Origin: a virus
UHGV virus genome: UHGV-1603728
Reading direction: 5' to 3' (one strand)
DNA: 18,018 nucleotides
Shown: piece after piece, positions 1 to 18,018 of the stretch
How positions within the stretch are numbered: the stretch's first letter is position 1
Layout of the letters: every line of letters begins with the position of its first letter
Translations under genes and position numbers: made by a program
The notes under the pieces: model-generated
Database searches by the model: none
What the model saw: only the letters and a program-made list of their open reading frames with translations
What the model was told of the DNA's origin: nothing

Positions 1-50
1 ACCAATATAATGGTGCCGATAAATGACAAAACGGCTTTCAAACCAGTCAT
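1..50 (-). CDS. Partial CDS: N-terminus of a putative spanin (Rz-like), running off the window edge
   Basis: ATG at 50..48 overlaps the endolysin stop (ATGA). The encoded N-terminus MTGLKAVLSFIGTIIL is hydrophobic, and the position directly after the endolysin is typical for a spanin. Confidence 0.35.
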   Translation of the reverse strand, partial: MTGLKAVLSFIGTIIL

Positions 51-589
51 ACCACCACTCGCTCTTTCATCCAGCCATAGACAAACGACTCATTTGCTTC
101 GCGTTTCTCCGCCAGGTCCAGATAACGGTCGCCCTGCGTACAGTTAAGGGCCGTCAGCATTACCCGTTCGCCGTCTTTTCCCCGATTCCCAAGATAAGCA
201 CGTAGCGCATTAATGGTACGTGGACCGATTCGTCCGTCTGCATCCAAATCGGGATACAGCTTCCCGCGCAGGTTGAACACATTCAGCCAGCGTTGAAGCA
301 TTTTTGACGCCACTGTTGGCCCCATGTTCACCCCCGTGTCACACAGCTCTGCGGCAATATCAGAGGATAATGCGGCCACCTGATCAAAGCGTGGTCCGTA
401 CCAGTAATCAGCCTCAAGGATTTCCAGTGCCTGTTCGCGGGTTAAATCGCGCATATCGCCACGATATCCATGAGCACGGGCAGTGTTCTGAGTAATGCCC
501 CACTTTGTTGGGCCTCCCTTGTCGTCAGGGTGATCCACATAGCCGCCCTCTTTTCCAAGAACGCTGTTAAAAATCTCATCTTTGGTCAT
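47..589 (-). CDS. Phage endolysin, glycoside hydrolase family 108 with a C-terminal peptidoglycan-binding domain
   Basis: The N-terminal motif EGGYVDHPDDKGGPTKWGIT is the GH108 signature. The C-terminal part resembles a PG_binding_3 domain. It is the last gene of the lysis cassette. Confidence 0.85.
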   Translation of the reverse strand: MTKDEIFNSVLGKEGGYVDHPDDKGGPTKWGITQNTARAHGYRGDMRDLTREQALEILEADYWYGPRFDQVAALSSDIAAELCDTGVNMGPTVASKMLQRWLNVFNLRGKLYPDLDADGRIGPRTINALRAYLGNRGKDGERVMLTALNCTQGDRYLDLAEKREANESFVYGWMKERVVV

Positions 590-872
590 GATTAAACCCT
601 AATGCGTCAACTATCCGCGCCAGATTGCCCCTGAAATACAGAACAACGATGCAGATAATCAGATTTCCAATAACCACCAGCCAGTGGGATTCTTGATAAA
701 GACCGAACACATAACGGAAGGGAACATTGGCGTATACAATGACGTAGATATAAGCCAGAAAGGAAACAAATGGACGATGCCTGGAGTCTTTCCGTCGATA
801 AAGCATCAGCGCCATTACTATTACTGTGCAAAGCACCGCATTAATCAGTGCTGACGGGTCACTGCTTACCAT
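576..872 (-). CDS. Lysis-cassette membrane protein (holin- or antiholin-like, about 3 predicted TM segments)
   Basis: Start trimmed to the ATG at 872, which has the SD GGAGGGGG 6 nt upstream. The product is hydrophobic (VLCTVIVMALMLY, VIVYANVPF, LVVIGNLIICIVVLYF). It overlaps both neighbouring lysis genes. Confidence 0.5.
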   Translation of the reverse strand: MVSSDPSALINAVLCTVIVMALMLYRRKDSRHRPFVSFLAYIYVIVYANVPFRYVFGLYQESHWLVVIGNLIICIVVLYFRGNLARIVDALGFNHDQR

Positions 873-1254
873 TTGAACCCCCTCCACGTAAGCGGGAAAG
901 CATTCCAAAGATGCTACCGAGATCCTGGCTGTTTACGAACGTGAGGATTTTAATTGTCAATGCAGCCACAATAACCGCACCAAGTGCATCAAGAGGACGA
1001 TCGTTGTAGCTGGTCCATTTGGCAAGAAATGAGCCAACTAACGGCGCTCCAATCACTCCAACAATGAACGATGTAAAGAAATAGCCAATCAGCTTGAGAC
1101 GGCTAATATTCACCGCTGTAGCAACATAGAAAACAGCGCCAGCAAATGCCCCGAATACAACGCCGTAATCAATACCAGTTGCAATACCAAAAACGCTGGC
1201 ACCCATCAGGCCACCAGCAGCAACGGCCGTACCGGAAATTGGTTCTGCTGACAT
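859..1254 (-). CDS. Putative holin / lysis membrane protein (Gly-rich, multi-TM)
   Basis: 131-aa hydrophobic, Gly/Ala-rich protein with several TM-like segments. SD GAGGA lies 6 nt upstream. It is the first gene after the terminator and precedes the endolysin. Confidence 0.55.
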   Translation of the reverse strand: MSAEPISGTAVAAGGLMGASVFGIATGIDYGVVFGAFAGAVFYVATAVNISRLKLIGYFFTSFIVGVIGAPLVGSFLAKWTSYNDRPLDALGAVIVAALTIKILTFVNSQDLGSIFGMLSRLRGGGSNGKQ

Positions 1255-1267
1255 TGAAATCCTCGTT

Positions 1268-1298
1268 AAAAAAAAAGCCCCGCCGAAAAAGGCAGGGC
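1268..1298 (-). terminator. Rho-independent terminator immediately upstream of the lysis cassette (tR-prime-like)
   Basis: On the minus strand: an 8-bp GC-rich stem (GCCCUGCC/GGCGGGGC, one G-U), loop UUUUUC, then a run of 9 U. The holin SD starts a few nt downstream. Confidence 0.7.
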
Positions 1299-1633
1299 TT
1301 CATAAAGCAACAAATTACGCGGTAATCGCTTAACGCAGTTTTACTACGTTAAATGAAACACTACACCCAGTTACCACCTAAAACAAGATTTTCCCATAAA
1401 AAAACCTTCATATCGTGGTTAATCGATCAATAAAAAAGCAATGTTCAACTTTTTACCAACCGAACATCCCGACCAGGACTTCCATAATATTCGCCGATAT
1501 GCCACTGCTTAAGTTGAGTAATCTTCTCCAACTTAACTCCCATAGAGTCCAGTTTCTGCCATGTTTTCGGTTGTATGTGCTTCATTACCCGCTCTGAATA
1601 TCTGAATACTGCTCGTAAGCGCATGGTTTCTCA

Positions 1634-1816
1634 CTACAGCTTATATAAGTGGTTTTTCCAGCGGTTTTGCGCCGCGCTGGGCTTTTTGCAAAAACCACAA
1701 TCCATCATCCCGTAATGTTTCATTAACCCCATCCGTCGGTTGCTGAGTCTCACCCACTGCCAGACGCCAGGAGCGTTTCTACGAACTAACAGAATCTTTG
1801 CTTTACGGTTTTTCAT
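1634..1816 (-). CDS. Hypothetical small basic protein (60 aa); doubtful
   Basis: ORF with SD AGGAG 9 nt upstream. A plus-strand terminator-like hairpin (1658-1680, followed by TTTTT) lies inside it, and the region 1300-1990 is otherwise ORF-poor. Confidence 0.25.
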   Translation of the reverse strand: MKNRKAKILLVRRNAPGVWQWVRLSNRRMGLMKHYGMMDCGFCKKPSAAQNRWKNHLYKL

Positions 1817-1988
1817 CGTTTTGCTCTCCTGCGTCTCTTTGCTGCTCGTCGTGCCGATGCAATACCGGTATGGCGGCGCTTTGGTGCCGGGATGATGTTG
1901 TCAGCCATCAGGACATGTGGCTTTGCAATTAGCGCAGAAGCCCAAAAACGAGTCGGGTACGGTAACAAGCCGATACATGCCACACGCA

Positions 1989-2417
1989 TTACTCACCTCC
2001 TTTGATGCGAATGCCAGCGGCGCGTGGCACATTAACTTCCACGATGCGCACTGTTGGTTTGTACATCTCAATCTCTGTCAGCCAGTCAGCTCCTGTCATG
2101 CGCTTTTCCGCATCGCCATTAGTCCACTGAACCGGTACACCAATAGCCTTCATCGCGATTTCTATTTCCCCGGCAATGGCGCTTTTTCCGCAACCAGTAA
2201 AACCAGAAACAACGACAAGAACTTCACCTTTGGCTGGTTTTATTTCCCGAGCTTCCAGTTCTGCAATGCGCTTTTTGTCTGCTTCCCGTTCATCCAGTAG
2301 TGCCAGCACAACCTGAGGTGTGACTTTCATACGAAATGCCAGCAATTTTTGAGGCGTTGCTACTGTTTCAATTGCTACTGCTGCCTCACGCAGTACCTGA
2401 TAGTCAATCTTGCTCAC
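1989..2417 (-). CDS. Ead/Ea22-like paralog with a Walker-A-like motif (GFTGCGKS)
   Basis: GTG start with SD AGGAGG 7 nt upstream, overlapping the upstream stop (GTGA). The N-terminus (IDYQVLREAA ... LLDEREADKKRIAELEA) parallels the upstream Ead-like protein. Confidence 0.55.
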   Translation of the reverse strand: MSKIDYQVLREAAVAIETVATPQKLLAFRMKVTPQVVLALLDEREADKKRIAELEAREIKPAKGEVLVVVSGFTGCGKSAIAGEIEIAMKAIGVPVQWTNGDAEKRMTGADWLTEIEMYKPTVRIVEVNVPRAAGIRIKGGE

Positions 2418-3193
2418 TGGTTGCCTCCTTTGCGAAGCTGGGCGGCGAAAGATGTTGCTGCGGAAGCGATAATTGCATGCCGGTATTCACCATCAGAAAA
2501 TAAAGAATCCCCCTTAAGTGCATTGACGATACTTTGATGATTTTTTGCCAGCATCTCCACGCCCTGCGCCCGAACTTCAGCAAGGAAAGCATCGGTGGCT
2601 GGGGTTTCGACATTAGGTCGAAGCTCATAATCACAAACTCTTTCAATCCATGGTGATACTCTGTCGCATTTCCTCTTCTTGCGTTCACCGACCTTGGTTG
2701 CCTGCTGAATAATTACCCCCCAGCAAATGCTTTCGACCTCTTCGCTCCATCCATCGCAAGCATCGCCTCTATAGTCGTCAATTGCAGCCTCAGCAGCAGC
2801 GATAGCCTCCTCAGCAGTTTTGTGACACTCGAAACTAAATTCAGAGCCATATGAGAAATACATAGCCCCGGCCTTAAGCCCCGCATTCTCCGCCGCCAGA
2901 GCCGCGCAACTGGCCTCCAGCTCTGCAATGCGTTTGCTTTGAGCCTCTCGTTCATCCAGCAGTGCCTGCACTACTTCAGGGTTGAAAGCTGCGATAAATT
3001 CTGCGTTGTTCTCTGCATTTTTCTGGTCGTCAAAGCCAGGCCATTTGACAATGTCTCCGCAACGTTCATCCCCCGGCGTATGCACCGCATATGTATCAGT
3101 GCCCGGCGAAATGAATGCGACCCATTCGCCCTGTGTTGCCAGTTTTGCTATCTCACGTAGCGCCTGATAGTTAATTGCTGTGCTGTTAGTCAT
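2414..3193 (-). CDS. Ead/Ea22-like prophage protein
   Basis: Start trimmed to ATG 3193 (MTNSTAINYQALRE) with SD GGAGG upstream. Has the motif NPEVVQALLDEREAQSKRIAELEA followed by a coiled-coil, typical of the Ead/Ea22 family of lambdoid prophages. Confidence 0.6.
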   Translation of the reverse strand: MTNSTAINYQALREIAKLATQGEWVAFISPGTDTYAVHTPGDERCGDIVKWPGFDDQKNAENNAEFIAAFNPEVVQALLDEREAQSKRIAELEASCAALAAENAGLKAGAMYFSYGSEFSFECHKTAEEAIAAAEAAIDDYRGDACDGWSEEVESICWGVIIQQATKVGERKKRKCDRVSPWIERVCDYELRPNVETPATDAFLAEVRAQGVEMLAKNHQSIVNALKGDSLFSDGEYRHAIIASAATSFAAQLRKGGNQ

Positions 3194-3530
3194 TCCAGGC
3201 CTCCAGCTCGTTCTGAATCTCCTCGTCAACCTCGTCATTGGTGGCGTCTTCGTTCAGATGGTCGCGCGCCTCTTTGAGATACTGTTCACGGCGTTCGTGG
3301 TACCAGGCTGAGAACTCCGGCGACCATCCTCGATTAGCCCCCTGAAAATCTACCATCGCATTATCCTCAGCCATACGCTCGACCATGCAATCCGCGGTGG
3401 TCAGTGCAACCTCACGGATGTACCCCCGCAGGTCACGCTTACGCCAATACGGGCTATATTTTGAGTCGCAGCGACCTTTAAATTCGACGGTCCAGCGACG
3501 GATGCAGCGTGCGTTAAGTGATTTGCTCAT
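3186..3530 (-). CDS. Hypothetical protein (114 aa, acidic C-terminus)
   Basis: ORF with SD AGGAAG upstream, tightly packed between neighbouring genes on the same strand. Confidence 0.45.
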   Translation of the reverse strand: MSKSLNARCIRRWTVEFKGRCDSKYSPYWRKRDLRGYIREVALTTADCMVERMAEDNAMVDFQGANRGWSPEFSAWYHERREQYLKEARDHLNEDATNDEVDEEIQNELEAWND

Positions 3531-3532
3531 AG

Positions 3533-4153
3533 TTATGCTTCCTGAATACGCTTAAACTTAATTACCCATACCCACGGGTTAGATAGCCAGTTCTCTTGCC
3601 CGTAAATACCGCGCCAGATATCACCAAAACCAACACGATAAACAGCTTCCGGCGGCGTAATCTTGTACGTTGCCGGAGATGCGCCTTCCGCTTTGGCATC
3701 TGCCTCGCTCATGTCATGCAGCCGCTCCACACGCACGTCGGTAATTTCCAGCAAAATTCGCGATGCCCATCTCGGCATGTGAATTGACGGGGTCCAGCCC
3801 TCAGATGGCTTGCTACTATCTGAGTAATCAGCCTTGTAATCACACAGCTCAGAAGCCAGAGAGACACCATCTTTGATTTCCTGAATAACATCGTCATCCA
3901 GCCAAAAAGCGTTGAATGTCTCACGTACCCATATGCGATCACCAACGTTACCGAACGGGCATAAGCCATGCTCAGGTGCATCCATAACGTGGGTATAGAC
4001 ACCATTGCGTTTCTTTGTCGGTTTACTGATAACCAGGCAGTTATCGGCCCTGACATTTTTTACAGGTCGACGAGTCTGCGTCTTCCTGCCTTCGAGGATG
4101 GCTCGGACCATCTCATCATTAAAAATCATGCCGCGCTCTTTCACCTTGCTCAC
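3533..4153 (-). CDS. ASCH-domain-like (PUA-fold) phage protein
   Basis: GTG start at 4153 with strong SD GGGAGGAG 5 nt upstream, overlapping the upstream stop (GTGA). The motif MIFNDEMVRAILEGRKTQTRR ... GDRIWVRE resembles phage ASCH-domain proteins. Confidence 0.5.
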   Translation of the reverse strand: MSKVKERGMIFNDEMVRAILEGRKTQTRRPVKNVRADNCLVISKPTKKRNGVYTHVMDAPEHGLCPFGNVGDRIWVRETFNAFWLDDDVIQEIKDGVSLASELCDYKADYSDSSKPSEGWTPSIHMPRWASRILLEITDVRVERLHDMSEADAKAEGASPATYKITPPEAVYRVGFGDIWRGIYGQENWLSNPWVWVIKFKRIQEA

Positions 4154-4515
4154 TTCAACTCCTCCCGACGACGTTCCTGAAGCTCTAGCATTGCGGCTCG
4201 GAAATCCTGCCACCATTCCTCATCTGCAACGGGGGTGTTTCGCTCCAGCACCTTGTCCGCATCAGCGATCAGGTTTGCCAGACTATTGTCTGAAATCTTC
4301 GTTACCGGAGTCGTTGGTTGCTCAACCTGCCCGATAGGTTTTATCGTGCTCAAAAGGAGGCGACGGCGGGAAAGTGGTGCCCCACAACGACGGTCATCTT
4401 CCTTGCGATATGTTTCTTTCGGACCAACACACCAGGTTGTCGGCGTTTCACGCAACTTCACTCTTTTCTCACCATCATTGGTAATGATTATTCCGGTATG
4501 GGTTTTGATGCTCAT
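4150..4515 (-). CDS. Hypothetical protein (121 aa)
   Basis: ORF with SD GAGGGG upstream; its ATG overlaps the upstream stop (ATGA). Confidence 0.45.
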   Translation of the reverse strand: MSIKTHTGIIITNDGEKRVKLRETPTTWCVGPKETYRKEDDRRCGAPLSRRRLLLSTIKPIGQVEQPTTPVTKISDNSLANLIADADKVLERNTPVADEEWWQDFRAAMLELQERRREELK

Positions 4516-4793
4516 GCCACAGCCCCTCTCAACGGCTTAACTTTGGCTAATAAGGTGTTAAACAACATGGAGTTAGGATTCATGCCAAATGGCAATTCCG
4601 GTTTAGCGGAGTAGTACAGGCAACCATTTATTTTCCTGGTTGTTATCTGTCCTTCGGCAACCATGCTTCTCAGTCTGCAACGCATAGAGTTCTGCGACAC
4701 ACCAATGTGCTCCGCGATTACGTCCACTTTTGAACATGGGTGATCGGTCAGGAAATTAATCACATCTTGGGGGTTAATAATTTTGCGTTTCAT
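4512..4793 (-). CDS. Small winged-helix-like DNA-binding protein
   Basis: Start trimmed to MKRKIINPQ (ATG 4793, SD AAGGA upstream). The segment VDVIAEHIGVSQNSMRCRLRSMVAEGQI looks like a wHTH. An iteron cluster sits directly upstream. Confidence 0.5.
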   Translation of the reverse strand: MKRKIINPQDVINFLTDHPCSKVDVIAEHIGVSQNSMRCRLRSMVAEGQITTRKINGCLYYSAKPELPFGMNPNSMLFNTLLAKVKPLRGAVA

Positions 4794-4807
4794 TGTCGAG
4801 GCGTCCT

Positions 4808-4840
4808 TATACATTTATATAAATATATAATTCTATATAC
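4808..4840. promoter_or_regulatory. AT-rich iteron cluster S1 (TATAGATTT / TATATAA-type units) upstream of the wHTH gene
   Basis: tatacatttatataaatatataattctatatac matches the iteron family that flanks parA/parG. A 7-bp hairpin follows at 4841-4858. Confidence 0.4.
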
Positions 4841-4870
4841 GGCGGGAGACATCCCGCCGTAGGCTTACTG

Positions 4871-5938
4871 TCAGGCTTTCAATAGCGATTCTTTCAGATA
4901 TCGGGCATCAGCCAGGGCGTTTGGAGTAATCTTGCGAACCCATGCATTACGGGTTGGACTCCACTTAAAGGCGCGTGATTTAAGCAGCGAACGAATGTTT
5001 GCCTCTGGTTTGCCAGGGAAATAAAACAGGATGCGGTTATCCTCTGGATCTATCTCCATAGAAAAGCCGTCGTATTCTTCGCGCTGTGCTCCTGTTACAG
5101 ACTTGACCGATTCAAGCTCCTTAATACGGCTCTGTAGTCGTTTGATTTCGGCGTTATTGTTGCTCAGTACGTATGAAGGGAATCCGATGCGCCCACAGAA
5201 ATCTCCGGCCAGTAACTCTTTGGCTTCGCTTTCTGTAAACCTGAGATCGATTAATGCAGAAAGCTGCTGTAATTGGTCTTTTTTGTATTTGCGAATAGCC
5301 TTATTTGCGGCCTTCATTTTGACGTGTGACTTCATGCAGCCTTGCAGCTTACGAAGCAACTTAAATAGCGCATCAGGATCATCAGACGAAATTCCATTAC
5401 GACCAACACCTGCGGCTTTGCTCTCGTAGTGTGATGCTTTACTTTCGCATTCAACAAACGCTTTTCTTAATAACGCATCAGCTTTAGACAAACGGCGGCG
5501 ATGGCCTTTCGCGCTATAATGGTCAACTAAAATCGGCTGGCCTAACGGGATCACATCCAACAGGTCATGCGCTCGCTTATGCGCTACCGCACCTTCTTTT
5601 CTGGCTTTTTCTGCACGAGCAATATATCGGGCAAGACGCGCGTTCTGGCGTTCCTGATAGGTGTTTACGTAATCATCTCCGCGCTGCTGCTGTTCAAGCC
5701 ATGCTTTGCGCAGATCTTCTGTTACGTCCACCAGCTCCGCAGGGATACAACCAGTTTGGGCTTCATAAGAGTAACCATCCTCATAGATACGCCCATCATC
5801 TTCAACAAAGAAAAAGGTTTCGTGCTCATCGCTTTTGACCATACGACCATTAACATGGCGTAATAGGTAGCCAGTATCAGTGCTTAACAGGCTGTTAGGG
5901 TTGTTGATCCAGTCAGAAATAATTACTTGTTTATTCAT
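4871..5938 (-). CDS. Hypothetical protein, 355 aa (possibly DUF3560-like)
   Basis: Long ORF with SD GGAG 7 nt upstream. It sits directly downstream of the 102-bp promoter/leader repeat and the iteron palindrome. Confidence 0.55.
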   Translation of the reverse strand: MNKQVIISDWINNPNSLLSTDTGYLLRHVNGRMVKSDEHETFFFVEDDGRIYEDGYSYEAQTGCIPAELVDVTEDLRKAWLEQQQRGDDYVNTYQERQNARLARYIARAEKARKEGAVAHKRAHDLLDVIPLGQPILVDHYSAKGHRRRLSKADALLRKAFVECESKASHYESKAAGVGRNGISSDDPDALFKLLRKLQGCMKSHVKMKAANKAIRKYKKDQLQQLSALIDLRFTESEAKELLAGDFCGRIGFPSYVLSNNNAEIKRLQSRIKELESVKSVTGAQREEYDGFSMEIDPEDNRILFYFPGKPEANIRSLLKSRAFKWSPTRNAWVRKITPNALADARYLKESLLKA

Positions 5939-5944
5939 CAGATT

Positions 5945-6046
5945 TCTCCGGTTTAACCAGGGCGGGTATCGCTCGGTTTCGGGTATAACCTTAGGAAATT
6001 TTTTCCCACCTGTAAAGCGCTTTTTATATAAATCTATAATTATATA
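5945..6046 (-). repeat. Copy A of a 101/102-bp promoter-leader repeat (about 97% identical to 16048-16148)
   Basis: Near-identical to copy B, with 2 substitutions and 1 indel. Contains a TTTACA -35-like box, a conserved roughly 50-nt leader, and GGAG before the ATG. Confidence 0.75.
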
Positions 6047-6056
6047 TTTATAGATT
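6021..6056. promoter_or_regulatory. Iteron palindrome S2 (AAATCTATAATTA-N-TATTTATAGATTT) upstream of the -35 box
   Basis: Inverted 10-bp arms AAATCTATAA / TTATAGATTT. Same units as the iterons around parA/parG. Confidence 0.5.
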
Positions 6057-6107
6057 TTCGATATTCCCGATGTCTATACACCATCAAAACAGCTCAAAAT
6101 GACACTT

Positions 6108-6485
6108 TTACTCTCTTCGCTTTTTCAAATAGTCGACAACATACGCCCTGGCTTTTGCCAACTTCCGGCGATACTGTCTGAGACTAAGAGAAAGGGCGTG
6201 GGCTTTATCAATATGCGGTGCATTTATGTCGAGGCCCCGAATCTCCCACGCCCCGTATTCAATTCGGACAACCAGCGCCGCAGTCTCATCAACTACCGTG
6301 AGGGCCGTCACCGCTCCCTCGATACTGGTTTCCAGTGAGTCATTTGGTGCGCCGCCCCCTCCGGTAAACTGGCAACGCGTAACCATCATCATTTCTAACA
6401 TCGACGCGAAACCGCTACGGGCGTTGCAGCCATTGCGCACCCACAGCGCCCATAGCTCAAACAAGCTATCCAGATCGCGTCTCAC
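6108..6485 (-). CDS. Antitermination protein Q (Q82/QuuD-like small Q family)
   Basis: 125-aa protein whose N-terminus (MRRDLDSLFELWALWVRNG) follows the pattern of the small Q antiterminator family. GTG start with SD GGGAG. Last gene of the early operon. Confidence 0.6.
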   Translation of the reverse strand: MRRDLDSLFELWALWVRNGCNARSGFASMLEMMMVTRCQFTGGGGAPNDSLETSIEGAVTALTVVDETAALVVRIEYGAWEIRGLDINAPHIDKAHALSLSLRQYRRKLAKARAYVVDYLKKRRE

Positions 6486-6488
6486 TGT

Positions 6489-6821
6489 TCAGATCTCCCG
6501 TATCGTGACGGGATAAAGCGCCTCTACCTGCTTTTTCTTCATGATGTAGACGTCTGTTCGCACACCTTTAGTGTCGACACAATCAATCGTCCCATCGTCA
6601 TAAAACACCATGAAATCAAGTTTATAAACGACACCACCTGGCAGATGAAAAGGCACCTGCATAAGAAACGTCACAACGCGGCCAGCTTTTCTCAGTAGCT
6701 TCAGTTCGCAGTAGTAATCAGCCTCTTTTTTGCTATCAAAAGCGATATCATCGACAACCGTTTTTTTATTGCCGTATTTGCTTTTCCTGGTCGCTGGTTT
6801 GCGAAAGCCGGTATATCTCAT
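6489..6821 (-). CDS. DUF1064-family phage protein
   Basis: N-terminus MRYTGFRKP ... KYGNKKTVVDDIAFDSKKEADYYCEL is characteristic of DUF1064, common in phage early regions. Confidence 0.55.
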   Translation of the reverse strand: MRYTGFRKPATRKSKYGNKKTVVDDIAFDSKKEADYYCELKLLRKAGRVVTFLMQVPFHLPGGVVYKLDFMVFYDDGTIDCVDTKGVRTDVYIMKKKQVEALYPVTIREI

Positions 6822-7222
6822 TTGGTATCCCCTGGTACTTCACCAAGACTAAGATCAAACCCAATTTCGTCTTTAACTGACTGCGGCAACAGCTCCCACG
6901 TCTGCGCACACAAAAATTCATCTGTGCCATAACGCTCAACAAAGCGAGCACAATTACTCAGGGGAGGGTGACGAACGGCAATATGCGGAGGCACACGCCC
7001 ACCACCAGGCACAACACCGCGATGATGTGGTGCGCACAGCCCAAAGCTATGGAAGTGGCAATTCTCATCAACGCTGCCGTAATCAGGATCGTGATGTAGC
7101 TCCGTCCACAGCTCTGGATTCTCAATTTCACGGCCATCAATAATGCAAGCTATGCAACCCACGTGAGTGAGCACCGCTTGTATATAAAGTTTCTCTTTCT
7201 TCGTTGGTGTACGTCCGTTCAT
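6818..7222 (-). CDS. Cys/His-rich nuclease-like protein (Ref / HNH-like recombination enhancement type)
   Basis: Motifs GCIACI, HHD, CHFH and CAPHH. Its ATG overlaps the upstream stop (TGATG). Confidence 0.4.
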   Translation of the reverse strand: MNGRTPTKKEKLYIQAVLTHVGCIACIIDGREIENPELWTELHHDPDYGSVDENCHFHSFGLCAPHHRGVVPGGGRVPPHIAVRHPPLSNCARFVERYGTDEFLCAQTWELLPQSVKDEIGFDLSLGEVPGDTK

Positions 7223-7455
7223 CAGCGCCCCTTACCATTGATAAAGAGGTTGAACTCGTTGATTAACTGGACATACATGCTTCTGGCCGCGTAGTTCTTT
7301 GCCAGCTCTTTACGGGATGAGATCCCGCAAAACTCACGCAGAATCACAGAGGCCTCAGAACTGTTTGAAACGTTCTTCCCTGTTTTACTGGTCAGAAAGC
7401 GCCAGAATTGGGGATTCTGGCAATGCATCGCAGCACCGCGAACATAACCACTCAT
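7222..7455 (-). CDS. Hypothetical small protein (77 aa)
   Basis: ORF with overlapping start/stop codons relative to both neighbours. Confidence 0.45.
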   Translation of the reverse strand: MSGYVRGAAMHCQNPQFWRFLTSKTGKNVSNSSEASVILREFCGISSRKELAKNYAARSMYVQLINEFNLFINGKGR

Positions 7456-7967
7456 TGATGGCCCCCGTCATTTCTGGTGCTTTTCACCGTGCGGCTTCTT
7501 AAAAACCTGCCATCACGAACAACAGACACTTCTCGTTTACCCAACCTCATTTCACGGCGGTAACATTCAGAAAATGCCTCGTCCGGCATCATATAAATGC
7601 GACGCTTCGCCTCCGTATCCAGAAGGGAACGGCTTGGGGTTACATATAAAAACGACTCATCAATAGGGACAAAACCACGAGCAAGAATTGCTGGCAGAAT
7701 GCCAGGAAGAACGCAGAAAACAGCTCCACGATGCAGCAACATCTGGTACTCCATGACCTCCGTTATCCCCGTGACTACTGTTACGGTGTCACGTCTGTTA
7801 CGGCTGGCAACCAGTCGCTGCACACGTCCAATTTTCTGATCTACAGATAGATGTTTGCTATCGTTATCAATATGATCGATAACAAATCCTTTAATCGTTT
7901 GATCAAGGTAGTGCACCACCTTCGATTGAATCTGGTGATTATCACCAAAGAAGGCCAGAATCATCAT
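7452..7967 (-). CDS. Hypothetical nin-region-like protein (171 aa)
   Basis: ORF whose ATG overlaps the Cro-like gene stop (ATGA); part of the overlapping-gene operon. Confidence 0.5.
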   Translation of the reverse strand: MMILAFFGDNHQIQSKVVHYLDQTIKGFVIDHIDNDSKHLSVDQKIGRVQRLVASRNRRDTVTVVTGITEVMEYQMLLHRGAVFCVLPGILPAILARGFVPIDESFLYVTPSRSLLDTEAKRRIYMMPDEAFSECYRREMRLGKREVSVVRDGRFLRSRTVKSTRNDGGHQ

Positions 7968-8458
7968 TCCTCAAGCCTCCCAAGTGCTGAACGCCGGGCG
8001 TTGCTAATCTCCTTATGAATCAGCTCGATATCGCTGGAATCTTTATTCTTAAACTCCAGCACGGCAATCGCATCACGAACCTCTGAAACGGTTACGTGTG
8101 AGTGTTTCCAGCGAGCAATGAATCGCGGACCGCGTAGATTGCAACGCTCCGCAGGCATCCCCAGCTCAGAGAAAACCGCTTTCAGCCTTGATAAGCAGTT
8201 AACAGGGAGATTCCCTTTGATCTTGTTCTGCCGAACCGATGTGCCATCGCTACGCTGGCGCTGACGTTCGGCAAAATCTGCCGCCCATTGCTGGACGTTA
8301 ATCCGGCCTTCCGAATACGCCACCAGCAGCGTCAGGTTATCCGCACGAGGGAATCTCTCGAAGCGATACCAGGCACCAATCAGTGATGACGTAAAGCCAA
8401 ACTTTCTGGCAACACCAATTTGGCCTCCATTTTCGTCAACCCACTCCTGAAAGGTCAT
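7964..8458 (-). CDS. Cro/YdaS-like HTH regulator with a roughly 100-aa C-terminal extension
   Basis: N-terminus WVDENGGQIGVARKFGFTSSLIGAWY matches the Cro/YdaS HTH pattern. It is divergent from the CI-like gene, with operators and a putative promoter upstream. Confidence 0.5.
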   Translation of the reverse strand: MTFQEWVDENGGQIGVARKFGFTSSLIGAWYRFERFPRADNLTLLVAYSEGRINVQQWAADFAERQRQRSDGTSVRQNKIKGNLPVNCLSRLKAVFSELGMPAERCNLRGPRFIARWKHSHVTVSEVRDAIAVLEFKNKDSSDIELIHKEISNARRSALGRLEE

Positions 8459-8477
8459 TTAACGAACTCCAGTTAAA

Positions 8478-8513
8478 ACCACGATATGTGGTATTAAAAC
8501 CACATATCGTGAG
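8478..8513. promoter_or_regulatory. Operators O1 (ACCACgatatGTGGT) and O2 (ACCACatatcGTGag), forming a 13-bp-arm inverted repeat
   Basis: 8479-8491 and 8500-8512 are reverse complements at 12 of 13 positions. They overlap the putative leftward promoter (-35 TTGAAA at 8521..8516, -10 TTTAAT at 8498..8493). Confidence 0.5.
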
Positions 8514-8580
8514 TTTTTCAATGGGCGAAACAAAAAATAACCTTCTATTTGTGGTCCACCTCTCGTCTTACCATGTGAAA

Positions 8581-8595
8581 ACCACTAAATGTGGT
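8581..8595. promoter_or_regulatory. Operator O3 (ACCACtaaatGTGGT) upstream of the CI-like gene
   Basis: Perfect half-site palindrome of the same family, about 40 bp upstream of the CI-like start. Confidence 0.5.
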
Positions 8596-8632
8596 AATGT
8601 ATAAATAACCCACCATTCACGATTGATGAGAC

Positions 8633-9289
8633 ATGAAAAGCAACGACGAGAACATCAAGAAAGAAATAGGTCTGCGCATTCAGACTCTACGGAAACAATC
8701 CGGCATGACTGCCGGAGATCTCCAGCAAGTCACTGGAATAGGCTTAAGCACCTTGCAGAACTATGAGGCCGGATTAAGACAACCATCTATACCTGCCATC
8801 AAGAAAATCGCGCACGCCCTGAAAGCATCAGCGCCTTATATCGCGTGCTTAACAGATAACCCGTTCCCACCCCAGAATACTAACGCTCCTGTTATTCCTG
8901 GGCTTGTAGCTATAAAAAATGACATAGCATCGCACGCCGGAGAAAAGCCAGTGCTGGCGATAGAACAGGAGATTCTACGAAGCAAGAACATCAACCCATC
9001 GTCTCTGTCAGTTCTCCAGAGCAACGATGAGTTAATGTCACCAACAATATCCCCAGGCTCCCAAGTCCTGATTAATACAGACGATACAGAGATTCATGAG
9101 GGGATCTATGCCCTTGAAGACAGAAATGGCCTGGTTGTTTTGAGGCACTGTAGAGTCATACCGGGTGACAATGCTGTTATGCTGTCAACCGAAAGGGATG
9201 CTGAAATGAACACTAAGCATCTGAATAACGAGGAATTTAAGCGTTATAAAGTTCTGGGCCGCGTAGTTAGTGTTGTCAACTGGTTATGA
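8633..9289 (+). CDS. CI-like repressor: N-terminal XRE HTH plus C-terminal S24 (LexA-like) peptidase-fold domain
   Basis: HTH segment LRKQSGMTAGDLQQVTGIGLSTLQNYEAG. The C-terminus (ELMSPT ... NGLVVLRHCRV ... GRVVSVVNWL) parallels the LexA/CI C-terminal domain. Confidence 0.7.
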   Translation: MKSNDENIKKEIGLRIQTLRKQSGMTAGDLQQVTGIGLSTLQNYEAGLRQPSIPAIKKIAHALKASAPYIACLTDNPFPPQNTNAPVIPGLVAIKNDIASHAGEKPVLAIEQEILRSKNINPSSLSVLQSNDELMSPTISPGSQVLINTDDTEIHEGIYALEDRNGLVVLRHCRVIPGDNAVMLSTERDAEMNTKHLNNEEFKRYKVLGRVVSVVNWL

Positions 9290-9331
9290 TACACAGCACG
9301 GCGAAAGCCGTGCATTTCTACGCTCAAAAAA

Positions 9332-9346
9332 ACCACGCTTTGTGGT
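9332..9346. promoter_or_regulatory. Operator O4 (ACCACgctttGTGGT) upstream of the 124-aa gene
   Basis: Same ACCAC-N5-GTGGT family; TTGACA follows immediately at 9348-9353. Confidence 0.45.
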
Positions 9347-9381
9347 TTTGACAACATGTGAAAGTATAAAAGAGGCTACGC

Positions 9382-9756
9382 ATGGAATTACATACAGCCA
9401 ATAAAAACGAAACTCTGATCACTGCTGGAATCGAAATCCAAGCGTTGAACATAGCGATTGAGTGTATGTTATGCCAAATCATTGATAATGAGAAAGATAT
9501 CGACTGGATAGAATCTATCCTTCATCTGGCATCAGAACAAAAAGTCTGCCTCAAAACGGCCTTACAATACGATGTGCCAGCGGTATCGAAGCTGTGCCAG
9601 CCATTGATGGCATATAACAGGGCTATTATTTCTGTATGCCTCATGATTCTCGATGAAAACACCCCTCTTAGCGACCGCTCAGAAGCTGCTCTAACCCTCT
9701 CACGTAAACAGCGACAGCTAGCAAATCAACTGATATCAACGATAGCTGACCTCTGA
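9382..9756 (+). CDS. Hypothetical protein (124 aa)
   Basis: ORF with SD AGAGG 6 nt upstream, followed by an 8-bp hairpin at 9759-9780. Confidence 0.45.
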   Translation: MELHTANKNETLITAGIEIQALNIAIECMLCQIIDNEKDIDWIESILHLASEQKVCLKTALQYDVPAVSKLCQPLMAYNRAIISVCLMILDENTPLSDRSEAALTLSRKQRQLANQLISTIADL

Positions 9757-9782
9757 CTGCAAGCGGGCTAACGCCCGCTTAT

Positions 9783-9882
9783 ATGATTATAGATTTATAT
9801 AATTATATAAAACGCTTTTCATCAGCCAAAAAGTTGGTTATGCTTACCTCGTTCTATAAATATAGATTTATAGAATTATATA
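9783..9882. promoter_or_regulatory. Iteron clusters S3 and S4 upstream of parA (centromere/operator-like)
   Basis: ttatagatttatataattatataa (9787-9810) and ctataaatatagatttatagaattatataa (9854-9882), made of TATAGATTT and TATATAA units in both orientations. Confidence 0.5.
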
Positions 9883-9906
9883 ACCAAACACATGGAGTCT
9901 CGACAA

Positions 9907-10560
9907 ATGACTATCTCTGTAGGTATTTTCAACGGAAAAGGCGGCGTAACCAAATCAACAATTGCCCGTGCTTTAGCAGTTGCTTATGCAAAGGCCGGCT
10001 GGAATGTATGCCTGATCGATATGGATGTGCTTAACGGAACGGTAACGCGTTGGGTACAACGCAGAATGGCCAACAATATCGAACCTGCAATCGCGGCGCA
10101 GCCGTGCGGCACACCATCACAAGTCCAGAAAATCATCGAATCAGAAGTATACGACCTGGTTATCGTCGATGGCGGTGCCTACGCATCTGAATCAGTACCG
10201 AAGCTCTCTGAATTTCTGGATATGGTTATTTTGCCAACCAGATTCTCTACCGATGACCTGGAAACCACCGTTAACACAGCTCATGGCATCGTTAAAAAGG
10301 GTGTGCCAATCAAGAAAATTTGCATGGTGTTCTCAGGCGCGGCTGAAAACGAAGCCGACTACATTGAAGCCCAAGAGTACCTGGCTAATACGCCATACTT
10401 TGTTGTCGATAAGTACATTCCCCACAAGCCAGCTCTGAGCAAAGCTCAGGATAAGGGCTTAAGCCTCATTGAGTGCTCATACGTTGCGCCACGCAAAAAG
10501 GCAGACGACGTTATTCAGGGGATTATCAACCAGCTTGAGGCTCTGACTACTGCCGCGTAA
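9907..10560 (+). CDS. ParA/ParF-family partition ATPase (small ParA with deviant Walker A)
   Basis: Deviant Walker A KGGVTKST near the N-terminus, about 218 aa, no N-terminal HTH. SD GGAG upstream of ATG 9907. Confidence 0.8.
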   Translation: MTISVGIFNGKGGVTKSTIARALAVAYAKAGWNVCLIDMDVLNGTVTRWVQRRMANNIEPAIAAQPCGTPSQVQKIIESEVYDLVIVDGGAYASESVPKLSEFLDMVILPTRFSTDDLETTVNTAHGIVKKGVPIKKICMVFSGAAENEADYIEAQEYLANTPYFVVDKYIPHKPALSKAQDKGLSLIECSYVAPRKKADDVIQGIINQLEALTTAA

Positions 10561-10591
10561 TATATAATTATAGTTTTATAGATTTATATAA
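10559..10591. promoter_or_regulatory. Iteron cluster S5 between parA and the ParG-like gene
   Basis: tatataattatagttttatagatttatataa, the same unit family as S2-S4. Confidence 0.45.
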
Positions 10592-10603
10592 GAGGGGATA
10601 CAC

Positions 10604-10852
10604 ATGGCCGCACCATCAAAACCACCAAAGAAGAACAGCAAAGGCGTACCGCCATCGATCGAACAACCGCAGGTTTTCGACCCGACTGAAACGCCAACCA
10701 GAACCAAATCAGGTGGGGCACAAATGGCGTTTAACGTCGACCCTGAATTTAAACGTGAGTACAAAACATTCGCCAGCTCAATGGATATGTCATTGAAAGA
10801 AGTGCTGACAAAATCTTTTGAGTTACTCAAGGCTCAATACAACCAGAAGTAA
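10604..10852 (+). CDS. ParG-like ribbon-helix-helix centromere-binding protein
   Basis: 82 aa, directly downstream of the ParA-like gene. The C-terminus AFNVDPEFKREYKTFASSMDMSLKEVLTKSFELLK follows the RHH pattern of ParG (VNFDEEKHTRFKAACARKGTSITDVVNQLV). SD AGAGGGG upstream. Confidence 0.6.
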   Translation: MAAPSKPPKKNSKGVPPSIEQPQVFDPTETPTRTKSGGAQMAFNVDPEFKREYKTFASSMDMSLKEVLTKSFELLKAQYNQK

Positions 10853-10914
10853 GAGAAGGTGACGGCCTCCAGCGCCAACTGTTGGCCGTCGCGACACAAC
10901 AAGGGGAATTTGTT

Positions 10915-11064
10915 ATGTCCGAACAACAATATACACGGTTACTGAAAACTCGTCTAACCGACCTCAAACGGCTGCAAGCTGGTCGCTTATTTGCCCTGCT
11001 ATCCACCAGGCCAGAATGGGTACGTGAAGCAGTTCTGAAAGGCTTAATGCGCTCCAGCGTTTAA
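10915..11064 (+). CDS. Hypothetical small protein (49 aa); doubtful
   Basis: Short ORF with SD AAGGGGA upstream of ATG 10915; ends just before the convergent terminator hairpin. Confidence 0.3.
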   Translation: MSEQQYTRLLKTRLTDLKRLQAGRLFALLSTRPEWVREAVLKGLMRSSV

Positions 11065-11074
11065 ATTCAGCCAT

Positions 11075-11098
11075 AAAAAAAGGCCCCCGAAGGGGCCT
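11075..11098 (-). terminator. Intrinsic terminator (7-bp GC stem, CGAA loop), effective mainly on the minus strand
   Basis: AGGCCCC-cgaa-GGGGCCU with a run of 7 T on the minus strand, directly downstream of the small hydrophobic ORF. Confidence 0.6.
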
Positions 11099-11103
11099 AA
11101 TCG

Positions 11104-11226
11104 CTACTTGCTGCTAATGTTTATCGTCACATTCAGAGCGTTATCAGTAATCTTCCAACCCTCCCCATGTGGCGTAAACAAAGCTCCAGTAACAACGATA
11201 AAAATACACATGTAGTATTTTTTCAT
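11104..11226 (-). CDS. Small hydrophobic peptide (40 aa), candidate type I toxin
   Basis: MKKYYMCIFIVVTGALFTPHGEGWKITDNALNVTINISSK has one N-terminal hydrophobic helix. It is followed by a terminator and preceded by a long 5' leader containing a 20-nt box complementary to a divergent RNA. Confidence 0.35.
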   Translation of the reverse strand: MKKYYMCIFIVVTGALFTPHGEGWKITDNALNVTINISSK

Positions 11227-11290
11227 TGTGTGGCCCTTACAGGCCGTTTCACGGCATCCCCACCGACGAAAATGTCGCGAGAGCAAGCAC

Positions 11291-11310
11291 GCTGTTTGTG
11301 CCTGCGTGGT
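11291..11310. repeat. 20-nt box copy 1 (GCTGTTTGTGCCTGCGTGGT), in the putative leader of the small-peptide mRNA
   Basis: Identical at 19 of 20 positions to 11541-11560. Confidence 0.6.
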
Positions 11311-11498
11311 ACGGCAAGTGGATAATCCTTTCCTGAAAGTCAGTGCCCGGGTGCGAATCGGCGGAAAGGCCCCAAGCCATATTACACGTCATACCCTTCA
11401 TAATGAAGGAATAAAAAACGCTTTTATTACATAAGATTACACGTAAATAAGTTAAAAACCTTCATTTTGCATGAGCTAATGAGCTAAATTTTTTTATA

Positions 11499-11516
11499 TG
11501 AATAGTGGACTATTCA
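11499..11516. promoter_or_regulatory. Perfect palindrome TGAATAGT-GG-ACTATTCA
   Basis: 8-bp arms with a 2-bp spacer, between the divergent putative promoters and 25 bp upstream of box copy 2. Confidence 0.4.
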
Positions 11517-11643
11517 CCTCAGTTGGGTAAGAATGTAGTTGCTGTTTGTGCTTGCGTGGTTGTATTAGTACAACGACGTTATGCTGAAAGGACCGCGAAT
11601 CCGATCAGCACGAAAGAACCGTCCTCAATAGGGCGGTTTTTTT
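11500..11643 (+). ncRNA. Candidate antisense sRNA (antitoxin-like) containing box copy 2 (11541-11560) and ending at an intrinsic terminator
   Basis: No credible ORF. Box copy 2 read on the plus strand is complementary to the minus-strand transcript at box copy 1 (19 Watson-Crick pairs and 1 G-U). The 5' end is not defined. Confidence 0.3.
11617..11643 (+). terminator. Rho-independent terminator (plus strand)
   Basis: 9-bp stem AACCGUCCU / AGGGCGGUU with loop CAAU, followed by a run of 7 T. Confidence 0.65.
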
Positions 11644-12197
11644 GTTTCTCCCCCTTCCTTCCCAAATGATTCAAATGTTAATGAGAGAGAATCATTTGAT
11701 ATGTTCGATTTAGCGCCGTTATCGACCCAATTTCTGTATGCTTCATCACAACAGTACCTTACAGCAGTTGGAATAACAGGAGAGCCGCCCAGAAATGAAA
11801 ATCCCATTGAGCTTATGCTAATTCTTTCGAATGGCCTATTTCTCAATGCTTCAAATCCCTTGCTGTTGAAGTAACTCAGCATCAGAGGTAAAAGGTTATC
11901 CTCGTCTTGACTGATTGTTCCCGGGAAAAAGTAGTAACCATGGCGATTAAATTCGGGAATCAGTTTTTCTACCAACAACATGAAATTCATTGGGGTAATA
12001 TTAAGGGCAGAGCAAGCACCAAAAAGAGCATCAACCGTTAATACAGACTGTCCGTTCTCTATCTTTGTCCATGCGTTTGGTGTTTTTCCAGCAGCTTGAG
12101 CCAGCACTCCTTGATGCACACCTCTTTCTAGCCTAAGTTCTTTTATGATCATTAGGTGGATTGTTGAAAAACATGAGTTTTTTGACGTTTCAGTCAT
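11625..12197 (-). CDS. XRE-family HTH regulator with a C-terminal domain of unknown function
   Basis: Start trimmed to MTETSK (ATG 12197, SD GGGGAT upstream). HTH segment IKELRLERGVHQGVLAQAAGKTPNAWTKIENGQ. Divergent from the antirepressor operon. Confidence 0.55.
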   Translation of the reverse strand: MTETSKNSCFSTIHLMIIKELRLERGVHQGVLAQAAGKTPNAWTKIENGQSVLTVDALFGACSALNITPMNFMLLVEKLIPEFNRHGYYFFPGTISQDEDNLLPLMLSYFNSKGFEALRNRPFERISISSMGFSFLGGSPVIPTAVRYCCDEAYRNWVDNGAKSNISNDSLSLTFESFGKEGGETKKPPY

Positions 12198-12335
12198 TTT
12201 TTTATCCCCATATTGAATTTTTTCCTTGTTCCCAACTTTAACAAAACACCACAACTCAGGATTGAGTCATTCCTTACAGGAACTATACATTCCCGTCTTT
12301 GGTATATCAAGAAAATTAAAAGCTCGGCATTCAAA

Positions 12336-12350
12336 CCCACACTATGTGGT
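12336..12350. promoter_or_regulatory. Operator O5 (cCCACactatGTGGT) between the HTH gene and the antirepressor operon
   Basis: Same ACCAC-N5-GTGGT family as the sites around the CI-like gene. TTGACA lies at 12375-12380. Confidence 0.4.
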
Positions 12351-12513
12351 TTAGTCTGTTAAAATCCCTCTGTATTGACATGAATGCGCCATTGGTGGAC
12401 ACTTTCCGAGCCGTAGCAAAATCTACGGTCGGGATTAGCCTCCTGAATAACACGATGGCGCATACCGCGTTAGCGGTTTTTTTTATGCGTAGAGCACTGT
12501 TACGCCCAAATTA

Positions 12514-12592
12514 TGGTGGGTCGTACAGGGGCGGAGAAATCCGCGCCGGTTCGTCATTGTGTCCGGTAAGGCTAACCCTGTACGGCTCACCA
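12514..12592 (+). ncRNA. Structured RNA element resembling phage P1 c4 antisense RNA
   Basis: 17-bp closing stem (12514-12530 with 12576-12592) enclosing a GAAA-tetraloop hairpin (12531-12544) and a hairpin with a 13-nt loop (12546-12566). Loop sequences are complementary to flanking target boxes and to the start codon of the downstream small ORF. Confidence 0.4.
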
Positions 12593-12646
12593 CCATTTGA
12601 TTAGCCTCGAATGGCGGTGATAGTTCCATATACTGGAGATATCACA

Positions 12647-12838
12647 ATGACAAACCTACCCCATGACTATTACGTCAACCTCGTAAAGATCCTTCTCAAG
12701 AAAGCCTCATACGCCGATAAATTCCGCCTGGCTGAAATCATCGAGCGCGAAGCTATGCGCATCGCCAGCAACGATAACGCTGTTTCTGACGCAAAAATCT
12801 CCCTCGTAACCAAAGTAGTTATGGGAGGTGCAAAATGA
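12647..12838 (+). CDS. Small protein translationally coupled to the antirepressor (icd-like position)
   Basis: ATG 12647 with SD GGAG 8 nt upstream; its stop overlaps the antirepressor ATG (ATGA). An alternative ATG at 12611 has no SD. Confidence 0.45.
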   Translation: MTNLPHDYYVNLVKILLKKASYADKFRLAEIIEREAMRIASNDNAVSDAKISLVTKVVMGGAK

Positions 12839-14016
12839 AAACGCTTCCGACCGTTAACACCCTACAGCCTATCCTGCATAACCAAATCCCCGTTATCACT
12901 ACTGAACTACTGGCAAAGCTATACGGCACAGACGTTGATAACATCAAAAAAAATTACTCACGTAACGCAAACCGCTTTATTGAAGGAAAGCATTTTTTCA
13001 AAGTGGCTGGCGATGAGTTAAAAACTTTGCGAGTGACTTTAAGTCACTCACAAAATTTGCGACTGGTTTTAAACGAGTCACAAAATGAGGTGCAAATTTC
13101 CCCCAAAACTCGCTCTCTCATCCTCTGGACAGAACGCGGGGCTGCACGTCACGCCAAAATGCTTGAAACTAACCAAGCGTGGGATGTGTTCGAACGGCTG
13201 GAAGACTGCTACTTCAACCAGAACGCGCAAACGGCCGCGACCGTTACCGTCTCGCCAAACAATGCTCGTGAGGTTGTCGATACGCTCAACGCCAAACCGA
13301 TGTTTTACATTAAAGTGTGCAACAACGAGCCACTCACAACCTCAGCCGATGTTGCCCAGGCATTCAGCACCACAAACAATTCCATCGTTATGGCCATCGA
13401 TGCGCTACGCATTCCTCGCACGGCTGCGGCGCGTCACTTCTTTAAAGAGCAACGACCGCTGGAAGGAAGCGACCGCGAAATAACAATCTATCGCATGACA
13501 AAAGACGGATTTACCTTACTCATGGAGAGCATCGACGGTCCAAGCGTGAAAGATATCAAGCTGGCCTACATTGAAGCCTTTAACGCTATCAGCAGCGTGT
13601 TAAAAACACAGTACGAGCGTGATCTGGCTAAACGACTGTACCAGGAAAAAACGATTATCCGCGCGGCAACAGAGCATAATCGGCTATTAACGGAACCGAA
13701 CTACAGGAAGGAACTAATCAAGGAGTTTGACAAGGCAACAGGGAAAACCAAAGCGGCGCTAAATCTGCCAGCAATGACTCAGGAAAATGTGATATCAGCC
13801 TTACTTCTTGATCTGCTCAGAAACGCCAGAGCACTGATCAGCTTTGACGAAAACCTGAATCCTCAGCTCAAGCTACTACCACCGACAGGCAAAGTAGTCG
13901 ACCAGGCAGATCACAACAGCATACTCAGCGTACTGGATGCAAACCTACCAGCCAGGACACTACAGGAACTGATAAAGATATCGGCGGATAAACTGGCCGC
14001 AGGTGCAAAACCATAA
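12835..14016 (+). CDS. Phage antirepressor (ORF6N/KilA-type N-terminal region with Rha-like central domain)
   Basis: N-terminus PVITTELLAKLYGTDVDNIKKNYSRNANRFIEGKHFF is ORF6N-like; the centre PLTTSADVAQAFSTTNNSIVMAIDAL is Rha/Ant-like. 393 aa, SD GGAGG 6 nt upstream. Confidence 0.75.
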   Translation: MKTLPTVNTLQPILHNQIPVITTELLAKLYGTDVDNIKKNYSRNANRFIEGKHFFKVAGDELKTLRVTLSHSQNLRLVLNESQNEVQISPKTRSLILWTERGAARHAKMLETNQAWDVFERLEDCYFNQNAQTAATVTVSPNNAREVVDTLNAKPMFYIKVCNNEPLTTSADVAQAFSTTNNSIVMAIDALRIPRTAAARHFFKEQRPLEGSDREITIYRMTKDGFTLLMESIDGPSVKDIKLAYIEAFNAISSVLKTQYERDLAKRLYQEKTIIRAATEHNRLLTEPNYRKELIKEFDKATGKTKAALNLPAMTQENVISALLLDLLRNARALISFDENLNPQLKLLPPTGKVVDQADHNSILSVLDANLPARTLQELIKISADKLAAGAKP

Positions 14017-14051
14017 AACAAAGCGCCCGATTTGGGCGCTTCTTCAATTCT
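14011..14051. terminator. Bidirectional terminator between convergent genes
   Basis: 7-bp stem AGCGCCC / GGGCGCU (14021-14039) with T-rich flanks on both strands. Confidence 0.55.
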
Positions 14052-14686
14052 TAATATTTCGGTGTAATCAGTAGCGACACGTGCCCTGATTTGTCACGAG
14101 AAACGTAATACTCGCCTCTCTTAGTCTTAAACTCAGCTTTCTGCGTATCAGATTTAACAATCTGCTCTAACTGCGCGATCACTGTGTCTCTATCACTTGA
14201 TGCATCCAAGACTTCAACAGCTACGGCCATAGAAAGCAAGGAATCAGAGCTAGGCTTAGATACTCGCCATAATAACTCTGAAATCTTCCCATCCTTATCA
14301 ACTCTAGCTCGACCGTTAACAGATGAATTGATGGCAAATTCAACGGTGTTGTTACCTTGTTTAACTGACTTAATTCTTATAGTGGAGGTGGATTTTCCTG
14401 ATGTAGCGATACCTTCAAGGTCATCATTATATAGCTGCTTAAACTGATCTACGGTCACGCCATCGAAAGCAGCTCCGGTAGTAGCCGTAGTGCCGGAGTC
14501 TTCTGGAATCAAGGCCACAGCAGCAAGAGTATTAACAACAACAAAAGTAGCAATCCCAAGAAACCCACTCACTAAAACAGCTTTGAACTTACTACCAGAA
14601 GATGGGCCACATTGTTTCCGATATGCACCACGAACTACGAAGAAACACAAAATCAGGCTAATAATAAACGCCACCAGCATCCCCAT
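14051..14686 (-). CDS. Membrane-anchored protein with an extracytoplasmic domain (211 aa)
   Basis: Two N-terminal hydrophobic segments (LVAFIISLILCFFVV, LVSGFLGIATFVVVNTLAAVALI) then a Ser/Thr-rich soluble domain. SD AGGAG 8 nt upstream. Confidence 0.55.
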   Translation of the reverse strand: MGMLVAFIISLILCFFVVRGAYRKQCGPSSGSKFKAVLVSGFLGIATFVVVNTLAAVALIPEDSGTTATTGAAFDGVTVDQFKQLYNDDLEGIATSGKSTSTIRIKSVKQGNNTVEFAINSSVNGRARVDKDGKISELLWRVSKPSSDSLLSMAVAVEVLDASSDRDTVIAQLEQIVKSDTQKAEFKTKRGEYYVSRDKSGHVSLLITPKY

Positions 14687-14748
14687 AGAAATCTCCTTTT
14701 AGATATAAGGGTAAAGCAATATCGTATTGGATCTTCCTTTAGACACAA

Positions 14749-14762
14749 CCCCCCCTCCCCCC
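14749..14762. repeat. Homopolymeric tract C7-T-C6 (G-tract on the minus strand) upstream of the membrane-protein gene
   Basis: ccccccctcccccc at 14749-14762, about 63 bp upstream of the gene start at 14686. Confidence 0.8.
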
Positions 14763-15250
14763 ATACAGGGTGCCCTTTACCGGAGTTCCGGCCCCTTCTC
14801 AAAAGCATCAAAAAAAGCTCGAGATCGAGTACCGGAACTCATGCCACCAGATAGCTCCACATCGTTTCCAATGCTTCGCCGCCGTGTGCGCCCTGTGGCC
14901 CACAATCATGCCATTGGTCGTCTGATATACCTTCTTCTGCTCATTGAGCACAGGCGAGTTGTCGCACTCCTGCCTTTCTCAGACTCGACTTAGTTTAGAT
15001 CGCTGTTCCTGGCTTGCGTCAGCACACTTTCCCCTTGTACGCATACCCGCGCGCCACTTCGCCCAAAAACACCGAACCCAACGAAGTGGCAAAGACAACG
15101 ACGCGAGCGTGAGTCTGAAACAGGCACCAGTAAAAAAGGGGTTGCAGGCGCAAAAAGATTTGATTATCTTTAGACGCAAGAAAGCCGCCCCAATCAAGAG
15201 GTGTCTTTTTAAATCCAGCCTACCAAGCAAGATTTAAATTTCGGATTGAA

Positions 15251-15280
15251 AACCGCCCGGCAAGGCGGTTTTTGTCTTTC
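15251..15280 (+). terminator. Rho-independent terminator (plus-strand orientation; may also serve the minus-strand HTH gene)
   Basis: 7-bp stem AACCGCC / GGCGGUU with loop CGGCAA, then TTTTTGTCTTTC. Confidence 0.55.
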
Positions 15281-15321
15281 TGGCGCTTACATTACACCAC
15301 CATAAAACGATCCGTAAAGGA

Positions 15322-15594
15322 TCATTTGATCCCTTGTTCCAATTCTGACGACACTTTAACCTTTTCCCATACAAGGGTTTGCAGCCTTAACAGAATCGCA
15401 TCTTTATCAAGGTGTGAAAGATCCTTAACCATATCGTCAAACGACAGAACGCGAATGGCCATCTCAATGACCCTCGGCGGCTCCCCCTTCTCATATCGCT
15501 TATATGTAGCCAACGATATCCCAAATTCTTCGGCGGCTCGCTCCTGCGTCCAGTTCATCCCTCGACGCCATAATTTCAATTCATAACCCGTCAT
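15322..15594 (-). CDS. XRE-family HTH protein (90 aa)
   Basis: Start trimmed to MTGYELKLWRRGMNWTQERAAEEFGISLATYKRYEKG (ATG 15594) with SD GAGGAGG upstream. Confidence 0.6.
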   Translation of the reverse strand: MTGYELKLWRRGMNWTQERAAEEFGISLATYKRYEKGEPPRVIEMAIRVLSFDDMVKDLSHLDKDAILLRLQTLVWEKVKVSSELEQGIK

Positions 15595-15622
15595 AGCATC
15601 CTCCTCGCACAATATTAACACT

Positions 15623-15649
15623 CGCAAAGTGTCAAAATGACACTTTGCG
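15623..15649. promoter_or_regulatory. 27-bp perfect palindrome CGCAAAGTGTCA-AAA-TGACACTTTGCG (operator-like)
   Basis: 12-bp perfect inverted arms; contains TTGACA on the minus strand. Lies between the 126-aa gene and the HTH gene. Confidence 0.55.
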
Positions 15650-15659
15650 CACATCGTGT

Positions 15660-16040
15660 TTACTTAACGAGGAATAAAAATGGTTTATTGTTCGGCGGTG
15701 TAATCGGGGCTGGCTCGCTTTTGCTCATGCGATCAGTGTACCAGGCCAGCTCCTTGTCAAAGTAAGCCTGATTAAAATAGGCAATGAATGTAGTTTCAAA
15801 TCCATAACGACCGCTAATACGCAGCATCTGGTTGCCGTTCTCTGTTTCCAGATATACCTGGGCACGTTCCTGATTCTCCTTCAGCCAGGTTAAAGCCTCA
15901 TCGCACGAGGACACACGATACTCATCATCGTAGCCGTCATCGATGCGGCTTGAAGAAGAACGGCAAATCACGCCAACAGAACCAGCCAGGATAGTTTGAA
16001 TTTTAAGGAAAGCGTTTTTGCGGATTTTAATCATGCTCAT
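15660..16040 (-). CDS. Hypothetical protein (126 aa)
   Basis: ORF directly downstream of copy B of the promoter/leader repeat, with SD GGAG upstream. Confidence 0.5.
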   Translation of the reverse strand: MSMIKIRKNAFLKIQTILAGSVGVICRSSSSRIDDGYDDEYRVSSCDEALTWLKENQERAQVYLETENGNQMLRISGRYGFETTFIAYFNQAYFDKELAWYTDRMSKSEPAPITPPNNKPFLFLVK

Positions 16041-16047
16041 CGGGTTA

Positions 16048-16148
16048 TCTCCGGTTTAACCAGGGCGGGTATCGCTCGGTTTCGGGTATAACCATAGGAA
16101 ATTTTTTCCCACCTGTAAAGCACTTTTATATAAATCTATAATTATATA
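16048..16148 (-). repeat. Copy B of the 101/102-bp promoter-leader repeat, ending in a half iteron (S6)
   Basis: About 97% identical to 5945-6046. It carries only the left half of the S2 palindrome. Confidence 0.75.
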
Positions 16149-16161
16149 ATTCAATGAGAAC

Positions 16162-16187
16162 AAAAAAGCCCCTTTGCAACAGGGGCT
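16162..16187 (-). terminator. Rho-independent terminator after the HigA-like gene
   Basis: 7-bp stem AGCCCCU / AGGGGCU with loop of 7 nt, followed on the minus strand by a run of 5-6 T. Confidence 0.6.
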
Positions 16188-16202
16188 TATCATTCGTTTT
16201 GA

Positions 16203-16502
16203 TCAGATGTTAAACGCTATTCGTTTTCCTGTGGGAAGCTCAACATCCAGGCTTAATTTGCCTCCCATAGCTTCAACGTAACGCTTTAATGTCGCCAGCT
16301 TTAAATCATTTCCGCGCTGCTCCAGCTTTGTTACTGCTGGCTGGCTTATACCCATCGCCTCAGCAACCTGTTTTTGTGATAACTGGAGTTCTTCACGCAT
16401 CATCTGCAAGCCGACCTCAAGAATCATCTCATCTGCCATTTCTTTAATTCGCGCCTGACTTTCAGGTGAACGGCTGGCAATCACCTCATCTAATGTTCTC
16501 AT
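16203..16502 (-). CDS. HigA-like HTH antitoxin (addiction-module antidote type)
   Basis: 99 aa with an XRE HTH (LSQKQVAEAMGISQPAVTKLEQ), directly downstream of and overlapping (TAATG) the RelE/HigB-like toxin gene. Confidence 0.75.
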   Translation of the reverse strand: MRTLDEVIASRSPESQARIKEMADEMILEVGLQMMREELQLSQKQVAEAMGISQPAVTKLEQRGNDLKLATLKRYVEAMGGKLSLDVELPTGKRIAFNI

Positions 16503-16849
16503 TACTTGCTCTCCAGTGTGTTCAGATGTGCTGCAAACTCATCCTCAGCTATACGCACCAGTTTTTCATAAAACCGTTTATCGTTACTTTTGTCTCCTGC
16601 ACAAAGAACGATGGCCCGGCGAATCGGATCGAACACATAAAAGGCTCTTATCGGACGGCCAGAAAACTGAACGCGAAGCTCTTTCATATTTTTGTACCGA
16701 GAACCTTTTACGGTATCGGCATATGGCCTGGGTAACTCAGGTCCGTAAACCTGTAGCTTTTTCAAATCAGCCAAAACCTTTTCCTGAAGAGCGTCTTCTT
16801 GCTCATTTAGCCAGTCATCAAATCGCTGGCTAAAAAGTACCGTCCACAT
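16502..16849 (-). CDS. RelE/ParE-superfamily HigB-like toxin (addiction-module killer type)
   Basis: About 115 aa, in the toxin-upstream HigBA arrangement. Start trimmed to ATG 16849 (MWTVLFSQRFDDW) with SD AGGA upstream. Confidence 0.7.
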   Translation of the reverse strand: MWTVLFSQRFDDWLNEQEDALQEKVLADLKKLQVYGPELPRPYADTVKGSRYKNMKELRVQFSGRPIRAFYVFDPIRRAIVLCAGDKSNDKRFYEKLVRIAEDEFAAHLNTLESK

Positions 16850-16857
16850 GCTCAATC

Positions 16858-16904
16858 CTATAACCTGTAGTTTATATCACTAACTATATAACCTGTGGGT
16901 TATA
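16858..16904. promoter_or_regulatory. HigBA operator-like boxes (TATAACCTGT twice; palindrome TATAACC-tgtg-GGTTATA)
   Basis: Direct repeat at 16858-16867 and 16887-16896; palindrome at 16887-16904 overlapping the toxin start region. Confidence 0.45.
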
Positions 16905-17093
16905 ATTTCAAGAAAAACGGGGCTATTTAACATAATGGACGTTATCGGCACCACCGGATCACCGTTCATTGTCGGATCTAAAAAATCCGCTCAAAAGATC
17001 ATGTTTTCCTGGGCGTTTTCCACCGTTTTTTATGTTGCTTATTTGTTAATGAAATCTCGTTTTCAGTTTCGCCTCATTTTCGACGCGAAAGCC

Positions 17094-17357
17094 CTATTTT
17101 TGTGACTTTACTCCTGGCATATGGACTTCCCAGCGACGAATCCCCATAGCTGCGCAAAAATCAGCCACATAATTCAATCCCGCCCATTCGCGGATACCAC
17201 CACGGGCTTTTTCAATGAAAACGGCAATCCCTTTTTTATTGAGAGCAAAAAGCCGCCAGCTTTTTGTCACTTCGTCCTGGGTAGCCACAACACAAGTGAA
17301 AGCTCCCATGCGATACAGGTCCAAGAACTCTTTGCGTGTTTTGCGTACAAGTTCCAT
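17094..17357 (-). CDS. Hypothetical protein (87 aa)
   Basis: ORF with ATG 17357 (MELVRKTRKEF) and SD GAGG upstream, just downstream of the HTH-TM gene. Confidence 0.4.
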   Translation of the reverse strand: MELVRKTRKEFLDLYRMGAFTCVVATQDEVTKSWRLFALNKKGIAVFIEKARGGIREWAGLNYVADFCAAMGIRRWEVHMPGVKSQK

Positions 17358-17380
17358 AACAAACCTCATATTTGCATGTT

Positions 17381-17668
17381 TCAAACATCTGTTTTGTTAT
17401 CAATGAAGATTAACCCTAACCCAGCGAAGTAACACAGCAGCGCCCAGGCTGCATACGGAATGCTGGATCTGGATGTGGACTCCTTTAACATCTGCCAGTT
17501 GCGAACATTGCGACTATCTTTTAAGCCTAGTTTTTTGGCCAACTGCGAGCCACTCATTCCGGTCAGGCCAATGACTGCCCGAACTTCTCCACATGTAGGA
17601 GATTCCCATTCATCCGCTTTTTTTAAACAAGCCGGATTCAACATTTTTAAAACAGTATCTTTATCCAT
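17381..17668 (-). CDS. HTH protein with a C-terminal transmembrane segment
   Basis: HTH-like segment TGMSGSQLAKKLGLKDSRNVRNWQ and hydrophobic C-terminus IPYAAWALLCYFAGLGLIFI. SD GGAG upstream of ATG 17668. Confidence 0.4.
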   Translation of the reverse strand: MDKDTVLKMLNPACLKKADEWESPTCGEVRAVIGLTGMSGSQLAKKLGLKDSRNVRNWQMLKESTSRSSIPYAAWALLCYFAGLGLIFIDNKTDV

Positions 17669-17698
17669 AACCATCTCCATTTATTATATCTACGATGG

Positions 17699-17787
17699 TA
17701 GGAAATCTTTTCCTATGTGGCAATAGAAATTTACTACATTGCGTATAAGACAAGTTTTCTATGTCTAATAGGAAATGATGTTTCTTA
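17699..17787. promoter_or_regulatory. Operator-like palindromes TAGGAAA-N3-TTTCCTA (17699-17715) and TAGGAAA-N5-TTTCTTA (17769-17787)
   Basis: Also an 18-19-nt direct repeat cTATGTgGcAATAGaAAT at 17713-17730 and 17758-17775, directly upstream of the HTH-TM gene. Confidence 0.4.
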
Positions 17788-18018
17788 CGTTTTATCGCGT
17801 TCTGATGGCTACTGTGTGCGTATTTATCGAAGTTTATCGATAAGGCTCGCCCCTTCCTCCTGCAAAGCCTGGCCGTAGGCCTTATTTCGGCCTTATATAA
17901 ATTGATTTTGTATAGTTCGAAACGTGCCGTTTCGAAAAGGATGATCAGGCTACTCCATGCCTCCGGCAAGTGCCGGAGGAGGTATATTTGAGCGTAGCGA
18001 CTCGAACCGGCGCGAGCT

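Follow-up and report, generated by a model that had tools for sequence, protein, structure and literature searches.

The repeat arrays that surround the partition genes of an E. coli phage-plasmid recur in front of accessory genes elsewhere in the same element, and their pattern suggests that these accessory promoters most likely form a small regulon under the control of the small partition RHH protein, acting through the par-type arrays. We analyzed a stretch of 18,018 nucleotides (hereafter, the window), which is part of a ~48-kb phage-plasmid of the myovirus type with a contractile tail and an IncFII-type RepA, and used the related complete plasmid NZ_CP020518.1 for comparison. The RHH gene is present in 63 PLSDB plasmid records, one of which is NZ_CP009073.1 (48,488 bp, E. 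coli ATCC 25922), and the window is matched by three Yersinia phage records. Membership in the pSLy3 group was rejected, as that group is SSU5-related (PMC7969092), whereas the present element is a contractile-tail phage-plasmid of ~48 kb with an IncFII-type RepA. A literature search under vB_YpM_39, or under phage-plasmid together with ParG, returned nothing on the present system. The features considered below are summarized in Table 1.

Table 1. Arrays, promoters and genes of the partition locus and of the distal sites (window coordinates)
Feature	Position	Strand	Details
Par array 1	9780..9811	+	four TATA boxes (9780, 9788, 9796, 9804); 8-bp spacing
Putative par promoter, TTTTCA-17-TATGCT	9816..9844	+	8/12 consensus matches; aligns with p355 and p126 core promoters
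Par array 2	9851..9884	+	one inverted box (GTTCTATA), then direct boxes at 9861, 9869, 9877
parA, small type Ib Walker ATPase	9907..10560	+	probable start 9907 after GGAG; ORF opens at 9892
Par array 3	10561..10592	+	four boxes (10561, 10569, 10577, 10585)
82-aa putative centromere-/operator-binding protein	10604..10852	+	sequence profiles, AF2
Distal array p355	6022..6057	-	boxes 6027, 6035, 6041/6043, 6049
p355 core promoter and leader	5939..6016	-	-35 TTTACA 6016-6011, 17-nt spacer, -10 TAAGGT 5993-5988
355-aa DUF3560 protein, first p355 gene	4871..5938	-	Pfam DUF3560, E = 7.8e-31; phrog_6744
Distal array before wHTH gene	4808..4840	-	boxes 4808, 4816, 4824, 4834; after hairpin 4841-4860
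MarR-like winged-helix (wHTH) gene	4512..4793	-	93 aa from ATG 4793; phrog_1687, E = 5e-32; weak HTH_24
Distal array p126	16124..16152	-	boxes 16129, 16137, 16145; sequence equals one half of the p355 array
p126 core promoter and leader	16041..16119	-	TTTACA-17-TATGGT, 16119-16091
126-aa gene, phrog_8090	15660..16040	-	followed by 110-aa HTH_3 gene, 15322-15654

The window contains six TATA-box arrays, three around parA and the RHH gene and three at distal positions, which share a grammar of a tetramer box and a 4-bp AT-rich spacer. Self-identity inside the arrays was highest at offsets of 8 (0.68) and 16 (0.64), with values of 0.22–0.35 at odd offsets and 0.46–0.57 at the remaining even offsets. 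We searched for runs of at least three TATA boxes spaced by exactly 8 bp, and such runs were found at 4808–4837, 6027–6046, 9780–9807, 9861–9880, 10561–10588 and 16129–16148, compared with zero in 500 dinucleotide-preserving shuffles of the window (mean 0.0, maximum 0). The claim of the initial annotation that par-type repeats recur at three distal sites is thus borne out, and all six copies of TATAGATTT in the 18 kb (plus strand, 6049, 9788, 9861 and 10577; minus strand, 6030 and 16132) fall within the clusters that had been described. That annotation would have been refuted by a similar frequency of arrays in other AT-rich DNA of the genome. We found arrays in 6 of the 15 window segments with at least 80% A+T and in 8 of the 70 AT-rich segments of NZ_CP020518.1, with none in the structural-gene block of the latter (18–45 kb), so that the arrays are not a general property of AT-rich DNA. 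The whole plasmid carries two distal arrays beyond the three in the window, giving a total of about eight arrays.

The 16-mer TTATAGATTTATATAA is not diagnostic by itself and only its clustering inside one element is, because a scan of viral contigs returned at least 120 stretches, mostly single matches in unrelated AT-rich contigs. One further contig (L054) contained three matches to this 16-mer and may be a fragment of this phage-plasmid family. An identity of the arrays as RepA iterons or origin elements was rejected, since the arrays are dispersed at gene 5΄ ends and travel with the parA–RHH pair, and repA lies beyond the window end.

At the partition locus, the ParA protein (217–222 aa) matches Pfam CbiA at residues 12–191 (E = 1.7e-12), MipZ (5e-09) and AAA_31, with no HTH family among its Pfam matches, and ParA family is also the annotation of its counterpart in NZ_CP020518.1. 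Par array 1 is located directly 3΄ of a GC-rich hairpin (9763–9778), with the putative –35 a further 4 nt downstream, par array 2 lies downstream of the –10 and ahead of the ribosome-binding site of parA, and par array 3 fills the 43-bp gap from the parA stop codon to the start of the RHH gene. This array–promoter–array layout was common to all relatives examined, and the pairing of parA with an adjacent downstream small gene was kept in 10 related loci, one of which is a conjugative plasmid. The small ParA lacking an HTH, the downstream small gene and the flanking repeat arrays mark the module as a predicted type Ib partition system.

The 82-aa protein encoded downstream of parA is predicted to consist of a Lys/Pro-rich flexible tail (residues 1–40) and an RHH-type C-terminal domain, with a strand at about residues 40–46 and helices at 47–59 and 64–80. 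In the AF2 model, pLDDT values were 92–97 over residues 41–80, and the two confident helices are preceded by the extended segment QMAFNVD and a disordered tail. We obtained 62 homologues at E ≤ 1e-3 and aligned the small homologues only (48 rows including the query); the Pfam family RHH_10 was matched in 17 of the 48 rows (best E = 8.8e-06) and Antitox_RHH in 10, the query itself having no Pfam match. Pfam ParG (PF09274) matched neither the query nor any of the 48 homologues, the profile comparison with the TP228 ParG structure 1p94 was weak (E = 0.58), and hhalign to TP228 ParG gave a probability of 53% (E = 1.4e-4). Moreover, a structure search with the AF2 monomer gave no match, and omega was not retrieved by a profile search of solved structures. 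Judged by these comparisons, the protein appears to be ParG-like in architecture and site grammar, and not a demonstrable member of the ParG family.

Among the distal arrays, that of p355 is composed of two inverted half-arrays around a common central TATATA, and the palindrome with 10-bp arms that had been noticed before the 355-aa gene is present (AAATCTATAA/TTATAGATTT, at 6030–6039 and 6048–6057). The TTTACA boxes reported beside the p355 and p126 arrays were likewise recovered (6016–6011 and 16119–16114) as the –35 elements of TTTACA-17-TA(A/T)GGT promoters. Both arrays lie 9–10 bp upstream of these promoters, and their boxes are centred near –46, –54 and –62, directly upstream of the –35. 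The p355 leader is conserved and ~50 nt long, with a small hairpin and a GGAG ribosome-binding site, and is almost identical to that of p126; directly before the p126 array lies the intrinsic terminator (16188–16166) of the upstream HigBA operon. This promoter-plus-leader cassette was observed in three copies per plasmid in 62 records, and the par promoter, p355 and p126 can be aligned with one another across both array and core promoter. In the promoter scan, p126 alone was called, as the par promoter and p355 match the consensus at 8 of 12 positions, below the threshold of 9 of 12, and these two calls are therefore based on how they align with p126 and on their conservation among relatives. 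The promoters are weak by consensus, with poor –10 hexamers.

The third distal array precedes the wHTH gene, the first of several small leftward accessory genes, and the sequence after it, AAGGACGCCTCGACAATG, is similar to the parA leader. The open reading frame extends to 4814; since the start is most likely 4793, which yields the 93-aa product annotated by PGAP in a relative, the array is probably located 15 nt upstream of the start codon and does not overlap it. No recognisable –35/–10 pair was found at this site. The view that the accessory genes are embedded in the late region had to be abandoned, as the putatively regulated genes lie in the early/accessory region.

We compared the window with eight related phage-plasmid loci, whose RHH proteins are 38–89% identical to that of the window, and found that in seven of the eight the box type of the par promoter (TATA, TTTA, TACA/TGTA or CGTTATT) recurs at 1–6 distal intergenic sites. 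The eighth locus (L006) is a 4.7-kb contig, in which the only extra array sits between parA and the RHH gene. For example, a Serratia plasmid with an RHH protein of 40% identity carries TTTAAATA-type arrays not only at its par promoter but also at four intergenic sites distal to it, and distal sites numbered five in Salmonella (TATA), 5–6 in L008, two each in L009, L005 (TACA/TGTA boxes) and L134 (CGTTATT boxes), and one in L012. Shuffling gave means for distal matches of at most 0.07 in those loci to which it was applied, and no cross-matches were obtained between queries of the TATA and TTTA types, the two main box classes. The core promoter and leader of the cassette are kept across E. coli, Salmonella, Serratia and L009, and the array in front is of the local par type: the cassette core is TTTACAGGTGGGAAAAAATTTCC-TAAGGT in the window, TTTACAGGTAGGAAAGAATTTCC-TAGTAT in L009 and TTGCAGAGTAGGAAAAAAAGTCC-TATTCT in Serratia, with the local array in front in all three.

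The box type of the arrays thus covaries with the par locus across relatives. In a set of ten elements (the window and nine related loci), the predicted DNA-facing strand residues of the RHH protein also correlate with the box class, being Q-M-(A/S)-F-N-V with TATA, x-N-F-N-V with TTTA, L-T-F-N-I with TACA/TGTA and L-N-F-T-V with CGTTATT. We regard this comparative evidence as the decisive part of the case for one par-associated protein, although covariation alone is not formal proof against another co-varying DNA-binding protein, because whole elements diverge together. In L011, a conjugative plasmid without phage genes, AACGA-type 8-bp arrays flank the par promoter of a homologous parA–RHH pair, which argues that the arrays belong to the par module and speaks against such a second protein. 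The original proposal of a single ParG-like RHH protein for the par and distal arrays is accordingly supported by covariation, to the extent that sequence analysis allows; the ParG likeness holds in architecture only, with no Pfam ParG match.

We consider it probable that the RHH protein binds both the par and the distal arrays and ties accessory-gene expression to the level of the partition protein. From the sequence data, we infer binding to the arrays, as well as a direction of regulation and a possible partition role. RHH dimers would occupy the TATA tetramer boxes, one dimer per box, and arrays of 3–4 boxes would be coated cooperatively. The three par arrays, which lie on either side of the core promoter and in the parA–RHH gap, would be centromere and autoregulatory operator at once, and the distal arrays would front accessory transcription units; of those in the window, two belong to a portable cassette made up of array, weak sigma-70 promoter and conserved leader, and one precedes the wHTH gene. 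Bound protein would most likely repress transcription by occluding the –35 and the UP-element region; a position upstream of the –35 would suit an activator or a UP element too. The distal arrays may double as weak centromere-like loading sites.

The module resembles ParF–ParG of TP228, in which the gene of a small ParA-type ATPase likewise precedes that of a small protein composed of a flexible tail at the N-terminus and an RHH domain at the C-terminus. The sites of ParG are ACTC tetramer boxes spaced by 4 bp of AT-rich DNA and bound by one dimer each, in a region that acts as centromere and operator, and the parH boxes, direct and inverted, are arranged upstream of the operon with an 8-bp period (PMC3130281), a grammar equal to that of the arrays found here. 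However, the box is ACTC in TP228 and TATA in the present element, the sequence similarity to ParG is marginal, and the arrays here form three short clusters around the promoter and in the parA–RHH gap. Arrays at distant promoters are a further difference, as none are described for TP228 in PMC3130281.

The closest functional precedent is omega of pSM19035, an RHH centromere-binding protein that is both a partition adaptor and a global regulator, and that is bound at six parS arrays, which overlap the promoters of copS, delta and omega (PMC9499535). A partition protein acting at several promoters is not without precedent, omega being the documented case (PMC9499535). Arrays abutting non-par promoters, as in the omega system, are found here at p355 and p126, 9–10 bp from the –35, and the wHTH array is 15 nt from the start codon. 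Omega differs in that it belongs to an inc18 Firmicute plasmid and not to a phage, binds 7-bp heptads (WATCACW) at 7–10 per site and targets plasmid-maintenance genes, whereas the targets here would be phage accessory genes. N15, a linear phage-plasmid, is similar in that its SopB partition sites (four IR sites, IR1–4) are scattered over the phage genome and not gathered beside the par operon (PMC7205306). SopB differs in being a large HTH ParB of type Ia that acts at single 16-bp palindromes, in another type of replicon and phage. Some of the N15 sites are said, in work by Ravin and Lane in 1999 and by Grigoriev and Lobocka in 2001, to lie near phage promoters and to affect expression. KorB of the IncP plasmid RK2, a partition ParB homologue, co-regulates many operons from about a dozen dispersed operators; it belongs to the HTH ParB proteins, recognises operators that are 13-bp palindromes, acts at a distance, and comes from a conjugative plasmid and not a phage. 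The N15 Sop system and KorB are thus further partition proteins that regulate several promoters.

The identical box grammar of distal and par-proximal arrays would also be expected if the distal arrays were mainly extra centromere-like loading sites that spread partition complexes, with incidental effects on promoters. Such a function is compatible with regulation, N15 uses four IR sites, set apart from one another, as centromeres (PMC7205306), and the promoter-overlapping arrays of pSM19035 are themselves the parS sites (PMC9499535). As a main function we nevertheless consider it unlikely, since the distal arrays are short (3–4 boxes), compared with about eight boxes for efficient centromere activity of TP228 parH (PMC3130281) and at least four contiguous repeats for full ParA activation with omega (PMC9499535). 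Their placement is also non-random: two arrays in the window, and three per plasmid, keep a constant spacing to a conserved –35, and all distal arrays are found at transcription-unit 5΄ ends, often directly after a terminator.

Binding by a factor other than the RHH protein (the MarR-like protein, the 124-aa protein upstream of parA, or H-NS, Fis or IHF), or by nothing specific, with the arrays being plain AT-rich UP elements, appears distinctly improbable. The arrays are almost pure A+T at –40 to –65, which is UP-element territory, and the poor –10 hexamers could require the help of UP elements. However, a strict 8-bp period with lineage-specific boxes, some of which contain GC (AACGA in L011, CGTTATT in L134), is unexpected for UP elements or H-NS tracts, and AT-rich segments are mostly free of arrays. 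In the gene table of L011, moreover, the arrays accompany parA–RHH with no MarR/HTH family match, and the slot that the 124-aa-type gene occupies upstream of parA in the phage-plasmids contains no gene. The cI-like repressor was rejected as the array binder, since the immunity-region promoters carry another palindrome, ACCAC-N5-GTGGT, which is the separate candidate operator of that repressor. The alignment of the par promoter, p355 and p126, the repeated occurrence of the cassette in each plasmid and the resemblance of the wHTH site to par array 2 and the parA leader (CCTCGACAATG) could instead indicate that the distal arrays are passive passengers of a duplicated par promoter region used as a promoter cassette. 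Diverged relatives keep the cassette promoter and leader, yet have exchanged the array for one of the local par type; such repeated concerted replacement points to selection for a match to the cognate protein, and we therefore give very little credence to passive carriage. If the boxes are what the protein recognises, it would occupy a passive copy as well.

The reading that we prefer is that the partition RHH protein acts on the accessory promoters through the distal arrays. Phage-plasmids have to combine life as a plasmid with a phage programme, and to our knowledge a coupling of the two is known in few cases, of which N15 is the main one. If our reading is true, a simple coupling of partition to accessory genes exists in a common E. 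coli element, and the principle of omega and pSM19035 would be extended to Gram-negative phage-plasmids. For the enterobacterial phage-plasmid family, a broader proposal, to which we assign slightly less than an even chance, is that a type Ib RHH protein forms a second regulatory circuit that does not depend on the prophage repressor, wired by a portable cassette (array, weak promoter and structured leader) placed before unrelated accessory genes, and that all of the about eight arrays are replaced in concert when partition specificity changes. In that case, partition specificity and incompatibility would evolve jointly with the control of the accessory genes, whose expression would inform the phage of plasmid state or copy number. 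The natural box switches (TATA, TTTA, TACA/TGTA, CGTTATT and AACGA), together with the changes in the beta-strand, would provide a ready series for the study of RHH–DNA recognition, and could show how dispersed operators change specificity in concert. For annotation, the arrays mark promoters and transcription-unit boundaries that pipelines currently miss.

About 60 plasmids of 44-52 kb from E. coli, Escherichia albertii, E. fergusonii and Salmonella matched the window at 97-98% identity, and three Yersinia phage records matched as well. The best complete relative, NZ_CP020518.1 (48,175 bp), carries contractile-tail, head, terminase and lysis genes and a cI-like repressor on the phage side, and an IncFII-type repA, a HigBA-type toxin-antitoxin pair and a ParA gene on the plasmid side. 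Judged from this combination of phage structural and lysis genes with repA and ParA, the element of the window is a phage-plasmid.

The initial annotation had described clusters of a shared repeat around parA and the gene for the ribbon-helix-helix (RHH) protein and at three distant promoters, and this was confirmed. The exact word TATAGATTT occurs in six copies in the window, all within these clusters. The repeated unit is a TATA tetramer with a 4-bp AT-rich spacer (GATT, TAAT, TAAA, GAAT or GTTT), which gives an 8-bp period, and within-array self-identity was maximal at offsets 8 (0.68) and 16 (0.64). Three or more successive TATA boxes spaced exactly 8 bp apart were found at six places in the window and at no others, whereas 500 dinucleotide-preserving shuffles of the window yielded none. 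Such strings were not similarly frequent in other AT-rich DNA: of the window's 15 segments with an A+T content of 80% or more, only 6 contained arrays, as did 8/70 AT-rich segments of NZ_CP020518.1, with none among those of its 18-45 kb structural block. A GC-rich hairpin directly precedes three of the six arrays, and the array forms its T-rich tail; cassettes with this arrangement therefore look insulated from upstream read-through.

Features of the window (reversed coordinates follow the direction of transcription)
Feature	Position	Strand	Remarks
GC-rich hairpin	4860-4841		before wHTH array
wHTH array	4840-4808		after hairpin; continues directly into AAGGACGCCTCGACAATG
p355 array	6057-6022		layout as p126
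p355 promoter	6016-5988		TTTACA-17-TAAGGT
p355 leader	5939-5987
ACCAC-N5-GTGGT	8478-8492, 8581-8595, 9332-9346, 12336-12350
cI-like repressor	8633-9289	+
124-aa gene	9382-9756		upstream of parA
GC-rich hairpin	9763-9778		before par array 1
par array 1	9780-9811		four boxes; after hairpin
par promoter (putative, weak)	9816-9844		TTTTCA-17-TATGCT; between arrays 1 and 2
par array 2	9851-9884		one inverted and three direct boxes; then GGAG and parA start
parA	9907-10560		Pfam CbiA, E=1.7e-12; product 217-222 aa
par array 3	10561-10592		four boxes; occupies gap between parA and 82-aa gene
82-aa (RHH) gene	10604-10852		downstream of parA
ryfA RNA	11076-11374	-	full-length Rfam match, 135 bits, E=5e-35; just downstream of par module
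isrK	12410-12483	+	Rfam, gathering level
C4 antisense RNA	12509-12597	+	Rfam, gathering level
75-aa ORF, then 393-aa ORF	12611-14016		after isrK/C4
p126 terminator (GC-rich hairpin)	16188-16166		before p126 array
p126 array	16152-16124
p126 promoter	16119-16091		TTTACA-17-TATGGT
p126 leader	16041-16090		~50 nt; then 126-aa gene

The 82-aa product of the gene after parA itself had no Pfam or PDB match. An exhaustive HMMER search gave 62 homologues at E<=1e-3, mostly of 74-90 aa, and in an alignment of the query with 47 small homologues, RHH_10 was matched by 17 of the 48 sequences and Antitox_RHH by 10. The family profile matched ParG (1p94) at E=0.58 across the strand-helix region, and hhalign against TP228 ParG (with a sequence that agrees with the 1p94 residues in the profile match) gave a probability of 53% and E=1.4e-4 over 42 columns; these comparisons did not place the protein in the ParG family by sequence. 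An AlphaFold model built from the 48-sequence alignment had pLDDT 92-97 for residues 41-80, with helices at 47-59 and 64-80 preceded by an extended QMAFNVD, and a low-confidence Lys/Pro-rich tail at residues 1-40. Structure searches with the monomer model gave no match. The protein is probably RHH, and its modelled architecture is that of ParG, namely a flexible tail and an RHH domain. No HTH family was matched in ParA by Pfam, and the system is type Ib by the criteria that sequence can address.

The parA promoter could be aligned across array and core promoter with p355 and p126, the promoters before the 355-aa and 126-aa genes. When the -35 hexamer of the latter two is placed at -35 to -30, the box centres lie near -46, -54 and -62. 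The two leaders are nearly identical as far as the start codon, and the coding sequences downstream are unrelated. No -35/-10 was recognisable at the wHTH array, and the sequence that follows it is similar to the parA leader. The mechanical start of the MarR-like (wHTH) gene, ATG 4814, falls inside the array; translation more probably starts at ATG 4793, which follows AAGGA and gives the 93-aa product found in the relative's PGAP annotation.

The promoter-plus-leader cassette was found at 187 places in 62 plasmid records; of the records listed, nearly all had three. In NZ_CP020518.1, the third copy (46565-46672) and a fifth distal array of the TATA type (47787-47814) lie outside the window, the latter ahead of an MT-A70 methyltransferase gene and ~150 nt upstream of a tRNA-like sequence (47570-47650; anticodon loop CTCATAA (CAU), read by eye). 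The leader, present also at 46565-46620 of NZ_CP020518.1 and in L003 and L004, is kept from E. coli to Serratia; its small hairpin shows compensatory changes (AACC/GGUU vs GGCC/GGCC), with double changes in 4/7 pairs among nine sequences, and fold z-scores of -3.35 for the p126 copy and only -1.1 for p355. The promoter spacer contains a conserved palindrome, GGAAA-AAA-TTTCC.

Loci encoding diverged homologues of the RHH protein
Locus	Element	RHH identity	par box	Distal sites
L004	Salmonella plasmid	89%	TATA	5
L005	metagenome phage-plasmid	48%	TACA/TGTA	2
L006	metagenome contig, 4.7 kb	46-47%	TTTA	0
L008	metagenome phage-plasmid	46%	TTTA	5-6
L009	metagenome phage-plasmid	38%	TTTA	2
L012	metagenome phage-plasmid	43%	CTTTAA	1
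L134	GC-richer phage-plasmid	41%	CGTTATT	2
L003	Serratia plasmid	40%	TTTA	4
L011	conjugative plasmid	44%	AACGA	none outside par region

All nine loci compared share the order array, promoter, array, parA, RHH gene, and all have arrays of 8-bp period, the box sequence varying by locus. The par-intergenic 8-mers of each phage-plasmid locus recur as distal clusters except in L006, whose one additional array sits in the gap between parA and the RHH gene; shuffle means for distal clusters were <=0.07 in the loci that were shuffled, and TATA-type and TTTA-type queries gave no cross-matches. The core promoter and leader of the cassette are conserved among elements, and the array ahead is of the local type: TTTACAGGTGGGAAAAAATTTCC-TAAGGT in the window, TTTACAGGTAGGAAAGAATTTCC-TAGTAT in L009 and TTGCAGAGTAGGAAAAAAAGTCC-TATTCT in Serratia, where the leader ends in ...AAACCGGAGA as in the window. 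In L011, arrays accompany parA and the RHH gene without phage genes, and its gene table contains no MarR or HTH family match and lists no gene at the position upstream of parA that a 124-aa-type gene occupies in the phage-plasmids. The alternating residues of the beta-strand, which presumably face DNA, are Q-M-(A/S)-F-N-V with TATA boxes, x-N-F-N-V with TTTA, L-T-F-N-I with TACA/TGTA and L-N-F-T-V with CGTTATT. The covariation, the swapped arrays, L011 and the strand residues link the arrays to the parA-RHH module and indicate that a match between it and the distal arrays is maintained. The proposal that one par-associated protein, most plausibly the RHH protein, serves both par and distal arrays thus gains support from covariation across relatives. 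Among the matches listed by a 16-mer scan of viral contigs, only one contig, of 5344 bp (IMGVR_UViG_2541047812_000002), has three copies of TTATAGATTTATATAA; it probably represents a fragment of this phage-plasmid family.

These comparisons make it rather probable that every array is a binding site of the RHH protein and that this protein modulates the distal promoters. Each RHH dimer would occupy a single box, and dimers would cover the arrays cooperatively, like ParG on ACTC boxes. At par, arrays flanking the core promoter would provide tight autoregulation and a partition complex; at distal promoters, a lone upstream array abutting the -35 would allow the same protein to modulate transcription, most likely through repression by occlusion of the -35 and UP-element region. 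Activation is also conceivable, since class I activators bind at the same position as the array and the -10 hexamers are weak.

Distal arrays serving as extra centromeres would be compatible with the data, and with regulation too, and N15 carries centromere sites at four dispersed positions (PMC7205306). The fixed promoter-proximal placement of the distal arrays argues against this as the primary role. They also have only 3-4 boxes, and TP228 and pSM19035 require more than that for full centromere function, so the arrays are less likely to act mainly as centromeres; we consider this reading improbable. Somewhat less probable still is that the arrays are bound by another protein or a host nucleoid protein, or are plain UP elements, given that L011 and L134 have GC-containing boxes, that the box period is strict and that most AT-rich DNA lacks arrays, and given the context of L011. 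Passive duplication of the par promoter accounts for the origin of the cassettes but does not explain why arrays were replaced in concert while the cassette was conserved, and is very improbable as a full explanation of the distal arrays.

The palindrome ACCAC-N5-GTGGT occurs at four sites (0.26 expected), in the divergent cI-like repressor/early-gene region, upstream of the 124-aa gene and upstream of isrK/C4. The prophage repressor probably uses them as its operators, and they are distinct from and unrelated to the TATA arrays. At positions similar to those of the ORFs that follow isrK/C4, related plasmids have genes annotated as antirepressor, Rha or ORF6N proteins; the layout of isrK/C4 and these ORFs resembles the P1/P7 immI (c4-icd-ant) module.

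TP228 ParG binds ACTC boxes separated by 4-bp AT-rich spacers (PMC3130281), a site grammar like that of the window's system; the window's protein is not demonstrable as a ParG-family member. The RHH ParB omega of pSM19035 has six parS arrays, which overlap the promoters of copS, delta and omega (PMC9499535); it is alike in its multi-promoter wiring and is the closest functional precedent, and N15, like the window's element, is a phage-plasmid with dispersed partition sites. The principle of a partition protein regulating several promoters is thus already known, and our literature search found no paper describing this phage-plasmid partition/array system. The novelty lies in the setting, since the presumed targets are phage accessory genes in a family of enterobacterial phage-plasmids, and also in the portable cassette and in the concerted change of box type across the family.

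Follow-up and report, generated by a model that had tools for sequence, protein, structure and literature searches.

The palindromic ACCAC-N5-GTGGT sites of this element are probably the operators of its own immunity repressor, the CI-like protein encoded at 8633-9289, as judged from sequence comparison. Through these sites, one non-cleavable repressor appears to couple three functions: the lysis-lysogeny switch, the repressor's own antirepressor operon, and a plasmid replication gene. An earlier note had proposed that a single repressor, most parsimoniously the CI-like protein, controls the early leftward operon, a gene for a 124-aa protein, and the antirepressor operon, and the comparative data support that proposal. 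Orthologous sites occur in Salmonella, Citrobacter, Enterobacter, and Yokenella, where the half-sites are invariant and the spacers free to change, and the CI proteins of these elements share the same helix. Features are listed in Table 1; the window is the whole stretch of DNA that was analyzed, 18,018 nucleotides in length.

Table 1. Operator sites, genes, and other features of the element (matrix scores are from the 21-bp matrix trained on other genera)
Feature	Coordinates	Strand	Matrix score (bits)	Description
Second hybrid site, ACCACGATATGAAGG	1405..1419	-		Exact; 12.4 bits; kept in five lineages at 12-17 bits
First early gene (E1), 164 aa	7964..8458	-		cro position; heads leftward early operon
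Operator site 1, ACCACGATATGTGGT	8478..8492		30.3	Perfect; orthologue in all five lineages
Predicted leftward early promoter P_L	8493..8521	-		-35 TTGAAA (8521-8516), 17-bp spacer, -10 TTTAAT (8498-8493); read from sequence
Operator site 2, ACCACATATCGTGAG	8499..8513		26.6 (with flanks)	Two core mismatches
Hybrid site, ACCACAAATAGAAGG	8541..8555	-		Conserved block in all five lineages
Operator site 3, ACCACTAAATGTGGT	8581..8595		25.6	Perfect
cI-like repressor gene, 218 aa	8633..9289	+		HTH_3 and LexA-like C-terminal domain without catalytic Ser and Lys
Intrinsic terminator after cI	9296..9319	+		GCACGGC-GAAA-GCCGTGC, then ATTTCT; read from sequence
Operator site 4, ACCACGCTTTGTGGT	9332..9346		31.1	Perfect; all lineages; between cI terminator and 124-aa gene
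124-aa gene	9382..9756	+		Downstream of site 4; PHROG 7632 (unknown function)
XRE-family gene	11625-12197			HTH_3 domain
Operator site 5, CCCACACTATGTGGT	12336..12350		25.6	One mismatch
immI leader RNAs	12397..12597	+		putative a1/b1 target and IsrK-like RNA with terminator, 12397-12483; C4 antisense RNA, 12509-12597
63-aa ORF, icd position	12647-12838	+		Overlaps antirepressor gene start; matches PHROG 7886 (unknown function)
Antirepressor gene	12835-14016	+		ORF6N E 1.1e-20, Phage_pRha E 1.5e-12 (Pfam); RefSeq annotation
Sixth site, ACCACGTAACGTGGT	49209-49223 of full plasmid			Perfect; outside window; about 190 bp upstream of repA

The element and its family of probable operators

The region from 7900 to 9800 is 99.4 to 99.7% identical to circular plasmids of about 46 to 49 kb in complete E. 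coli genomes. Matching plasmids occur in 71 of 5,426 such genomes (~1.3%), with 73 of the 74 matching places being plasmid-borne, and a member of the family, NZ_CP009073.1, is also found in the reference strain E. coli ATCC 25922. The Yersinia phages vB_YpM_39, 41, and 44 are equally close to this region; nothing was found in the literature on vB_YpM_39-like elements, and HQ103 is an unrelated 32-kb phage. The full record NZ_CP151070.1 combines an IncFII-type repA, a parA partition module, and toxin-antitoxin genes with head, P2-like tail, and lysis modules, and we therefore regard the element as a phage-plasmid; it is circular, ~48 to 49 kb in size, and includes the window. It is absent from the ten typed phage-plasmid groups (PMC12977533), and a search of the searchable literature found no account of its regulation. 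Relatives were traced via the CI protein and the first early (164-aa) protein. They comprise Salmonella pAR-0407-1, with a CI that is 65% identical, one element each from Citrobacter, Enterobacter, and Yokenella, and two Serratia plasmids with a CI that is about 33% identical. A profile search of genome contigs with an alignment of the 164-aa protein gave no match, and a search of viral contigs with that alignment returned near-identical loci and one Salmonella-type locus, and nothing else.

When up to one mismatch is allowed, the ACCACNNNNNGTGGT core matches the window at four positions (perfectly at 8478, 8581, and 9332, and with one mismatch at 12336), where 0.26 matches are expected, and none of 200 shuffles reached four. 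In the whole plasmid, eight matches were observed versus 0.91 expected. At two mismatches the window count is not significant (nine observed versus 5.0 expected), so the site at 8499-8513, which has two mismatches, is unproven by the core pattern alone. All of the sites have an A-rich 5' flank and a T-rich 3' flank. A 21-bp matrix covering these flanks (AAA-ACCAC-N5-GTGGT-TTT) was trained on the Salmonella, Citrobacter, Enterobacter, and Yokenella sites only, with no E. coli sites, and it picked out exactly the five reported sites in the window at 25.6 to 31.1 bits, the next best match being at 12.4 bits. The site at 9332 scored highest and the site at 8499 ranked third of the five. In the whole plasmid, six sites scored at least 25.6 bits and the next best scored 14.1 bits. 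The reverse matrix, for which the six E. coli sites served as the training set, recovered the orthologous sites in the four other genera at 21 to 31 bits. The five 15-bp sites that the earlier note had listed are real: three are perfect, that at 12336 has one mismatch, and that at 8499 is rescued by its flanks. Their placement had also been read correctly: three sites separate the 164-aa gene from the divergent cI, a fourth falls between the cI terminator and the 124-aa gene, and the last precedes the antirepressor module; the motif scan of the full element added the sixth site upstream of repA.

A phylogenetic footprint was compiled over the five closer lineages (E. coli, Salmonella, Citrobacter, Enterobacter, and Yokenella). 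Only 4 of 60 columns vary in the half-sites, as opposed to 21 of 30 in the central 5 bp, or spacer (Fisher p 6e-10); variation affects 6 of 36 columns in the inner A/T flanks and 23 of 36 in the outer ones. Wherever a site differs between the 13 near-identical loci of the E. coli lineage, the change is in the spacer, and the invariant blocks of the intergenic alignments are the half-sites, the centers of which lie 10 bp apart. At the level of sequence, such a footprint is what marks a dimeric protein, which would touch two 5-bp half-sites one helical turn apart, and a 15-bp palindrome with 10-bp half-site spacing fits a putative dimer of an XRE-type helix-turn-helix protein.

The same palindromes might be read as RNA or DNA hairpins acting as terminators or attenuators, with the 13-bp-arm structure at 8480-8511 taken for a terminator in the leader of the early operon. 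The sites at 8478 and 8499 do lie within a larger inverted repeat, as had been noted, with arms of 13 to 14 bp, and terminator-like predictions were obtained on both strands. The leader RNA would fold at -27.8 kcal/mol (z -5.8), and a strong hairpin is present in Salmonella too. However, Citrobacter, Enterobacter, and Yokenella lose the spacer pairing without compensatory changes, whereas the half-sites are fixed. Since the pairing between the spacers of sites 1 and 2 is not kept in three of the five lineages, the long hairpin is best taken as a by-product of two neighboring palindromes. Single sites would form stems of just 5 to 8 bp, rich in A and U, the structure would contain the predicted start site, and identical half-sites at six unlinked loci are unexpected for terminators. 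We hold the hairpin reading to be highly improbable.

Another possibility, which we find barely credible, is that the sites form a plasmid partition centromere or are targets of a host regulator. The element is a plasmid, with parA some 560 bp downstream of site 4, but parA has 8-bp iterons of its own on either side, TTATAGAT and TTATATAA, at 9771-9891 and 10560-10599, and a centromere role for the sites is excluded on that ground. With regard to the host, a scan of a 100-kb sample of the E. coli K-12 (MG1655) chromosome gave a maximum of 6.6 bits and no comparable site. In the Serratia relatives, moreover, the half-sites change together with the phage proteins.

The switch region and the candidate binding proteins

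Sites 1 to 3 and one hybrid site, of the form ACCAC-N5-GAAGG, all lie within the 174-bp intergenic region between cI and the early genes. The centers, taken in the order site 1, site 2, hybrid site, and site 3, are 21, 42, and 40 bp apart, near whole helical turns. A leftward early promoter, P_L, is predicted here, with site 2 occupying its 17-bp spacer and site 1 lying just downstream of its -10 box, such that the predicted start site falls inside site 1. The assignment of P_L is tentative, because the E. coli -10 box lacks the usual A at position 2; it has a T in its place, and the promoter search did not list P_L for that reason. The geometry of P_L recurs in Salmonella, with TTGATA, and in the Serratia relatives, with the better -10 boxes TATTTT and TATCTT, and the placement of an operator in the promoter spacer is kept in six lineages. 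The orthologues of site 2 have a GTGGG end, and among the E. coli plasmids the site varies in its central 5 bp only. Bound to sites 1 and 2, which bracket the predicted P_L -10 box, the repressor would shut off the leftward early promoter in the prophage.

Site 3 stops 4 bp short of a TATAAA box (8600-8605) upstream of cI, and it is the only site in which the spacer is conserved as well (TAAAT or TTAAT). It would overlap the core promoter of cI and may serve negative autoregulation or be the target of a lytic regulator. Neither the promoter search nor reading of the sequence yielded a convincing sigma-70 promoter for cI or for the 124-aa gene. The stem of the terminator that follows cI is conserved, and its T-run is better in other lineages. 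Beyond that terminator, the spacer of site 4 is polymorphic (GCTTT, GATTT, or ATTTT) even in plasmids that share about 99% identity elsewhere. The protein encoded downstream of site 4 is a predicted four-helix bundle (AlphaFold pLDDT 90.5), for which Foldseek returned generic helical bundles only. Site 4 might control the rightward 124-aa gene, or it might be a looping anchor or partner for the switch sites.

The CI-like protein has a clear helix-turn-helix N terminus (Pfam HTH_3, E 4.5e-11; HTH_31, E 2.8e-09), and its residues 4 to 217 match the transcriptional repressor family PHROG_4 (E 9.6e-27). The C terminus matches Peptidase_S24 at 18.4 bits, under the 23.3-bit cutoff. In an alignment with LexA and lambda CI, the catalytic Ser is replaced by Leu and the Lys by Arg, and there is no Ala-Gly. 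The closest solved relatives are generic XRE domains only, with E values of 2e-4 or worse, which left no basis for predicting base contacts from structure. The recognition helix, STLQNYEAG, is invariant in all relatives, and the longer GLSTLQNYEAG is found in Salmonella, Citrobacter, Enterobacter, and Yokenella. In the Serratia relatives, PR replaces GL just before the helix, and the half-sites are altered to ACTACA, ACTGCA, and ACCTCA.

The first early protein, of 164 aa, has to be weighed against CI, either as the protein that recognizes all of the sites or as the one that alone recognizes some of them, for which site 3 and the two hybrid sites are candidates. We consider this unlikely. Its gene occupies the cro position, and its residues 1 to 70 match a stand-alone 72-aa protein encoded next to, and divergently from, a CI-like gene on a Vibrio plasmid; the label "Cro-like" that it had been given comes solely from this gene position and this homologue. 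It had no match in Pfam (E up to 10), NCBIfam, or PDB sequences, no helix-turn-helix or other family was detectable, and its structure model is poor (pLDDT 61.8) and unreliable. The 164-aa protein co-varies with the operators across lineages just like CI, and sequence comparison therefore cannot assign the binder of a given site. The uniquely conserved spacer of site 3 and the equal distance and orientation of the hybrid sites upstream of two leftward promoters speak for the 164-aa protein, as does the finding that the Cro proteins of phiKO2 and PY54 bind solely the operator adjacent to the repressor gene (PMC4997575). However, where distal operators at repA or at an antirepressor operon are documented, it is the prophage repressor and not Cro that acts on them (PMC4997575, PMC8198154), and a lysogen needs these promoters repressed while the early operon is off. 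We retain CI as the probable binder.

The exact pattern ACCAC-N5-GAAGG, which was picked post hoc, occurs twice in the window versus 0.03 expected, and these two sites are the only ones in the 49-kb plasmid. Both have the same orientation, and each precedes a leftward promoter, with 19 nt to the -35-like box in the case of P_L and 18 nt in that of the second site. The center of the hybrid site in the switch region is ~62 bp upstream of the predicted P_L start. The second hybrid site precedes a promoter-like TTGTTT-17-TAGTGT and heads a conserved late leader, at the end of which, before the holin genes, lies a strong terminator. A GcvB-like Rfam match at 1269-1426, below threshold, is best attributed to the terminator and U-rich stretches that it contains. 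As for the hybrid sites, they may belong to a cooperative CI array as weak members, or they may be activator sites at about -62. The more specific proposal, that they are activator sites at the classical position of ~-61.5, bound by a second protein of the element (e.g., the 164-aa protein) or by CI acting as an activator, is on balance doubtful. If true, one half-site vocabulary would serve, in a single compact phage-plasmid circuit, both to repress the switch, the antirepressor, and replication and to activate early and lysis transcription.

The antirepressor operon and the replication gene

An extended -10 promoter, TGtTAAAAT (12357-12365), which is invariant in 15 loci, has its -35 region covered by site 5. 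That promoter is upstream of a conserved TTGACA promoter (12375-12380) of the immI operon, and both are kept in the E. coli lineage. An equivalent of site 5, ACCACAATG[CT]GTGAT, is present in Citrobacter, Enterobacter, and Yokenella. Site 5 is absent from Salmonella pAR-0407-1 and from the Serratia relatives, and control of immI is therefore not universal in the family.

The earlier note had also allowed for binding by the XRE-family protein, which would apply at least to site 5, in the divergent promoter region of its own gene. The protein has the domain for it, and the gene has a good minus-strand promoter, TTGATA-17-TATAGT, with site 5 at 26 bp upstream of its -35 box. However, the gene is present in full in only 15 of 59 family plasmids, whereas site 5, or an equivalent, and all of the other sites are retained in plasmids without it and in the Citrobacter, Enterobacter, and Yokenella relatives, which lack the gene as well. 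Plasmids with and without the gene share homology that starts precisely at the operator's left edge, and ATCC 25922 has a different allele with different upstream DNA and the same site. Since most family plasmids are without the gene and site 5 is nonetheless kept, the XRE protein is excluded as the binder, and the proposal is refuted; one such plasmid is pRHB41-C23_4, which lacks the gene, has a CI that is 100% identical, and keeps both site 5 and its promoter. Any residual chance for this protein is extremely small.

The operon that follows site 5 is of the P1 immI type. The IsrK-like RNA scores 65.7 bits against Rfam isrK (gathering 50) and carries a terminator at 12464-12477, and the C4 RNA matches RF01695 over its full length at 70.8 bits (gathering 45). 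The match to RF03163, c4-a1b1, at 35.7 bits is below the gathering threshold of 46.7 (E 6.9e-06) and overlaps the above-threshold isrK match. The antirepressor matches PHROG anti-repressor families down to E 4.5e-60. An antirepressor cassette with IsrK and C4 is widespread in Stx and other lambdoid phages, and the arrangement found here shows modular evolution, in which the cassette has gained a putative operator matched to the resident repressor.

At site 5, CI would repress the upstream promoter of this P1-type operon, which comprises the IsrK-like RNA, C4, the small ORF, and the antirepressor. Repression of ant by CI and inactivation of CI by Ant would constitute a double-negative loop, which the C4 RNA and the IsrK terminator would damp. 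As CI is without LexA-type catalytic residues, it is probably inactivated by the antirepressor and not by RecA-stimulated self-cleavage. No LexA box was found in the window, in which there are seven one-mismatch matches versus 5.1 expected, none of them in regulatory regions, and LexA control of the antirepressor or the switch was rejected accordingly. With a noncatalytic CI and no LexA box in the window, induction via the antirepressor is the likely route.

The sixth site immediately follows a conserved extended -10 box, TG[GA]TAGAGT, precedes a CopA-like stem-loop, and is itself conserved in four lineages. It would cover the start site of the repA promoter, and CI would then control replication. 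Were CI to repress repA strongly, that repression could be no more than partial if the plasmid is to persist.

Comparison with known phages and plasmids

The switch region resembles the CI/Cro regions of lambdoid phages (lambda, 434, and P22) in that a helix-turn-helix repressor is divergent from an early lytic operon and palindromic operators lie over divergent promoters. Further likenesses are a putatively operator-controlled unit beyond the repressor gene and a two-domain repressor with a LexA-like C terminus. Unlike the lambdoid repressors, this CI has neither the catalytic Ser and Lys nor Ala-Gly, the gene in the cro position encodes a 164-aa protein without a detectable helix-turn-helix, and the element is a plasmid and not an integrated prophage. 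To our knowledge, the operator sequence is unrelated to any known one.

The C1 repressor of P1 acts at asymmetric 17-bp operators, whereas the predicted master repressor here is a dimeric XRE/CI-type protein with palindromic sites and belongs to a different family from P1 C1. In other respects the antirepressor locus is like the immI locus of P1 and P7, with a C4 family RNA and its putative upstream target, a small ORF overlapping the antirepressor gene, and a probable operator of the master repressor ahead of them, and P1 and P7 are likewise plasmid prophages. There is a precedent for the proposed circuit, in that P1 C1 represses the c4-icd-ant operon and hence its own antirepressor (PMC8198154). 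The differences are that an IsrK-like RNA with a terminator precedes C4 here, that the antirepressor is of the ORF6N/Rha type, and that the virion genes, unlike those of P1, encode a P2-like tail and an HK97-like head. The P1-type immI RNAs (IsrK and C4), the sixth site at repA, the two hybrid sites, and the P1 precedent had not figured in the earlier note.

The CB repressors of the telomere phages N15 and phiKO2 are non-cleavable, and in addition to the OR operators they bind the OL operators at the repA promoter and lower the copy number (PMC4997575). The present element is like these phages in its non-cleavable CI-like repressor, in a candidate operator at repA that would couple immunity to copy number, and in probable induction by an antirepressor (PMC4997575). 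However, it is circular and not a linear plasmid, with an IncFII-type RepA (PF02387) and a CopA-like stem-loop, and no telomerase is annotated. Its 15-bp ACCAC-N5-GTGGT operators contrast with the 16-bp T-A-N10-T-A operators of N15 and phiKO2, and it has one site at repA versus two. Its antirepressor operon differs in carrying a probable operator of the repressor, with no LexA box found in the window. The isrK-orf45-anrP locus of Gifsy-1 in Salmonella is similar in having an IsrK RNA with a leaky terminator, a small ORF, an antirepressor, and a processed C4-type RNA (PMC4825925). No repressor operator upstream of isrK is described for Gifsy-1 (PMC4825925), whereas here there is an extra, putatively operator-controlled promoter.

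The element thus joins known modules in a new combination, has a new operator sequence, and is not a member of the P1 or N15 family. The principles involved are already known from lambda, P1, and N15, and the finding is therefore of value for annotation and as a convenient experimental system and does not introduce a new concept. The family is present in ~1.3% of complete E. coli genomes, including that of ATCC 25922, and for it the operator map is a directly testable wiring diagram.

Predicted operators and the holin leader

A sixth predicted operator, a perfect match to the ACCAC-N5-GTGGT palindrome, lies outside the window, on a family plasmid. A conserved extended -10 box sits immediately 5' of it, a CopA-like stem-loop and repA lie 3', and the site is kept in relatives from Salmonella, Citrobacter, and Enterobacter. 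At site 4, the operator between the cI terminator and the 124-aa gene, variability is unusually concentrated in the spacer: plasmids that otherwise match one another at ~99% over the 100 bp around it carry GCTTT, GATTT, or ATTTT there. These three alleles may tune the affinity of the predicted operator. The 124-aa gene keeps its position downstream of cI in all relatives, and its product is modeled with high confidence (pLDDT 90.5) as a four-helix bundle; the protein gave no sequence family, and its structural matches were generic only.

The holin genes are preceded by a conserved leader. It contains a hybrid site (ACCAC-N5-GAAGG; ACCACGATATGAAGG), followed by a promoter-like element of the form TTGTTT-17-TAGTGT and by a stem-loop that is also conserved, and a strong terminator directly precedes the holin ribosome-binding site. 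This leader resembles the antitermination-dependent late leader PR'-tR' of lambda. The terminator, together with U-rich stretches, probably accounts for a sub-threshold Rfam match to GcvB in this region (34.9 versus 42 bits).

Features discussed, in window coordinates unless an accession is given
Feature	Position	Strand	Detail
Holin leader	1265-1460	minus	
Site 4 spacer	9337-9341		
124-aa protein gene	9382-9756		
Iteron clusters (three, 8-bp units)	9771-9818, 9844-9891, 10560-10599		TTATAGAT and TTATATAA
82-aa protein gene	10604-10852		
ryfA match, full-length	11076-11374	minus	135.4 bits (gathering score, 80)
XRE-family gene	within 11625-12330		190 aa
IsrK/C4 RNA region	12366-12660		
Sixth operator	NZ_CP151070.1, 49209-49223		ACCACGTAACGTGGT
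Vibrio alginolyticus switch-like locus	NZ_CP054702.1, 4784-5001		

Partition module and neighboring genes

The iterons flanking parA probably serve a type Ib partition system as its centromere and as sites for autoregulation, and the likely centromere-binding protein is the product of the 82-aa gene. The ryfA match has this module on one side and the XRE-family gene on the other; ryfA is a small RNA locus that encodes a toxin. The XRE-family gene is accessory cargo, complete in only 15 of the 59 family plasmids and present as a divergent allele in ATCC 25922, and its product had no family match over the C-terminal two-thirds.

A distant switch relative and possible C4 alleles

The V. alginolyticus plasmid carries a distant relative of the phage-plasmid switch. 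There, a 72-aa homolog of the N terminus of the 164-aa protein, the first early gene product, is encoded divergently from a CI-like gene. The stretch between the two genes holds TGTGGTAA half-sites and an inverted repeat with 15-bp arms (AACACGATTCGGGAG ... CTCCCGAAATGTGTT).

The Yersinia phage vB_YpM_39 shares 99.6% identity across the switch region (7900-9800) but only 79.5% across the region of the IsrK/C4 RNAs. The disparity suggests that C4 specificity alleles have been exchanged, in the manner of P1 and P7.

Follow-up and report, generated by a model that had tools for sequence, protein, structure and literature searches.

The DNA analysed here, UHGV virus genome UHGV-1603728, is a stretch of 18,018 nt; the whole stretch is referred to as the window, and all coordinates are given on it. 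It belongs to a myovirus-type, functional phage-plasmid of ~48 kb, of which the complete element measures 48.5 kb. Related elements are the plasmid of E. coli ATCC 25922 and the Yersinia phages vB_YpM_39/41/44. Phage-plasmids of this ~48-kb type are common. They occur in E. coli (including ATCC 25922), E. albertii and Salmonella, and Yersinia pestis has served as the host for isolating them as infectious phages. vB_YpM_HQ103, an unrelated 32-kb P2-like phage, and pSLy3, which belongs to the SSU5 supergroup, were considered as members of the group and rejected.

At positions 8633..9289 (+ strand) the ORF list contains a gene of 218 codons and a stop, which by its domain content encodes a CI-type repressor built from an HTH_3 and an S24-like domain. 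The profile PHROG_4 ('transcriptional repressor') matches residues 4-217 (E 9.6e-27), phrog_6201 ('CI-like repressor') matches residues 110-214 (E 2.9e-9), and the best structural matches in BFVD are named 'Repressor protein CI'. The protein is 100% identical in vB_YpM_39/41/44. A sequence-only reading of the window had called the same ORF, and the segments it quoted can be placed at E133-T138 (ELMSPT), N165-V175 (NGLVVLRHCRV) and G209-L218 (GRVVSVVNWL).

The DNA-binding domain (residues 1-75, 8633..8857, +) is near-invariant in the family. Pfam HTH_3 is matched by residues 16-69 (E 4.5e-11), and the AlphaFold model places helices in residues 4-70 with pLDDT >90. The linker that follows (residues 76-107, 8858..8953, +) does not contain the Ala-Gly cleavage motif when compared with canonical relatives. 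The C-terminal domain (residues 108-218, 8954..9286, +) is assigned as a pseudo-peptidase of the S24-like type by hhalign, AlphaFold and Foldseek.

The relationship of this domain to the S24 peptidases is remote. Pfam Peptidase_S24 reaches 18.4 bits (E 0.0018), which is under the gathering cut-off of 23.3 bits. A profile of the domain matches 558 proteins at E<1e-3, and Pfam S24 is found in 123 of the 140 aligned proteins retrieved with the profile. Comparison of the repressor family with canonical relatives by hhalign gives a probability of 99.7% (E 3.8e-27; E 2e-25 in a second run). Modelling from the 140-sequence alignment resulted in an AlphaFold model with a pLDDT of 91.2 (C-terminal domain >92), while the C-terminal domain stayed at pLDDT <50 with the 12-sequence family alignment. 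In Foldseek, the model superposes on the LexA C-domain (6a2s) with a TM of 0.73 and an rmsd of 2.2 Å over 95 columns, on UmuD (8gmt) with a TM of 0.80 and on the lambda CI C-domain (1f39) with a TM of 0.67. The CI C-domain of coliphage 186 is also among the matches (2fkd, TM 0.74), with 7jvt as the top match; there is no significant similarity to 186 CI in sequence: Pfam Phage_CI_C does not match the repressor at E<=10, and at E<=0.001 it matches only 5 of the 140 aligned proteins. Neither phmmer nor the family profile retrieved an S24 chain from the PDB sequences, the matches being HTH proteins or noise; such searches do not reach a relationship this distant. As judged from the profile comparison and the modelled fold, the domain is homologous to LexA, CI and UmuD, far above chance. 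The resemblance to the LexA/CI S24 domain seen earlier by eye is therefore borne out by hhalign, PHROG_4 and AlphaFold/Foldseek, with Pfam sub-threshold.

Major differences to the canonical relatives can be observed at the catalytic positions. The nucleophile column contains Ser in 120 of the best 150 of the 558 profile matches. In the repressor it is occupied by Leu134 (codon 9032..9034, +; LexA S119), changing GDSMxPT to DELMSPT, and all six alignments agree on this pairing. The general-base Lys (LexA K156) corresponds to one of the codons Leu170-Arg171 (9140..9145, +) in MAFFT, hhalign and HMMER. MAFFT and one hhalign run place it on R171, while HMMER and the second hhalign run place it on L170, with R171 equivalent to LexA R157. 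The six alignments split 3:3 between the two residues, depending on a one-residue indel in the β-hairpin turn (R164) or after it. In 86 canonical relatives the spacing from Gly to Lys is 13 residues (79/86) or 14 residues (7/86), and both fit the repressor. There is no Lys at residues 157-194, the first one after G157 being K195. The sequence-only reading had put Arg/His at the catalytic Lys position. The absence of Lys stands, as none is placed there by HMMER, hhalign or MAFFT, while the residue is R171 or L170 according to the alignment. The by-eye pairing of NGLVV with LexA NGQVV was wrong: NGQVV corresponds to E156-A160 (EGIYA), and NGLVVLRHCRV to LexA DDEVTVKRLKK.

The cleavage site is missing as well. 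Canonical relatives carry SAGxG 14-15 residues ahead of LAF, and this column is gapped or absent across the repressor family; the equivalent linker position is roughly A93-I94/K95. The residues L134, R171-H172-C173-R174 and I94 are invariant in the 12 family members, which share 60-67% identity. Ser, Lys and AG are all kept in 71 of the 140 aligned proteins and all missing in 33, and their joint loss is also found in 21 further relatives outside the family. Several of the catalytically dead relatives score above the Pfam S24 cut-off. On this comparison, the C-terminal domain is a pseudo-enzyme, in which the S24 fold is kept and catalysis is lost. With Ser, Lys and the Ala-Gly site gone, RecA-stimulated autocleavage would be ruled out; that the repressor is non-cleavable in this sense is strongly supported by the sequence data, and derepression should therefore be non-proteolytic or proceed via another protein. 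The earlier suggestion that the repressor might not be RecA-cleavable thus gains strong support from the family-wide invariance and the co-loss in relatives, and the loss is more thorough than had been noticed, including Ser and the Ala-Gly site.

The surroundings of the gene are those of a phage immunity region. The putative operator is a 15-bp palindrome, ACCAC-N5-GTGGT, and three copies lie between the repressor gene and the divergent gene at 7964..8458 (- strand). O1 (8478-8492, ACCACGATATGTGGT) and the degenerate O2 (8499-8513), assigned by half-site conservation and spaced 21 bp centre to centre (8478..8513), adjoin the cro-like gene, and O3 (8581..8595, ACCACTAAATGTGGT) is located 38 bp 5' of the repressor start codon. 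When four elements are aligned, the half-sites are invariant and the flanks variable. A further palindrome at 9332..9346, 3' of the repressor gene and 5' of orf124 and parA, is kept in position in the related loci L001 and L003-L005. An operator-like site with 1 mismatch (CCCACACTATGTGGT, 12336..12350) precedes the immI-type operon described below; it has a counterpart in the ATCC 25922 plasmid, where a putative operator is also present 5' of repA. The 48.5-kb element contains 8 putative operators against 0.67 expected, a number reached in 0 of 100 shuffles. Distant relatives carry 5-N5-5 palindromes of other sequence, such as ACTAC-N5-GTAGT in L009. In principle, the palindromes might also be the target of a different HTH protein.

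The divergent gene in the cro position encodes a protein of 164 aa (phrog_7452, function unknown) and is the first gene of the early-left operon. It is syntenic in L003-L005, and L008 and L009 have a divergent gene of different length at this place. The gene is followed by several unannotated small genes, and the operon encodes the Ref nuclease, DUF1064, DUF3560 and Ea22-like proteins, then holins and endolysin. The three palindromes together with a divergent phage early operon form a classic immunity arrangement.

Downstream, orf124, a ParA ATPase gene (Pfam CbiA/ParA) and an 82-aa gene are co-directional with the repressor (9382..10852, +). Synteny of this orf124-parA-parG-like cassette with pseudo-S24 repressors extends to those of 30% identity (L003-L005, L008, L009). 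A second HTH regulator (11625-12254, -), with relatives that are only uncharacterised XRE-family proteins, is divergent to the immI promoter. The immI-type operon begins with a leader (12397..12483, +) that was recognised by Rfam and motifs and contains c4-a1b1 targets (ATTAGCCTC at 12434, CACGATG at 12451) and an isrK-like RNA with a terminator; isrK scores 65.7 bits (gathering 50) and c4-a1b1 35.7 bits (below 46.7). It is followed by a C4 antisense RNA (12509..12597, +; RF01695, 70.8 bits against a gathering cut-off of 45, E 2.6e-12) and by a2/b2-type targets (12600..12649, +). The a2 target ATTAGCCTC (12600-12608) is complementary to GGCUAA of C4 (12570), and the b2 target CACAATG (12643-12649) to the C4 loop CAUUGUG (12555). 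The pairing is taken from motif complementarity, as RNA duplex prediction merely unfolded the whole RNA. The b2 target includes the ATG (12647) of a 63-codon ORF in the icd position (12647..12838, +), for which the ATCC 25922 plasmid has a CDS annotation and a Pfam search gave no match. This ORF overlaps, as ATGA, the start (12835) of the antirepressor gene ant (12835..14016, +; 393 aa), which contains ORF6N (Pfam E 1e-20) and Rha (Phage_pRha, E 1.5e-12) domains and matches PHROG anti-repressor families at E 5e-60 to 1e-20. By its annotated parts, the operon at 12397-14016 is a complete P1 immI-type module, with C4 RNA, a/b targets, a coupled small ORF and ant.

The sequence-only reading had mentioned an adjacent antirepressor. 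An antirepressor gene is indeed present, 3.5 kb downstream of the repressor gene and separated from it by orf124, parA, the parG-like gene, a ryfA-like RNA and the second HTH gene. C4/isrK modules accompany pseudo-S24 repressors of 65% identity (L003, L004) and of 30-33% identity (L008, L009). In the relatives with 30-33%-identity repressors, two modules occupy the same location behind par, and one lies elsewhere, beside a P22_AR_N antirepressor gene. In L005, the available 4.3 kb of downstream sequence contains no C4 module.

No LexA box (CTGT-N8-ACAG) is present in the window. Matches with one mismatch number 7 against 5.1 expected, which is chance level, and none lies near 12255-12835. The whole element contains a single LexA-box match, inside a structural gene, and none was found near the immunity and antirepressor regions of related loci. 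A candidate in L009 (12567-12582) was rejected: it is a GC-centred palindrome 5' of a Tlde1-domain gene and is not LexA-like. Neither a LexA box nor another recognisable input signal was found for ant.

We consider it probable that the gene encodes a CI-type master repressor with a dead S24 domain, acting through palindromic operators and relieved non-proteolytically, most likely by the C4-gated Ant. The N-terminal HTH would bind the ACCAC-N5-GTGGT palindromes: three in the divergent promoter region, one 3' of the repressor gene, one 5' of the ant operon and one 5' of repA. The dead domain presumably keeps its role in dimerisation and cooperative binding. The P1-type C4 RNA may pair with the start region of the small ORF, and, with ant translationally coupled to this ORF, would hold off Ant translation. 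The most likely derepression agent would be the ORF6N/Rha protein, through contact with the repressor. That Ant inactivates the repressor is suggested by C4/ant modules that co-occur with pseudo-S24 repressors of as little as 30% identity.

Other readings differ in what becomes of the repressor and in what it is for. The domain might still cleave itself, either using other residues (S136, S185/T186, H172/C173) or at a non-canonical site, A102-G103; Ser is available at 136, Ala-Gly at 102-103, and H172 and C173 are invariant. S136, however, is not the equivalent of the nucleophile and is Ala in 10 of the 12 family members, and A102-G103 occurs in only 4 of the 12 and is out of register, 5 residues ahead of the LAI strand instead of ~14. 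The co-loss of Ser, Lys and AG in the 21 other relatives is what loss of function predicts, and we regard continued self-cleavage as scarcely credible. A Cys-His active site was rejected because H172 sits next to C173 on a single modelled β-strand (E168-176), and the side chains of the two should point to opposite faces. It is very unlikely, in turn, that the repressor serves primarily as a plasmid-maintenance regulator of the par operon and repA and not as the lysis-lysogeny master repressor. The co-directional orf124-parA-parG-like cassette, conserved to 30% identity, and the palindromes between repressor and parA and 5' of repA in the ATCC 25922 plasmid would fit such a role. Against it stand the long divergent phage early operon, the three palindromes in the common promoter region and the best structural and profile matches, which are phage CI repressors. 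The two roles are also compatible, as P1 C1 controls a replication gene too.

The more serious alternative, which we still judge rather unlikely, accepts a non-cleavable repressor and assigns the C4-controlled Ant mainly to superinfection or anti-immunity and not to physiological induction. The early-left operon could then supply the derepressor as a small inhibitor resembling Coi; further options are the HTH regulator encoded at 11625-12254, proteolysis by the host, and effects of dilution or copy number. Candidates for such factors are the unannotated small genes after the cro-position gene and the second XRE-family gene divergent to the immI promoter, and the missing input signal for ant points in the same direction. 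P1 encodes a second antirepressor, Coi, beside c1; Coi and Lxc jointly set the activity of C1 (PMC8546580), and SOS-independent TF-smORF antirepressor modules are known in plasmid-phages (PMC10432266). The C4/isrK module nevertheless accompanies syntenic-cassette repressors at only 30-33% identity, and an operator-like site lies 5' of the immI operon, both of which argue for Ant as the physiological inducer.

The repressor shares with LexA, lambda CI and UmuD the homologous C-domain and its fold (TM 0.67-0.80 on the target), the order of HTH, linker and S24-like domain, and the framework motifs M-x-P-T-I, G-I-Y and G-R-V-V. It differs in Leu134 for Ser119, Arg171/Leu170 for Lys156, the lack of an Ala-Gly site and the sub-cut-off Pfam score. 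Repressors that do not cleave themselves are on record for N15 and 186 and for a large share of the cI proteins of plasmid-phages; the present case therefore extends a known pattern and is not a surprise. The N15 cI is experimentally non-proteolytic, and plasmid-phage cI is predicted to be non-autoproteolytic in 210 of 271 cases (PMC10432266). Control of the N15 antirepressor operon lies with a small RNA that is processed (Ravin 1999, cited in PMC10432266), and Mardanov and Ravin (2007; cited in PMC3121763 and PMC10432266) assign AntC to the LexA regulon. N15 thus resembles the present element as a phage-plasmid with a non-autoproteolytic CI-type repressor (cI/CB) and an RNA-controlled antirepressor. 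In contrast, N15 is a linear, telomere-bearing element whose RNA belongs to the P4 CI type and whose AntC is SOS-dependent, whereas no LexA box is found here. N15 shows no sequence relationship to the repressor at E<1e-3 in the phage collection.

In P1, c4 RNA represses Ant1/Ant2, and the dispersed operators bound by C1 include those that control RepL (PMC8546580). Both elements are plasmid prophages with dispersed repressor sites, putative in the present case, ahead of the antirepressor operon and the replication gene. They also share the module order of a1/b1, C4 RNA, a2/b2, small ORF and ant, C4 loops complementary to the ORF start, and a Ref-type RecA-dependent nuclease. The repressors themselves are different: P1 C1 has 283 aa and is unrelated to lambda-CI/XRE-type proteins, whereas the repressor described here is of the lambda-CI/XRE type with a pseudo-S24 domain. 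The genome is ~48 kb compared to 94 kb, and Ant is of the ORF6N/Rha type by domain annotation.

In coliphage 186 a non-cleavable CI, whose C-domain is a structural match to the model, is inactivated by the antirepressor Tum, which is LexA-controlled (as cited in PMC3121763 and PMC10432266). The Gifsy-1/2/3 repressors GfoR, GtgR and GfhR are ~136 aa long, have no C-terminal domain and are induced by antirepressor binding; the antirepressors are directly LexA-controlled and encoded outside the immunity region (PMC3121763). Induction by an antirepressor in place of repressor cleavage is common to Gifsy and to the mechanism proposed here, but the C-terminal domain is absent there and inactive here. 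The analogy to Salmonella-prophage-type induction in the sequence-only reading is therefore inexact, since no LexA box was found and control of ant is of the P1 immI type. By analogy of these parts, N15 and P1 are the closer precedents.

If the master repressor cannot cleave itself, induction is not expected to obey the lambda rule of a direct response to RecA activation. Such an exception, if true, affects the predicted induction of prophages by DNA-damaging antibiotics. A CI-like repressor that carries an automated 'S24 / LexA-family' label need not be autoproteolytic, as this case shows. As a broader and tentative proposal, to which we give a modest chance, a lysogeny cassette of pseudo-S24 CI, small ORF and parA/parG may have become fixed in a distinct phage-plasmid lineage, enterobacterial and Vibrio-related, with the dead domain as a docking surface for Ant, SOS-independent induction, and immunity, partition and replication in one regulon. 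The invariant Leu134 and R171-H172-C173-R174 would then have been re-purposed for docking of a C4-RNA-gated antirepressor, and a P1-style circuit would have been rebuilt around a lambda-type repressor, with the operator ahead of repA coupling replication. The repressor cluster comprises 211 member sequences, one of which is found on at least 1000 contigs.

The repressor (8633..9289, + strand, 218 aa) carries an N-terminal HTH_3 domain (residues 16-69, E 4.5e-11, Pfam), followed by a region that is weakly matched by Pfam Peptidase_S24 (residues 113-212; 18.4 bits, E 0.0018, cut-off 23.3). Its NCBIfam matches cover the HTH only, and sequence searches of the PDB returned HTH proteins and no other match. 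PHROG_4 'transcriptional repressor' matches residues 4-217 (E 9.6e-27) and phrog_6201 'CI-like repressor' residues 110-214. A word-indexed search yielded a narrow family of 12 full-length sequences, in which the 11 relatives are 60-67% identical to the window protein and all lie on enterobacterial contigs, the longest of 46-49 kb. When the C-terminal domain was used as a profile in an exhaustive search, 558 proteins scored at E<1e-3; among the 140 relatives aligned, 123 have a Pfam S24 match (best E 1.9e-24). When the family and its canonical relatives were compared as profiles, the probability was 99.7% with E 3.8e-27, and E was 2e-25 in a second comparison. The AlphaFold model, built from the 140-sequence alignment, has a pLDDT of 91.2 overall and >92 in the C-domain. 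Its top Foldseek match is 186 CI (7jvt; TM 0.74 for 2fkd, normalized to the target as below), with UmuD and UmuD' (8gmt, 0.80; 1ay9, 0.75), the M. tuberculosis LexA C-domain (6a2s, 0.73; rmsd 2.2 A, 95 columns) and the lambda CI C-domain (1f39, 0.67) also matched; the top viral structural matches are annotated 'Repressor protein CI'. The Pfam S24, profile-profile and fold matches therefore place homology to the S24 (LexA/CI/UmuD) domains far above chance. The kinship with LexA/CI, proposed in the sequence-only reading, is thus borne out by PHROG, profile-profile and structural comparison.

The catalytic residues of this domain are missing. In the HMM alignment, 120 of 150 relatives have Ser at the position of Leu134, within the motif G-D-S-M-x-P-T, which reads D-E-L-M-S-P-T in the window. 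The nucleophiles of E. coli LexA, UmuD and lambda CI, mapped onto the 150-relative profile, also fall on Leu134, as they do with MAFFT and hhalign; in these three sequences S119/K156, S60/K97 and S149/K192 are consistent by position. Ser136, which the earlier pairing of ELMSPT with GMSM might suggest as nucleophile, is Ala in 10 of the 12 family members and was rejected.

The loss of the general-base Lys, first noticed by eye, is confirmed and strengthened: HMMER, MAFFT and hhalign place R171 or L170 there, never Lys. R171 is obtained with MAFFT on 140 sequences, with MAFFT including LexA and the nearest phage relatives, and with hhalign when the closest canonical relative is the master. L170 is obtained with HMMER, where R171 corresponds to LexA R157 and R174 to the +4 Arg, and with hhalign against 79 relatives with a 13-residue Gly-to-Lys spacing. 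The even split between the alignments comes down to the placement of one residue, either within the hairpin turn or behind it; Gly-to-Lys spacing statistics fit both. Under either alignment the position holds no Lys, the first Lys past G157 being K195. The by-eye alignment had merged two strands of this hairpin, while locating the neighbourhood of the Lys position correctly. The LexA counterpart of NGLVVLRHCRV is DDEVTVKRLKK, not the segment chosen by eye, and LexA NGQVVVARI pairs with E156-R164 (EGIYALEDR). The pairing of GRVVSVVNWL with GLAVGVIRNGDWL was correct according to MAFFT with LexA.

Canonical relatives contain [FY]xxIPxYDVxASAGxG 14-15 residues ahead of a conserved LAF. This motif is absent from the window family, where the scissile pair corresponds by position to approximately A93-I94. 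A102-G103 was considered as a cleavage site and rejected, being out of register and present in only 4 of 12 members. L134, I94 and R171-H172-C173-R174 are invariant in the 12-member family. Ser, Lys and AG are all kept in 71 of the 140 aligned proteins and all missing in 33, comprising the 12 family members and 21 others; such joint absence is the pattern expected if autoproteolysis were lost as a unit. Several of the catalytically dead relatives still score above the Pfam S24 cut-off. Outside the family, the closest relatives from sequenced phages, those of Aliivibrio phage H905 and Vibrio phage PhiPS02 (26-30% identity), also have Arg in place of Lys. Judged by its sequence, the repressor is very likely non-cleavable. 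The conserved R-H-C-R surface at the dead active site may have gained a new role.

The window region 7000-12000 matches ~60 circular, non-mobilizable plasmids of E. coli, E. albertii and Salmonella at 97-99% identity, most of them 48-52 kb; the plasmid of E. coli ATCC 25922 (48,488 bp) is one of these. Three Yersinia phage isolates, vB_YpM_39/41/44, are 98-99% identical over the same region and encode a repressor 100% identical to that of the window. The complete ATCC 25922 element has genes for RepA, ParA, terminase, portal, capsid, contractile tail, baseplate and lysis. The window thus belongs to a functional phage-plasmid of the myovirus type.

The repressor gene is divergent from an operon that starts with a 164-aa gene in the cro position and continues with unknown genes, a Ref-type RecA-dependent nuclease, DUF1064, DUF3560, then holins and endolysin. 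The shared control region contains the palindrome ACCAC-N5-GTGGT at 8478 (no mismatch), at 8499 (two mismatches, 21 bp from the former) and at 8581 (no mismatch, 38 bp upstream of the repressor ATG). Further sites lie between the repressor gene and orf124/parA (9332-9346, no mismatch) and upstream of the antirepressor operon (12336, one mismatch). The complete ATCC 25922 plasmid contains 8 such palindromes, counting those with no more than one mismatch, where 0.67 would be expected; one lies ~40 bp ahead of repA (13018-13032 of that plasmid). In four elements with repressors 60-100% identical, the half-sites are invariant, which fits the near-invariant HTH domain of the family, and spacers and flanks vary. 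We infer that these palindromes are putative operators of the repressor. S24 domains of lambda CI and LexA serve dimerization and cooperativity, and by analogy we infer that the pseudo-S24 domain may provide both here. The operator-like sites before repA and before orf124/parA suggest that a single repressor could link immunity with the replication and partition of the plasmid, comparable to the control of repL by C1 in P1. A hairpin (CACGGCGAAAGCCGTG, 9296-9313) with a T-poor tail immediately follows the repressor stop codon; it may terminate transcription weakly or serve in RNA processing ahead of the downstream operator and par genes.

Synteny of the repressor-orf-parA-small gene cassette extends to elements with repressors of 30-33% identity: L008 (10001-12067, repressor P0019) and L009 from Serratia (10001-12215, repressor P0035). 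In both, a divergent early operon is followed by the repressor gene, a small ORF, the ParA gene and an ~80-aa gene, and P0019 shares the R-H-C-R motif with the window repressor. In these distant relatives the 5-N5-5 geometry is kept and the half-sites are changed, to ACTAC-AATTT-GTAGT in L009 (9950-9965 and 12655-12669) and to CACAATTTGTG-like ones in L008 (9890-9965). This pattern would fit an operator specificity that changes together with the HTH domain.

The product of the antirepressor gene (12835-14016) contains an ORF6N and a Rha domain and is hit by many anti-repressor families of PHROG. The gene is preceded by a C4 antisense RNA (12509-12597; Rfam 70.8 bits, gathering score 45), an isrK-like RNA with terminator (12410-12483; 65.7 bits, gathering score 50) and sub-threshold c4-a1b1 targets (12397-12449; 35.7 bits, gathering score 46.7). 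ATTAGCCTC, at 12434 and 12600, is complementary to the unpaired C4 segment GGCUAA (12570), and CAC(G/A)ATG, at 12451 and 12643, to the C4 loop CAUUGUG (12555). The start of a 63-codon ORF (12647) sits inside the second CACAATG, and its stop overlaps the ant ATG as ATGA. By its sequence features, 12397-12649 is a complete P1 immI-type RNA control region, with the same a1/b1, c4, a2/b2, icd, ant layout; in P1, Ant synthesis is repressed by c4 RNA (PMC8546580). C4/isrK modules also accompany pseudo-S24 repressors down to 30% identity in L003, L004, L008 and L009, located in L009 ahead of a P22_AR_N-type antirepressor gene elsewhere in the element; none was seen within the 4.3 kb of downstream sequence of L005. 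A second XRE-family HTH gene (11625-12254, minus strand; 190 aa from the ATG at 12197) lies divergent to the immI-type promoter and encodes a protein whose C-terminal part is matched by neither Pfam nor PHROG. The relatives of this protein are uncharacterized, and those with names come largely from Vibrio. The gene might act as a regulator of the antirepressor operon, as in the TF-smORF modules of plasmid-phages, or be accessory.

In 186 (Tum), N15 (AntC) and the Gifsy prophages, repressors that do not cleave themselves are known to be inactivated by antirepressors (PMC3121763). Silpe et al. found predicted catalytic sites missing in 210 of 271 cI proteins of linear plasmid-phages and demonstrated that N15 cI does not undergo cleavage (PMC10432266). 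The combination is already known, and the window repressor itself has so far been uncharacterized. A role of the antirepressor in induction is plausible. The sequence-only reading also likened the induction to that of several Salmonella prophages; in contrast to its proposal of non-cleavability, this Gifsy/SOS analogy is not supported. Gifsy repressors wholly lack the C-domain and Gifsy antirepressors are LexA-controlled (PMC3121763), whereas the window repressor retains a pseudo-S24 domain and no LexA box (CTGT-N8-ACAG) was found in the window or near the immunity regions of related elements; the whole element has a single chance-level match, inside a structural gene. Given these differences, the window repressor is most aptly seen as a lambda-CI-type protein whose C-terminal domain is a pseudo-S24 one, placed in a P1/N15-like plasmid-prophage circuit.

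Several other loci were observed. The Ref-like nuclease gene of the early-left operon (6818-7222, minus strand; Pfam RecA_dep_nuc E 1.6e-11), conserved in L003-L005 and L009, is a further P1-like module in a genome otherwise unrelated to P1. A GcvB match (1269-1426, minus strand; 34.9 bits, below the Rfam gathering score of 42; E 1.5e-4) overlaps a weak Spot 42 match and probably reflects either an sRNA-like hairpin or terminator region carried by the phage, or chance. A ryfA RNA (11076-11374, minus strand) is matched strongly over its full length (135 bits, gathering score 80). It holds a short hydrophobic ORF (MKKYYMCIFIVVTGALF..., within 11104-11286, minus strand), and its end is formed by a GC hairpin plus T-run (11081-11098); by analogy to ryfA/TimP, the locus could stabilize the plasmid through a small toxic protein or in the manner of a type I toxin-antitoxin system. 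A Gp49-like (HigB/RelE-type) toxin gene (16502-16855, minus strand; E 4.6e-23) and the antitoxin-like HTH_3/HTH_37 gene that follows it (16203-16502, minus strand) are likely an addiction module of the plasmid prophage.

What the first reader, a model, noticed from the sequence alone, without database searches (positions are those of the whole stretch)
9783..10852. ParA/ParG-type partition cassette with flanking iteron arrays inside a phage region
Seen in sequence: a 218-aa ParA with deviant Walker A (KGGVTKST) is followed by an 82-aa protein with an RHH-like C-terminus resembling ParG. Arrays of AT-rich 7-9 bp units (TATAGATTT / AAATCTATA and TATATAA) in direct and inverted orientation lie upstream of parA (9787-9810, 9854-9882, overlapping the probable -10 region) and between parA and parG (10559-10591). 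Established knowledge: small ParA (type Ib) systems such as ParF/ParG use an RHH protein that binds repeat arrays serving as both centromere and operator. Inference: the element is maintained, or can be maintained, as a low-copy plasmid (phage-plasmid lifestyle), or it captured a plasmid partition module.
Basis: partly seen in the sequence, partly recalled or inferred. Interest (0 to 1): 0.55.

Follow-up and report, generated by a model that had tools for sequence, protein, structure and literature searches.

The report
Phage-plasmid partition cassette with dispersed centromeres
This is an ordinary-in-kind but unannotated plasmid-segregation module (a ParF-like ATPase plus a small ribbon-helix-helix DNA-binding protein) that lets a 48-kb E. 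coli/Yersinia phage live as a plasmid; its 32-bp binding arrays also sit in front of several other phage genes.

Summary
parA (9907-10560, 217 aa) is a ParF-like ATPase, and the 82-aa gene after it (10604-10852) encodes a ribbon-helix-helix (RHH) protein. The repeats are arrays of four 8-bp units (TTATAKAW, 32 bp) at 9779-9810, 9852-9883 and 10560-10591.

The element is a real phage-plasmid. It is 99% identical to Yersinia phages vB_YpM_39/41/44. In complete E. coli genomes 71 of 72 copies lie on plasmid records, including one in ATCC 25922.

Two points go beyond the finding:
- The same arrays occur at three more intergenic sites in the window (4807-4838, 6024-6055, 16126-16157). A related complete plasmid has eight in all, none in its structural genes.
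- In 11 further loci with RHH relatives (25-79% identical), the nine that show the upstream gene all have a 213-218-aa ParA there. All 11 carry 8-bp-period arrays whose core changes with the predicted DNA-facing strand residues. Four such predictions were made in advance and all held.

Best reading: a type Ib partition system whose RHH protein also acts as operator-binding regulator, like TP228 ParG and pSM19035 omega. DNA binding and plasmid stabilisation are inferred, not shown. It is a new member of a known kind.

The parts
9761..9780 (+). Terminator-like hairpin (AAGCGGGC-TAAC-GCCCGCTT) that ends the cI/orf124 unit. Array A starts at its 3' arm.
   Evidence: Sequence. Equivalent hairpins precede the first array in L004, L006, L011 and L012.
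9779..9810 (+). Array A: TTATATGA TTATAGAT TTATATAA TTATATAA. Proposed distal centromere/operator block.
   Evidence: Conserved in L015 while the 41-bp spacer to array B has diverged.
9852..9883 (+). Array B: TTCTATAA ATATAGAT TTATAGAA TTATATAA, ending 11 nt before the GGAG (9895-9898) of parA. Proposed parA operator.
9907..10560 (+). parA: 217-aa ParF-like (type Ib) Walker-type partition ATPase.
10560..10591 (+). Array C: ATATATAA TTATAGTT TTATAGAT TTATATAA, between the parA stop and the RBS of the RHH gene. It contains a TATAAT hexamer, so it may be an internal autoregulated promoter.
   Evidence: Arrays in the same position occur in L008, L011 and L015.
10604..10852 (+). 82-aa centromere-binding protein candidate. 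Low-confidence (probably disordered) basic N-terminal tail with a P-x-K-K-x-x-K-G-x-P-P motif, then an RHH domain (strand 40-45, helices 47-59 and 64-80).
10915..11064 (+). Conserved 49-aa third gene of the operon, function unknown.
   Evidence: 39-63% identical ORFs directly follow the RHH gene in L009, L011 and L012. No Pfam, NCBIfam or PADLOC hit.
4807..4838 (-). Dispersed array, directly upstream of the RBS of the 100-aa gene 4512-4814 and just after a terminator-like hairpin.
6024..6055 (-). Dispersed array heading an array-promoter-leader cassette (5939-6055) in front of the 355-aa DUF3560/primase-like gene 4871-5938.
16126..16157 (-). Dispersed array (fourth unit degenerate) heading a second copy of the cassette (16041-16157) in front of the 126-aa gene 15660-16040.

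Best explanation
The cassette is a type Ib (ParF/ParG-like) active partition system of a circular, roughly 48-kb myovirus-type phage-plasmid.

Proposed mechanism. Dimers of the 82-aa RHH protein bind one per 8-bp unit and coat the 32-bp arrays cooperatively. The arrays upstream of parA (A and B) and between the two genes (C) would serve both as centromere and as operators that autoregulate the operon. The conserved basic N-terminal tail of the RHH protein would stimulate the ATPase of nucleoid-bound ParA, moving plasmid copies apart before division. Five further arrays elsewhere in the genome would add centromere sites and/or bring other promoters under control of the same protein. Three of those arrays belong to a triplicated array-promoter-leader cassette. 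This logic resembles omega of pSM19035.

Shown here: protein family and fold, array structure and statistics, extrachromosomal state, conserved gene order, and covariation between the protein and the repeats. Inferred: DNA binding, ATPase stimulation, plasmid stabilisation and transcriptional repression.
For: ParA is specifically ParF-like.

The partner has an RHH fold.

Synteny. Of 11 further loci with RHH relatives (25-79% identical), the nine that show the upstream gene all have a 213-218-aa ParA there, 0-50 bp away. A tenth (L008) shows only an unidentified truncated ORF and the eleventh (L014) is cut. Contexts include phage-plasmid-like contigs and, apparently, a plasmid.

Arrays. All 11 loci have 8-bp-period arrays, usually two blocks upstream of parA.

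Covariation with strand residues 42/44:
- A,N goes with TATAK (window, L015).
- N,N goes with CTTTA (L004, L011, L012).
- N,K goes with RCGA (L005, L007, L009, L013). Within this class, D40 goes with AGCGA and P40 with AACGA.
- T,N goes with TACAT (L006).
- K,A/G goes with GTAC (L008, L014).

Predictions for P0014, P0017, P0037 and P0022 were written down before their loci were read, and all four held.

Strand positions 41, 43 and 45 are conserved hydrophobic residues, while 42 and 44 vary, as expected of DNA-facing RHH strand residues.

In L015 the arrays are conserved while the inter-array spacer has diverged.

Precedents. TP228 OF/parH are 4-bp boxes with 4-bp AT spacers in direct and inverted orientation, one ParG dimer per box (PMC3130281). 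pSM19035 has six parS arrays overlapping the promoters of copS, delta and omega, and needs at least 4 contiguous repeats for full ParA activation (PMC9499535).

The element is a plasmid in 71 of 72 E. coli occurrences and carries RepA.
Against: There are no binding, stability or expression data.

The window protein hits no Pfam family on its own.

The PDB profile hits are weak (E about 0.15) and the Foldseek E-values are above 0.3 because the domain is small.

The ParA score is below NCBIfam's equivalog cut-off (78.6 against 180 bits).

The covariation classes were assigned by reading the sequences, and the loci are not phylogenetically independent.

The units are AT-rich and contain -10-like hexamers, so part of their conservation could reflect promoter function.

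No convincing + strand sigma-70 promoter was found upstream of parA.
Confidence: 0.78

Rival explanations
1. The RHH protein is mainly a transcriptional repressor of a small regulon. The ParA-like ATPase has a non-segregation role, or the pair regulates copy number or lysogeny. The arrays would then be operators only, not centromeres.
For: Arrays sit at or just upstream of promoter-like sequences or ribosome-binding sites, at the parA operon and at three other transcription units in the window. Many RHH proteins are pure repressors (fold hits).
Against: The ATPase aligns end to end with the partition ATPase ParF and far less well with MinD, FleN or MipZ. In the characterised type Ib systems the operator and centromere roles coexist. 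A 48-kb plasmid with an IncFII-type RepA is expected to need active partition, which is established knowledge rather than a test made here.
Confidence: 0.1
2. The arrays are AT-rich promoter, UP-element or nucleoid-protein (IHF, H-NS, Fis) sites. They are unrelated to the 82-aa protein, which binds elsewhere or not at all.
For: The units are nearly pure A/T and concatenate into TATAAT-like hexamers. All arrays are at starts of transcription units.
Against: Relatives have arrays of the same 8-bp period and position but with GC-containing cores (AGCGA, AACGA, GTAC). These are not generic promoter or H-NS motifs, and they change in step with the RHH strand residues. No array appears in 200 composition-matched simulations.
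Confidence: 0.05
3. The centromere-binding partner of ParA is one of the three ParB/Srx N-domain proteins encoded elsewhere on the plasmid. The 82-aa protein would be only an accessory regulator.
For: Three ParB/Srx-domain genes exist on the related plasmid (L003 34999-38879).
Against: These genes lie about 30 kb away next to the terminase genes, a usual place for phage ParB-like nuclease or modification genes (the author's own knowledge, not tested). The RHH gene directly follows parA in all nine relatives where the upstream gene is visible. L007 and the short contigs show no ParB at all.
Confidence: 0.03
4. The arrays are replication iterons bound by RepA, or operators of the cI-like repressor.
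For: They lie next to the cI gene and about 8 kb from repA.
Against: Arrays accompany the ParA-RHH pair in loci that show no cI or RepA nearby (L005, L007, L013). IncFII-type RepA replicons are not iteron-controlled, and cI-type HTH repressors bind palindromic operators of about 14-17 bp in the divergent promoter region; both points are established knowledge, not tested here. Three elements with CTTTA units have cI proteins that are only 39-63% identical to each other.
Confidence: 0.02

Closest known systems
TP228 ParF-ParG-parH/OF (type Ib partition, E. coli/Salmonella plasmid)
   Same: Small ParA without an N-terminal DNA-binding domain; the family profile aligns full length with ParF at E 1e-13. 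The partner is a roughly 80-aa protein with a flexible N-terminal tail and a C-terminal RHH domain (hhalign to ParG 79%). The binding sites are arrays with 8-bp periodicity, in direct and inverted orientation, in two blocks upstream of the operon that double as centromere and operator (PMC3130281).
   Different: The window protein does not reach the Pfam ParG model. Blocks have 4 units (TP228 has 12 and 8), lie 41 bp apart, and have the core TATAK instead of ACTC. A third array lies between the two genes and five more are dispersed over the genome. The tail carries a conserved Lys-rich K-G-x-P-P motif rather than ParG's arginine-finger-like motif. The host replicon is a phage.
pSM19035 delta/omega with six parS sites (Firmicutes inc18 plasmids)
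   Same: An RHH centromere-binding protein that is also described as regulating the partition and copy-control genes. Several separate arrays of short contiguous repeats overlap promoters, including one between the ATPase gene and the RHH gene. At least four contiguous repeats are the functional minimum (PMC9499535); here every array has four units.
   Different: The repeat is 7 bp (WATCACW), against 8 bp here. The delta ATPase is 298 aa and only its P-loop region matches (2oze, E 1.7e-4). No match to the Pfam Omega_Repress family was seen. The hosts are Gram-positive.
N15/PY54/phiKO2 SopAB with dispersed sopC-like centromeres (linear phage-plasmids)
   Same: A phage-plasmid whose centromere sites are scattered through the genome near phage regulatory and replication genes.
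   Different: N15 uses a type Ia system (large SopA, HTH SopB, single inverted-repeat sites). This element is circular, has no protelomerase, and uses a type Ib RHH protein with tandem arrays.
pB171 par2 (ParA/ParB with parC1 and parC2)
   Same: An enterobacterial type Ib system with a small ParA, a small partner protein, and repeat arrays on both sides of the genes. This is from the author's own knowledge and was not tested here.
   Different: The repeats are 6 bp, in larger numbers. No sequence comparison could be made with the tools used.

Membership tests
Type Ib ParA (ParF-like) partition ATPase | Deviant Walker A (x-K-G-G-x-x-K-[ST]) with the signature lysine, plus a Walker B hydrophobic-Asp stretch | tested here: met
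   GKGGVTKST at residues 10-18 and YDLVIVDGG. K11, G12, G13, K16, S17, T18 and D88 are invariant in ten family members.
Type Ib ParA (ParF-like) partition ATPase | Small size (about 200-220 aa) with no N-terminal HTH/regulatory domain | tested here: met
   217 aa. The family profile aligns positions 4-210 with residues 3-205 of the 206-aa ParF.
Type Ib ParA (ParF-like) partition ATPase | Sequence membership in a curated partition-ParA family | tested here: inconclusive
   NCBIfam NF041546 ParA_partition: E 4e-22 over the full length, but 78.6 bits against a cut-off of 180. phrog_164 ParA-like: E 9e-39. PDB profile: ParF at E 1e-13, next best family at 1e-8.
Type Ib ParA (ParF-like) partition ATPase | ATP-dependent non-specific DNA binding and partner-stimulated ATPase; stabilisation of a replicon | not testable with these tools
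   Needs biochemistry and stability assays.
ParG (Pfam PF09274) / RHH centromere-binding proteins | Ribbon-helix-helix fold in the C-terminal half | tested here: met
   52 of 93 relatives hit RHH_10, 27 Antitox_RHH, 9 HicB, 8 56B_RHH. The AF2 model has pLDDT above 90 for residues 41-80, and nearly all of the top 50 Foldseek hits listed are RHH domains (probability up to 0.97, TM-target 0.6-0.8).
ParG (Pfam PF09274) / RHH centromere-binding proteins | Match to the ParG family model itself | tested here: not met
   The window protein hits no Pfam family at E up to 1. Only 7 of 93 relatives hit ParG weakly (best E 2.7e-4). 1p94 scores E 0.17 with the family profile. hhalign gives 79% probability. 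It is therefore ParG-like in fold and role but is not filed as a ParG family member.
ParG (Pfam PF09274) / RHH centromere-binding proteins | Flexible N-terminal tail with a basic motif that activates the ATPase | tested here: inconclusive
   Residues 1-40 have no predicted secondary structure and pLDDT of 64-72. The motif P7, K/R9, K13, G14, P16, P17 is conserved in 60-85% of 93 relatives. Its function was not tested.
ParG (Pfam PF09274) / RHH centromere-binding proteins | Cognate arrays of short boxes at about 8-bp spacing upstream of the operon, bound one dimer per box | tested here: inconclusive
   The arrangement is present and covaries with the strand residues in 12 loci. Binding itself is not testable here.
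pSM19035 omega-type global regulator / multi-parS system | Several separate arrays of at least 4 contiguous repeats overlapping promoters of par and non-par genes | tested here: met
   Eight 4-unit arrays on the complete plasmid L003 and six in the window. All are intergenic and lie at the starts of transcription units.
pSM19035 omega-type global regulator / multi-parS system | 7-bp WATCACW heptads and homology to omega | tested here: not met
   The period is 8 bp and the core is TATAK. No Omega_Repress match appears among the families listed.
Phage-plasmid | Complete phage morphogenesis and lysis gene set together with plasmid replication and partition genes on one replicon | tested here: met
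   L003 carries terminase, portal, capsid, tail sheath/tube, baseplate, tail fibres, holin and endolysin, plus RepA, ParA and a RelE-family toxin.
Phage-plasmid | Extrachromosomal in lysogens, and able to form infectious particles | tested here: met
   71 of 72 places in complete E. coli genomes are on plasmid records. 61 PLSDB plasmids match, all typed non-mobilizable. Genomes 99% identical over the 2.7 kb compared were deposited as Yersinia phages with host Y. pestis EV76.

The most novel reading that the evidence does not exclude
The RHH partition protein may be a genome-wide organiser of the phage-plasmid. Its eight 32-bp arrays, three of them inside a triplicated array-promoter-leader cassette, would make the whole non-structural half of the genome a multi-site centromere. 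The same arrays would tie expression of replication-, modification- and early-type phage genes to the state of the partition complex. Specificity would be set by a simple code of two or three strand residues (positions 40, 42 and 44). That code would define incompatibility groups among related phage-plasmids and could be reprogrammed.
Probability: 0.35. Interest if true: 0.6.

Novelty: new member of a known kind. Interest (0 to 1): 0.42.

Why it matters
This phage-plasmid group occurs in about 1.3% of complete E. coli genomes (71 of 5,426), including the reference strain ATCC 25922. It also occurs in Salmonella, Klebsiella and E. albertii, and as phages isolated on Y. pestis. Even so, the RHH gene is annotated only as 'hypothetical protein' (phrog_6024, unknown function).

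Assigning the gene as the centromere-binding and regulator protein, and defining its 32-bp sites, explains how the element is kept as a plasmid. It also supplies markers for typing and for predicting incompatibility.

The family further offers a compact, naturally diversified set of RHH-DNA specificities in which a few strand residues track the repeat core. That set could be used to study RHH recognition and to build orthogonal partition or repressor parts.

Nothing here overturns current models of type Ib partition.

Tried and rejected
- PDB sequence searches with the single 82-aa protein and with a shallow alignment of close homologues gave nothing meaningful.
- The first AF2 model, built from 11 near-identical sequences, had pLDDT 67, and its Foldseek hits were noise such as ribosomal proteins and filaments. 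It was discarded in favour of the model from the 93-sequence alignment.
- The word-index homology search found only relatives at least 79% identical. The exhaustive HMMER search was needed to reach distant ones.
- Literature searches by accession numbers and by phage name found no paper on this plasmid group or its partition system. The pSLy3 group considered from memory belongs to the SSU5 supergroup and is unrelated.
- A looser cluster statistic (at least 2 hits within 24 bp) did not separate signal from noise for AT-rich units. Only the in-phase count of at least 3 units, or clusters of at least 6 hits, is used.
- The shared leader downstream of three arrays is not significantly structured as RNA (z -0.96).
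- PADLOC gave no defence-system assignment.
- The consensus promoter scan did not locate a convincing parA promoter.
- RepA and cI identities between loci were too low everywhere to exclude those proteins by that argument alone.
Full report
**1. What is in the sequence**

The region holds two co-oriented genes.

- parA runs from ATG 9907 to 10560 (217 aa), preceded by GGAG at 9895-9898. The mechanical ORF starts five codons earlier, at 9892. The protein has the deviant Walker A GKGGVTKST.
- The 82-aa ORF 10604-10852 follows, preceded by GAGGGGA.
- A third ORF of 49 aa (10915-11064) comes next, and then a strong hairpin at 11081-11098.

The unit is 8 bp (TTATAKAW; TTATATAA is self-complementary), and each site is four contiguous units:

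| Array | Coordinates | Units |
|---|---|---|
| A | 9779-9810 | TTATATGA TTATAGAT TTATATAA TTATATAA |
| B | 9852-9883 | TTCTATAA ATATAGAT TTATAGAA TTATATAA |
| C | 10560-10591 | ATATATAA TTATAGTT TTATAGAT TTATATAA |

**2. Chance and extent of the arrays**

A weight matrix built from the 12 units finds six in-phase arrays of at least 3 units in the 18-kb window. These are A, B and C plus 4807-4838, 6024-6055 and 16126-16149, the last followed by a degenerate fourth unit to 16157. None appears in 200 first-order Markov simulations at either threshold. All six arrays are intergenic.

The complete related plasmid L003 (NZ_CP062206.1, 48,103 bp) has eight arrays, each of four units. All are intergenic, and none lies in the roughly 25-kb structural gene block.

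Three of the non-par arrays head an almost identical cassette of about 125 bp. Each cassette consists of the array, a TTTACA-17-TAAGGT promoter-like site, a leader of about 45 nt and a GGAG, placed in front of three different leftward genes. The window holds two copies (5939-6055 and 16041-16157); the third is L003 40847-40964. Several arrays begin immediately after terminator-like hairpins.

**3. The replicon**

The 2.7 kb around the cassette (window 8500-11200) is 99% identical to Yersinia phages vB_YpM_39, 41 and 44. These are circular records of about 49 kb with host Y. pestis EV76.

The cassette is also at least 95% identical to 58 of 61 matching PLSDB plasmids, most of 47-52 kb, all typed non-mobilizable. 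Most are from E. coli, with a few from Salmonella and one from Klebsiella.

Among 5,426 complete E. coli genomes, 71 carry the cassette. There are 71 places on plasmids and one on a chromosome, and the carriers include ATCC 25922.

L003 carries a full myovirus gene set with lysis genes, a Hin-type invertase, RepA, a RelE/HigB-type toxin pair and the par cassette. The phage-plasmid inference is therefore supported.

**4. The ATPase**

- Pfam: CbiA (E 1.5e-12), ParA and MipZ.
- PHROGs: phrog_164, 'ParA-like partition protein', E 9e-39.
- NCBIfam: best hit is ParA_partition, covering the full length at E 4e-22, but below the equivalog cut-off.
- PDB: a profile of ten family ParAs aligns end to end with 5u1g 'ParA' and 4dzz ParF at E about 1e-13. 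MinD, Soj, MipZ, ArsA and delta match only around the P-loop, at E 1e-8 or worse.

The ATPase is therefore a small, ParF-like type Ib ParA.

**5. The 82-aa protein**

On its own the protein hits no Pfam, NCBIfam or PDB sequence. It matches only phrog_6024, of unknown function.

The exhaustive HMMER search found 105 cluster representatives, mostly 70-90 aa. Of the 93 that were aligned:

- 52 hit Pfam RHH_10, 27 Antitox_RHH, 9 HicB, 8 56B_RHH and 7 ParG.
- The family profile's only three PDB hits are RHH proteins: 2kel, ParG 1p94 and the antitoxin 7e4j. They are aligned in register but score weakly, at E 0.15-1.2.
- hhalign to the ParG fragment gives 79% probability.

With the deep alignment, AF2 gives pLDDT above 90 for residues 41-80: an extended segment and then helices 47-59 and 64-80. 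The N-terminal 40 residues show no predicted secondary structure and have lower confidence. Foldseek against the PDB returns almost exclusively RHH domains, including PutA, CdbA, AmrZ, CopG, ParD, Arc and MatP. Probability reaches 0.97 and rmsd is 1-2.3 A over about 43 residues.

In the alignment, positions 41, 43 and 45 are conserved hydrophobic residues (L/M; F in 91 of 93; V in 83 of 93). Positions 42 and 44 vary, which is the pattern expected of an RHH recognition strand. The tail carries a conserved motif, P-x-[KR]-[KR]-x-x-K-G-x-P-P.

**6. Comparative test that the protein and the arrays belong together**

I fetched 11 loci that encode relatives 25-79% identical to each other.

- In the nine loci that show the upstream gene, the RHH gene lies 0-50 bp downstream of a 213-218-aa ParA. 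In L008 the upstream ORF is truncated and was not identified, and L014 is cut.
- The contexts range from phage-plasmid-like contigs (a cI-like gene, IncFII RepA, tail genes) to what looks like a plasmid with a rep-like gene.
- All 11 loci have 8-bp-period arrays, typically two blocks 40-60 bp apart upstream of parA, often with further copies after or between the genes. L004, L009 and L013 also have dispersed copies carrying their own unit.

(arrays)

The unit core differs between loci and follows residues 42/44:

| Residues 42,44 | Unit core | Loci |
|---|---|---|
| A,N | TATAK | window, L015 |
| N,N | CTTTA | L004, L011, L012 |
| N,K | RCGA | L005, L007, L009, L013 |
| T,N | TACAT | L006 |
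| K,A/G | GTAC | L008, L014 |

Within the N,K class, D40 goes with AGCGA (L005, L013) and P40 with AACGA (L007, L009). Proteins in one class are not markedly more similar overall than proteins in different classes.

After the first seven loci I wrote down predictions for P0014, P0017, P0037 and P0022. All four were confirmed when their loci were read.

In L015, whose RHH protein is 79% identical and has the same A,N residues, the arrays are conserved while the 41-bp spacer between A and B has diverged.

This is strong indirect evidence that the RHH protein reads the arrays. The caveats are that I assigned the classes by inspection and that the loci are not phylogenetically independent.

**7. 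Mechanism and comparison with known systems**

The anatomy matches TP228. There, ParG dimers bind one per ACTC box, the boxes are separated by 4-bp AT spacers (an 8-bp period) in direct and inverted orientation, and they form two blocks (parH and OF) upstream of parFG that act as centromere and operator. The flexible ParG tail activates ParF (PMC3130281).

The multi-site arrangement matches pSM19035. There, omega binds six parS arrays that overlap the promoters of copS, delta and omega, and at least four contiguous repeats are needed for full ParA activation (PMC9499535). Every array here has four units.

Dispersed centromeres in a phage-plasmid recall N15. That comparison rests on my own knowledge; the papers were not retrieved.

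I therefore read the cassette as a type Ib partition and autoregulation module. Its RHH protein probably also controls, or uses as extra centromeres, five further sites.

It is not a Pfam ParG member and not an omega homologue. It works like them but belongs to a separate RHH family that has no functional annotation.

**8. Rival explanations**

- Repressor only: disfavoured by the ParF-like ATPase.
- Generic AT-rich promoter or nucleoid-protein sites: disfavoured by the GC-containing cores in relatives, which covary with the protein.
- ParB/Srx proteins as the partner: disfavoured because those genes lie about 30 kb away while the parA-RHH gene order is conserved.
- RepA iterons or cI operators: disfavoured because arrays accompany ParA-RHH in loci without either gene nearby.
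- Defence system: no association was found.

**9. Verdict**

The kind of system is known. The particular family, its 32-bp four-unit arrays, their dispersion and the residue-to-repeat correspondence appear not to have been described. No paper was found in the searchable library, although that library lacks most subscription journals.

I rate it a new member of a known kind, of moderate interest.

Noticed in passing
window 5939-6055 and 16041-16157 (minus strand); third copy at L003 40847-40964: A cassette of about 125 bp (32-bp array, TTTACA-17-TAAGGT promoter-like site, leader of about 45 nt, GGAG) is present three times, nearly identical, in front of three unrelated genes: DUF3560/primase-like, a 126-aa gene, and a small gene of about 89 aa outside the window. 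The leader is not significantly structured as RNA (z -0.96).
   Followed up: partly
window 10915-11064 (+): A 49-aa ORF directly after the RHH gene is conserved (39-63% identity) in three distant relatives (L009, L011, L012). It has no family match and may be a third component of the par operon.
   Followed up: partly
window 11076-11374 (-): A full-length Rfam match to ryfA RNA (135 bits, E 5e-35) lies immediately downstream of the par operon and convergent with it, ending at the hairpin 11081-11098. In Salmonella ryfA encodes a small type I toxin (author's own knowledge), so this may be a further maintenance element.
   Followed up: no
window 12410-12597 (+) and 12835-14016 (+): Rfam isrK (12410-12483) and C4 antisense RNA (12509-12597) precede a 393-aa ORF6N/Rha anti-repressor-like gene. 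This is the layout of a P1/P7 immI-type (c4-ant) immunity region, about 2 kb from the par cassette.
   Followed up: no
window 8633-9289 (+) and 9382-9756 (+): A cI-like repressor (HTH_3 plus an S24 peptidase domain) and a fast-evolving 124-aa ORF (phrog_7632) lie directly upstream of the par cassette and are separated from it by a terminator-like hairpin. The order cI, small ORF, parA, RHH recurs in L004, L006, L011, L012 and L015.
   Followed up: partly
window 16203-16855 (-): A toxin-antitoxin pair: a Gp49/HigB-like toxin (16502-16855) and an HTH antitoxin (16203-16502). It sits just upstream of the dispersed array at 16126 and is annotated HigB2/RelE in related records.
   Followed up: no
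L003 34999-35589, 36883-38256, 38256-38879 (outside the window): Three ParB/Srx N-terminal-domain genes lie next to the terminase genes of the same plasmid. They are probably not the partition ParB, but their role is unknown.
   Followed up: no
E. coli genome search: One of 72 occurrences lies on a chromosome record, and one ATCC 25922 assembly holds a 94,204-bp plasmid record with two copies (likely a dimer or an assembly artefact). Neither was inspected.
   Followed up: no
alignment A2, positions 42 and 44: The window's strand residue pair A42/N44 is unique among the 93 cluster representatives; N,K is the commonest with 45 of 93. This phage-plasmid group therefore has an unusual, almost pure-AT specificity.
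   Followed up: partly

Follow-up and report, generated by a model that had tools for sequence, protein, structure and literature searches.

A probable, sequence-diverged timP/TimR type I toxin-antitoxin module on a ~48-kb phage-plasmid

Organisation of the locus

The locus lies within a window of 18,018 nucleotides (the whole stretch of DNA analysed; UHGV virus genome UHGV-1603728) and consists of a predicted mRNA for a 40-aa peptide on the minus strand and a predicted, divergently encoded small RNA on the plus strand. Its features are as follows.

11075..11376, minus strand: timP (ryfA-type) toxin mRNA of ~300 nt, with a 5′-UTR of ~150 nt, the ORF, a 3′-UTR and a terminator; 5′ end predicted
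11379..11384, minus strand: putative timP −10 hexamer TAATAT, read from the sequence; predicted start at ~11372-11376
11339..11345, minus strand: site 1 (CACUGAC), stem-loop 1, 5′ half of the pseudoknot (alignment A1 columns 30-36)
11311..11316, minus strand: site 2 (UGCCGU), single-stranded linker able to base-pair with stem-loop 4 at its 5′ flank (A1 columns 59-64)
11291..11310, minus strand: box 1, predicted TimR-binding site (GCTGTTTGTGCCTGCGTGGT; mRNA sense ACCACGCAGGCACAAACAGC), comprising the 5′ flank, 5′ strand and loop of stem-loop 2 (SL2)
11283..11305, minus strand: stem-loop 2, 8-bp stem with loop AAACAGC (RNAfold MFE; A1 columns 70-93, 96% of cells paired)
11249..11280, minus strand: stem-loop 3 including site 3 (GUCGGUG, 11261-11267), 3′ half of the pseudoknot (Rfam alignment, pair counts)
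11232..11247, minus strand: site 4 (ACGGCC, 11242-11247) and stem-loop 4 (SL4; GGCC-UGUAAG-GGCC) (pair counts, RNAfold)
11104..11226, minus strand: timP ORF, 40 aa (MKKYYMCIFIVVTGALFTPHGEGWKITDNALNVTINISSK); coordinates checked; match to NCBIfam NF040796
11075..11098, minus strand: timP intrinsic terminator (AGGCCCCTTCGGGGGCCT then T7; terminator scan: 7 pairs, 6 of them G-C, and a T-run)
11506..11534, plus strand: putative TimR promoter TGGACT-17 nt-AAGAAT, read from the sequence
11538..11643, plus strand: TimR-type antitoxin sRNA of ~100-106 nt, with box 2, a small hairpin, the core AAAGGACCGCGAATCCGATCAGCA (11587-11610) and a terminator (11617-11643)
11541..11560, plus strand: box 2, TimR 5′ end (GCTGTTTGTGCTTGCGTGGT)

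The minus-strand RNA matched the Rfam family RF00126 (ryfA) from 11374 to 11076 and over the entire model (1-296 of 296), reaching 135.4 bits, with the gathering score set at 80 (E = 5e-35). When the whole window was scanned at the Rfam gathering thresholds, ryfA, C4 and isrK were the only matches. Chromosomal ryfA homologs score between 227 and 317 bits, that is, far higher than the phage-plasmid copy; 13 of these chromosomal RNAs could be aligned with it over its whole length. The terminator proposed to follow directly after the ORF (11098-11075) was found at these coordinates, was also picked up by the terminator scan, and corresponds to that of the RF00126 model. At the other end of the transcript, diverged relatives carry a −10-like hexamer at the same place (TAACAT in L005, TAAAAT in L007); the consensus scan did not call the timP −10 hexamer.

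The 40-codon ORF (11226-11104) withstood a coordinate check. Its product aligned with the NCBIfam model NF040796 (toxic_TimP) over residues 1-40 of 40 (E = 1.2e-4), but with 22.2 bits it did not reach the cut-off of 45, whereas TimP of Escherichia coli K-12 scores 86.8 bits. Falling below this cut-off is probably the reason why the peptide is unannotated, as the first-pass annotation had called the module, and rightly so for all 12 records inspected; an annotation gap is thereby exposed. In BLASTP, the peptide was 33% identical to K-12 TimP (E = 1e-6). The two have in common the pattern MK..C.I.IV(S/T)GAL(F/L)T and a tail ending in SSK, and the N-terminal hydrophobic segment (approximately residues 6-17; Kyte-Doolittle) gives a profile that runs parallel to the K-12 TimP profile. 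In the RNA, the start codon occupies position 149, compared with 146-147 in those chromosomal homologs that yielded an ORF (16 of 19 homologs overall). Eleven relatives have an intact ORF with 97.6-100% identity; ORF, Shine-Dalgarno sequence and start position are intact in each of 12 phage-plasmid sequences, with no more than 3 nt of difference and only three variable codons. A search with the 40-aa peptide in a collection of 5.8 billion proteins returned only its own cluster, three members from Logan assemblies without a name, and the distribution of the module was therefore determined at the DNA/RNA level.

The homology of the plus-strand RNA with TimR is based on by-eye alignment and a pattern search, without a match to an Rfam TimR model. 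The order of elements (box, small hairpin, core stem-loop, terminator) is that of chromosomal TimR, and the core, AAAGG(A)CCGCGAAUCCGAUCAGCA, differs from its chromosomal counterpart, AAAGGCCGCGAACCGGACCAGCA, by a 1-nt insertion and three substitutions. The predicted fold is unusually stable (z = −4.7; none of 200 shuffles was equally stable). Across relatives, the TimR body is 90-98% identical, the identity of the intergenic spacer falls to as low as 53%, and the −10 region of the putative promoter is kept (TAAAAT in L007). A strong plus-strand terminator had been assigned to 11617-11643; RNAfold supports it with a hairpin of 14 bp that takes in some of the U-run, but it is not listed by the consensus scan. 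The stretch had further been described as free of ORFs, which does not strictly hold: a mechanical 54-aa GTG ORF (11505-11669, plus strand), annotated in none of the relatives examined, overlaps it. The “perfect palindrome” at 11499-11516 indeed has perfect 8-nt arms, but its GG centre is not symmetric (TGAATAGT-GG-ACTATTCA). This inverted repeat overlaps the putative −35 of TimR. It was considered as an operator and rejected, as no second copy beyond chance occurs in the window, its left arm is deleted in L005 and L006, and its presence does not correlate with that of the neighbouring HTH gene.

In a pattern scan of genome contigs, chromosomal TimRs were found in Escherichia, Shigella, Citrobacter, Kluyvera, Pseudocitrobacter, Superficieibacter and Salmonella; the core variant of the phage-plasmids was absent from these chromosomal TimRs, and no chromosomal donor was found. 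Matches outside the enteric bacteria look like chance. A hit on the Klebsiella variicola IncF plasmid pKV1 amounts to no more than a fragment similar to TimR's 3′ half, without ryfA.

Box pairing and folding of the 5′-UTR

The two 20-nt boxes are identical at 19 of 20 positions and start 250 nt apart, and the distance from box 1 to the ATG downstream of it is 65-84 nt, all in agreement with the first-pass annotation; so is their pairing over 20 nt, with 19 Watson-Crick pairs and one G-U pair. Allowing up to three mismatches, no copies other than these two were found in the 18-kb window, a separate repeat search gave the same pair, and none of 200 dinucleotide-preserving shuffles yielded any match. 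The position of box 1 is that of the TimR site mapped experimentally in Salmonella, which is located in SL2, with the RBS following more than 60 nt downstream (PMC7667032, PMC11228461). An 8-nt match of the C4 RNA to the timP start region was within chance expectation and was dropped.

Co-conservation of both boxes in relatives had been proposed as a check of the pairing, and same-strand conservation without compensatory change as the observation that would speak against it. The opposite of the latter was seen: the boxes change together, with three co-varying box types among the related phage-plasmids, which indicates that RNA pairing has been kept. As the boxes are direct repeats, their co-variation alone cannot tell RNA pairing from DNA sites, and their location on the same strand beside a partition operon would also suit binding sites for ParA/ParG (a centromere or operator) or for an HTH protein. 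That the boxes serve as such protein-binding sites and not as RNA pairing partners is nevertheless extremely improbable: they occupy the validated interaction positions of the homologous RNAs, namely, SL2 in the ryfA RNA and the 5′ end in TimR (PMC7667032), and chromosomal homologs show the same arrangement without par genes nearby. Conversely, a Salmonella phage-plasmid possesses the par operon without the boxes, relatives lacking the HTH gene still carry both of them, and two copies, with none elsewhere in the window, are all there are.

Predicted duplex energies agree with specific pairing of mRNA and sRNA. Cognate pairs range from −36 to −43 kcal/mol, pairs with the other phage-plasmid types from −32 to −36.5 kcal/mol, and those with K-12 partners from −17 to −27 kcal/mol, the most stable duplex in each case being the cognate one. 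These values stem from local windows; RNAduplex with the full-length 5′-UTR and TimR gave long, uninformative extended duplexes. Among 21 TimRs, the local one ranks first for 15 of 19 mRNAs, and first or second for all six phage-plasmid mRNAs.

The structure of the 5′-UTR was assessed by counting pairs in alignment A1, which contains 19 sequences (chromosomal and six phage-plasmid mRNAs). The structure as a whole is 94.9% paired, compared with 31-43% when the partners were slid. The pseudoknot between site 1 and site 3 (CACUGAC and GUCGGUG; predicted at −11 to −13 kcal/mol) retains seven of seven pairs in each of the 19 sequences, and three of the seven have changed on both sides. Between the chromosomal and the phage-plasmid sequences, pairs 33-112 and 35-110 have been exchanged in this way, with changes from U-A to C-G and from G-C to A-U. 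Sites 2 and 4 form five of six pairs in the phage-plasmid sequences (GCCGU with ACGGC; predicted at −8.5 kcal/mol), and two of these pairs have become stronger, from G-U to G-C or A-U. The Shine-Dalgarno sequence AAGGG (11234-11238) is predicted to lie inside stem-loop 4 and ends 7 nt before the AUG. The stem of this hairpin has five pairs in the phage-plasmid copy versus seven in the chromosomal homologs, and its pair 133-144 has been exchanged on both sides, from chromosomal U-A to C-G. The inhibitory pairing of sites 1 and 2 is broken, in its homologous register, at two of five pairs in all six phage-plasmid sequences; the only alternative is a shifted 4-bp helix, GGCA/UGCC, with a comparable predicted energy (−6.6 to −8.7 kcal/mol, versus −2.9 to −7.7 kcal/mol for the chromosomal homologs).

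These data also bear on the question whether the peptide matters at all. The transcript could mainly be a regulatory RNA, or a decaying passenger with a non-toxic peptide, with the box pairing setting the RNA level and not toxin synthesis. In uropathogenic and avian pathogenic E. coli (UPEC, APEC) and in Shigella, RyfA is reported to be an sRNA with effects on stress resistance and virulence (PMC8205139, PMC13188913, PMC10664665), native levels of TimP do not inhibit growth of Salmonella (PMC7667032), and the sub-threshold NCBIfam score of the peptide would suit this explanation as well. We consider it very unlikely, however, because ORF, Shine-Dalgarno sequence and start position have remained intact in 12 of 12 sequences while the neighbouring spacer diverged to 53% identity, and because the pseudoknot, the site 2-4 pairing and the stem sequestering the Shine-Dalgarno sequence have been kept via compensatory changes, which argues that translation matters.

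Relation to known systems and distribution

The type I toxin/antisense-RNA pair, originally read from the layout alone, is confirmed by the homology of the mRNA, the peptide and the plus-strand RNA. On sequence grounds, we put the probability at roughly 85% that the module is a phage-plasmid-borne, diverged member of the enterobacterial timP/TimR (ryfA) family of type I toxin-antitoxin systems. The kind of system is not new, as timPR (ryfA/STnc2070, RyfB; Salmonella, E. coli, Shigella) has already been experimentally characterised (Andresen 2020, PMC7667032; Eleftheraki & Holmqvist 2024, PMC11228461; Eleftheraki 2026, PMC13000454). What is new is a previously unannotated timP/TimR copy borne by a mobile element, a phage-plasmid of ~48 kb. 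The same publications deal with timPR solely as a chromosomal locus conserved among enterobacteria (PMC7667032, PMC11228461, PMC13000454), and a limited literature search found no report of a plasmid- or phage-borne timPR/ryfA; the present copy shows that temperate phage-plasmids of a widespread family carry timPR as a cassette as well.

The phage-plasmid module and the characterised system have homologous toxin mRNAs, with a score above the RF00126 threshold. At the same place, both mRNAs encode ~40 aa with a conserved hydrophobic segment near the N-terminus and a polar tail, the last residues of which are SSK. To each belongs a divergent sRNA, the 5′ end of which, in the phage-plasmid by prediction, pairs with SL2, and SL2 lies upstream of the RBS at a distance exceeding 60 nt. 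They also share a 5′-UTR of four stem-loops with a 7-bp pseudoknot, site 2-4 pairing and the Shine-Dalgarno sequence in SL4, as well as the TimR core motif and terminator. In contrast to the K-12 copy, which resides in the chromosomal sseA-sseB region, that of the phage-plasmid lies between par and immunity genes and is much more diverged (135 versus 227-317 bits; peptide 33% identical and below the NCBIfam cut-off). Its spacer between the genes is ~90 nt longer, the continuous complementarity extends over 20 instead of 18 nt, SL4 is shorter, and in the homologous register the site 1-2 “lock” is lost. The box sequence differs too (−17 to −27 kcal/mol with host TimR versus approximately −41 with its own), and the host TimR is therefore predicted not to match. 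Because two pseudoknot pairs and one SL4 pair have been exchanged on both sides, the diverged copy provides independent comparative support for the recent pseudoknot/structural-switch model.

The comparison with tisB/istR-1, shoB/ohsC and zorO/orzO made by the first-pass annotation holds for the layout: a small hydrophobic toxin, a long, structured 5′-UTR with a sequestered RBS, and a divergent sRNA that is complementary, over ~18-21 nt, to a region far upstream of the RBS. These systems are analogies only and not relatives; neither they nor hok/sok showed homology in the Rfam scan of the window, presuming that Rfam models for them exist. Activation of the tisB, shoB and zorO mRNAs involves 5′ processing and/or a ribosome standby site. 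For timP, a processing-independent structural switch with a pseudoknot has been described (PMC11228461).

The module was found in ~59 of 60 members of a family of ~48-kb, myovirus-type phage-plasmids (59 phage-plasmids counted by the module, 59 by parA and 60 by the terminase). The family is represented in ~70 of 5,426 complete E. coli genomes, in Escherichia albertii, Escherichia fergusonii and Klebsiella, and by three isolated Yersinia phages; among the E. coli lysogens is ATCC 25922 with the 48.5-kb plasmid NZ_CP009073. The module is situated between the partition genes (parA/parG) and an immunity region with HTH, isrK-like, C4 and antirepressor genes. In the most distant Salmonella relative the par operon is kept, and neither the module nor the boxes were found. 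The plasmid pSLy3 turned out to be a false lead as a member of the phage-plasmid group (114 kb, SSU5 supergroup). The same element also encodes a type II system, a Gp49/HigB-like toxin with an HTH antitoxin.

Proposed mechanism and role

We infer the transcription starts, toxicity, repression and role of the phage-plasmid timPR, with the Salmonella system as the reference for the mechanism (PMC7667032, PMC11228461, PMC13000454); TimP toxicity, that is, damage of the inner membrane, and its repression by the sRNA have been demonstrated in the Salmonella system only (PMC7667032). Transcription of the minus strand from ~11376 to 11075 would yield the ~300-nt mRNA, in which the structured ~150-nt 5′-UTR precedes the coding region for the TimP-like peptide, by homology a small toxin of the inner membrane whose signal-like N-terminus would stay uncleaved. 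By analogy with Salmonella, its translation would require an active fold containing the pseudoknot of site 1 with site 3, in which pairing of site 2 with site 4 frees the Shine-Dalgarno sequence from stem-loop 4. Transcription of the plus strand would give TimR (~105 nt, ~11538-11643), the first 20 nt of which, box 2, would pair with box 1 in the 5′ strand and loop of SL2, 65-84 nt upstream of the AUG. TimR bound to SL2 would prevent the pseudoknot from forming and thereby block translation while leaving the RBS untouched.

The role of the module is probably stabilisation of the plasmid-prophage through post-segregational growth inhibition, as suggested by the adjacent partition operon, its near-universal presence in the family and the host's chromosomal TimR, which should not match the box. 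Plasmid R1's hok/sok pair, like similar post-segregational killing systems of type I on plasmids, has the same plausible role and is likewise a type I pair on a mobile element, beside maintenance functions. Sok works via the mok leader ORF and RNase III, and its overlap with the target is in cis. The sequences are unrelated, however, and the antitoxin considered here is encoded 250 bp away and predicted to act in trans on a pseudoknot-dependent mRNA. To our knowledge, killing after plasmid loss has been demonstrated for no timPR. Deletion of timR at the native locus of Salmonella did not stop growth (PMC7667032), and post-segregational killing is therefore not an established property of the family. 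Furthermore, the type II system of the element could already be enough for its stabilisation.

The direct vicinity of the immunity region and the temperate nature of the carrier phage would also accommodate a genuine timPR homolog with a role in defence, be it abortive infection or exclusion of competing phages: upon shut-off of host or plasmid transcription by an infecting phage, labile TimR would decay and TimP be released. Exclusion of T4 has been reported for type I toxins such as hok/sok (cited in PMC13000454). Yet no timPR has a known defence phenotype, and the adjacency of parA/parG fits stabilisation equally well; a defence role is in our estimate unlikely. The phage-plasmids offer a natural system for asking whether timPR stabilises its replicon or excludes phages.

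Beyond stabilisation as such, it may be speculated, with considerable reservation, that the phage-plasmid captured timPR and re-tuned it into an addiction module orthogonal to the chromosomal copy of its host. If so, the diverged box would stop chromosomal TimR from neutralising the plasmid toxin and thereby defeat “anti-addiction” by the host, and loss of the homologous site 1-2 lock, together with the shortening of SL4, would shift the mRNA towards its translatable fold. Toxin release after decay of TimR would then, unlike in the chromosomal system, be strong enough for post-segregational killing, and the three co-varying box types would represent incipient specificity classes.

A timP/TimR module on a phage-plasmid

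From layout alone, the first-pass annotation had read this region as a type I toxin–antitoxin pair, which was borne out by a match to the Rfam ryfA RNA, a TimP-like peptide and a TimR-like RNA. All elements it had named were found where it had placed them; those on which the reading depends are, with the putative promoters:

11226..11104, minus strand: timP ORF, 40 codons, product MKKYYMCIFIVVTGALFTPHGEGWKITDNALNVTINISSK
11098..11075, minus strand: timP terminator, the same site being called by a terminator scan
11291-11310: box 1, 65-84 nt upstream of the timP ATG
11541-11560: box 2, 250 bp away, identical to box 1 at 19 of 20 positions
11384-11379, minus strand: putative timP -10 element, TAATAT
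11506-11534, plus strand: putative TimR promoter, TGGACT-17-AAGAAT

Some details required qualification. At 11499-11516, the two 8-nt arms of the palindrome match perfectly, but its GG centre is asymmetric; the plus-strand terminator was absent from the consensus scan, although it folds as a 14-bp hairpin taking in part of the U-run; and the stretch described as ORF-free is overlapped by a mechanical 54-aa ORF.

The Rfam scan of the window placed ryfA (RF00126) at 11374..11076 on the minus strand, covering the full model with 135.4 bits (gathering score 80; E 5e-35). Known also as the timP mRNA, ryfA encodes the toxin of the timP/TimR type I toxin–antitoxin system, a 38-aa peptide of the inner membrane. 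Repression is exerted by TimR, an sRNA encoded divergently, which base-pairs with 18 nt of the timP 5′-UTR at a site >60 nt upstream from the RBS (PMC7667032). The window peptide is 33% identical to TimP of E. coli K-12 (E 1e-6), with the N-terminus MK..C.I.IV(S/T)GAL(F/L)T and the C-terminus SSK common to both, and matched the NCBIfam TimP model (NF040796) over residues 1-40 (E 1.2e-4) with 22.2 bits, below the curated cut-off of 45. This sub-threshold score is probably the reason why timP lacks annotation in all 12 related records inspected and why the peptide is present only as one unnamed cluster in a collection of 5.8 billion proteins. As had been claimed, the gene is unannotated in these records, but the system itself is known and well characterized. 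The plus-strand RNA has the element order of TimR (box, small hairpin, core stem-loop, terminator) and folds far better than shuffled sequences (z = -4.7); in its core, AAAGGACCGCGAATCCGATCAGCA, one base is inserted and three are substituted relative to the chromosomal AAAGGCCGCGAACCGGACCAGCA. The window module belongs to the timP/TimR system, and what is new is its setting on a temperate phage-plasmid, of which no earlier report was found in the literature searched, and its degree of divergence, the window ryfA being the lowest-scoring among those examined.

Predicted box pairing and mRNA switch

Only two copies of the box were found when up to 3 mismatches were allowed, and none of 200 shuffles gave a match. 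As anticipated for a pairing interaction, the boxes are co-conserved, changing together across 12 aligned phage-plasmid loci: the type of the window and L005 reads GCTGTTTGTGC(C/T)TGCGTGGT, that of L004 carries T3C and T5C in both boxes, and that of L007 T5C in both. Duplexes were predicted at -36 to -43 kcal/mol for cognate pairs, -32 to -36.5 kcal/mol with other phage-plasmid types, and -17 to -27 kcal/mol with K-12 chromosomal partners. With 13 chromosomal loci added (by a TimR-core pattern scan, then positioned with Rfam), the local TimR came first among 21 TimRs for 15 of 19 mRNAs; for the six phage-plasmid mRNAs it was never lower than second. Conservation across relatives lies mainly in the two transcripts, with identities of 97.6-100% in the ORF and 90-98% in the TimR body, against a fall to 53% in the intervening spacer. 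The -10 elements of both putative promoters are kept in diverged relatives. That the boxes are sites for a DNA-binding protein is unlikely: their positions correspond to those of a validated RNA interaction in homologs, boxes occur at chromosomal timP/TimR loci devoid of par genes, and a Salmonella phage-plasmid has par but no boxes.

In Salmonella, the timP 5′-UTR folds into four stem-loops (SL1-SL4), with SL2 as the TimR target. Translation depends on two interactions: a pseudoknot of 7 bp joining site 1 in SL1 to site 3 in SL3, and pairing of site 2 with site 4, which releases the SD from SL4. The inactive form is locked by pairing of site 1 with site 2, and the pseudoknot cannot form once TimR has bound (PMC11228461, PMC13000454). 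Retention of this structure was examined on an alignment of 19 timP/ryfA mRNAs. Stems and pseudoknot were 94.9% paired, compared with 31-43% when partners were slid by 1-3 columns, and neither the pairing nor the covariation score was matched by any of 500 shuffles, a control that ignores the kinship of the sequences. All 19 sequences keep the pseudoknot paired, which reads CACUGAC/GUCGGUG in the window and CGCUGGC/GCCAGUG in K-12; from chromosomal to phage-plasmid copies, two of its pairs are exchanged on both sides (U-A to C-G, G-C to A-U). SL4 has 5 pairs in the window versus 7 in chromosomal homologs, one of them exchanged on both sides, and still holds the SD. The site 2-site 4 pairing keeps 5 of 6 pairs; in the site 1-site 2 lock, 2 of 5 are broken in the homologous register, and a shifted GGCA/UGCC helix has similar predicted energy. 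The diverged copy lends comparative support to the pseudoknot switch. That the locus acts as a non-coding regulator of the RyfA type, or has decayed, is less likely, since the ORF is intact and compensatory changes maintain a structure for translation control.

As a timP/TimR module, the locus would work as follows. Both RNAs would be transcribed from weak-to-moderate sigma-70-like promoters, and the 5′ 20 nt of TimR would pair with SL2 of the timP mRNA, preventing the pseudoknot so that the SD stays sequestered and no TimP is made. Once TimR is lost, TimP would be translated and insert into the inner membrane.

Genomic setting and proposed role

The 721 bp at 11000-11720 are 100% identical to E. 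coli plasmid p21KM1392_3 (circular, 49.4 kb), which its RepA and ParA, together with a complete myovirus structural and lysis gene set, identify as a phage-plasmid. The full-length module occurs in 58 plasmids of 46-51 kb from Escherichia and Klebsiella, all typed non-mobilizable, in three isolated Yersinia phages (vB_YpM_39, 41 and 44), and in 70 of 5,426 complete E. coli genomes. Counts of the whole family (59 plasmids when defined by parA-parG, 60 by terminase) show that almost every member carries the module. The exception is the most distant one, Salmonella salamae plasmid CP053324.1, which lacks timPR and the adjoining HTH gene: at 3900-4400 of this locus, parA, parG and a small 49-aa ORF are kept, and the par operon then joins the isrK/C4 immunity region directly. 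The missing ~1.3 kb, with timP, TimR and the HTH gene, marks the cassette boundaries; this absence, and flanks that are mosaic among relatives on both sides of 11075-11650, define timPR as a discrete cassette between partition and immunity functions.

Because the cassette adjoins parA-parG, is near-universal in the family and has a box unmatched by the host TimR, its most likely role is stabilization of the plasmid prophage, with phage defence as the main alternative. Stabilization is made less compelling by the fact that, in Salmonella, TimP at its native level does not inhibit growth (PMC7667032), and by a type II pair on the same element. Apart from its support for the pseudoknot switch, the main value of the module is that it offers a natural setting for finding out if timPR can serve for addiction or defence.

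Neighbouring features and TimR variants

To the right of the module, the following features were located:

11625-12197, minus strand: HTH_3 protein gene, convergent with TimR, its last codons inside the TimR terminator hairpin
12410-12483: isrK-like RNA, 65.7 bits
12509-12597: C4 antisense RNA, 70.8 bits
within the immunity region: small ORF, annotated in relatives
12835-14016: ORF6N/Rha antirepressor
16203-16855, minus strand: type II pair, Gp49/HigB-like toxin (PF05973, E 5e-23; RelE/ParE-family toxin or HigB2 in relatives), then HTH_3 antitoxin

The HTH_3 gene is not tied to timPR: it is found only in some relatives (the window, L003 and L007), unrelated sequence taking its place in others. 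Directly right of the module lies a P1 immI-like immunity region (12410-12597 and 12611-14016), in which a C4 segment (12548-12561) and a stretch downstream of C4 (12643-12656), close to the start of the small ORF, show 93% complementarity, as would be expected if the latter were a C4 target site. A 7+7 palindrome, CCTTCAT-A-ATGAAGG (11395-11410), overlaps the putative timP -35 region, with a further CCTTCAT copy 60 bp away (11459-11468); neither is conserved in L007-type relatives.

The TimR body, GAAAGG(A)CCGCG (11587-11600), resembles the antisense of the timP mRNA 5′ end, GGGGCCUUUCC (11362-11374), as it does in K-12. Given this resemblance and the direct-repeat nature of the boxes, timR may have originated as a duplicate of the timP 5′ region that is now transcribed from the other strand; the resemblance would also allow a second, discontinuous contact of TimR with SL1. 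A fragment like the TimR 3′ half (core and terminator, 81.5% identity over 65 nt) on Klebsiella variicola IncF plasmid pKV1 (~1495-1560 of its locus), with no ryfA nearby, could represent a remnant or some other sRNA. The K-12 locus has two TimR-like genes: the box of the proximal one (1772-1875) matches a Shigella-type timP SL2, and the distal one (2090-2200), which overlaps Rfam IS128 and lies beside what remains of a timP 5′ end, is predicted to pair more stably with the timP of K-12 itself (-36 to -39 versus -33 kcal/mol). In Salmonella enterica subsp. arizonae (~1140-1460 of its locus), the timP SL2 box is fused directly to the TimR body and terminator, without SL1 and both promoters, and Rfam still scores 227 bits; this looks like a degenerate locus left by deletion through recombination between the two direct-repeat boxes.

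Follow-up and report, generated by a model that had tools for sequence, protein, structure and literature searches.

The question raised by this locus is whether the region ahead of a phage antirepressor gene in an 18,018-nt viral genome (UHGV-1603728, the whole stretch being referred to here as the window) encodes an immunity RNA of the kind known from phage P1, and how such an RNA would keep the antirepressor silent. Our analysis identifies a genuine copy of the P1-type c4 immunity RNA switch, carried by a ~48 kb E. coli phage-plasmid. We hold with high confidence that an immunity-I (immI) cassette of the c4 type is the best account of the locus as a whole, and by analogy the c4 RNA of the window most likely blocks translation of the antirepressor. 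The immI-type reading is upheld by the Rfam C4 match, the P1 order of elements, structural covariation and the co-variation of the recognition segments a' and b' with their sites. The elements run promoter, a1, b1, terminator, c4, a2, b2, short ORF, ATGA overlap and antirepressor, as in the annotated immI of P1. As the RNA family is already catalogued (Rfam C4), the locus is well supported and its kind is not novel. A c4/icd/ant-type switch had been proposed in an earlier note made from the letters of the sequence; the RNA switch and the layout of overlapping ORFs in that proposal stand, but the small ORF is Icd-like by position alone and the antirepressor is not Ant1.

The C4 antisense RNA gene lies on the plus strand at 12509-12597, where the Rfam model RF01695 matches over its full length (model positions 1-87 of 87) with 70.8 bits, against a gathering score of 45 bits, and an E value of 2.6e-12. 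The earlier note had described a 17-bp stem (12514-12530 with 12576-12592; 15 Watson-Crick and 2 G-U pairs) enclosing a GAAA hairpin (12531-12544) and a second hairpin with a 13-nt loop (12546-12566), and this is the structure returned by ViennaRNA both as minimum free energy fold and as centroid, as well as the structure of the Rfam model. The fold has an energy of -46.6 kcal/mol (z = -6.35), and none of 200 shuffles was equally stable. Lack of conservation of the stem in homologous loci had been named beforehand as a possible refutation; in an alignment of 107 homologues, which were collected with a pattern that fixed the outer stem bases and fitted to the Rfam model, the stem is kept and 99.9% of cells are paired, compared with about 40% in slid controls. 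Compensatory changes occur in 14 of the 27 pairs across these 107 homologues, values attained by 0 of 500 shuffles. The mature RNA is predicted to span about 12515-12594 (80 nt), its ends being placed by alignment to the annotated 77-nt c4 of P1, and the features of an RNase P substrate are present, namely the acceptor-like stem, a G (12515) at the position of the mature 5' end in P1 and a tRNA-like ACCA at 12592-12595. A loose scan of viral contigs with the pattern ATGGYGGG...CCGGT(N8)AACCC returned 56 loci of which only 2 had a true C4, away from the pattern match, so a stricter pattern was adopted. Contigs of ~93 kb that were first taken as relatives of P1 had neither a C4 nor a match in the phage collection.

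The same nucleotides have also been read as protein-coding, with the RNA structure incidental. In related plasmids RefSeq places a 95-aa 'ash family protein' over the 3' half of C4, and residues 2-39 of these related-plasmid ORFs reach 26.1 bits with Pfam Phage_ASH (cutoff 26), although in the window the ash-like N-terminal extension is stopped and the longest in-frame ORF begins at 12611. The 86-aa ORF called across the RNA (12344-12604), dismissed as spurious in the earlier note, has no family match and lacks conservation as a reading frame, being shortened or missing in near-identical relatives (about 93% identity over a 1.9-kb region). NCBIfam had nothing for the 'ash' ORFs or for the small ORF downstream. 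Substitutions across the C4 region preserve base pairs rather than codons, and we consider a coding origin of this region exceedingly improbable.

Within the C4 RNA, two unpaired segments of the plus strand are candidates for target recognition. The first, b', is the loop TTCGTCATTGTGT of the second hairpin (12550-12562), delimited by fold, complementarity and alleles, whose pairing core GTCATTGTG (12553-12561) is complementary over 9 nt to CACAATGAC at 12643-12651(+); this target, b2, spans the ATG (12647-12649) of a short leader ORF. The second, a', is the single-stranded linker AGGCTAA (12569-12575) between hairpin 2 and the long stem, which is complementary to TTAGCCT at 12435-12441(+) and 12601-12607(+), each within a copy of the 10-nt repeat GATTAGCCTC. 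Both complementarities had been reported before and are exact. The upstream copy, a1, occupies the loop of leader hairpin 2, and the downstream copy, a2, has the relative position of the annotated a2 of P1. A further site, b1 (ACACGATGGCG, 12450-12460, +), which the earlier note had missed, pairs over 11 nt, including G-U, with loop positions 12552-12562, and a1 and b1 sit at the same relative positions as those annotated in P1. Mononucleotide shuffles of the flanks gave chance estimates of 0.003 for the 9-nt loop match, 0.018 and 0.021 for the 7-nt linker match downstream and upstream, respectively, and about 1e-6 jointly. The predicted duplex energies are -9.3 kcal/mol for a'/a2, -14.4 for b'/b2, -10.9 for a'/a1 and -15.4 for b'/b1.

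These segments vary together with their sites. Three near-isogenic plasmids carry AGGCTAA, GTTCCAA and ACGCCAA as a' with TTAGCCT, TTGGAAC and TTGGCGT, respectively, at both a1 and a2, and in YpM_41 b', b1 and b2 are jointly altered as well. The allele set comprises 107 C4 copies with 47 a'/b' combinations (17 a' and 33 b'); at least 47 combinations thus occur in enterobacterial phages, five of them within one ~48 kb phage-plasmid family, and the a' allele of the window was seen once among those sampled. In all 47 alleles a' finds a perfect match of 7 nt at a2 and a match of 6-7 nt at a1, and partners of 7-13 nt exist for most b' loops. Across the 47 combinations the longest Watson-Crick match was 7.0 nt for cognate a'/a2 pairs versus 3.6 nt for non-cognate pairs and 8.2 versus 4.3 nt for b'/b2, the cognate median being attained by 0.4% of non-cognate pairs; as a control, the site-finding script recovered the annotated a and b sites of P1 exactly. 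The covariation in these alignments shows that the pairing is under selection, and it does not tell apart the modes in which the pairing may act (trans, cis, translation or termination).

The placement of b2 bears on the mode of action. In most alleles (5 of the 47 had no called ORF) b2 coincides with the Shine-Dalgarno (SD) sequence or the AUG of the gene that comes first downstream, over the AUG in the clade of the window and over the SD in most others, and wherever annotation exists that first gene, or the gene coupled to it, is an antirepressor. Between a2 and b2 a hairpin (12617-12645, +) buries the SD GGAG (12635-12638), with its 3' strand entering b2, and it is kept in all five spacer variants of the plasmid family even though the inner-stem sequences differ. 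As this conserved local hairpin already hides the SD, C4 is possibly not the sole block on initiation at the leader ORF.

Upstream of C4, the operon promoter would lie at 12376-12404(+), with a -35 TTGACA (12376-12381), a 17-nt spacer and a weak -10 GACACT (12399-12404), giving an expected transcription start at about 12410. The consensus promoter scan of the window did not call it, because the -10 matches at only 3 of 6 positions; through the c4-a1b1 model, however, it aligns with the -10 of the annotated P1c4 (P51b) promoter, and it is invariant in 3 relatives. From 12410 to 12483(+) extends an IsrK-type leader (the c4-a1b1 region plus an intrinsic terminator), matched by Rfam isrK RF01394 with 65.7 bits against a gathering score of 50 (positions 1-77 of 77) and folding as three hairpins, of which the last is the terminator. 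This terminator (12464-12484, +; ACCGC-GTTA-GCGGT followed by T8) was found both by the terminator scan and as the 3' hairpin and U-tail of isrK; it had earlier been listed as a short upstream hairpin/terminator, which is right as to the terminator, but it is the end of the full isrK match rather than a stand-alone element. The identity of the leader as IsrK/c4-a1b1 had not been recognised earlier. The Rfam c4-a1b1 model RF03163, with a gathering score of 46.7, reached only 35.7 bits (E 8e-7) at 12397-12449, where the overlapping isrK model passed; P1, VT2-Sakai and Gifsy-1 all pass RF03163. Rfam groups c4-a1b1 in the C4 clan, and its matches overlap those of isrK.

In P1, loss of icd translation reportedly lowers downstream transcription (Biere, Citron and Schuster, 1992), an effect that would fit an immunity of the P4 type in which the C4-like RNA acts mainly by pairing that causes premature transcription termination, as P4 CI does with seqA and seqC. 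The target sites flank the RNA gene on both sides, as seqA and seqC do in P4 (comparison in PMC4825925), and an intrinsic terminator stands between b1 and c4. Pure termination, however, would not need the placement of b2 over a start codon here and over the SD in most alleles, and the terminator scan found no terminator-like structure after a2/b2 in 12598-12700. We therefore regard a mainly transcriptional mode as improbable, and prefer the reading in which C4 would act on translation.

A stronger competitor is a riboswitch-like leader acting in cis, where a1/b1 pair with a'/b' within one molecule to give a silent transcript, the short leader activates in trans, and no diffusible C4 is involved. 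This model is backed by experiments in the homologous Gifsy-1 locus, where native gels, 30S binding and compensatory mutations all spoke for it (PMC4825925). There, the pairs G28A/C162U and G31A/C159U restored the inactive RNA conformation and lowered the raised basal translation (PMC4825925), and in our mapping G28/G31 and C162/C159 fall exactly on a1 and a'. The predicted pairing of a1/b1 with a'/b' in the window is at least as strong as that of a2/b2 by the energies given above, and the two sets of sites co-vary with a'/b' equally tightly. What the cis model leaves unexplained is the co-variation of a2/b2 in every allele, their placement at the SD or AUG, and the tRNA-like RNase P substrate stem (99.9% pairing). 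The c4 of P1 is, moreover, a processed 77-nt trans-acting repressor according to its GenBank annotation and to Citron and Schuster (1992) as cited in PMC8546580, and a stable processed RNA, STnc1160, is known in Gifsy-1 as well (PMC4825925). On its own, the cis model thus appears rather unlikely, and it is more likely that the cis riboswitch and the C4 repressor are halves of one switch than that they are alternatives.

The leader ORF (12647-12838, +; 63 aa) belongs to phrog_7886, of unknown function, and is a hypothetical protein in RefSeq; its product is 98-100% identical across 13 relatives and gave no BLASTP alignment with P1 Icd. A dN/dS-type test across these relatives had no power, as only 5 sites of 189 nt vary (3 codons synonymous only, 2 amino-acid-changing), and the putative coding status of the ORF is drawn solely from its phrog_7886 membership and its conservation. 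Its TGA overlaps the ATG of the antirepressor (AAAATGAAA, 12832-12840), as previously noted, and this ATGA overlap is kept across the clade. The antirepressor gene (12835-14016, +; 393 aa) encodes an ORF6N/Rha-type protein, as had been proposed, with Pfam ORF6N (residues 12-109) and Rha (168-252) domains followed by a C-terminal region, and with matches to PHROG anti-repressor families and phrog_8244; by BLASTP it is unrelated to P1 Ant1 (E = 1.3). Since neither protein is homologous to its P1 counterpart, Icd or Ant1, the coupling and the target of the antirepressor are extrapolated. The antirepressor also has a strong SD of its own, GGGAGG (12823-12828), and although the centroid pairs CUCCC (about 12799-12805) with it, this masking is not significant (z = -0.8), so that the antirepressor may initiate independently of the leader ORF. 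A G+C-rich hairpin just 3' of the antirepressor stop (14020-14042), which the terminator scan scored on the minus strand and whose T-tail on the plus strand is poor, probably marks where the operon ends.

The left edge of the conserved module is marked by an operator-like palindrome at 12336-12350. It had been described as ACCAC-N5-GTGGT; the palindrome is there, but with one mismatch, reading CCCAC-ACTAT-GTGGT. Perfect copies at 8478-8492, 8581-8595 and 9332-9346 flank the gene of a 218-aa CI-like repressor, and the 4 copies in the window compare with 0.26-0.43 expected, a count reached by none of 200 shuffles. In P1 the immI promoter is controlled by the primary immunity repressor C1 at Op51. 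The candidate operator here is 25 nt upstream of the -35 and not over the promoter, and its motif is common to the sites around the CI-like repressor gene; we infer the protein that would bind it, and it is plausible, with the shared palindrome as the one hint, that the target of the antirepressor is the CI-like repressor, for which a sequence comparison with the PDB matched generic HTH domains alone. A Mnt-like role suggested for the divergent XRE-HTH gene finds no support, since this gene, encoding an HTH_3 protein, is an indel among relatives: 6 of 13 close relatives have the entire RNA module but lack the gene. Homology to the relatives without it begins at about 12333.

Taken together, our data suggest the following sequence of events. 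Transcription from the promoter at about 12376-12404 would start near 12410, and the first 74 nt would form an IsrK-like leader with a1 in a hairpin loop, b1 single-stranded and the intrinsic terminator last. As inferred from Gifsy-1, many transcripts would halt at this terminator and some would read through. The read-through RNA would hold the C4 precursor, with its 17-bp tRNA-acceptor-like stem and ACCA end, and as the c4 precursor of P1 is cleaved by RNase P, processing of this type would by homology yield a C4 of ~80 nt (12515-12594). Its a' (AGGCUAA) and b' (GUCAUUGUG) segments would then pair, in trans or in cis, with a2 (12601-12607) and b2 (12643-12651) on the operon mRNA, and this pairing, evident as complementarity, would cover the AUG of the 63-codon leader ORF and so repress it. 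Because the antirepressor start overlaps the leader stop, a block on the leader ORF should also silence the ORF6N/Rha antirepressor, a coupling expected from icd/ant of P1 and orf45/anrP of Gifsy-1. The outcome would be maintained lysogeny and an allele-specific superinfection immunity whose specificity is set by a'/b'. The a1/b1 sites of the terminated leader are predicted to bind C4 no more weakly than a2/b2, and this leader most likely competes for C4, thereby tuning or triggering antirepressor synthesis.

Such competition leads to a broader idea, to which we give slightly less than an even chance, that the locus is a three-RNA switch in which the a1b1 leader is an allele-matched decoy for C4, and that P1 c4 and Gifsy-1 IsrK represent one mechanism. 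How often transcription terminates rather than reads through at 12464-12484 may then decide antirepressor synthesis, the 'orf45' of Gifsy-1 may be the C4 RNA gene and not a coding leader, and the matched sites may diversify jointly and serve as a barcode of immunity. That the published IsrK mutations map exactly onto a1:a' suggests that the IsrK and c4 literatures concern a single switch; no statement to this effect was found in the searchable literature, and a 2025 review handles IsrK and c4 separately.

The inspected records of related phages and plasmids either leave this RNA without annotation or give it as protein ('hypothetical', 'ash family protein'), and its correct annotation would remove spurious ORFs. 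It also points to the probable determinant of immunity in a common family of E. coli phage-plasmids, to which the 48.5 kb plasmid of ATCC 25922 belongs; the c4 allele of that plasmid differs from the one in the window. The near-identical plasmids with discrete c4 alleles and matched sites constitute a natural series of compensatory mutations, with pOkiPb01714_2 and YpM_41 among the carriers of natural alleles, and this series predicts which members of the family would be immune to one another.

Several known systems resemble this locus to different degrees. The CI RNA of satellite P4 is processed, works by terminating transcription prematurely and has replication genes, rather than an antirepressor, under its control; the Rfam search found no match to P4 RNA families in the window. 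What is shared is a structured immunity RNA with complementary sites on both sides of its own gene, a comparison drawn by the IsrK authors (PMC4825925). P22 immI (sar, arc, mnt, ant) is similar in being an accessory immunity region where an antisense RNA keeps the synthesis of the antirepressor low. There, sar is a true antisense RNA transcribed in cis from the opposite strand, and the repressors Mnt and Arc are of the ribbon-helix-helix type, whereas the RNA of the window is on the strand of its target with predicted short loop contacts, and the neighbouring gene is an XRE-HTH gene that is dispensable in relatives. Closer are the cassettes of Stx/lambdoid and Uetakevirus phages (VT2-Sakai, phiv142-3, ZX5), which share isrK and C4 directly upstream of an antirepressor and the three-site complementarity; their C4, in contrast, targets the antirepressor SD directly without an independent leader ORF, and these phages are integrated or lytic-capable and not plasmid prophages.

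The isrK/orf45(STnc1160)/anrP/isrJ locus of Salmonella Gifsy-1 likewise has adjoining isrK and C4 Rfam matches upstream of the antirepressor, a terminator after the a1/b1 leader and a stop/start overlap into the antirepressor. It differs in that b2 there coincides with the SD region of anrP itself and the sole 'leader ORF', orf45, runs through the C4 gene, while in the window C4 and the antirepressor are set apart by a distinct, conserved 63-aa ORF; isrJ has no match in the window downstream and no Q-type antiterminator adjoins. In Gifsy-1, IsrK supplied in trans raised anrP translation about 100-fold (Hershko-Shalev et al., 2016; PMC4825925), Hfq binding by IsrK and its trans-activation of antirepressor translation having been shown for Gifsy-1 only (PMC4825925), and lysogens transcribe IsrK, together with STnc1160, the processed RNA downstream of it, at high levels in every condition examined (PMC7067206).

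The immI of P1/P7 differs from the window in its genes and in several details of the switch. The leader ORF of the window (63 aa, phrog_7886) bears no relation to Icd, and the antirepressor is ORF6N+Rha, not Ant1/Ant2; its b2 covers the AUG where that of P1 covers the SD; its a2-b2 spacer is 35 nt versus 22 nt and holds the conserved SD-burying hairpin; its leader terminator is stronger, the isrK threshold being passed here and P1 reaching only 35 bits; and its ~48 kb backbone is unrelated to P1. Heteroimmunity between P1 and P7 is based on allele-specific a'/b' sequences. The GenBank annotation of P1 labels a1, b1, c4, a2 and b2, with the sites given as C4 RNA targets for repression of icd/ant translation. 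The two loci nevertheless share a homologous RNA (Rfam C4, 68.8 bits in P1 and 70.8 bits in the window), a tRNA-like stem with a 3' ACC(A), a 4-nt overlap into the antirepressor and a plasmid prophage as host.

The locus is a genuine immI cassette of the c4 type, and the earlier note, which placed a c4 RNA upstream of a leader ORF (63 aa; 12647-12838, plus strand) and an antirepressor gene (393 aa; 12835-14016, plus strand), was essentially correct in its interpretation. When the whole window was scanned with Rfam, three matches exceeded their gathering scores, two of them being a C4 antisense RNA (RF01695; 12509-12597, plus strand, 70.8 bits vs. gathering 45), as proposed for this region, and isrK (RF01394; 12410-12483, plus strand, 65.7 bits vs. 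gathering 50). In ViennaRNA, 12509-12597 adopts the fold originally described, a 17-bp closing stem with a GAAA hairpin and a 5-bp hairpin carrying a 13-nt loop, at -46.6 kcal/mol (z = -6.35), and no shuffled sequence was equally stable. A script check returned, as claimed, 15 Watson-Crick and two G-U pairs in the closing stem, complementarity of the loop (b', 12553-12561) to 12643-12651 (b2), spanning the ATG at 12647, complementarity of the linker (a', 12569-12575) to TTAGCCT at 12435-12441 (a1) and 12601-12607 (a2), and the ATGA stop/start overlap. The joint chance of the three complementary matches is about 1e-6 with the flanks shuffled. A fourth site that had been missed, b1 (12450-12460), forms an 11-nt duplex with the loop, G-U pairs included. 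The mature C4 RNA is predicted at 12515-12594, by alignment to the annotated mature ends of P1, with a tRNA-like ACCA at 12592-12595. The upstream "hairpin/terminator" does exist but had gone unrecognised as the 3' end of an IsrK-type leader, in which a1 occupies the loop of the second hairpin. The ORF at 12344-12604, suspected to be spurious, matches no family and lacks conservation.

A covariance model built from seven verified C4s was run on 100 loci (relatives, annotated phages and hits of a strict pattern scan in viral contigs) and yielded 107 C4 copies (56 distinct). Standard pairs filled 99.9% of alignment cells, vs. 36-49% with partners slid, and double (compensatory) changes occurred in 14 of 27 pairs, in an alignment that was fitted to the model and whose outermost stem bases were fixed by the collection pattern. 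None of 500 shuffles matched the observed covariation values.

Co-variation of the pairing sites across alleles is the decisive test for selected antisense pairing. The window element and its relatives pOkiPb01714_2 and YpM_41 are about 93% identical overall and about 79% across the RNA region, with the differences sitting on the pairing sites: a' reads AGGCTAA, GTTCCAA and ACGCCAA, respectively, and both a1 and a2 read TTAGCCT, TTGGAAC and TTGGCGT; in YpM_41, b', b1 and b2 also change jointly. The whole set comprises 17 a' and 33 b' types in 47 a'/b' combinations, and across these every a' has a perfect 7-nt a2 no more than 7 nt from the C4 end and, upstream, an a1 of 6-7 nt, while the b' loop finds 7-13-nt matches at b2 and b1 in most alleles and only 4 nt exact in a few. 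The longest a'/a2 match was 7.0 nt for cognate and 3.6 nt for non-cognate pairs, and for b'/b2 8.2 nt vs. 4.3 nt, the cognate median being attained by 0.4% of non-cognate b'/b2 pairs; as a control, the site-finding script recovered the annotated a1, b1, a2 and b2 coordinates of P1 exactly. Because a' and b' types combine differently among loci, and because one locus (L012) carries an antirepressor identical to that of the window beside a different c4 allele, the cassette recombines. In the ~48-kb family in PLSDB, the RNA region falls into discrete identity classes (at least 98%, 88%, ~81% and ~79%).

Tandem C4 cassettes, two or three each, were seen in some viral contigs (L094, L154, L128, L117, L106 and L142; in L094 at 9709-11108, minus strand, with 656-nt spacing). 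The cassettes within a contig differ in a'/b' allele, each is followed by a Rha-like ORF of its own, and together they make up an array of antirepressor cassettes that differ in specificity. Two metagenomic viral contigs (L027 and L034) hold divergent but real C4s (54 and 70 bits with our covariance model) about 2 kb from the unrelated loose-pattern match through which the contigs were collected, with a1/b1 far nearer C4 than in other loci.

In most alleles b2 overlaps the antirepressor gene's own Shine-Dalgarno sequence (SD). In P1 and in the clade of the window, a short leader ORF instead precedes the antirepressor and is joined to it by a 4-nt overlap, and only in the window's clade does b2 lie consistently on the start codon of such an ORF. 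This clade also keeps a hairpin between a2 and b2 (12617-12645) that buries the SD, and the sequence of its inner stem varies among five spacer variants with pairing always retained. Among 13 relatives the 63-aa ORF is 98-100% identical, vs. 82-100% for the antirepressor, and is too invariant for a synonymous/non-synonymous test.

Gifsy-1 (NC_010392) links this cassette to IsrK, with matches to isrK, C4 and isrJ flanking its antirepressor gene anrP on both sides. Numbered from the isrK start, the published G28A and G31A fall within a1 (U26-U32, UUGGCGU) and the compensatory C162U and C159U within a' (A158-A164, ACGCCAA), in exactly the antiparallel register expected. The "orf45" frame opens at the AUG within the conserved AUUAUGGUGGG, at the C4 5' end, and continues across the C4 gene, a2 and b2 as far as a stop that overlaps the start of anrP (Gifsy-1 locus 34076-34316, minus strand). 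Neither the mapping of the IsrK mutations to c4 a1/a' nor the passage of orf45 through C4 was found stated in the searchable literature. Hershko-Shalev et al. (PMC4825925) reported that the compensatory pairs keep the long transcript silent, that short IsrK in trans raises anrP translation ~100-fold and that STnc1160, a processed RNA complementary to IsrK, accumulates downstream; they likened the system to P4 CI RNA, with c4 unmentioned. Lysogens express IsrK and STnc1160 highly under all tested conditions (PMC7067206). A 2025 review lists IsrK and c4 as separate entries and describes orf45 as conserved in nucleotides and variable in amino acids, the pattern expected of an RNA gene. The IsrK-like leader thus reads as the arm of the c4 switch that carries a1/b1, and it likely competes for C4, since its duplexes (a1 -10.9, b1 -15.4 kcal/mol) are no less stable than those of the targets (a2 -9.3, b2 -14.4 kcal/mol). 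RefSeq and GenBank carry 'ash family protein' or hypothetical ORFs annotated across the C4 gene (L005 1854-2141; L002 6354-6641; L073 2618-2731). Positions 64-102 of Phage_ASH (PF10554) match the translated 3' half of C4 plus a2 in Pfam, suggesting that part of this family may be built on translated C4 RNA genes.

The host element is matched best by circular E. coli plasmids (47-50 kb) and by three Yersinia myophages of 49 kb, annotated with RepA, ParA, a RelE/ParE pair, Ref, a CI-like XRE repressor and a Hin-type invertase with tail-fibre genes. This gene set is that of a phage-plasmid, and the 48,488-bp plasmid carried by E. coli ATCC 25922 belongs to the same family. The third Rfam match, ryfA (11076-11374, minus strand, 135.4 bits vs. 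gathering 80), lies between the ParA region and the HTH gene and holds a small ORF whose core is hydrophobic (MKKYYMCIFIVVTGALF...). In Salmonella, RyfA is the mRNA encoding the type I toxin TimP. Conservation of the window's stretch extends to 58 PLSDB plasmids (about 48-52 kb), where it is mostly left unannotated, and it may be a plasmid-addiction module.

The CI-like repressor (218 aa; 8633-9289, plus strand) combines an XRE HTH with a C-terminal domain scoring 18.4 bits against Peptidase_S24, below the 23.3 threshold, and by eye its usual Ser motif is replaced by DELM, so it may not self-cleave and, tentatively, may depend on the antirepressor for induction. ACCAC-N5-GTGGT occurs in three perfect copies, two (8478-8492 and 8581-8595) in the divergent control region of this gene and one (9332-9346) just after it, immediately preceding a TTGACA upstream of ORF 9382-9756; a degenerate copy lies at 8500-8512. 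The perfect palindromes are likely operators of the primary repressor. The operator previously placed at 12336-12350, upstream of the -35 of the c4 operon, does carry the motif but with one mismatch (four matches in the window vs. 0.26 expected), and the shared palindrome suggests a possible regulatory link between primary repressor and c4 operon resembling that of C1 at Op51 of P1, although the upstream position of the site, away from the promoter, speaks against it. The divergent XRE-HTH gene (11625-12197) is present in seven of 13 relatives and missing from six that retain the module from ~12333 onward, an indel polymorphism that spans the gene together with its promoter region and has breakpoints near 11652 and 12333. 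The gene is hence no constant part of the cassette, and the Mnt-like role suggested for it is unsupported. Its promoter-like site (12310-12282, minus strand, TTGATA-17-TATAGT) is overlapped at the -10 (12287-12282) by an imperfect 17-nt direct repeat, CAGGATTGAGTCATTCC / CAGGAACTATACATTCC (12257-12293, 20-nt spacing).

C4-type RNAs are already covered by Rfam and earlier work (Weinberg et al., 2010; PMC2864571). The P1 GenBank record runs promoter P1c4, a1, b1, 77-nt c4, a2, b2, icd (73 aa) and, in 4-nt overlap with icd, ant1; it marks the a and b sites as targets of C4 RNA for repression of icd/ant translation, and the order of elements in the window is identical. The P1 region scores 68.8 bits for C4, 51 for c4-a1b1 (RF03163, of the same clan as C4) and 35 for isrK; in the window c4-a1b1 reaches 35.7 bits, under its gathering score of 46.7, and the isrK and c4-a1b1 models therefore describe overlapping parts of one leader. 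Transcription, processing, repression, coupling and the antirepressor's target we infer from homologues and covariation. The cassette does not share its proteins with P1: the leader ORF (phrog_7886, a family of unknown function) has no similarity to Icd, and the antirepressor, with ORF6N and Rha domains and matches to many PHROG anti-repressor families, does not match P1 Ant1. Distinguishing features of this cassette are its non-Icd leader ORF, its ORF6N/Rha antirepressor, b2 over the AUG, the conserved SD-burying hairpin and an a' allele found in only one of the 47 sampled combinations.

Follow-up and report, generated by a model that had tools for sequence, protein, structure and literature searches.

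A gene-free block of a 48-kb phage-plasmid family is probably a very divergent ColE1-type replication origin

The window analysed here, the whole 18,018-nucleotide stretch of viral DNA (UHGV-1603728), is part of a tailed, non-mobilizable phage-plasmid of about 48 kb, as judged from its relatives in PLSDB, in E. coli genomes and among phages. Near-identical DNA is found in 62 PLSDB plasmids, most of which are from E. coli with others from E. fergusonii, E. albertii, Klebsiella aerogenes and Salmonella. It is also found in complete E. coli genomes (72 of 5,426), ATCC 25922 among them, and in the Yersinia phages vB_YpM_39/41/44. Relatives in the family encode RepA, ParA, a tail-fibre invertase and tail genes, while the window itself carries lysis genes, a CI-like repressor, a primase-like gene, a HigBA-like pair and an antirepressor controlled by C4/isrK. 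The plasmid pSLy3 was considered as a further member and rejected, since it belongs to the SSU5 supergroup and is about 100 kb in size.

Between a membrane-protein gene and an HTH gene, both on the minus strand, lies a stretch (14687–15321) that a preliminary description of this DNA considered to hold no convincing ORF. This is borne out by the relatives, none of which has a gene annotated there and which differ from each other by several 1-bp indels. Several ORFs of 40–97 aa can be found in the stretch, and its GC skew is negative, as it is in the adjoining minus-strand genes. The features of the locus, with the RNA elements given as predictions, are as follows.

14051–14686, minus strand: membrane-protein gene (PHROG 23465), outside the element
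14736–15385, minus strand: whole conserved noncoding block, proposed ColE1-type origin region (alignments, identity, collinearity with ColE1)
14736–14780, minus strand: zone predicted to contain the origin, that is, the RNase H cut or first deoxynucleotide (two alternative alignments)
14740–15281, minus strand: predicted RNAII-like preprimer, about 505–545 nt (body alignments, consensus fold)
14749–14762, minus strand: putative G6AG7 primer tract, C7TC6 on the plus (template) strand, adjoining the predicted RNA-to-DNA switch
14783–14840, minus strand: predicted origin-proximal helix GAGUUCCGG/CCGGAACUC around GCUUUUUUUGAUGCUUUUGAGAAGGGG (perfect 9-nt inverted repeat)
14859–14874, minus strand: small predicted RNAII hairpin with compensatory changes (E. 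coli versus Salmonella types)
15016–15042, minus strand: predicted hairpin GCGU-[ACAAGGGGAAAGUGUGCUG]-ACGC with a G-rich loop, within the invariant 50-mer 15003–15052
15053–15090, minus strand: predicted RNAII hairpin with a hypervariable stem and a conserved 20-nt G/U-rich loop (pairing counts, ColE1 alignment)
15143–15171, plus strand: predicted RNAI promoter, the TTGCAG-17-TATCTT pair of the preliminary description (sequence, conservation)
15178–15282, plus strand: predicted RNAI-like antisense RNA of about 100 nt with three stem-loops (folding, position)
15247–15274, no single strand: GC-rich hairpin, predicted RNAI terminator (plus) and first RNAII stem-loop (minus) (terminator scan, profile match)
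15289–15318, minus strand: predicted RNAII promoter, with -35 TTTACG (15318–15313), an 18-nt spacer and -10 TAATGT (15294–15289) (nhmmer match)
15309–15312, 15320–15323 and 15328–15331, no single strand: three GATC (Dam) sites (ColE1-family consensus)

The individual features reported for the stretch were largely found where they had been placed. The C7-T-C6 tract is at exactly 14749–14762, and shuffled sequences give 0.03 such matches on average. The palindrome CCGGA-gt-TCCGG, reported near 14780, is CCGGAGTTCCGG at 14780–14791. The inverted repeat GCCACTTCG-N20-CGAAGTGGC is present as well; its position is 15053–15061/15082–15090, about 6 nt to the right of the 15047–15084 originally given. 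A terminator scan recovered the plus-strand terminator as a hairpin at 15247–15274 followed by TCTTTCTGGC, one of only two terminator-like sites in 14000–15800. Since this hairpin is symmetrical, it would be able to act on both strands. The promoter-like pair described as weak consists of TTGCAG (15143–15148), a 17-nt spacer and TATCTT (15166–15171), and it matches the consensus at 7 of 12 positions. It is absent from a sigma-70 promoter scan that returned no site in 14000–15800, a null result that is uninformative because ColE1's own RNAII promoter also matches at 7/12 by the present count. Four perfect 9-nt inverted repeats are seen in 800 bp, where an estimated one or so is expected by chance, and such a repeat is in itself unremarkable; it is conservation and covariation that give the inverted repeats their meaning. 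A long-range inverted repeat (14966–14986/15111–15131) was dropped as a candidate, being lost in Salmonella. All of the features listed in the preliminary description are most likely parts of a single ColE1-type origin.

Conservation among the relatives defines a block that is offset from the gene-free stretch at both ends. In alignments, conservation stops at ~14736 on the left side, and on the right the block overlaps the last ~60 nt (3′ end) of the HTH gene before identity falls sharply. From ~14750 to ~15385 the block is 80–95% identical to the Salmonella relative, as compared with 57–80% in the flanking protein genes. Its most conserved 100 nt, which hold the invariant 50-mer, are 95% identical. 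Some of this difference from the flanks could be due to recent exchange between lineages rather than to purifying selection. Essentially all members of the family have the block. It is present in 62 plasmid records and a distant phage gene of the same family in 61; thus, the block is a fixed part of the phage-plasmid family. Its carriers are without exception non-mobilizable phage-plasmids of ~44–52 kb that encode RepA, ParA and tail proteins, or else fragments or cointegrates of such plasmids. A scan of metagenomes added 14 copies, all of E. coli or Salmonella types. Internal deletions occur in two of the metagenomic copies, one of 50 nt in which the variable hairpin is lost and one of 22 nt elsewhere, and either these parts of the block may be dispensable or those copies may be defective. 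In a search for distant relatives of the block, an 18-mer scan of genome contigs gave only chance matches in unrelated MAGs, and the block is absent from three IMG/VR loci encoding distant relatives of the HTH protein.

The membrane-protein gene is missing from most relatives, with a breakpoint at ~14736. In these relatives, similarity to the window starts at that position, right after the end of the antirepressor gene. The membrane-protein gene is thus an inserted moron and the noncoding block the constant feature of the locus. The moron sits just downstream of the predicted origin, in the direction of RNAII transcription.

A profile was made from nine genuine ColE1-type origins, namely ColE1 and eight others that are 73–87% identical to it. 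An nhmmer search of the 18-kb window with this profile produced a single significant match, on the minus strand from 15343 to 15249 (E = 3.6e-6). The match spans the predicted RNAII promoter, the three GATC sites, a GTAAT -10 element and the first stem-loop, and its best-aligned part is the hairpin at 15247–15274 (aaaaaccgcct...ggcggttt). The GATC sites are separated by 4 nt and 7 nt, a spacing identical to that of GATCaaagGATCttcttgaGATC in the ColE1-family consensus, and they are invariant in all relatives. The predicted promoter aligns to ...cttgagatcc...cgtaatct of the family and matches the consensus at 7/12 positions, with a predicted RNAII start near 15281. About 1,560 plasmid records outside the phage-plasmid family match the hairpin at E ≤ 1; among those listed, the carriers are small plasmids of about 2–14 kb.

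The similarity continues along the body of the block. A global alignment to the ColE1 origin (z = 7.6) is collinear over the full distance between promoter and origin, and the opposite strand gives a background score. The z-score is 13.2 against CP077330, a 5.6-kb Col plasmid that is the best match outside the family and that itself matches the ColE1-type profile at E = 1.6e-169. With the promoter and first stem-loop removed, the remaining 506 nt align to the RNAII bodies of ColE1 and CP077330 with z-scores of 6.8–7.5, calculated with 214 real window segments as the control; the opposite strand is again at the null level. The landmarks that align are the variable hairpin, the G-rich-loop hairpin and an origin-proximal T-run/G-run motif. 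Distances agree approximately as well. From the predicted RNAI start to the origin there are about 400–440 nt and from the predicted RNAII start about 505–545 nt; in ColE1, these distances are 445 and 555. When blastn was started from ColE1, the block was not reached among the best 5000 records listed. A blastn search of 50,697 phage records with the ColE1 origin identified 11 records, mostly small or unannotated and vector- or plasmid-like, and none of them of this phage-plasmid family.

Toward the origin the similarity is weak. It lies below the nhmmer reporting threshold, such that nhmmer finds only the promoter and first stem-loop, and it is drawn from z-scores of global alignments with simple scoring and two alternative registers. 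At this end, GCTTTTTTTGATGCTTTTGAGAAGGGG of the window matches ATTTTTGTGATGCTCGTCAGGGGGG of ColE1. The two alternative alignments to CCTATGGAAAAA(C/G) of ColE1 and CP077330 give two candidate origin sites, GGUAAAG/GGCACC (~14775, the slash marking the junction) and UUGUGUCUAAAGG (~14740). The G6AG7 tract aligns with a G6 run just upstream of the ColE1-type origin of CP077330, before CCTATGGAAAAA, the end of the RNA primer. Masukata and Tomizawa reportedly established that a G-rich primer RNA on a C-rich template stabilises a persistent hybrid, which RNase H makes into a primer. In the proposed alignment, the G6AG7 tract is exactly where the ColE1 primer model needs G-rich RNA.

Covariation was considered in about 18–25 distinct, closely related sequences that fall into two lineages (E. 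coli and Salmonella). The stem of the hairpin at 15053–15090 is the most variable spot of the block, yet its pairing is kept. On the minus strand, 97.8% of cells are paired and 5 of the 10 pairs have changed on both sides, versus 78.9% of cells paired on the plus strand. Plus-strand pairing is lower because single-sided changes that give G.U on the minus strand give C.A on the plus strand. This hairpin aligns to the ColE1 hairpin CTTACCGGGTTGGAC...CCGGATAAG. Between the E. coli and Salmonella types, the small hairpin at 14859–14874 has an A-U pair replaced by G-C and a U-A pair replaced by C-G. All five of its pairs are kept on the minus strand, whereas on the plus strand the two end pairs of the window copy (A.C, C.A) are non-standard. 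The origin-proximal helix (14840–14832/14791–14783) contains the CCGGA-gt-TCCGG palindrome, and a change in Salmonella at pair 14839/14784 keeps a G.U pair on the minus strand only. The motif that it encloses is the one aligned to ATTTTTGTGATGCTCGTCAGGGGGG of ColE1. The hairpin at 15016–15042 is invariant in all variants and aligns to the ColE1 segment GGGCTGAACGGGGGGTTCGTGCACACAGCCC; by analogy, we infer that it may be the functional counterpart of the ColE1 G-rich loop.

For the block as a whole, the consensus fold of the minus strand has 9 pairs with double-sided changes versus 0–2 in slid controls. The RNAalifold consensus energy also differs between the strands, -175.5 kcal/mol for minus versus -116.3 kcal/mol for plus. 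Since the minus strand is rich in G and U, this asymmetry is partly compositional, and it was given little weight relative to the per-pair counts. The strand-specific pairing points to a long structured RNA that is read from the minus strand, as the HTH gene is.

On the plus strand, the promoter-like pair and the terminator would bound a short RNA. Neither promoter hexamer varies among the E. coli and Salmonella types, and only two spacer positions do. Three stem-loops form when 15178–15282 is folded, as they do when ColE1 RNAI is treated likewise, and this sequence overlies the initial ~100 nt of the predicted primer. The outer stem-loops are conserved; most of the differences between the lineages fall in the middle stem-loop and the first loop, the parts by which ColE1-type systems determine incompatibility. 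The preliminary description had proposed one or more small RNAs in the stretch. One part of that proposal stands, as the promoter and terminator delimit a predicted RNA of ~100 nt with the position, length and architecture of ColE1 RNAI; the notion of independent units does not, as this RNA is antisense to the 5′ end of the long minus-strand RNA supported by covariation.

The Rfam model for RNAI (RF00106) scored 18.8 bits on the window (E = 0.67) and 15.4–17.1 bits on both strands of the Salmonella relative, below its gathering score of 47. Within 14687–15321 no Rfam family reached its gathering score, the best sub-threshold ones being Phe_leader and RNAI with E of 0.5–0.7. By the Rfam cut-off the element is thus no member of the RNAI family, which explains why the PGAP/RefSeq annotations of relatives have no feature at the block and why PLSDB's MOB-suite typing shows no replicon cluster for the family plasmids.

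Taken together, the block 14736–15385 is best read as a divergent, RNA-primed (theta) origin of the ColE1 family in a tailed phage-plasmid of ~48 kb that also encodes RepA and ParA, with a probability of roughly 0.7. The reading draws on homology and collinearity with ColE1, conserved structure that is specific to one strand, conservation above that of the flanking genes and presence throughout the family. From these sequence features we infer the origin activity itself, transcription from two weak promoters, processing of a primer, extension by DNA polymerase I, antisense control of copy number and a division of labour with RepA. The promoter at 15318–15289, just past the stop of the HTH gene and accompanied by three Dam sites, would start an RNAII-like preprimer near 15281. 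The preprimer would fold while growing, first into three 5′ stem-loops, then into the variable-stem hairpin (15090–15053) and the G-rich-loop hairpin (15042–15016). After about 505–545 nt it would reach a G-rich end, G4 followed by G6AG7, and stay hybridised to the C-rich template. RNase H would then trim the hybrid, and DNA polymerase I would extend the primer leftward from about 14736–14780. From the plus strand, TTGCAG-17-TATCTT would drive the ~100-nt RNAI-like antisense RNA (15178–15282), which would end at the hairpin 15247–15274. Copy number and incompatibility would be set through kissing contacts between this RNA and the primer's 5′ stem-loops.

The same features could belong to a relic or co-opted ColE1 module, acquired for example through an old cointegration with a small Col plasmid, that no longer fires and is kept as a sense/antisense regulatory pair or through recent acquisition or exchange. 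The presence of RepA and ParA in the same plasmids is compatible with such a relic, as are the two copies of the block with internal deletions, the sub-threshold score of the RNAI model and the weak similarity near the origin. However, a relic would not be expected in essentially all family members or to be more conserved than the surrounding protein genes. Compensatory changes keep the RNAII helices, and neither the promoter nor the GATC spacing nor the G-rich elements vary between the E. coli and Salmonella lineages. A defunct module is thus considered unlikely.

A still less probable reading, for which the expectation is low, is that the stretch produces independent small RNAs or long untranslated regions unrelated to replication, such as a trans-acting sRNA ending at 15247–15274, a 3′ UTR of the HTH operon or a 5′ leader of the membrane-protein gene. 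The promoter-like pair and terminator do delimit an RNA of ~100 nt, and the block follows the HTH gene on that gene's strand without an intervening terminator. This reading leaves unexplained the end-to-end, one-strand collinearity with ColE1-type origins. In addition, the block is kept in relatives although most of them lack the membrane-protein gene, and no Rfam sRNA family matches it.

The preliminary description also suggested that slipped-strand variation in the C tract tunes the promoter of the membrane-protein gene, and that length heterogeneity should be visible across related genomes. For such a switch, which would alter the spacing or strength of the promoter, speak a long interrupted homopolymer about 60–75 nt upstream of the gene start and the existence of rare ±1 variants. 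However, the tract is C7TC6 in 21 of the 25 distinct relatives that cover it, and 49 of 72 E. coli genomes share an identical 70-mer around it. Most of the other records keep the 70-nt length, and those inspected differ by substitution. Among the variant records inspected, two have a tract-length change of ±1 and two have an insertion elsewhere in the 70-mer. Of the ±1 variants, one record has C6, and the other has C8 by insertion in one of three assemblies of a single strain. The one remaining length variant comes from a low-quality assembly whose homopolymer errors are obvious. In the ATCC 25922 lineage, an A-to-C substitution produces C8 and leaves the tract length unchanged. The tract is also conserved in the many relatives without the membrane-protein gene. 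Since its length is almost invariant, an outcome that the preliminary description itself named as refuting the idea, phase variation was rejected, and a phase-variable switch is regarded as highly improbable.

Equally remote is a decayed protein-coding gene on the minus strand, for which the negative GC skew and the 40–97-aa ORFs might be cited, but no ORF is conserved, 1-bp indels separate the lineages, no three-base periodicity of substitutions was seen by eye in the alignment, and a decaying gene would not be expected to exceed its intact neighbours in conservation.

As a proposed ColE1-type origin, the block may be compared with ColE1/pMB1 directly. The order of elements and the strand logic are shared, beginning with an RNAII promoter rich in Dam sites and three 5′ stem-loops. 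Over these stem-loops lies an antisense RNA of ~100 nt that ends in a GC hairpin and U-run. Next comes a structured preprimer of ~500 nt that carries a G-rich loop in its interior and, ahead of the RNA-to-DNA switch, a T-run/G-run motif. The sequence homology reaches significance over the promoter and first stem-loop and can still be detected in the body. In contrast to ColE1/pMB1, the block is very divergent, with the RNAI model below threshold, and it resides in a non-mobilizable phage-plasmid of 48 kb with RepA and ParA instead of a small, multicopy, mobilizable plasmid. Where ColE1/pMB1 has a G6 run, the block has G6AG7; no rom/rop gene was noticed in its vicinity, and conserved sequence is absent downstream of the origin. 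The element is most likely a very divergent ColE1-type replicon in an unusual carrier, placed beside a RepA replicon and unseen by standard tools.

The family plasmids already have RepA, and an extra origin is not obviously needed. Phage P1 uses oriR with RepA for its plasmid state and oriL with RepL for lytic growth, the second origin being near the C4-ant immunity region. The phage-plasmid resembles P1 in having a RepA-type replicon and a second, separate predicted origin near C4-ant, and the C4, isrK and ant arrangement is observed in the window. The second origin of P1 needs the phage protein RepL, whereas the one predicted in the window would be RNA-primed and dependent on host enzymes. 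At mitochondrial CSB II, an interrupted G tract in the nascent RNA (C7TC5–6 on the other strand) marks where transcription turns into DNA priming. The G6AG7 tract is nearly identical in form, a likeness that serves as a lead; the polymerases and organism differ, and no homology is implied.

RNA-based initiation in a temperate phage that is kept as a plasmid has a precedent. According to Wetzel et al. 2020 (PMC7157519), extrachromosomal mycobacteriophage prophages use RNA-based origins rather than a Rep protein and mostly lack repA. They differ from the present case in that their hosts are Actinobacteria and in that the ~48-kb family has repA as well.

A broader and tentative proposal, which is doubtful as a whole, is that the block is a natural, protein-independent ColE1-type phage origin that works beside the RepA replicon. 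It might serve establishment or lytic amplification on host enzymes alone, with amplification perhaps arising from read-through of the HTH operon that overrides RNAI. The lineage-specific RNAI loops might then act as a code for incompatibility or superinfection exclusion, and G6AG7 might be a bacterial counterpart of CSB II.

No account of a ColE1-like origin in the ~48-kb phage-plasmid family turned up in literature searches. The family is common: 72 of 5,426 complete E. coli genomes carry it, among them that of the quality-control strain ATCC 25922, and it extends to Salmonella, Klebsiella and Yersinia-infecting phages. A probable second replicon has gone unnoticed in it, as PGAP places no feature there, the Rfam RNAI model stays sub-threshold and no replicon is given in the PLSDB MOB-suite typing. 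Should the origin be active, copy number, incompatibility with small Col plasmids and sibling phage-plasmids, and establishment after infection would need rethinking in these elements. The block would also be a natural case of ColE1-type priming in a virus, and it may offer plasmid engineering a compact, divergent and probably orthogonal RNAI/RNAII pair.

The predicted ColE1-type, RNA-primed origin is positioned immediately upstream of a membrane-protein gene in the sense of primer transcription. Since the gene lies just downstream of the origin, part of its expression could come from primer transcription that reads through into it. The gene is missing from the majority of relatives and its junction is bracketed by an imperfect 18-nt direct repeat (14691-14708 / 14731-14748). 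The gene is listed below with the other features of the window that are considered here.

Features of the window
11076-11374, minus strand: ryfA RNA (Rfam RF00126), full-length match (135 bits, E=4.9e-35)
12410-12597, plus strand: isrK RNA (65.7 bits) followed directly by C4 antisense RNA (70.8 bits)
14051-14735, including the junction, minus strand: membrane-protein gene (PHROG 23465), a moron
16203-16855, minus strand: type II toxin-antitoxin, composed of a Gp49/HigB-like toxin gene and an HTH antitoxin gene

At the other side of the noncoding region, nucleotide conservation extends even to third codon positions over the final ~20 codons of the HTH gene (window 15322-15385, minus strand), while identity elsewhere in this gene reaches only about 65-70%. 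Either the coding sequence is overlapped here by an upstream element belonging to the primer promoter, or the gene contains a recombination boundary. A second unusually conserved island (window ~16000-16150) was observed in an AT-rich gap that precedes the operon composed of a 126-aa gene and the HTH gene, with 85-90% nucleotide identity to the Salmonella relative compared to 57-70% in the flanks. The island could represent a promoter/operator or a further RNA.

Several copies of the region differ in length. One metagenome copy (L049, Ga0308157_10026280) lacks 50 nt (window ~15047-15096), a stretch that includes the whole variable hairpin predicted in the primer RNA, and a second copy (L056) lacks 22 nt (window ~14966-14987). 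These deletions may be natural variants, defective copies or assembly artefacts. By blast coordinates, three copies from IMG/VR and metagenomes (L012, L020 and L046) carry an insertion of ~570 bp relative to the window near ~15603-15612, immediately upstream of the HTH gene start. Stretches with 91-96% identity to the ColE1 origin were also identified in the records of Salmonella phage seszw (MZ375336.1) and Escherichia virus TH38 (MT446410.1), where they could stem from contaminating vector or plasmid DNA, from a chimeric assembly or from a real capture event.

The Gp49/HigB-like toxin-antitoxin pair has the origin block on one side and repA on the other. The ryfA match, carried here on a phage-plasmid, is flanked by the partition genes and the immunity region; in enterobacteria, the ryfA locus is a type I toxin-antitoxin (timP/timR). 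Downstream of the isrK and C4 RNAs are a small ORF and then an ORF6N/Rha antirepressor (12835-14016), an arrangement that is an RNA-controlled antirepressor module in the style of P1/P7.

Follow-up and report, generated by a model that had tools for sequence, protein, structure and literature searches.

A conserved palindrome as the probable autoregulatory operator of a small XRE-family gene in enterobacterial phage-plasmids

Here we describe a 27-bp perfect palindrome that separates two small genes, one encoding a 126-residue protein and the other an XRE-family helix–turn–helix (HTH) protein, in an 18,018-nt stretch of viral DNA (hereafter referred to as the window). Comparison with related elements suggests that the palindrome is most likely the site at which the HTH regulator shuts off its own promoter. 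The two genes are probably adjacent but separately promoted units, with the HTH gene under negative autoregulation through this dyad operator. Negative autoregulation is supported because the dyad is conserved and covaries, abuts an extended −10 element and travels with the HTH gene. All of the sequence features listed in an earlier note on this DNA were recovered at the same coordinates, and the autoregulatory operator that it proposed for the downstream HTH protein is favoured on the same three grounds. An autoregulated XRE repressor is a well-known, ordinary arrangement, and the biological gain is modest: another autoregulated HTH protein, an orphan protein family and an insertion hot spot.

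The phage-plasmid and its two genes

The window is part of a circular phage-plasmid of about 48 kb. It is 98–99% identical to a family of circular elements of that size that have been deposited both as plasmids (from E. coli, including ATCC 25922, E. albertii and K. aerogenes) and as phage genomes (Yersinia phages vB_YpM_39, vB_YpM_41 and vB_YpM_44). Members combine myovirus genes (tail, head and terminase) with an IncFII-type repA and parA; with phage and plasmid genes on one element and deposits of both kinds, the family is therefore one of phage-plasmids, with hosts in E. coli, Yersinia, Salmonella and Klebsiella. The order of the backbone is HigB, HigA, 126-aa gene, HTH gene, conserved non-coding block, variable gene and Rha, and the ORF6N/Rha antirepressor-type gene is preceded by a C4 antisense RNA and isrK. 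The HigB(Gp49)/HigA pair directly upstream of the 126-aa gene is bona fide by Pfam. The pSLy3 group is part of the SSU5 supergroup. A literature search returned nothing on the 126-aa and HTH genes. The features discussed here are as follows (basis in brackets).

6094..6108, plus strand: second copy of a 15-mer shared with the palindrome, with one perfect half-site (TGACACTTT) and a 5/9 partner (exact match)
15247..15274, no strand assigned: G+C-rich hairpin 3' of the HTH gene (terminator scan, plus strand)
15322..15594, minus strand: gene for the 90-aa XRE-family HTH protein (HTH_3 match, phrog_6962)
15600..15606, minus strand: Shine–Dalgarno sequence GAGGAGG of the HTH gene (read from the sequence)
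15612..15620, minus strand: extended −10 element TGtTAATAT, with TG at 15620-15619 and the hexamer TAATAT at 15617-15612 (read from the sequence and alignments)
15623..15649, no strand assigned: 27-bp perfect palindrome, proposed operator of the HTH protein (conservation, related dyads elsewhere)
15660..16040, minus strand: 126-aa open reading frame, orphan family phrog_8090 (homologues, AF2 model)
16048..16157, minus strand: promoter/5'-UTR cassette (repeat copy B) for the 126-aa gene (repeat comparison, promoter scan)
Parts of copy B, minus strand: TATA-rich 8-bp repeats at 16157-16118, TTTACA at 16119-16114 and TATGGT at 16096-16091
16166..16188, minus strand: terminator-like hairpin after the higA-like gene, splitting HigB/HigA from the 126-aa unit (terminator scan)

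The pair of genes that had been described, with its 65-bp gap, is present, and its context is corrected in that each gene is encoded on the minus strand. We also revise where the HTH gene begins. Its true start is the ATG at 15594, behind GAGGAGG; the 110-aa version from 15654 returned by the ORF finder was rejected, its start falling inside the palindrome. In the Salmonella lineage an in-frame TAA just 5' of the ATG closes this extension.

The HTH protein matches Pfam HTH_3 (PF01381) over residues 6–40 (29.8 bits against a cut-off of 23, E 6e-7) and HTH_31 (27.6 bits, cut-off 27), and consists of an HTH_3 domain (residues 1–55) followed by a long C-terminal helical extension. In its AF2 model (pLDDT 85), helices span residues 3–12, 17–24, 28–36, 41–60 and 64–88, consistent with a five-helix XRE (Cro/C1-type) topology plus a long C-terminal helix that could serve in dimerization. 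Weak similarity to RstR, MqsA and HipB scores below the family cut-offs, with E-values of 0.06–0.2 for the HTH domains of HipB and MqsA. Membership of the MqsA family was considered and rejected: the alignment is confined to the HTH part, cysteines are absent from the 90-aa protein, and the MqsA profiles fall short of their cut-offs (PF15731, 16.5 bits versus 30; TIGR03830, 25.4 versus 61.8). The hairpin at 15247..15274 is kept in all lineages; it was scored as a plus-strand terminator and is followed by only four U on the minus strand, and its role for the HTH transcript is putative.

The 126-aa protein has no match in Pfam, NCBIfam, PADLOC, PDB or BFVD. Its close relatives are confined to this plasmid family, and a profile search of 1.8 billion representatives returned only 36 clusters. 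These share the core IRKNAxKKI...GII..S...DDSxD...WL..NY.A...GxYxFxDxFxAYFD, followed by a variable linker and a short hydrophobic C-terminal motif (LFLV in the lineage of the window, VVSLCAYR in others). Structure prediction, which the earlier note had suggested, yielded an AF2 model (pLDDT 82.5) of a beta-alpha-beta-beta / alpha-beta-beta-beta / alpha sandwich with a disordered tail, and a fold search with this model gave no significant match. The protein has a conserved alpha/beta core and a disordered linker. The orphan family, with its IRKNAxKKI...DDSxD...WL core, is typical of the plasmid side of phage-plasmids of about 45 kb.

The palindrome and the promoter of the HTH gene

The palindrome, CGCAAAGTGTCA-AAA-TGACACTTTGCG, has perfect 12-bp arms and occupies part of the 65-bp gap between the two genes (15595-15659). 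Of 100 first-order Markov simulations of the window, one gave perfect arms of at least 12 bp; the window itself contains only one other such palindrome (8480-8511). The TTGACA inside it, also described previously, is read on the minus strand (15635-15630).

We aligned the intergenic region of lineages whose 126-aa and HTH proteins are 64–76% identical to those of the window. The position of the palindrome is conserved in six or more lineages. All keep the 9-bp dyad core, AAAGTRTCA-N3-TGAYACTTT, and the outer 3–4 bp of the arms vary symmetrically, in compensating pairs (CGC/GCG, TGG/CCA and CTC/GAG). The recognition helix of the HTH protein, SLATYKRYE, is identical across the lineages with the common core half-site, and the half-site differs where this helix is SMRTYIRYE or SLRSYKRYE. 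AAAGTG-N-CA-N3-TG-N-CACTTT is a likely operator consensus for a small enterobacterial XRE subfamily.

In the phage-plasmid lineages an extended −10 element, TGnTAAnAT, lies at a fixed distance of 2 nt downstream of the 13-bp arm, and TGaTAAATT takes this place in the viral contig L075; the sequence between the extended −10 element and the ribosome-binding site diverges across lineages. The two-hexamer promoter scan that we used is blind to elements of this kind. A sigma-70 promoter built on the TTGACA of the dyad was rejected in its favour. This TTGACA makes no usable −35 because only 12 bp separate it from the conserved TAATAT hexamer, and its sole partner at 15 bp, TATTGT, is a weak hexamer that is not conserved.

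We propose that the HTH gene is transcribed from its own extended −10 promoter (TGtTAATAT, 15620-15612). If transcription starts near 15605, as predicted, the dyad would extend from about −18 to −44. An XRE-type HTH dimer would bind it with one half-site, AAAGTGTCA, per monomer and would thereby occlude RNA polymerase, holding its own synthesis at a set level; the bound dimer may also roadblock read-through transcripts from the 126-aa gene. We infer from comparative evidence that the protein binds DNA, in which direction it regulates, where transcription starts and that a roadblock may form, and likewise the regulon membership of the 126-aa gene considered below. Among the points against autoregulation, the predicted start site gives the lineage of the window a leader of only about 11 nt, and an RNA or DNA hairpin under selection predicts symmetric compensating changes equally well. 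A scan of the complete plasmid returned one full site only, as expected for a purely autoregulatory operator, and no half-sites near the promoter of the 126-aa gene. Because a single-site regulator that controls only itself lacks an obvious purpose, a further target or partner of the HTH protein is probably missing from this picture.

The dyad occurs in other genomes in company with the HTH gene. L075 lacks the 126-aa gene, yet its HTH homologue (E 4e-41) is preceded by the dyad and TGATAAAT; the gene upstream of it is divergent and unrelated. On the Providencia chromosome L080, AAAAGTGACA-TAT-TGGCACTTTT lies at most 35 bp from the start of a 55-aa HTH homologue that sits between pyrD-like and pepN-like genes. 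In Serratia (L077, L079 and L111), TATAAT is directly followed by (A/G)TGACAAA(A)TGGCAT upstream of an HTH homologue. More remote homologues, which are internal to operons and lack a separate promoter, show no dyad. Against this pattern, no recognizable dyad was found at one Providencia homologue, L081. The dyad accompanies the HTH gene and not the 126-aa gene; palindrome, promoter and HTH gene therefore form a self-contained cassette. Matches to the palindrome core in unrelated viral contigs were set aside as a mixture of terminators and repeat arrays, and the open reading frames reached through such matches included close HTH homologues in members of the family only.

These distributions bear on the other role that the earlier note had offered, an intercistronic RNA hairpin. 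In the form considered here, the palindrome would act mainly as a hairpin in a bicistronic 126-aa/HTH transcript, be it a 3' stabilizer for the first cistron, an RNase III site or a weak attenuator that tunes how much of each protein is made. The perfect 12-bp stem falls in an 86-nt stretch that folds at −26.5 kcal/mol (z = −3), its pairing is kept by compensating changes, and the terminator scan found no terminator between the two genes. Non-Watson–Crick positions are wobble-compatible six times on the sense strand versus three times on the antisense strand, although this 6:3 ratio is not significant and three variants place A.C or C.A mismatches on the sense strand. However, the dyad is kept where there is no co-directional upstream gene (L075, L080 and L077/L079). 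The stem is followed not by a U-tract but by AGUGUUAAUAUUG on the sense strand, and as an intrinsic terminator it is absent from the scan. The conserved TGnTAAnAT beside the dyad is explained by a promoter and not by a hairpin. We consider a mainly RNA-level role unlikely, and it is not needed to account for the dyad, which may nonetheless have a secondary role in read-through transcripts. Co-transcription of the 126-aa and HTH genes is likely because no terminator separates them, and some functional coupling is possible.

Separate units and the shared 15-mer

The 126-aa gene (16040..15660) has its own promoter/5'-UTR cassette, of which a second copy precedes a DUF3560 gene. The cassette of the 126-aa gene (copy B) continues after TATGGT into a conserved leader and Shine–Dalgarno sequence, and shares 98% identity with the DUF3560 cassette (copy A, 5945-6063). 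Both copies are present in the Salmonella lineage with the same lineage-specific differences, which indicates concerted evolution or shared constraint. The cassette is preceded by arrays of TATA-rich 8-bp repeats, and arrays of these repeats also flank the parA operon; the 126-aa gene is therefore probably one of a set of genes co-regulated across the plasmid.

The description of the two genes as a module is weak and overall not supported. Conserved adjacency, at 64–100% identity, is limited to a single syntenic plasmid backbone; the genes have separate promoters, and members of either family are found in the absence of the other. Genes like the 126-aa gene lack this HTH neighbour in L009 and L018–L025, HTH homologues lack the 126-aa gene in L075, L077, L079 and L080, and the co-occurrence expected of an obligate pair was thus not seen in comparative genomics. 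Distant 126-like genes cluster, in variable order, with genes for a 101-aa HTH-like protein and a 76-aa protein, the latter sometimes fused to the 126-like domain. The 101-aa protein has no significant similarity to the HTH protein studied here. A homologue of the 101-aa protein is encoded in the window at 17381..17680 (minus strand).

A toxin-first toxin–antitoxin pair of the higBA/mqsRA kind, with the 126-aa protein as a novel toxin and the HTH protein as the antitoxin that binds DNA, would fit two small neighbouring plasmid genes that lie beside a bona fide HigB(Gp49)/HigA pair and stay adjacent at 64–100% identity. It would also fit the weak similarity of the HTH protein to the HTH domains of the MqsA and HipB antitoxins. 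The operator, however, lies between the genes, where it can control the HTH gene only, and the 126-aa gene has a separate promoter cassette that it has in common with an unrelated gene; nor are the two families bound to each other. The 126-aa protein resembles no toxin in sequence or fold. Natural insertions point the same way. An IS110 element in L007 interrupts the HTH gene behind codon 32 and leaves the 126-aa gene intact. In two further lineages insertions separate the HTH gene from the promoter or ribosome-binding site that serves it, and here too the 126-aa gene is intact: in vB_YpM_41 a 318-bp miniature element lies between the ribosome-binding site and the ATG (vB_YpM_44 gives a match with the same extra length), and in another lineage a cassette of about 570 bp, with a 141-aa open reading frame on the opposite strand, sits right after the −10 element. 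Because of these insertions, the position of the operator and the absent toxin similarity, we regard a toxin–antitoxin pair as quite improbable. What looks like such a pair on a widespread E. coli phage-plasmid, including that of ATCC 25922, is more likely two independent units.

The palindrome shares a 15-mer, TCAAAATGACACTTT, with a second place in the window, an exact recurrence that had been noted before. There are exactly two copies, at 6094-6108 and 15632-15646, both on the plus strand. The first lies just 3' of the open reading frame 6108..6485 (minus strand), with a one-base overlap with its stop codon, and about 38 bp upstream of repeat copy A. The label 'Q' given to this frame could not be confirmed: it matches no Q-family profile, Pfam family or PDB sequence, and its score with NCBIfam PA0613_fam is sub-threshold (21 bits versus 100).

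The recurrence had been read as a trace of recombination that shuffled the two promoter cassettes. It might mark a recombination joint of that kind, or a functional second site for the HTH protein at the junction of the 'Q' frame and the DUF3560 gene, about 80 bp upstream of the copy-A promoter. The exact 15-nt match comprises one perfect half-site and the spacer and reaches three bases into the other arm, and in 2% of shuffles a match of this length linked the 719-bp module to another part of the window. Window-wide, by contrast, an exact direct 15-mer repeat occurred in 13% of dinucleotide shuffles, and the departure from chance is only borderline. As a full site the copy at 6094-6108 has four mismatches, with a partner half-site that agrees at 5 of 9 positions, and AAAGTGTC arises from coding sequence too, where the HTH gene encodes K-V-S. 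In the Salmonella plasmid L008 the site is missing from the surroundings of the homologous frame, and this lineage still has both cassette copies. The placement is also unequal: one 15-mer is upstream of copy A, and the other is downstream of both copy B and the 126-aa gene. Because only a half-site is present, the Salmonella lineage lacks it while keeping the cassettes and the placement is unequal, the match is probably due to chance or a relic; a second operator or a recombination joint here seems extremely improbable.

The conserved downstream block and comparison with known systems

The most promising by-product of this analysis is a highly conserved candidate structured RNA beside the HTH gene. 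Directly 3' of the gene lies a block of about 590 bp (window ~14735-15321, minus strand) that is unannotated in 62 of the 62 plasmids carrying it. Its nucleotide identity between lineages is 86–89%, versus about 72% for the 126-aa/HTH region. Compensating substitutions occur in two hairpins, one of them capped by GAAA (GCATTG-GAAA-CGATGT, GTGCTG-GAAA-CGGCGC and GTACTG-GAAA-CGGTAC), and C-rich and G-rich stretches suggest a long-range closing helix (window 15145-14745, minus strand). The consensus fold of the minus strand is predicted at −154 kcal/mol versus −102 for the opposite strand, with eight versus three covarying pairs, and by our own reading of the alignments the small open reading frames in the block accumulate non-synonymous changes. 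An Rfam search of the block matched no family. Among 26 distinct sequences retrieved with an exact 28-nt motif, a retrieval that is blind to HTH genes lacking the block, it follows the HTH gene wherever the upstream sequence sufficed; a 186-nt covariance model found no copy in the distant phage-plasmid loci examined.

By sequence, about 400 nt of this block are a candidate large structured RNA or leader. In place of the 126-aa/HTH pair, the functional unit may then comprise the operator, the HTH gene, this structured RNA and the variable membrane-protein gene beyond it, whose product here has 211 aa, a wider grouping that we put forward tentatively and think rather doubtful. If true, it would amount to a new large non-coding RNA, or to a structured leader through which a variable cargo gene of the exclusion or defence type is controlled, the HTH protein being its regulator.

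Known toxin–antitoxin systems such as HigBA, MqsRA and HicAB share with the genes described here the gene order (a small protein, then an HTH protein) and the plasmid location. Unlike in those systems, the operator is not upstream of the pair, the promoters are separate and co-occurrence is not obligatory. A closer likeness is to autoregulated XRE/Cro-C1-type repressors (HipB, the C-terminal domain of MqsA and phage Cro-like proteins): the HTH protein is likewise a small HTH_3 protein, and its gene likewise has a dyad-symmetric site overlapping its own promoter. MqsA differs in carrying a zinc-binding N-terminal CxxC domain, which the HTH protein lacks, and no partner toxin was identified for the HTH protein. 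HipB binds TATCC-N8-GGATA and MqsA binds ACCT-N2-4-AGGT; the proposed operator, AAAGTGTCA-N3-TGACACTTT, differs from both. The compact unit of palindrome, promoter, HTH gene and hairpin, found in differing genomic contexts, also resembles phage morons and accessory cassettes that carry their own promoter and terminator, and the junction of the 126-aa and HTH genes is, in moron-like fashion, an insertion hot spot. Unlike morons, however, the HTH cassette is a fixed part of the backbone within the phage-plasmid family, where it always precedes the highly conserved non-coding block.

A conserved non-coding block downstream of the HTH gene

The region directly downstream of the HTH gene contains a conserved, unannotated block, followed by a gene that varies between lineages:

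Window 14735-15321, minus strand: conserved block, with a closed structure at about 15145-14745
Window 14051-14686, minus strand: gene after the block, 211 amino acids
L003 4355-4999, L004 1231-2025 and L006 1480-2136: counterpart genes after the block in compared lineages

Nucleotide identity between lineages is 86-89% within the block, compared with about 72% in the adjoining region of the 126-aa and HTH genes. In the lineage alignment, two hairpins display compensating substitutions, one of them capped by a GAAA loop, and C-rich and G-rich segments would form a long-range closing helix. The minus strand folds better than the opposite strand, and sequences fetched using the block's own motif also carry it after the HTH gene. 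A search of the block against Rfam returned no matching family. The block is a candidate for a large structured RNA, which would be new, or for a leader.

The gene that comes next, encoding a variable membrane protein, differs in length between lineages (211, 214, 264 and 218 amino acids), and a hydrophobic N terminus is common to three of the four products. A family search with this gene found no match. Plasmid NZ_CP098182, elsewhere 99% identical, appears to be devoid of the 211-aa gene. The gene may be exchangeable cargo, for example for exclusion or defence.

Insertions at the 5' end of the HTH gene and core dyads elsewhere

Three insertions were located at the start of the HTH gene in related loci:

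L001 (Yersinia phage vB_YpM_41) 14699-15016: miniature inverted-repeat element of 318 bp, between the Shine-Dalgarno sequence and the HTH-gene ATG
L088, about 918-1480: cassette of about 570 bp with a 141-aa ORF on the opposite strand, directly 3' of the -10 element
L007 3453-4878: IS110-family element, interrupting the HTH gene past codon 32

The 318-bp element is bounded by terminal repeats of about 38 bp (GGGGTTCCGTGGGCATTTCTGCGATAA...CGCTAAG) and flanked by a 5-bp target duplication, ATAGC; vB_YpM_44 yields a match with the same extra length. Its GGGG...TAAG ends and 5-bp duplication are similar to those of Tn3-family elements, as in the TIME type. The cassette (also present in loci L065, L090, L011 and L016) and the IS110-family element entered this junction independently, as two additional events. 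The HTH gene looks like an insertion hot spot at its 5' end.

The core of the dyad, AAAGTGTCA-N3-TGACACTTT, is also found in unrelated phage contigs (L072, L026, L074, L063, L032/L050, L044/L058/L060, L070 and L073). Some of these copies are plain terminators. Others are accompanied by extra half-sites in tandem (for example, repeated AGAAAATGACACTTT) or occur four times per approximately 14 kb, a pattern that points to use of a similar half-site by other DNA-binding proteins. None of the ORFs adjoining core copies in the unrelated viral contigs encodes a close homologue of the HTH protein.

Gene neighbourhoods and TATA-rich arrays

Distant 126-like genes (loci L018-L025) are grouped with genes for proteins of 101 aa (HTH-like), 76 aa and 113 aa. 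No Pfam family was matched by any of these three. The 76-aa protein is fused to a 126-like domain in proteins P0018 and P0023. Two ORFs of the window are listed here:

Window 17381-17680, minus strand: homologue of the 101-aa HTH-like protein
Window 6108-6485, minus strand: ORF termed Q in the earlier note

For Q, a putative antiterminator by its name, no Pfam family and no PDB sequence match was obtained; its sole family match, to PA0613, was sub-threshold.

TATA-rich arrays of an 8-bp unit (TTATATAA / TTATAGAT) recur across the window:

4799-4838
6024-6063
9779-9810
9844-9891
10560-10599
16118-16157

Three genes have such arrays upstream, namely the DUF3560 gene, the 126-aa gene and a gene for a 100-aa product, and parA (9892-10560) is flanked by them on either side. 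The arrays may be sites for a single plasmid-wide regulator or centromere-binding protein; the 82-aa ORF at 10604-10852, for example, may encode the protein that binds them. Promoter cassettes A and B, upstream of the DUF3560 and 126-aa genes, respectively, appear to have undergone concerted evolution.

Candidate immunity region and Rfam RNAs

One further palindrome was identified, together with three RNAs whose Rfam matches exceed the gathering score:

Window 8480-8511: perfect palindrome, 13-bp arms, 6-nt spacer
Window 12410-12483, plus strand: isrK
Window 12509-12597, plus strand: C4 antisense RNA
Window 11076-11374, minus strand: ryfA-like RNA

The palindrome, the sole other perfect one of at least 12 bp within the window, probably serves as the main immunity operator. 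It separates a divergent operon from a cI/LexA-like repressor gene (8633-9289), whose product matches HTH_3 and, below threshold, Peptidase_S24. The C4 antisense RNA lies immediately 5' of the ORF6N/Rha antirepressor-type gene (12835-14016), a layout resembling that of immI in phage P1.
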